A DNA stretch of 20,000 nucleotides from Lophium mytilinum (Eukaryota): positions 1,975,153-1,995,152 of the forward strand of contig MU004189.1 of NCBI GenBank assembly GCA_010093605.1, in the 5' to 3' direction. Below are positions 1 to 20,000 of this stretch, piece after piece (positions within the stretch are counted from its first letter, which is position 1; each line of letters starts with the position of its first letter). Under the pieces are notes generated by a model, which was not told where the DNA came from, searched no databases, and saw nothing but the letters and a program-made list of their open reading frames with translations. Position numbers and translations under genes: made by a program.

Positions 1-195
1 GCGGTGTATCTGACCGCGTACTCTGGAGGACCGGAGGACTTCATGAACACACCTTTAAACGATTTAGTGCAGCAGATTGCAGCTGGGAAGCTGAAAGTGC
101 AGCTAGGGACGGTTTTCAAGCTCGATGACATCGCAGCAGCTCACACACTGATGGAAGAAAACAAAGCTGGCGGAAAGGTCGTGGTTGTGAATTAG
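1..195 (+). CDS. 3' end of a zinc-binding/MDR-family (quinone oxidoreductase-like) dehydrogenase, truncated by the window start
   Basis: C-terminus ...LVQQIAAGKLKVQLGTVFKLDDIAAAHTLMEENKAGGKVVV matches the typical MDR ending (F.L.D...AH..ME.....GKVVV). Stop TAG at 193-195. Confidence 0.8.
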   Translation, partial: AVYLTAYSGGPEDFMNTPLNDLVQQIAAGKLKVQLGTVFKLDDIAAAHTLMEENKAGGKVVVVN

Positions 196-239
196 AGCGT
201 GTCTACGGTCATTCCAAACAATGCAAAGCACCCAATCTC

Positions 240-686
240 TCAAATATCCCATGCCGCGTTTTGCAACACCATCCTCCACCCGTCCGGATCCTCGAAGGTC
301 TTCCCTTGCACGTCCCAATACGGGTTGAAACTCGTCACCGCCCCAAACCCAGCCTTTTTCATTCGCGTAACCGCTTCTTTCCACTCAGTCTCGTCTGGAA
401 TATAGAATACTAGCAGATTATCCTGCGTGGGAGCTCGTCCTGCATCATGACCATCCTTTGTCGTGATTTCAAGATGGTATGGTGCCCCAGGATGCCCAAG
501 CATGACACCATCGAACCCGGCATGAGCAGTGAAGGATGATAAGATAGTGAAGCCGAGGCCTTCGGTATAGAATGGAAGGATTGCAGAAATATCGTTTGTC
601 GGACGAGCTATGCGGAGGTGGGATTTCGATATTGGTGGTGCGGGAGAGCTTATGGAGACTGACGATGGAGGCATTGGCGACGCCAT
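240..686 (-). CDS. VOC/glyoxalase-superfamily protein, YycE-like, intronless
   Basis: 148 aa with HLRIARPT..., FY..GLGF, H.GFDGVMLG, YHLE, DNLLVFY, NPYW...G.TFEDPDGWR.VL, recognised as the YycE-type VOC pattern. Confidence 0.8.
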   Translation of the reverse strand: MASPMPPSSVSISSPAPPISKSHLRIARPTNDISAILPFYTEGLGFTILSSFTAHAGFDGVMLGHPGAPYHLEITTKDGHDAGRAPTQDNLLVFYIPDETEWKEAVTRMKKAGFGAVTSFNPYWDVQGKTFEDPDGWRMVLQNAAWDI

Positions 687-948
687 GGTAGAACAGATTC
701 CAGAGATCTGGCTTTCGAGATGCGTTGCAATAGTTTTGTGATGGTTCCTGACAGCGGGACCGCTGTACCGCTCATATATACCATAGTTCGAGGTCTTACA
801 AATCCGAGGAATCTAGATTGTTGCCAATTGAATTCCTCTATACTCGGTCATGTGGCCCTTGAATGTGGAATCGTCGTTGCACTCTTCAAGTTACAGCTCA
901 GGTTCTTGGTATTACAGGAAGCTTTTTAGTTTTCTCGACCGTCCCGCC

Positions 949-2314
949 TCATCTTTTCATTGCCTCAAACTCCTTCTTCACCTCATCTAATAGCCCCTTT
1001 CGCGTCAACACATCTATCGCCGTAGCCGCTAACCCTTTTCCAACGTTCAAAGCGAGTTCAAATGCCTCTCGCGTTCCAGAAACTTCCGTAAACTCGGGGC
1101 TGTGCGGGCCACTCCCTATATTCCCTGGCCGGATCCAAAACCCAGGACTCAAGCTTGGCATGGCATAGCTGATGTTGCCTTGGTCAGAACTGGCCATCGA
1201 TCTATGCTCAATCTCATCTATATCAGCTGTTGGGATAGCTCCACCCAGTCGGTTGAAAAAGTGGCGATACGACCGTCCCAGCGCACGATTCGGGACATGG
1301 TCGTCATAAGACTGCTCGAAAGTAACCTTCAAAGTCGCACCTGTCGCCGCTGCTCCAGCTTCGAAGCACGAATCCACCTTCTTTTTCAGCACCGCCAAAC
1401 GATCGCGCGTGTTTGCGCGGACGATGAAGACACCGGCGGCGTACGCGTGGATGATGTTAGGTGCGAGACCACCATCCGTGATGTGCCCTTGGATGATGTC
1501 TCCTGGCATGGTTTGCTGACGGAGGACAGAAAGGCCGTTATACGCAGTAATGAGGGCGTCGAGAGCATTGATTCCTAGCCATGGACTGGCCGCCGCGTGG
1601 GCTTCAAGACCAAAGTATTCCACTTTGAAGCGGATGTACGCAGCTGTACGGACGAGAGCGCCATCTTCGACGATTCCAGGATGCGAAATCAAGTTGATAT
1701 CACATTTGTAGTCCTTGTATGCACCGGCTTCAAGAAGCTTGATCTTGCCGCCTCCACCTAGGTTCAATTGAGCGTCTGTCACGCGAATTTGGATGCTAAG
1801 AGTAGATTGTGGTACCTTCTTCCGCTGGAGTTCCAAAAAGAACTACTTTTCCGGGTATGTCACACTCTTTCATACACTCTGCGGTTGCTAGAGCTCCGGA
1901 TAATGAGGCCGTAGCGATGAGGTTGTGGCCACAAGCGTGGCCAATGCCCGGGAGAGCATCTGCGTCTTTTGTTAGCATGACGTCTTGTAAAATAGCGAAG
2001 CCCGTACCCATTTCAGCATTGAAAGAAATGACTGGTCCCTTCTTGCCACTGTCATACACTGCGACAAATGCAGTTTCGAGTCCATATGCCGACGGCGTGA
2101 CTTTCCATCCTTTCCTCGTCTTTAGAAATCCCGTAAGTGCGGCATGTGCAATCTTCTCTTCGTACCCAAGCTCCGGATTATCATGTATCTTCTTGTTGAT
2201 GGGCCAGAGAGTGTCCGCGATGCGGTCAATGTAGGAGCCGACGGAGTCGAGGTGATCTTGCTCGGCCGACGCCACATCATCCATCTCCACCACAACAAAC
2301 TCATCAATTCCCAT
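949..2314 (-). CDS. Peptidase M20 family amidohydrolase (M20D / ACY1L2-PM20D2-like); 3 exons: 2314-2008, 1959-1816, 1757-949
   Basis: Motifs IHDNPELGYEE, AEMDALP.IGHACGHN, GTPAEEGGGGK, SHPG, AHAA..PW.G.NALDA, ASSDQGN, GPHS. Introns 2007-1960 (GTACGG..GCTAAC..CAG, 48 nt, in frame and stop-free) and 1815-1758 (GTACCA..TAG, 58 nt) restore the conserved motifs. Confidence 0.92.
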
Positions 2315-2766
2315 CCTTAGTATCGTTCCTTCTTTTCGACAAGCTTTCTAGGTCAAAATTCATTCGCAATGGGATGCATAGATCCTGCATGTTTGAGCAG
2401 CGGTCGGCTCCGTCCATGGTGATTCGTATTACACCCCCGCATCATGAACCCGACCTTCGGATCGATGAAGCCGATCACCATCCCCAACTCGGGACTCTAC
2501 CGCCTTATCATCGCAACCAGATATTGCGAAAGTGGGATTCTGGCCGAAAGCACTCATTCTTCCCGATTTTCGCCTCGGCGTACAGCGTATGGGTCCTTGT
2601 CACGACGGCTTAAAGGCCGTTAGACAGGACCCGAAGATACATAAATGCACGTCCTGGGATCCCTTGCTGCCTTCCACGTGGAAACCCATCTTGCAAAGAG
2701 CTTGGAAACCTGGGGTCTCATAGCTGTGGGTATTAGCTGAACATCGTCTTACCATACCTCATTCCC
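2315..2766. promoter_or_regulatory. Divergent intergenic promoter with clustered inverted CGG pairs and one GATAAG site
   Basis: CGG-N6-CCG 2401-2412, CGG-N10-CCG 2458-2473, CGG-N7-CCG 2490-2502 and CTTATC 2504-2509, between head-to-head genes. Function is inferred. Confidence 0.4.
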
Positions 2767-4493
2767 ATGTCGATCATGGACGAAGTCAAGACCTCCCACG
2801 GAACTCAGGGCCAGAGCGGCGAGATTGAGAAAGAAATCGCAAAAGTGGACACCATCAACCTCGAGAAATCAACGCTTCACATCGACGATGAAGCAGGAGA
2901 CCTTGCAGCACAGGCTCTCGCCAGTGGGCCGTTGGACGAGGCTGCCTCGAAGAAAGTCCTGAGGAAAATTGATCTCTACATTCTCCCATTCCTCTGCATT
3001 ACGTACGCCCTCCAATTCATCGATAAGACTTCTCTGGGTTACTCCAGTGTCTATGGAATTTTCAAAGACACCAAACTCGTTGGCCAAGACTACTCATGGG
3101 CGAGCTCAATCTTCTATTTCGGATACCTCATCGCCGAGTATCCCGGTGTAGCTATTATCCAGAGGTTCCCAGTGGCCAAGTTCCTCGCCGTAAACATCAT
3201 CCTCTGGGGTGGTGTATTGATGACAACCGCCGCATGCCACTCTTTCGCTGGTCTCGCTACAGTTCGATTCTTCTTGGGTATTACAGAAGCTACCATCTCG
3301 CCGGGGTTCGTGGCCATCACTGGAATATGGTGGACGCGACAGGAGCAAGCCGGCCGTTCCGCTCTCTGGATTTCCTTCCTCGGCGTTGGATCTCTATTCG
3401 GAGGCCTGATCGCATTCGGAATCGGCCATATCAGCGGCAGTCTCTCGCCCTGGAAGTACATCTACCTCATCCTCGGCGCCGTAACTATTATCTGGGGCAC
3501 AATATTCTTCTTCGTTGTTCCAGGTATGCACTAATCCATCCATTCTATACGCGCGCAATTCCTAATAACATGCAGATAGCCCAACGCAAGTAAAATGGCT
3601 CTCACAGGAGGAAAGGGTTATCGCCGTGCAGCGTGTCATCGGGAACAAAACCGGCACGAAGTCTCGAACCTTCGTCAAAGCACAAGTCGTGGAGGCCGTC
3701 ACAGATCCTAAGATCATCGTGCTGGGCCTAATTTCGTTCGTGAATGCTCTTGCATCTGGCGGCCTTTCATTTGGATCCTTGATCATCGCCGGGTTTGGGT
3801 TCAGTCCCATTGAAACGACGCTGATGAACATGCCTCTTGGAGCCGTTCAGACAGTGGCCCAGCTGAGTGCCGGCTTCCTCTGCACGAAGATAAAGGGTTC
3901 ACGTTTGATCATCGCTTCAATCGCTATGGTACCACCAGTAAGCATCATGCTCCATGAGTAACCCTAGAGTCATTCTGACAACGGCAGATAATTGGTACTT
4001 GTCTCATCAACCAGCTTCATCCAACGCAAAAATGGGGTCGGCTCGTCGGCGTCTGGCTTCTAGGCTCCTACCCCGTCGGCTTCATGGTGATCCTTGGCCT
4101 TCTTAGCACTAACATTGCTGGCTCTACGAAGCGATCAGTAGCGTCGGGCTGGGTTTTCGTCTGCTATTGCGTAGGTCAGATCTCGGGACCGCAATTCTTC
4201 AAAGCCTCCCAAAAGCCAGCGTATCATAGTGGTATTGTGGCTATGCTCTGCGGTTTTGTATTGAACTTGGTGCTCAACCAAGTTCTACGTTACTTGTATG
4301 TTCGTGAGAATACCAAGAGGGATAAGATGATCGAAGGGAAAGGTGAGGAGGAGCTCGCGGAGTTGCAGATGGAGAGTAACATCAAAGGATTTGAGAACAC
4401 GACAGATACGCAGAATGTAAGTGGAATAGATGATCGCGCTATAAGTTCTTACACTAATCTTACTTTTAGATGATGTTCCGATACGTCTTGTAG
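2767..4493 (+). CDS. MFS transporter, allantoate permease (Dal5-like, ACS family); 4 exons: 2767-3523, 3576-3937, 3988-4416, 4470-4493
   Basis: Motifs KKVLRKIDL.ILP, QFIDK, YSWASSIFYFGYL.AEYP, RFFLG.TEA, WWTR.EQ..R, PDSP...WLS.EE, NIAGSTKR, GPQFF and terminal FRYVL*. GT-AG introns at 3524-3575, 3938-3987 and 4417-4469 each have a CTAAT/CTGAC branch site and keep the frame. Confidence 0.93.
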
Positions 4494-4803
4494 AGTCATA
4501 TGTTTGGGTACCTTGATGAATAACTAGGAAGCTTCTCCTCGATCGGGATTCTAAATCACATATATCTATATCAATATTATACGTTTATTTGGCTTTGGGG
4601 AGTGTTAGCGAGTTTCTTTTCGCCGTAATGAGACACTAGAGCGGATGTATGCATACTTGTCAAGTCGTGTCACCCTGTGCAGGGAGCCGTTCCCACAAAC
4701 ATGAAATACAGCAGTCTCCAACTTGGAGATCGGCAGCATCCATCATGCGATGGCGCCTCCCGAGAAGGACGTTTTGATTTCGCGGCGTTTGATAGTTAGG
4801 GCA

Positions 4804-5787
4804 CTAATTGGGCACGAACTGCCACATGTCCCAAGGGCTCCGCTCTTTGAGCCACTGCCAATCCATAACCGAGTGCACCTCGAAAGGCGCCTGATGCATC
4901 CAGTCATGAACCAAAACTCCGACCGGCAAATACAGCCTCGTCCTAGGGAAGTGCTCATTTTCCACCGCCATTTCCCGCAACAAATCAAGTCCTTTCTCTT
5001 CCCTCGCCGCACGAAGTCCCTGATAGCAATGGACCCTGATTTCCAGCTCACGTAAACCTGGTAACAACGGCAGCATATCCTGAATACTCTTCCAGCCATC
5101 CTTCGGCGCCCCCAACGAGGGCAACTTCAGATCAAGATGAAAAGCCCGCACGTCATCACGGCTCTGCGGGGTAAGCCCATCCACGAACCGCTCCAAGGTG
5201 TAAGGCGACCGGAAACTGAAAATGTTCGACGAGTAGAGGAATTCAATGGATTCGGCGTACACTTCTCGGCAAGTGCGCAGCAGCTGCGGCGACACCCGGT
5301 CGCCGCCCCAATCGTACTTCGCGGTGTCGCAGTTCCAGTCGCGCTGCCAGGAACTCATCCCGCGCTCCGGGTACGTGGCGGCGCCGGGGCAGGACGCGCA
5401 GATGCAGCGGGTATGGCGCACAATCTGATTCCCATGTCTGAGGACGATGTGGACGTTTGAACATCCAAGAACTAGTTCGTATATTTCTTGGCGGAGCTCG
5501 ATTGGGAGGCGGAAGAAGGGGGATTGGGGCTGGGGAGATGGCTCTTTGGATAATAGAGACGTTGAAGCGTGTGGTGGGATAGAGACTTGGTTCCTTCCAT
5601 CGGTTCTTGGTCTGTTTGGGGACTCATTGTTTTCACTACCAGAAAATAGCCGCCGGAGTGGATTGACGGTTTTGCGGGCCACCTTTCGGTAAGAGGATAT
5701 CTGGAGATCGACGGGAGCCATCCCGCCGATGCCTGGGTGCTGCCTTTCATAGTTCCGGCGGGCCTCAATTGAGTGATCGAGCCGCAT
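4804..5787 (-). CDS. Fungal protein of unknown function with F-box-like motif (DUF7730-like)
   Basis: 327-aa ORF containing QSPFFRLPIELRQEIYELVLG and LLRTCREVYAESIEFLYSSNIFSF, a motif pair common in this Pezizomycotina family. The start codon is uncertain. Confidence 0.7.
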   Translation of the reverse strand: MRLDHSIEARRNYERQHPGIGGMAPVDLQISSYRKVARKTVNPLRRLFSGSENNESPNRPRTDGRNQVSIPPHASTSLLSKEPSPQPQSPFFRLPIELRQEIYELVLGCSNVHIVLRHGNQIVRHTRCICASCPGAATYPERGMSSWQRDWNCDTAKYDWGGDRVSPQLLRTCREVYAESIEFLYSSNIFSFRSPYTLERFVDGLTPQSRDDVRAFHLDLKLPSLGAPKDGWKSIQDMLPLLPGLRELEIRVHCYQGLRAAREEKGLDLLREMAVENEHFPRTRLYLPVGVLVHDWMHQAPFEVHSVMDWQWLKERSPWDMWQFVPN

Positions 5788-6213
5788 TGCTCTTGAGGAA
5801 GGAAAATGATGGTTGAGTTGAAGATGGCAAAGGGCAGGTATAGTCCGTAGGGCGGAGAGCGTGCATAATATAAGGTACGAGCGAGGCGGAGTAGGGAGGC
5901 TCGCTGGAGCTCTAGCCTCAACCGTGACGCCTTGCTGCCTTACGTGAGCAAGGGTGGTCGGAGAATACGAATCAGCCCCGATTTTGTACGATTGAATTAT
6001 GTAAGCAAAGATCGAGTCACGGGCAGTTCTGATATGATCTCCAGGGTGCAGTTACTTATTAACATCAGGGTAATGGAGATTACGAGTATTGATTGTTTGC
6101 TATGTACAGCTTCTCTCGCGGGTACTCTTTGCACTAATTGTAAGAGAATTCAATCAGGGTCTGTAGCCTGCAAGGGCTTCATGAGACAGACACGCGACGC
6201 TACGGGGAAGTCC

Positions 6214-7526
6214 TCACGGCTTTGAAAATTGGTCGAAGAACTTCATGATAATCTCGCTCGCCTGGATATGAGTAGGACCCTCTCCAACAGAAATCTGTGA
6301 AAAGTTGATTTCGGTGGAAGCCCAGCAGTGACCTGAAAGCAGTGCATGTTAGCTACACATGCTTTCTGGAATGAGGGCTTGAGAACACGTACCCATGTCG
6401 TCGACTTTCCAGTGCTGCAAAGCCTCGAGGCCGTCGCACGTTAAGGTAATATGATGCACATCGCCGTGGAAGCTATCATCCTGTTTCTGGCTTGTGCATG
6501 CATTCCGTTTAGCCCACCAAGTCAACCTAGGTCTCATTAGCATTGCCAGCGCAGATTTGTTTGATGTGGCACAATCTGAGGAACGATCGAAGGGTGGTGT
6601 ATTTTTGAAGATACTCACCAATCAAGAATTGCTGGTTCATCTCCACCTTCACCTTCCCCGCCATCGTAGTGAACGCTTTTGTCGCTACCACCATGGATCT
6701 CCAGGAGGGGAAGCGGGCTTCTCGCGGGTTTGCATTCATCGTGGTGTTTATTGTTGTCAGTGTAGTAAGACCCTGACGCTGGAGCGAAAGCGGCAAATTC
6801 TCCTCCAATCTCGTTGCAGGCAATAGTATTAACAAAGCCACCGCCGTTGGACATACTTCATTCGGTTAGTCTAGGAGCAAAGGTAATGAAAGAACACCGT
6901 CGGTATAAACGTTGAATGGCCAAGACTTACCCAGTCGCATAAATTCGGTCGTTGTCAATGCAGTAGTCACCCCTGATTTCGTCAAGTAGGTCGGCTACAA
7001 ACTGCAAGTCTTCTACCACAGAGACCTTGGAGTAGTTGGCTCCAGCCCATGCGCCCTGGTCTCATTAACACGTGCTTGTCGAGTGTCATAGCATATGTGC
7101 AAAGCGTGACGTACCCCGATACCGTCTGGATAAACCATGATCTTCTAGAGCATCGTTGATGATTAGCAGTGTTCTTCCTCTCCTCAGGAAAGGAGCGGCA
7201 AAGCTTCTTACATCGCCACTGAACCGAGGCTCGCTCATCTTGGTATCTGCCTCAAAGAACAGGCCCACGCTATCAGATCCATGAAAGCCTATGACGAGAG
7301 GGTATGGTTTCGCTTTGTGGTAATCGACTGGTAGATGGATCGAGTACTTCCGATCGCGGCTACTGCTCTTCAAGTCGTGATATTGTGTGATGCCATTGAA
7401 GTAATGAGTTTTCCCGCATCCCTTCGTTCCCGATGCTGTTGCTACGCGCTGTGGGGTAGTTGCCGGCCATGCATGAGCAGCTGCGGCTATGCAGGTTACG
7501 GCGATGGCGGCAAGGCTGAGGCGCAT
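6214..7526 (-). CDS. Secreted carbohydrate esterase family 1 / feruloyl esterase C-like alpha/beta hydrolase; 6 exons: 7526-7212, 7144-7115, 7055-6931, 6855-6619, 6526-6393, 6332-6214
   Basis: Signal peptide MRLSLAAIAVTCIAAAAHA, then GCGK, R.Y..HLP..Y....PYPLV.GFHG, VYPDG, CID..RIYATGMSNGGGF (nucleophile Ser), EIHG.SD and GHCW (catalytic His). Five GT-AG introns (7211-7145, 7114-7056, 6930-6856, 6618-6527, 6392-6333) splice into one open frame ending FFDQFSKP*. Confidence 0.9.
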
Positions 7527-8108
7527 GATGATACGGGCTGATAGCACACTTTACAATGTTAAGGATGTCGTGTCAGGATGTTAGGAGGCATGAGGGTCAG
7601 TCTTGCACAGTAAAAGGAGAAACTCGCTCTTCACCTCCAAGAGCACTCGAGGCAGGCACGGCCTTGGGAGACTCTCATCCTCCCGTGCCTCTATGCTTGA
7701 GAGGGAGTGGCAAATCCTCGCCTAAAGAGGCATGTCGGGAGCAGTAAATTGATTCGGTGGTTGCACTTGAAAGGGGCGACAGATCCGAAACGCCATTGGC
7801 GGCCATTTAATGAGGTCTGCGTCGTCCACCGCCATGTGTGGTTTGACTGGCCTGCATTATAGTGCGTAGACGCGGCCTAGGCCTCTGTAAACATGTTATT
7901 TCTGCGTGTTCAATGCAAGACGGAGGAGTTTTGGAGACAGAATGCGAGGAGGACACATGGATGCTAAGCGCCCTAATTATGTAACATTTCCCAGCACCAC
8001 TCGGGACTGATTTATCGGGTGCGAAATAGCGTAGAATCCTTAGCACATTTTTCTTAGCGTTCCTTACTAAACTTTATATAAGGATTATAGGGAGCACTAT
8101 CTATTTAA

Positions 8109-9656
8109 ATGTTAGCCTTTTAATATCCCCCTAATAATAATAAGTAAGGTTTCTTACCTATACTATATAGTTACTTACTAATATTTTCTTAGTATTTTAG
8201 TACCCCTACTAACTACCTATACTAATAGAAGATATATTTTCTTTATATCTAGTAACGCGCCTACTAATACCCCCCCTATTTAAATAAGCCTAAGAACTAC
8301 TACTATAGTAAGTATAGTAACGGGTAGTAGAAAGTCTACTACTCTAAAGGTAGCGTATAAGCCTTTAAAGCTAAAGGCTACTATACTAAAGAAAATACTA
8401 CCTCTAGTATATATATAGATACCTTTTATAAAGGCTAGAGTATTAGTATAGTAGAATAAGTTACTAGATATACTAAGTAGCTCTTTAAGAGTTAAGAGGG
8501 GGCCTATAAAGATAGCTATAAGTAGTAAGAAAAGCTCTAAAAAGGTAGCTATAAGTAGTAAAAAGAGCCCTAAAAAGGGCTCTAAGAAGGTAGATCTAAT
8601 AGCTATTAGTTCTAGTAGTATTAAGAGTACTACTAGTACTAGTAGTACTATCTAGTACTATATTAAAAAGAAGAAAGAGAAGAAAAAAAAGATTAATAAC
8701 TTTTTAGTTACTCTATTCTATATTCTCTATATTAATAGAAAGAAGGTTAGTAATAAATAACTAGAGAACTCTATATACTTTACTCTTAATATAAAGAATC
8801 TAAAGTTTAAGCTAAATATAATAGTATTAATAGCGCAGGTTAATAGTAACTATAAGAAGAAGTATAAGATTATCTAGTATACTACTATTATTTATATAAT
8901 AAAGGGGACTAGAGGCTTTCTTAGCTATAATATAGCTAACTTTTTACTCTTAGAGTTCTAGCGGGTATTCTATATACTTAATTTAAAGTAGAAAGACTAT
9001 CTAAAGGCTACTATTTCTACTATATTTAAGTATAAGTTAATTTATAAGCCCCTGCCACCACTATTAAAGAAGAGAAAGAAAGTAGAGGTACTATTATTCT
9101 TACTAGCTAGTACGCTATCTATAGATAGGTTCTATACTAGGTATTATAGTAATTATAGCGGAAAGCTATTAAAGTAGTAGGTAGTCTATTTAGAGTTACT
9201 TTTAGTATCTAGCTACTAGTAAGTTAGTATAATATTAGTATATAAGTATACTAATAATACCTATACTAATATAGGTAACCTATACTTTATTAATAATAAT
9301 AAGTAGTACTATATAATACTCTTTAAATACTATAAGTTATAGATAGATATAATTACTTAGAGGAATACTATAATCTCTTAGCTATCTAATAAGATATATA
9401 AGAACCTTATAAGAGAGGGTCTAGTTAAAAGTAACTACTAGCGCACTATAAAGTTAACTTAGGTATAAAAGTCTAAAAATAAGATAGCTAGAATATTTAA
9501 TATAATAGAGCACTTAATAAAGCTCTAGATATAGTAGAAAGATATAGAGATAGTAGATTAGATAGTATTATAAAGCGCTTCTTCTTAAAGCGCTTTTTCT
9601 TCTTCTTCTTTTTTTTTTATTTAGCCTTAGTATAGCCTTTCTCTATAGGCTCTATA
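8109..9656 (+). pseudogene. 5' part of a RIP-inactivated gene of unknown function, interrupted by the Gypsy element
   Basis: ATG 8109; intron-like 8144-8192 (GTAAGG..ACTAAT..TAG); one coherent frame to 9656 with a low-complexity N-terminus and a putative C-x4-C-x6-C-x7-H motif at 9247-9309 (TAT/TAC codons read as RIP'd TGT/TGC/CAC). Stops are TAG/TAA, consistent with RIP of CAG/CAA/TGG. Confidence 0.55.
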
Positions 9657-9878
9657 TATTATAGCATAAACCTAGAATTATAGTAATTATATACTAAGAT
9701 TACATGTAGCCCCTTATATAACCTAAGTAAGACGCTAGCCCGAGGCGCTAGGCCGCGGCCTATACGCTGGCGTTAAACTATAACCTCTTAAGAGCTCCTA
9801 GCTCTCTCTCTTCTTCTTAGCTTAGATTTTTATAATAGTTAATATACCTTATTACTTATATTATATTAGCCCCCTATA
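9657..9878 (+). repeat. 5' LTR (222 bp)
   Basis: Direct repeat of 17169-17390 with 10 mismatches by manual alignment, all transitions, no indels. Termini TA..TA are the RIP product of TG..CA. Confidence 0.96.
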
Positions 9879-9879
9879 T

Positions 9880-9889
9880 AATCTAAGCT
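9880..9889 (+). promoter_or_regulatory. Self-priming-type primer binding site
   Basis: AATCTAAGCT, 1 nt after the 5' LTR, is the exact reverse complement of AGCTTAGATT at 9819-9828 inside the LTR. Confidence 0.75.
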
Positions 9890-10299
9890 TACTCTTCTAT
9901 ACTTAGAATCTTATTAATTTTTTCTAGAACTCTATTATAAGATCTAGGCGTTTTTACTAAAATAACTTAAATACTAGCCAGCCTAGCTGTATAGCTACGC
10001 GCGGCACCTAAATCTAACCTAGTAGATAATCTAGCACCGCCTCCTTTAAATAAGCTAGTTAATCTAATAGCTAGGCTTTAAGATAATTTAAAGACTCTAG
10101 GCGCTATAAGTAGCGCTAACCTAAATACTTTAGAATATACTTCTATAACTCTATTAACCGCTAGCAATAAGAAAGCGCGCTGCACTACTTAACTTGCGCG
10201 CTTTTAAGGTATAGTAAAAGGCTCCTCTATTCTAGCTATTATTTCTAGCTTCTAGTATAGAACTAGAGGACTAATTTTAAATATCTAAGAAGAAACCTA

Positions 10300-12349
10300 A
10301 GCCTTCTTATAGACTATAGATAATACTTAGCGCGCTAACACCTAGCGTGCTAATGCCTAGCGCGCTAATACCTAGCGCCCTAAACGCTTAGTAGATAATT
10401 AAGTTAATACTACTAGAACCTTAAACTAAAACATTACTAATAAGCTTAACCTAGACTATAACTCTAATAATAAAGGCAGCTTTATAACGCCTAGCGCTAA
10501 TATATTAGGTAAGCGCACTATCTAATTTATTATAGAAGATAATATATATAAGCCTCTAATATAAAAAGATAGTAAGCTGCACCCTATACATTACTAAGTA
10601 TTTATAGTAGACTAATAAGCCTCTATCTTAGTTATATATTATAAGACTAAATAGATTCTAGATACTAAACCTAAGTATATAGATATTCTAGAGAAACTAT
10701 AAGAAACTAATCTATAGCGCTATATATAGCTACTAGTCTAGCTTCTTAACTATTATAGTAATAGTACTATAACTATTAATACTATAGTTACTAATAAGAC
10801 TAAGTTTACTATAGCAGTAAATAAGAATAACCTAGTATAGTAGAAATTCTTCTAGAAGCTCTATATAGAGTATAAAGTAGGCTTTAAAGAAGCTAATAAT
10901 AAAGATAAGCTCTATAATAAACTTTAGAATAAATACTAAAAGTATAAATAGAATACTGCTAATAATACTACTATAGTAGAATAAGAACTAAAGGCCTATT
11001 ATACTAAGTAGCTCTAGCAAGTTATAATTAGTTAATAGGCTAACCTTAAGCTTAACTAGATGCGCCTACGCTATAATTACTAGTGTAGTAAGTACTAGAC
11101 CCTTAAAGAGATATATAAGAAGCTTACTACTTATATTAAGAAGCTTAAATAATAGCTTTATTAGTAGAGCCTATAGCCCTTAAACCCTAATTATAACTCT
11201 AATAATAATAATAGTACTTATTCTCCTACGCCTATAGTTCTACTTTGCTATTATTCTATTAGCTAGCCCCTGCAGTTTAAACCTATTAAGAGTAAGTCCG
11301 CCACTCTATTTACGCCTATTTAGAATCTTAGCGCATATATAGTAATATCTTATTACCCTAATCTAGATAAGTTTAGTAGTAGTAATAAGAATAAGCTATT
11401 CTACTAGTAATAGCGCATATAGATACTTAGTAAGCTAGATATCTACGCACTACTATACGCTACCGCGCATTATTATATAATATATATTTATAATAGGCTT
11501 AAGAGAAAAGCCTTTAATATAATCTTCTATTGCGCTAAACCTAATAGTAATAAGCTATACCTCTCTATAGAAAAACTAATTAATAATCTAGATAAGGTCT
11601 ATAGACCTTTTAATAAGGCGGCTAATATATATACTAATTTATATAATAGTAAGTTTATATAAAAGAAAGATAAGCGGGTTATAACTTAGGTAGGGCGCTT
11701 TAATACTAGTATAGCTTTCCTCTACTTTAAAGACCCTAAGAAGATCTACTATATATAATATAATCTTGCTAATAGCCTTAAGTATAAGGTAGCTAATAGA
11801 TAAGATACTAATATAATAACCTTTATTACGTTTCTATAAACCTTAGAATTCTAGCTTAATATTATTAAGCTAAATAGGGATAACTATAAGAATAAGAATA
11901 AGAACGCCCCTAAGTCTACGCGTAATACCTATAAAGCTACCGGTGCTAGATCTACCTCTACTATACCTCGCCGCCTGCTACTTACTAACGCGGAGCATAT
12001 ATCTAAAAATAATACTAGTAACGCTACTTTAAGTACTAGTGTAAATAACTTACTAGGGCCTTTTAGTTATAATTACCGCACTATTACTTATCTTAAGTAG
12101 CTAGGTTACTACTAGAACTATCTTAAATATAGATATATAGCTAATAGCAACGCCCTATATATTAGCTAATAGCTAGTTCTAATCTATAAGGTTAGCGGCC
12201 TTATAAATAAGATTAGCCTCACTAGTATTAACATTAATATTAGCGCTATAAATACTAGCTCTACCTATAATAAGATAATAGAAAATACTTAGTTTTTAGT
12301 AATAGTTACTACTAAGAACCCCTAATAGTCTTTAATAATAAGAAACTAA
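10300..12349 (+). pseudogene. gag relic (start not determined, at or upstream of 10300)
   Basis: One frame carries a 15-bp repeat at 10322-10390, a capsid-like segment near 11582-11700 (LDKVYRPFNKAAN...VGRF) and a degenerate Cx2Cx4H knuckle near 12110-12160. It ends AGA AAC TAA at 12341-12349. Confidence 0.65.
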
Positions 12350-15300
12350 AAGCAATTATAGATAGAATTGCTATTTTAGAATAAGAAATTAAGCTAGTTA
12401 TAGTATATATATCTACTCTTATACTCTAGCTAGTTAATAGTAAATAATTTAGCTTTTTAGGTAGCATCCTCTAATCTAATTTATTTACTACTAAAATTCT
12501 TTCTAATATAGAATTAGGCTCTTAATTTCTTTATTTAAAGACCGCGCGCCTTTATAAGATACCTACTTAACTCTTTTTATAACCTGTTATTCTTAAGCTT
12601 ATAAATAGTAAGCCCTCTATTATATTAGACCGCGCTATAGATATTACCTTCTATATAGGTAACTACTATAATATAGTTACTTACTATATTACTAATACTA
12701 GATAATATAATATAATTTTAGATATACTCTAGCTATAGCTTTATAACCCTACTATTAGCTTTAGAAAGATACAACTTATCTTCTAATCTAACTACTATAT
12801 ATCTAACTACCTATAGTATAGTAGGCTAGTTATTATAAAGAGCCTTATCTATTTAAAATATATTAAAATTAAACTATACTAGAACCTAGGCGATTTCTAT
12901 AGCTCTTAATATAACCCTAACTCTAACCCTAACTCTAACTCTAACCCTAATTCTAACCTTAGCCCTATTATTAAAGGGCCTAATAATACTAAAGACTCCC
13001 CTTAGCTTAACTATAATAGGAAACCTCTTCCTTCTAAACTAGTTCTACCGGATAAACTACCTAAATATAATATTTAGTTTATCTCTATATACGCCTGTTC
13101 TACTATAGTAAAATAAGATAAGAACGCGGTAATAACTATTACTTTATAAGACTTTAAGTAATTAGACTAACTAGATAAAATAGATAAGTAATACGCCTAC
13201 GGGCGCTAGATAGTAAACCTTATAGGCGTTACTATAGAAGATTACTATTAATTTAAGAAGAAGATAACTAAATTACCTTATACTAAAGATTAGCTATAGT
13301 AGAAAGTTCTACTTTTCTTCTATTAGATTCTAGACGCTTTTAATCTATAAGCAGCTAATAAACTACTACTATATAGGCATAGTATAGACTATACTATTAA
13401 CTTTAAGAATCTAAATATAAAACCCCCTATTCTGCGCTAATATAGCCTCTCTTATAATAAGCTATATACTATTAAAGCCTATATTAATAAAATACTTAGA
13501 AAGAGCTTTATTTACCCTAGCACATTACTATTTACGGCGCCCGTTATTATTATCTATAAGCTAGGTAAAGAACTCTATATCTATATTAATTACTACTTAC
13601 TAAATAAAATTATAATTAAGAATAGAAATATATCTTTTTTCTTATATAATATAATTATACAGCTTTATAAAGCTAAGATATACTCTATCTTTAATATTAT
13701 TACCGCATTTAATAATATCCGCGTTAAGAATAGTAACTAGTATAAAATAGCCTTCCGCACTTAATACAGCGTCTTTAAATTTAATATTATGCCCTTTAGC
13801 CTATATAATGCTCCCGGTATATTTTAATTATTTATTAATTCTATACTATATCTATACCTAGATATCTACTATATAGCTTATATAGATAACGTTCTTATCT
13901 ATAATAATAATAAAGAAGATTATAAAAAGAACTATATAAACGTTCTTATAGTACTATATAATATAGGACTCTTTCTTAATATTAATAAGTGTTATTTCTT
14001 AGTTAAATGCGTAAAGTATCTTAGACTTATTATTACGCCTAATAGCATAGAAATAGACCTAACTAAGGTTAGCGCTATTTAAGACTAGAAGCTGCCCCGT
14101 AATATTAAGAATATTTAATTATTCCTTAGCTTTTATAATTTCTATTAGTAATTTATTACTAGTTATTTATAGATTGCCGCCCTACTAACTAAGCTTACTA
14201 AGAAAATAATAGAATAAGGTAACTTTCCCTTACTTACTAATAGTCTAGTAGTATAAGCCTTTAAGAAGCTTAAAGCCTTATTTCTATCTATACTAGTTCT
14301 AGCCTACTTTAATCTAGATCTAGACTATATACTAGAGACTAACACCTTAAATTATATTATAGCCGCAATCCTCTCTTAATAAGGCCCGGATAGAATCCTC
14401 CGCCCTATTGCCTTTCTATCTAAGAAGATAACTCTAGCGGAATACAACTATAAGATATATAATAAAGAGTTACTTACTATTATCCGCGCCTTTAAAGAAT
14501 AGCGCCCTAAACTTACTAGTATTATTAACCCTATACTTATATAAATAGACTATAAAAACCTAGAATACTTTATATCTTCTAAATAGTTAAATTGCTAATA
14601 AGCCCGTTAGGCTAAATATCTTTCTTAATTTAACTTTATTCTAAACTAGCAACTAGGCAAGCAGTTAACTAAGCCTAATAGCCTTACTTATAGGCCTAGC
14701 AATATTCTAGATAATCTAAATAACTCTAGAACTATGTATTAAATATAGATAGTATTAAAGAAGAGAAACCTACTAGAAAAAATATACTAAGCTCTATAGC
14801 TTGCTAGCATGCTCCTTAATAAATAGAAAGTATCTATTATCTAGCTTACTAAGCTAATATATAAAGTTATAGAGTAACACCCTATAAATATTCTATATAT
14901 TATTCTAGTAGCTAATAGAATAAGAGAAATAAAGAAACACTTAACTAAGATTGCAGCTAATTATAGTAAGTTAGATAAAGATCTATAGAATACTACCCCT
15001 AATATTATTATATCTACTATGCCTTAACCTACGCCTACGCCTACAGCTACTAATAATCTATCTAGTAAAGGAGCGCCGGAAGTATCTAAACCTAGTAATA
15101 AGTTAGATAAGGACTTACTAGGGAACTATACTAATAACGCTACTATCTAGTAGATTAATTAAGCCTATATAGAGGATAACATCCTCTAGCATATTATATA
15201 TACTAAGAAAACTAGTAAATAATATATTCTACTTAAACTTATTTAGAAATAAGGTATTAAAATTAAGCTTAGTAATTATAAAATCTATAAAAATAGACTA

Positions 15301-17150
15301 TTTATTAACAGCCGCCTATATATTCTATATAACGTAAAGCTCTATACGCAATTAATTAAGGAAGCCTATAACTCTCTCCTAAAAGGCTACGCTAGAAGAA
15401 ACTCCCTCTACTATTGCCTCTTCTTCTAGTACTACTAGCTAGGTATTATAAACTCTATTACTATATATATTAACGCCTATTTAATATATAGATATACTAA
15501 GGTCTATAAAAATAGTAAATATAGCTTACTTAAGCTACTACCTATTCTAAATTAATACTAGATAGATATCTCTATTAACTTTATTACTAAGCTACCCTCT
15601 TATACTATTAAGGGCTATACATACTAATATATTATAGTAGTTATTAACTAACTATCTAAAAAGCGTAAGTTTATCCCCCTAGACTCTATAGAGCTAGAGA
15701 ATATTACGTAAGCCTTTATTAACTAGATCTAGCGTAAGGAAGGCTATCTAGACTATATTATATCTAACTATAGCGCGTAGTTTATATTCTTCTTTTAGAA
15801 GCACCTCTATAAGTATATAGAAATATACTTAAAGCTATCTACTATAGCCTATCTAGAAATAGATAGATAAACTAAAATTATTAATATAGGTTTAAAGTAA
15901 TACCTACGCGCGTATATCTACTACCTATAGAATAACTAGGTAAATCTAATTATATTTACTAAATTTAAGGCTAACACTAATATTAATTAGTCTACTAGCG
16001 TGTTACTATTTAAAGCTACTAAGGGCTATACACCCTATAGTAGCTTAGAGCCGTTATTTTAAGATATTATTATTCTAGGCCCTAAGCGCTAAGGAGTTAA
16101 CGCAGCTAAGAAACTTATTACGCGTATTTATAATCTATAAGAGTTCCTTAAAGAAGAACTCTATTAGAATTAGTCTAAGATAAAGGAGCTAGCTAATTAA
16201 AATTAGCTGCCCGCCTTTAAGTTTAAAGTTAATAATATAGTTATACTAAATACTAAGAATATTTATACTATATAACTAAGTAAGTCCCTTAACTATAAGA
16301 ACCTTAGTCCCTTCTATATAATATAAGTTATTAATAATATAGCCTATAAGCTAGAACTTTCTAAGTCTATAAAGGGAATCTTTCTAGTATTCTACCCCTA
16401 GCTACTTTATTAAATTAATAAGACGCCTCTTCTAGAATAATATCTAGAACCCCTACCTACGCTTAAGATAGAAGAAGATAGCTTTATAGGTTAGTTCTAT
16501 ATTAATAAAGTCCTTAACTTCTAGTTTAATAGCCGCTAACTAAATCTATATATAGGTAAGAAGCCTTACTTAGTCTATAAGATAGCCTAGACTAGATATA
16601 ATAATACCTAGCCTAAATAGAAGCCCTATTAGAACGCTAATAGATGTAATAAACTCCTTATAGAATACTACGCAAAATATAGTCTTAAAGTAGAACCTTA
16701 TCTAATATTTAGCACGTCTAAATAGAAGGTCGCGAAAATAATAGGTAAAAGTATAAGCGCTACTACAGCAATAGTAGGCCTATAGAATATTCTTAGCACT
16801 AGCCTAAGTAAGTATAAATAGTAACCTTATTAGGTAGCTAAGTTATCTTATAAGAAGGCTATTCTATATAGGTAACCTAAAGTAGAACTCTAATAGGTAG
16901 AAGCTAATAATAAGCCTTAGGTTAATTTATATAGCCCGCTTATAGCGCTTAAGAATAAATATAAGAATAAATATAAGAATAAAAATAATAGAAATAATAG
17001 AAATAATAGAGATAATAGAAATAATAGATATAGTAAGACTATAGATAATAGTAAGTATATATATAGTAAGGCTGCATAAGTAGCTTAATAGAAACGGGAT
17101 AGAAAGAATAGAGAAGCTATAATATATTATAAGCCTTATAGAACTTTAGC
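12346..17150 (+). pseudogene. pol relic: protease, reverse transcriptase, RNase H, integrase, chromodomain
   Basis: All in one frame: PR AAT ATA GAA (from DTG) 12505-12513; RT MPFSLYNAP 13789 and YIDN (from YxDD) 13879-13890; [24 protein letters not shown] 14401; IN ISINFITKLP 15568, IISN ending 15768 and TK ending 15876 giving D-x35-E spacing; SPF (from GPF) 16306; chromodomain 16498-16680. The 3' end is uncertain. Confidence 0.92.
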
Positions 17151-17154
17151 TTTT

Positions 17155-17168
17155 AAAGAGGGGGGTAG
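17155..17168 (+). promoter_or_regulatory. Polypurine tract
   Basis: AAAGAGGGGGGTAG immediately before the 3' LTR. Confidence 0.9.
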
Positions 17169-17390
17169 TATTATAGTATAAACCTAGAATTATAGTAATT
17201 ATATACTAAGGTTATATGCAGCCCCTTATATAACCTAAGTAAAACGCTAGCCTAAGGCGCTAGGCCGCGGCCTATACACCGGCGTTAAACTATAACCTCT
17301 TAAGAGCTCCTAGCTCTCTCTCTCCTTCTTAGCTTAGATTTTTATAATAGTTAATATACCTTATTACTTATATTATATTAGCCCCCTATA
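17169..17390 (+). repeat. 3' LTR (222 bp)
   Basis: Direct repeat of 9657-9878, followed by the TSD CTATA. Confidence 0.96.
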
Positions 17391-17395
17391 CTATA

Positions 17396-17915
17396 GATAT
17401 ATATATAGCTCTTCTTCTCTCTACTACTTAGGCTATAGAGTTATTACTAGCCTATATTTATATTTTAGCCTTTAATACTACTATAGCTATAGTATACTCT
17501 TTTCTCTAGCTAACTATTACTAGCGTACTATTCTTATAGCTTAAGCCTAGTATATATAGAGAAAGACGCTAATATACTTAAGTTCTTCTTCTTCTAGAAG
17601 GTTAGAGTAATTATAAATGCGGGTATAAAGTAGTAGTAGTAGTATACTATATAAGTTATTATTAATTAGATATAGAATATTAATTTTCTTTAGTAGATAT
17701 AGAATAGATTCTTAAAGATATACTATATAGCTCTAGCTCTAGAGCTATTAAATAGAATAGTAATATAGTTTATAAGAGAGCTATATAACTTTAAGAATCT
17801 ATATAGATAGAAGAAGGCCGTGTTAAAGGCACTAACTATACTAGAAGAAGGCGGAGTAGATTAGAACGGGCGTAGAATATATAAAGGAGTTAGAATGCAG
17901 TTAGATATTAAATAG
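17396..17915 (+). pseudogene. 3' part of the interrupted RIP-inactivated gene that begins at 8109
   Basis: Frame continues exactly after removing the element and one TSD copy. A P/Q-rich tract is followed by SLSLV..EKDANILKFFFF*K (read as SSSPV..EEDADMLEFF..WK) and ..FIRELYNFKNLYR. The true stop is uncertain. Confidence 0.55.
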
Positions 17916-17971
17916 CTAGTTAAATAGAGTAATTAGTATTATTCTATATTATTATAGTTTTATATATATTA

Positions 17972-18318
17972 TATATAGCCTATATAGCCTTACTATTTAA
18001 TATATAGTCTATATAGCCTTTCTATTTTAAATTAGAGGCTATTTATAAAGTAAGGCTTAAGTATTAGTGCGGGCAAAATATAAAAATATATCTTAATATT
18101 TTATAGCTTAAGTATTAGTAGTAAGAATCTTAATCTAATATTTTAAGGCTTAAGTATTAGTAGTAAGAATCTTATTTTAAGGCTTAAGTATTAGCGCAGG
18201 GTAAATTTCCTCTATGCTAATACTTAAGCCTTAAAATATTAAAATAAGATTCTTACTACTAATACTTAAGCCTTAGGTTAGATTATATATAGAGTATAAA
18301 ATAGAAAGGCTATATAGA
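17972..18318. repeat. Palindromic repeat island (foldback/MITE-like)
   Basis: Perfect 22-bp inverted repeat at 18008-18029 / 18297-18318. The 17-mer TAAGGCTTAAGTATTAG occurs forward at 18051, 18102 (variant), 18144 and 18178 and inverted at 18217 and 18259. A nearly loop-less hairpin is centred at 18205/18206. A 29-bp tandem pair lies at 17972-18029. Confidence 0.85.
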
Positions 18319-18385
18319 AATATAATCTATTACTTTATTATATCTTAGTAAATATAAGTCTAAATTATATAAATAGATAGCTAAA

Positions 18386-19405
18386 TTACGCATCTAGATA
18401 TATATATTTACATCCGCGTACTAGATATATAGAAATATTAATTAGTAGTAATAATCTTTTAAAGTTATAGTTATAGTTTCTAAATGCATAGTTAAATAGG
18501 CTTAATTCTCTACTTCTTTCTTCTAGTATAACTAGCCCTAGGCTTTAGAGCCTACTTAAACGCTACTATATCTTCTATAGTATTAATCTAAGTATAGTAC
18601 TTACTTTTAACTCTATATATACTATATTTACTATCTAGATTATTATTAGTATAGAAATTAATATTATACTAATAATAGCCCCTAGTAAGTATATTCTAGG
18701 TATACTCTAGGTATATACTATAGGCTAGGCCTACCTAATTTTAGCTATATTAGCTATTAATAAGCTCTATATAAATAAGCTTAGTATAGTAAAAGCGCTC
18801 TTAAAGGGCTATAGTAATAGTAGAGAAGCTAAAAGTAGTAGTAAGATTATTAGTATACTAAGAAAGAGTTAGTAGATCTAGAATAATAGTAATAGTAAAA
18901 AGAGAGAGTAGGTAGTAAGCGCGGCGCTTTCTATATAAATAGATTAGCTAGATTCTTAAGCTACTATACTAGAAATTATATATAGTAGAGGGGGATTAAT
19001 TCTCTTTTCTTTATTTTTATTCTTATTCTTATTTTTATCTTTATTCTTTTTCTAGTTAAATATATTATAGATATCTCTACTAATAGTAAGAGTAGAAAGG
19101 GGGTATATAGATCTACTATATACTATATAAAGCCTCTAAGGGCTAGAATTCTCTAGACTCTTACTAGAGAAAGCTTCTAGTACCTTATCTTTAGCTTAAA
19201 CACCTATTATCTTCTTTTTAGTAAAAAGCGGCCTAGCCGCTACTATCTATATTACTAGAGAATCTAGGTAAATCTAAACTCTAAGGGGCCTAAAGAGGTA
19301 TATAGTAAGAGGTAGAAAGAAAAAGAGCTCTATAAAAATATTATTAATTAGGCTAAAGATAAAGCTCTAATTACTAGTATTATTAGCTATAGTATTATTA
19401 GCTAT
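18386..19405 (-). pseudogene. Probable RIP-inactivated ORF of unknown function (~340 codons)
   Basis: One frame reads as an acidic tract (AAG AAT AAA GAT.. from E/D codons, about 19005-19050), a Pro/Ser-rich region and a possibly Cys-rich tail (..VRGCNNI). Boundaries are inferred. Confidence 0.35.
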
Positions 19406-20000
19406 AGTATTATAGAGATAGTAATTAATAGTATATAGATATTAGGAATTTCTAAATTAAGAAATGTGTAGAGAATACTAGTTACTTATATAATCTTCTA
19501 GAAAACTATATATTTTACTACTCTATAGGCTTTATACTACTCTATAAAAGTTTACCTACTTTTTATATAAAATTTACGCGTAGGCTGTATAGATAATTCT
19601 TAATTATAGATAATCTAGTATTATAGGTAATTATTATAGTTAATAACTACTTTATAGTTCTTATAAATATAGCTATCTACCTCCTCTATCTAATCTTCTA
19701 AAACTGCCTAATCCGCCTAGGTTATAGATAGATAGATAATAATATAGATAGGGCCTTATATACTAAATATATAATTATTACATGCAGTAGGAAATTTAAA
19801 GTTGCACTAGTATATCTAGTTATTTCTTCTTACTACCTCTACTAGGGCTTTATAGTCTATAGTAACTTTATATATATTATAGACTTTATATATTATATAA
19901 ATAGTAATATCTATATATATTTCTAAGAATTATATAACTATTACTAATCTTAATAATTTTAATATTCTAGTAGACTATTAGAGCTAGTAATACGTACGCT

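Follow-up and report, generated by a model that had tools for sequence, protein, structure and literature searches.

The repeat at positions 8012-19439 of the window (the whole 20,000-nucleotide stretch of Lophium mytilinum DNA that we analysed), minus the Gypsy retrotransposon at 9657-17390, makes up the leftmost 3.7 kb of an IS630-Tc1-mariner (ITm) DNA transposon. The copy in the window is a dead, mutation-riddled fungal cut-and-paste transposon. The full element is 5.2-5.8 kb long and runs from one terminal inverted repeat (TIR, about 190-195 bp) through ORF1 (+ strand), a hairpin island, ORF3 (- strand), and a DD34E transposase (- strand) to the other TIR. Taken together, the evidence is very probably explained by a three-gene ITm transposon with a DD34E transposase, an AT target, a travelling ORF1, and an exchanged island/ORF3 module. 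The window contains these features:

8010-8011, no strand: AT dinucleotide, putative left target-site duplication (from paired sites, two HET genes, and the register of relatives)
8012-8202, + strand: left TIR of about 190 bp, holding the first exon and the intron of ORF1 (from inverted sister copies)
8109-8143, + strand: ORF1 exon 1, within the TIR, with its ATG at 8109; its frame continues into exon 2 once the intron is removed
8144-8192, + strand: 49-nt GT-AG intron within the TIR, probably spliced (from splice signals)
8193-9656, + strand: 5' part of ORF1, with a disordered N-terminus, a beta-grasp-like domain, and a Cys/His motif (from the profile, homologues, and a homologue model)
9657-17390, + strand: Gypsy LTR retrotransposon within ORF1, not part of the element and absent from five sister copies
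17396-17915, + strand: 3' part of ORF1, with a conserved C-terminal helical domain (profile match; 3' end approximate)
17965-18320, no strand: palindromic island, left edge of the shared module
18341-19400, probably - strand: ORF3 relic, core of the shared module (20 loci)
19437-19439, no strand: AGA, left-hand member of the 3-bp duplication from the Plavaka insertion (the same AGA is at the C11 junction)
19440-20000, + strand: left end of a Plavaka TIR element of about 26.5 kb, foreign to the described transposon (21 matches)

The initial annotation had described a RIP-saturated host repeat of 4.2 kb that starts at 8030. RIP saturation is evident: the composite index is 1.1-2.1 in 24 of 24 500-bp bins of 8001-20000, and -0.2 to -1.0 in 1-8000. 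The proposed join of 9656 to 17396 is exact, as five other copies (on C19, C16, and C14, and two on C12) cross it uninterrupted. The repeat actually starts at 8010/8012 and stops at 19439, which reduces it to 3.7 kb. Sister copies bear out the suggestion of a larger multicopy element, of which this repeat is one arm. They also contain a DDE_3/IS630-family DD34E transposase, so the element is not of an unclassified type. The mobilisation gene is absent from the window, as had been supposed, but it does not lie beyond 20000: in whole copies it comes directly after 19439, and the transposase half of the window copy sits on contig C11. Because 19440-20000 is a separate Plavaka element, the tail of a third - strand ORF that had been assigned to the repeat is foreign to the transposon. 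The recommended deRIP consensus was of little use, as the consensus of copies stayed stop-riddled because of the RIP saturation. A Pfam search of 14 frames with stops read as X (16 were tried), including all 12 frames from the window, gave no match, and we saw no intact or expressed copies.

The Gypsy element has LTRs at 9657-9878 and 17169-17390, detectable RT/RNase H, and a 5-bp duplication (CTATA at 9652-9656 and 17391-17395). On C7, C11, C12, and C13, the end seen in the window, a Plavaka match, and the opposite end together span 26.5-26.7 kb. We rejected an LTR end or a LINE tail for 19440-20000: an RT match in L166 is outside the shared unit, and there is a 3-bp duplication at the ends.

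The class of the element is indicated by the transposases of other copies. The Pfam model DDE_3 matches the copy on C3 (E = 1e-12) and is above the cut-off in a subfamily A copy on C16, and the 34-residue DD34E spacing is legible in the C2 copy and in a relative (L093). The IS630 model NF033545 matches a RIP copy at E = 3e-11, which is below the cut-off, and matches relatives above the cut-off. A search of solved structures gave no match at E <= 0.01, and a word-based search with the alignment of RIP transposases found nothing. The left TIR recurs, inverted, 5.2-5.3 kb away in C19 and in both C12 copies, and shares 90% identity with the right TIR on C11; TIRs were found in clean flanks. The terminal pattern had 94 matches (versus 13 for a control), and many MITEs have the same ends. 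All three subfamilies (A, B, and C) have intron donor, branch-like, and acceptor signals, as do the two TIRs of one subfamily A copy. Each long TIR may provide a promoter and a leader intron for the adjoining gene, in the style of MuDR.

Judging from its transposase, the element is an ITm transposon, yet not a canonical one. As described, canonical ITm elements (IS630, Tc1) share with it a DDE_3/IS630-type DD34E transposase, TIRs, a 2-bp duplication, and MITE derivatives, but have a single ORF and use TA (TATA in Sailor) (PMC7325037, PMC8533490). In contrast, the element here has an AT target, intron-bearing TIRs, and two further genes besides the transposase.

Each of the 37 paired insertion sites had AT at its two ends; for 19 of these sites, the A was not in the search pattern. 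No site had TA outside the ends (0 of 37), and none of the 37 had a duplication of 3, 4, 5, 8, or 9 bp. An open-frame test was informative at 2 of the 37 sites; two insertions in HET genes (on C20 and C5) are in frame only with one AT restored. The HET flanks on C20 leave 2 + 2 bases, and one frame is kept in all 9 of the 9 paralogues that are matched by both pieces. On C5, an ATG frame is joined to a HET ORF only with the AT, at an N-terminus without confirmation in paralogues. The element appears to duplicate AT instead of TA, on the basis of two empty sites that were reconstructed from sequence rather than observed directly. Relatives from metagenomes insert at TA, AA, or TT (TA at 7 of 15 sites). 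We suggest that the transposase in the lineage of this genome would cut and duplicate AT, not TA, and that the relatives with relaxed use of TA, AA, and TT may resemble an intermediate state.

An invariant AT on both sides would also be compatible with AT belonging to the TIR without any duplication, or with a TA-type element whose ends are shifted, and at one site (L156 on C11) the open frame is longer without AT (neither flank there has a Pfam match). We consider either reading quite improbable, as two extra bases are required by both HET genes, as TA was never outside the ends, and as the ends align gap-free to those of relatives, whose TA is at the same two positions as the AT. The layout of the element also resembles that of MuDR of maize, which is about 5 kb long, with TIRs of about 200 bp and convergent genes that start in the TIRs, and which has a MULE transposase and a 9-bp duplication. 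Long TIRs and convergent genes could suggest a Mutator-like element, and an AT duplication and two-gene build are described for ISL2EU, of the PHIS group (PMC4482050). Nevertheless, placement in either group is barely credible. The transposase matches only DDE_3 and IS630 models, and this family largely refutes both. Specifically, the MULE transposase and the 9-bp duplication of MuDR are not present here (8- or 9-bp duplications were at 0 of 37 sites). ISL2EU is described as having an unrelated PIF/Harbinger-type transposase, a YqaJ second ORF, and an A/AT/T target (PMC4482050), while we found no Pfam match to YqaJ, Myb, or Osmo_CC in 39 members of the ORF1 family and no A/AT/T flank bias.

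Targeting of TA is regarded as nearly universal among ITm transposons. If a DD34E lineage that targets AT does occur in nature, with relatives that accept TA, AA, or TT, it would make target recognition traceable by comparing transposases, and it could widen the range of transposon tools. In the literature that we searched (Repbase and most subscription journals were outside its scope), we found no report of AT targeting or of module exchange, and the searches listed no AT-targeting or two-gene fungal ITm element.

A two-gene build does have a precedent. In 2013, Manning et al. reported a 3.4-kb, two-ORF Tc1/mariner element from Pyrenophora tritici-repentis, which like this element has a Tc1/mariner transposase and an extra ORF between TIRs, and which is the size of the two-gene relatives found here (3.3-3.6 kb) (PMC3538342). 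The second ORF was interpreted as a captured Osmo-CC gene; a third gene, the target-site duplication, TIR length, and orientation go unmentioned in the passages about that element (PMC3538342). As described, the ITm elements Dici1 and Dici2 of the fungus Diutina catenulata also encode a DD34E transposase among three coding sequences, but they have a TA duplication, TIRs of 8-33 bp, and a central transposase, and their extra coding sequences are for a protein of 143-146 aa and for a relic of a transposase (PMC13469147). The TBE and Tec elements of ciliates are likewise described as multi-ORF DD34E ITm elements, with other accessory genes (a recombinase in Tec) and in another host group (PMC7325037).

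ORF1 is, as judged from profile matches, a member of an unnamed ascomycete protein family that is tied to ITm transposases. We found 52 homologues; Mytilinidion, Eremomyces, and Rasamsonia are among the fungi that have one. A profile from the intact homologues matched 8668-9522 (iE = 6e-16) and 17559-17840 (iE = 1e-6), on either side of the Gypsy element. With the ATG and the frame-keeping intron, this upholds the intron-containing + strand gene of the initial annotation. In 34 of 36 complete metagenome loci, a convergent, related transposase begins 36-91 bp behind ORF1, and in 0 of 34 is it upstream; these loci are from one assembly series, and clustering at 80% identity sorts them into no more than 3 groups, so they do not count as 34 independent cases. 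Transversions in ORF1 are at about 38% at third positions versus 22-28% at first and second positions. Also, the identities of ORF1 and of the transposase rise and fall together (rho = 0.83, 0 of 999 permutations, in a test that ignores kinship). Accessory proteins beside transposases are known mainly from Harbinger, CACTA, and MuDR. ORF1 seems to behave as a fixed accessory gene of this lineage and not as cargo, a word from the initial annotation that fits the ORF3 module only.

For the function of ORF1, searches of its homologues gave nothing above threshold in Pfam (39 family members) or NCBIfam and only low-complexity matches to PDB sequences, and a metagenome scan with one homologue found nothing. 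Foldseek gave no match at E <= 0.001 for two homologue models. Coiled coils filled the results of a wide fold search with the second model, which left the zinc and C-terminal domains of that model hardly probed. Atlas clusters with ORF1 were unnamed at 0.90, with a weak lead to SAM at 0.80. The modelled middle domain may resemble the PB1/ubiquitin-like beta-grasp domain of 4mjs_A (Z = 7.5, rmsd 3.1 over 88 residues, a middling score in the range that the tool rates as common). ORF1 could be a selected nuclear accessory factor, with a beta-grasp domain, a putative Cys3His zinc site, a coiled coil, and a helical C-terminal domain. Our best guess for its role, at about even chances, is a chromatin or anti-silencing cofactor or a transposition scaffold.

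The island is palindromic, as the initial annotation stated (fold z = -10.9 versus shuffles). In it, arrays of a 13-bp unit face each other head to head across a hairpin, and the hairpin loop is found in either orientation among copies (7:10). Whole elements have a partial inverted copy of the island at the other end of the module. In one copy, the island contains a stretch of N. The three subfamilies share only about 35% identity in ORF1 and differ by 19-29% transversions in ORF1 and the transposase, versus 0.4-0.8% in the central 1.2-kb island/ORF3 module. That a cassette is homogenised across such subfamilies suggests that transposon lineages exchange sequence. The module would have entered the short gap between the two convergent genes and then have passed among the three old subfamilies by recombinational repair. 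A break at the hairpin, or an excision gap, would have been mended with a different element as template, the inverted a-b repeats at the module edges serving as the homology in common. We give this course of events slightly better than even chances. More tentatively, and less likely than not, the ITm lineage might have switched its target from TA to AT, come to need a dedicated zinc-binding helper, and come to house a selfish, hairpin-flanked cassette. This cassette would move between deeply diverged subfamilies by a homing-like form of gene conversion, with its loop flipping.

The module might instead be a non-autonomous element in its own right, with the gap between ORF1 and the transposase as its target, which would have reached each subfamily by an insertion of its own. 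It is bounded by inverted repeats, is much younger than its flanks, and was not present in relatives elsewhere. We think this unlikely, though worth serious consideration: 20 of 20 ORF3 loci adjoin ORF1 or transposase pieces and none is free, the edges are ragged and subfamily-specific with no duplication seen there, and module variants are shuffled across subfamilies. It is much less plausible that the uniformity of the module is an assembly artefact from collapse of the hairpin region, as the N run in one copy might hint. Module copies differ by about 15% at the DNA level and have private indels, so they are not one collapsed sequence. Finally, ORF1 and ORF3 could both be host genes that were captured by transduplication and are useless for transposition, as in the interpretation by Manning et al. 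of their 3.4-kb element (PMC3538342), and ORF3 lacks a conserved homologue. Overall this is improbable: ORF1 has kept its position and a selection signal across deep splits, and our searches of this genome, which give lower bounds, turned up neither ORF1 nor ORF3 as an unmutated host copy. For ORF3 by itself, transduplication may hold.

Of the convergent - strand relic in the initial annotation, the sequence itself stands (about 18341-19400, common to 20 loci), while its frame and strand are putative. No Pfam match was found in 19 members, nor any relative among the longer proteins searched. The relic is Ser/Thr/Pro-rich and of low complexity. Fixed stops are rarest in its assigned frame (13 of 274, with 14 in one + strand frame), and its indels are mostly multiples of 3.

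The window (G000:C9:1975153-1995152, in a fungal assembly of 43.4 Mb) contains a real but dead IS630-Tc1-mariner (ITm) transposon, from a two-gene lineage with partial precedent. The RIP composite index is 1.1-2.1 in all 500-bp bins from about position 8000 to the end of the window, which is laid out as follows:

1-8000: ordinary gene-rich DNA
8010: outer edge of the ITm element
9657-17390: Gypsy insert, with LTRs that are 95% identical, a CTATA duplication, and RT/RNase H matches
12900-12960: within the Gypsy, a short telomere-repeat-like tandem run of TAACCC/TAACTC
19439: end of the match that is common to the sister copies
19440-20000: left end of a giant Plavaka element

By eye, ORFs in the unmutated flank at 240-7550 look like those for a glyoxalase-like protein, a peptidase of family M20, an MFS transporter, and a secreted esterase; the transposon lies upstream of the esterase ORF, at a distance of about 480 bp.

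The initial annotation had proposed that the sequence interrupted by the Gypsy is multicopy. Indeed, five other copies align to almost all of 8030-9656 (79-87% identity), and in each of the five the alignment continues uninterrupted into the sequence that matches 17396 onward. In the copy on contig C19 and in both copies on C12, the left end recurs in inverted orientation about 5.2 kb away, with terminal inverted repeats (TIRs) of about 195 bp and clean flanks outside. The layout is TIR, ORF1 (an accessory gene, + strand), a palindromic hairpin island, ORF3 (a relic, - strand), transposase (- strand), and TIR, for a total of 5.2-5.8 kb. The transposase occupies the right 1.6 kb of the sister copies and has D-34-E spacing. 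Pfam's DDE_3 is found in the C3 copy (E = 1e-12) and above the cut-off in the C16 copy; in the C19 copy it is below the cut-off (3e-5). The family falls into three subfamilies (A, which includes the window copy, B and C); their transposases are 49-52% identical to each other, and many MITE-like copies of 0.3-0.6 kb also occur. A non-autonomous copy on C23 (L060 1599-5365) has subfamily A TIRs around a little-mutated ORF whose translation looks, by eye, like a pogo/Fot1 transposase, and the C14 copy contains a ~7.5-kb insert (L035, ~1-5750) with much weaker RIP than the surrounding element.

The partial precedent is a 3.4-kb Tc1/mariner element of Pyrenophora with an extra ORF, which the consulted portion of Manning et al. 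2013 (PMC3538342) interprets as transduplication. The likeness is one of description (Tc1/mariner plus an extra ORF). Dici elements, as presented in excerpts of PMC13469147, have three CDSs, but they have TA sites and different extra genes.

The window's final segment, 19440-20000, has 21 matches, mostly at 90-95% identity, and on four contigs this end, a Plavaka domain, and the opposite end together span 26.5-26.7 kb. The right part of the window copy is at C11:326455-328077, where it resumes at the identical base, with a matching AGA duplication and an inverted Plavaka end; its TIR is nearest to the window's TIR (90%). Therefore, the window copy is split, with its halves on two contigs (window 19437-20000 and G000:C11:326455-328599, L051). 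This split is either a rearrangement (translocation) within nested giant elements or a mis-join. Two further copies of the transposon family, at G000:C7:2180504 and C11:258833, were hit by the same giant Plavaka element.

All 37 paired sites (10 long elements and 27 short) have AT at both ends, and none of the 37 has TA outside the AT or a duplication of 3, 4, 5, 8 or 9 bp. The A was included in the search pattern for 18 of these sites and left out for 19, and it was present in all 19 of the latter. Two insertions into coding sequence were informative, both of them MITEs in HET genes. On C20 (L161), the upstream frame matches Pfam's HET (E = 2e-20), the upstream and downstream frames each end with two spare bases, and joining them needs two more; both pieces lie in a single frame in all 9 paralogues that were matched by both (11 were fetched). 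On C5 (L061), the AT is required for the ATG frame to join the HET ORF, an N-terminus that found no confirmation among paralogues. At one GC-rich site, the longer reading frame is the one without AT, but it lacks Pfam support. We conclude that the target-site duplication is very likely AT. By the available text of PMC8533490, PMC7325037 and PMC13469147, TA is the rule for ITm elements (TATA for Sailor), and that of PMC4482050 describes AT for the unrelated ISL2EU. No gaps are needed to align the element ends with those of metagenome relatives; at the AT-equivalent positions of 15 distinct sites, the relatives have TA (7), AA (3), TT (1) or unmatched bases (4). The target probably switched to AT in this genome's lineage. 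Our literature searches, with Repbase outside their reach, found no paper on AT targeting by ITm elements or on module exchange.

The 1.2-kb module formed by the island and ORF3 is far less diverged than its neighbors. Counting only transversions, as RIP does not cause them, divergence between subfamilies is 26-29% in ORF1, 19% in the transposase, and an average of 0.4-0.8% in the module, which is less than the divergence within subfamily A in the flanking genes (2.4-2.7%). Furthermore, informative module variants are common to different subfamilies, and the hairpin loop has opposite orientations in 7 versus 10 copies (17 of 18 were readable), with both orientations in A and in B. The simplest account is that the module was acquired once and then repeatedly exchanged by recombinational repair, perhaps initiated at the hairpin, whose island folds with z = -10.9. 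The main rival is that the module is a separate site-specific insert. Its other end is bounded by a partial inverted copy of the island; all 20 ORF3 loci are inside these elements, and in relatives elsewhere there is no space for it. The module is a third-gene cassette common to old subfamilies in an ITm lineage of two-gene build. ORF3's indels are mostly multiples of three; stop counts do not settle its strand, and a homologue search found none.

A profile built from 13 RIP-mutated copies of ORF1 found 52 proteins. Those from named sources, among them Mytilinidion (E = 7e-78), Pyrenula, Eremomyces, Rasamsonia and Lipomyces, are all hypothetical proteins. The proteins belong to no Pfam or NCBIfam family, and their conserved residues comprise, among others, three Cys, Asn, His, Trp and Pro-Pro. 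The predicted structure of one homologue has a disordered N-terminus followed by a beta-grasp-like domain (a middling Z of 7.5 against PB1 domains), the Cys/His region and a long helix, and its C-terminal domain is compact and helical. A metagenome scan also gave 52 ORF1 loci (22, 10 or 3 clusters at 97, 90 or 80% identity, all from one assembly series), mostly in elements of 3.3-3.6 kb with TIRs of 150-200 bp. The ORF1 C-terminus is reached in 36 loci, and in 34 of these a convergent transposase begins 36-91 bp further on; one of the other two breaks off 52 bp after the gene. Upstream, no transposase lies within 2.5 kb at any of the 34 loci with room there. Between A, B and C, ORF1 transversions reach 37-38% at third positions versus 22-28% at first and second positions, and across 20 chosen relatives the identities of ORF1 and the transposase co-vary (rho = 0.83). 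Thus, ORF1 is an old component of the lineage and is under selection. The TIR contains its start codon and first intron. ORF1 might be a cofactor of transposition or act against silencing.

One metagenome contig (L102, 2166-5708) has a second two-gene element 1.6 kb from the first, with different, TA-flanked TIR ends; its other ORF likewise has a Cys-rich motif.
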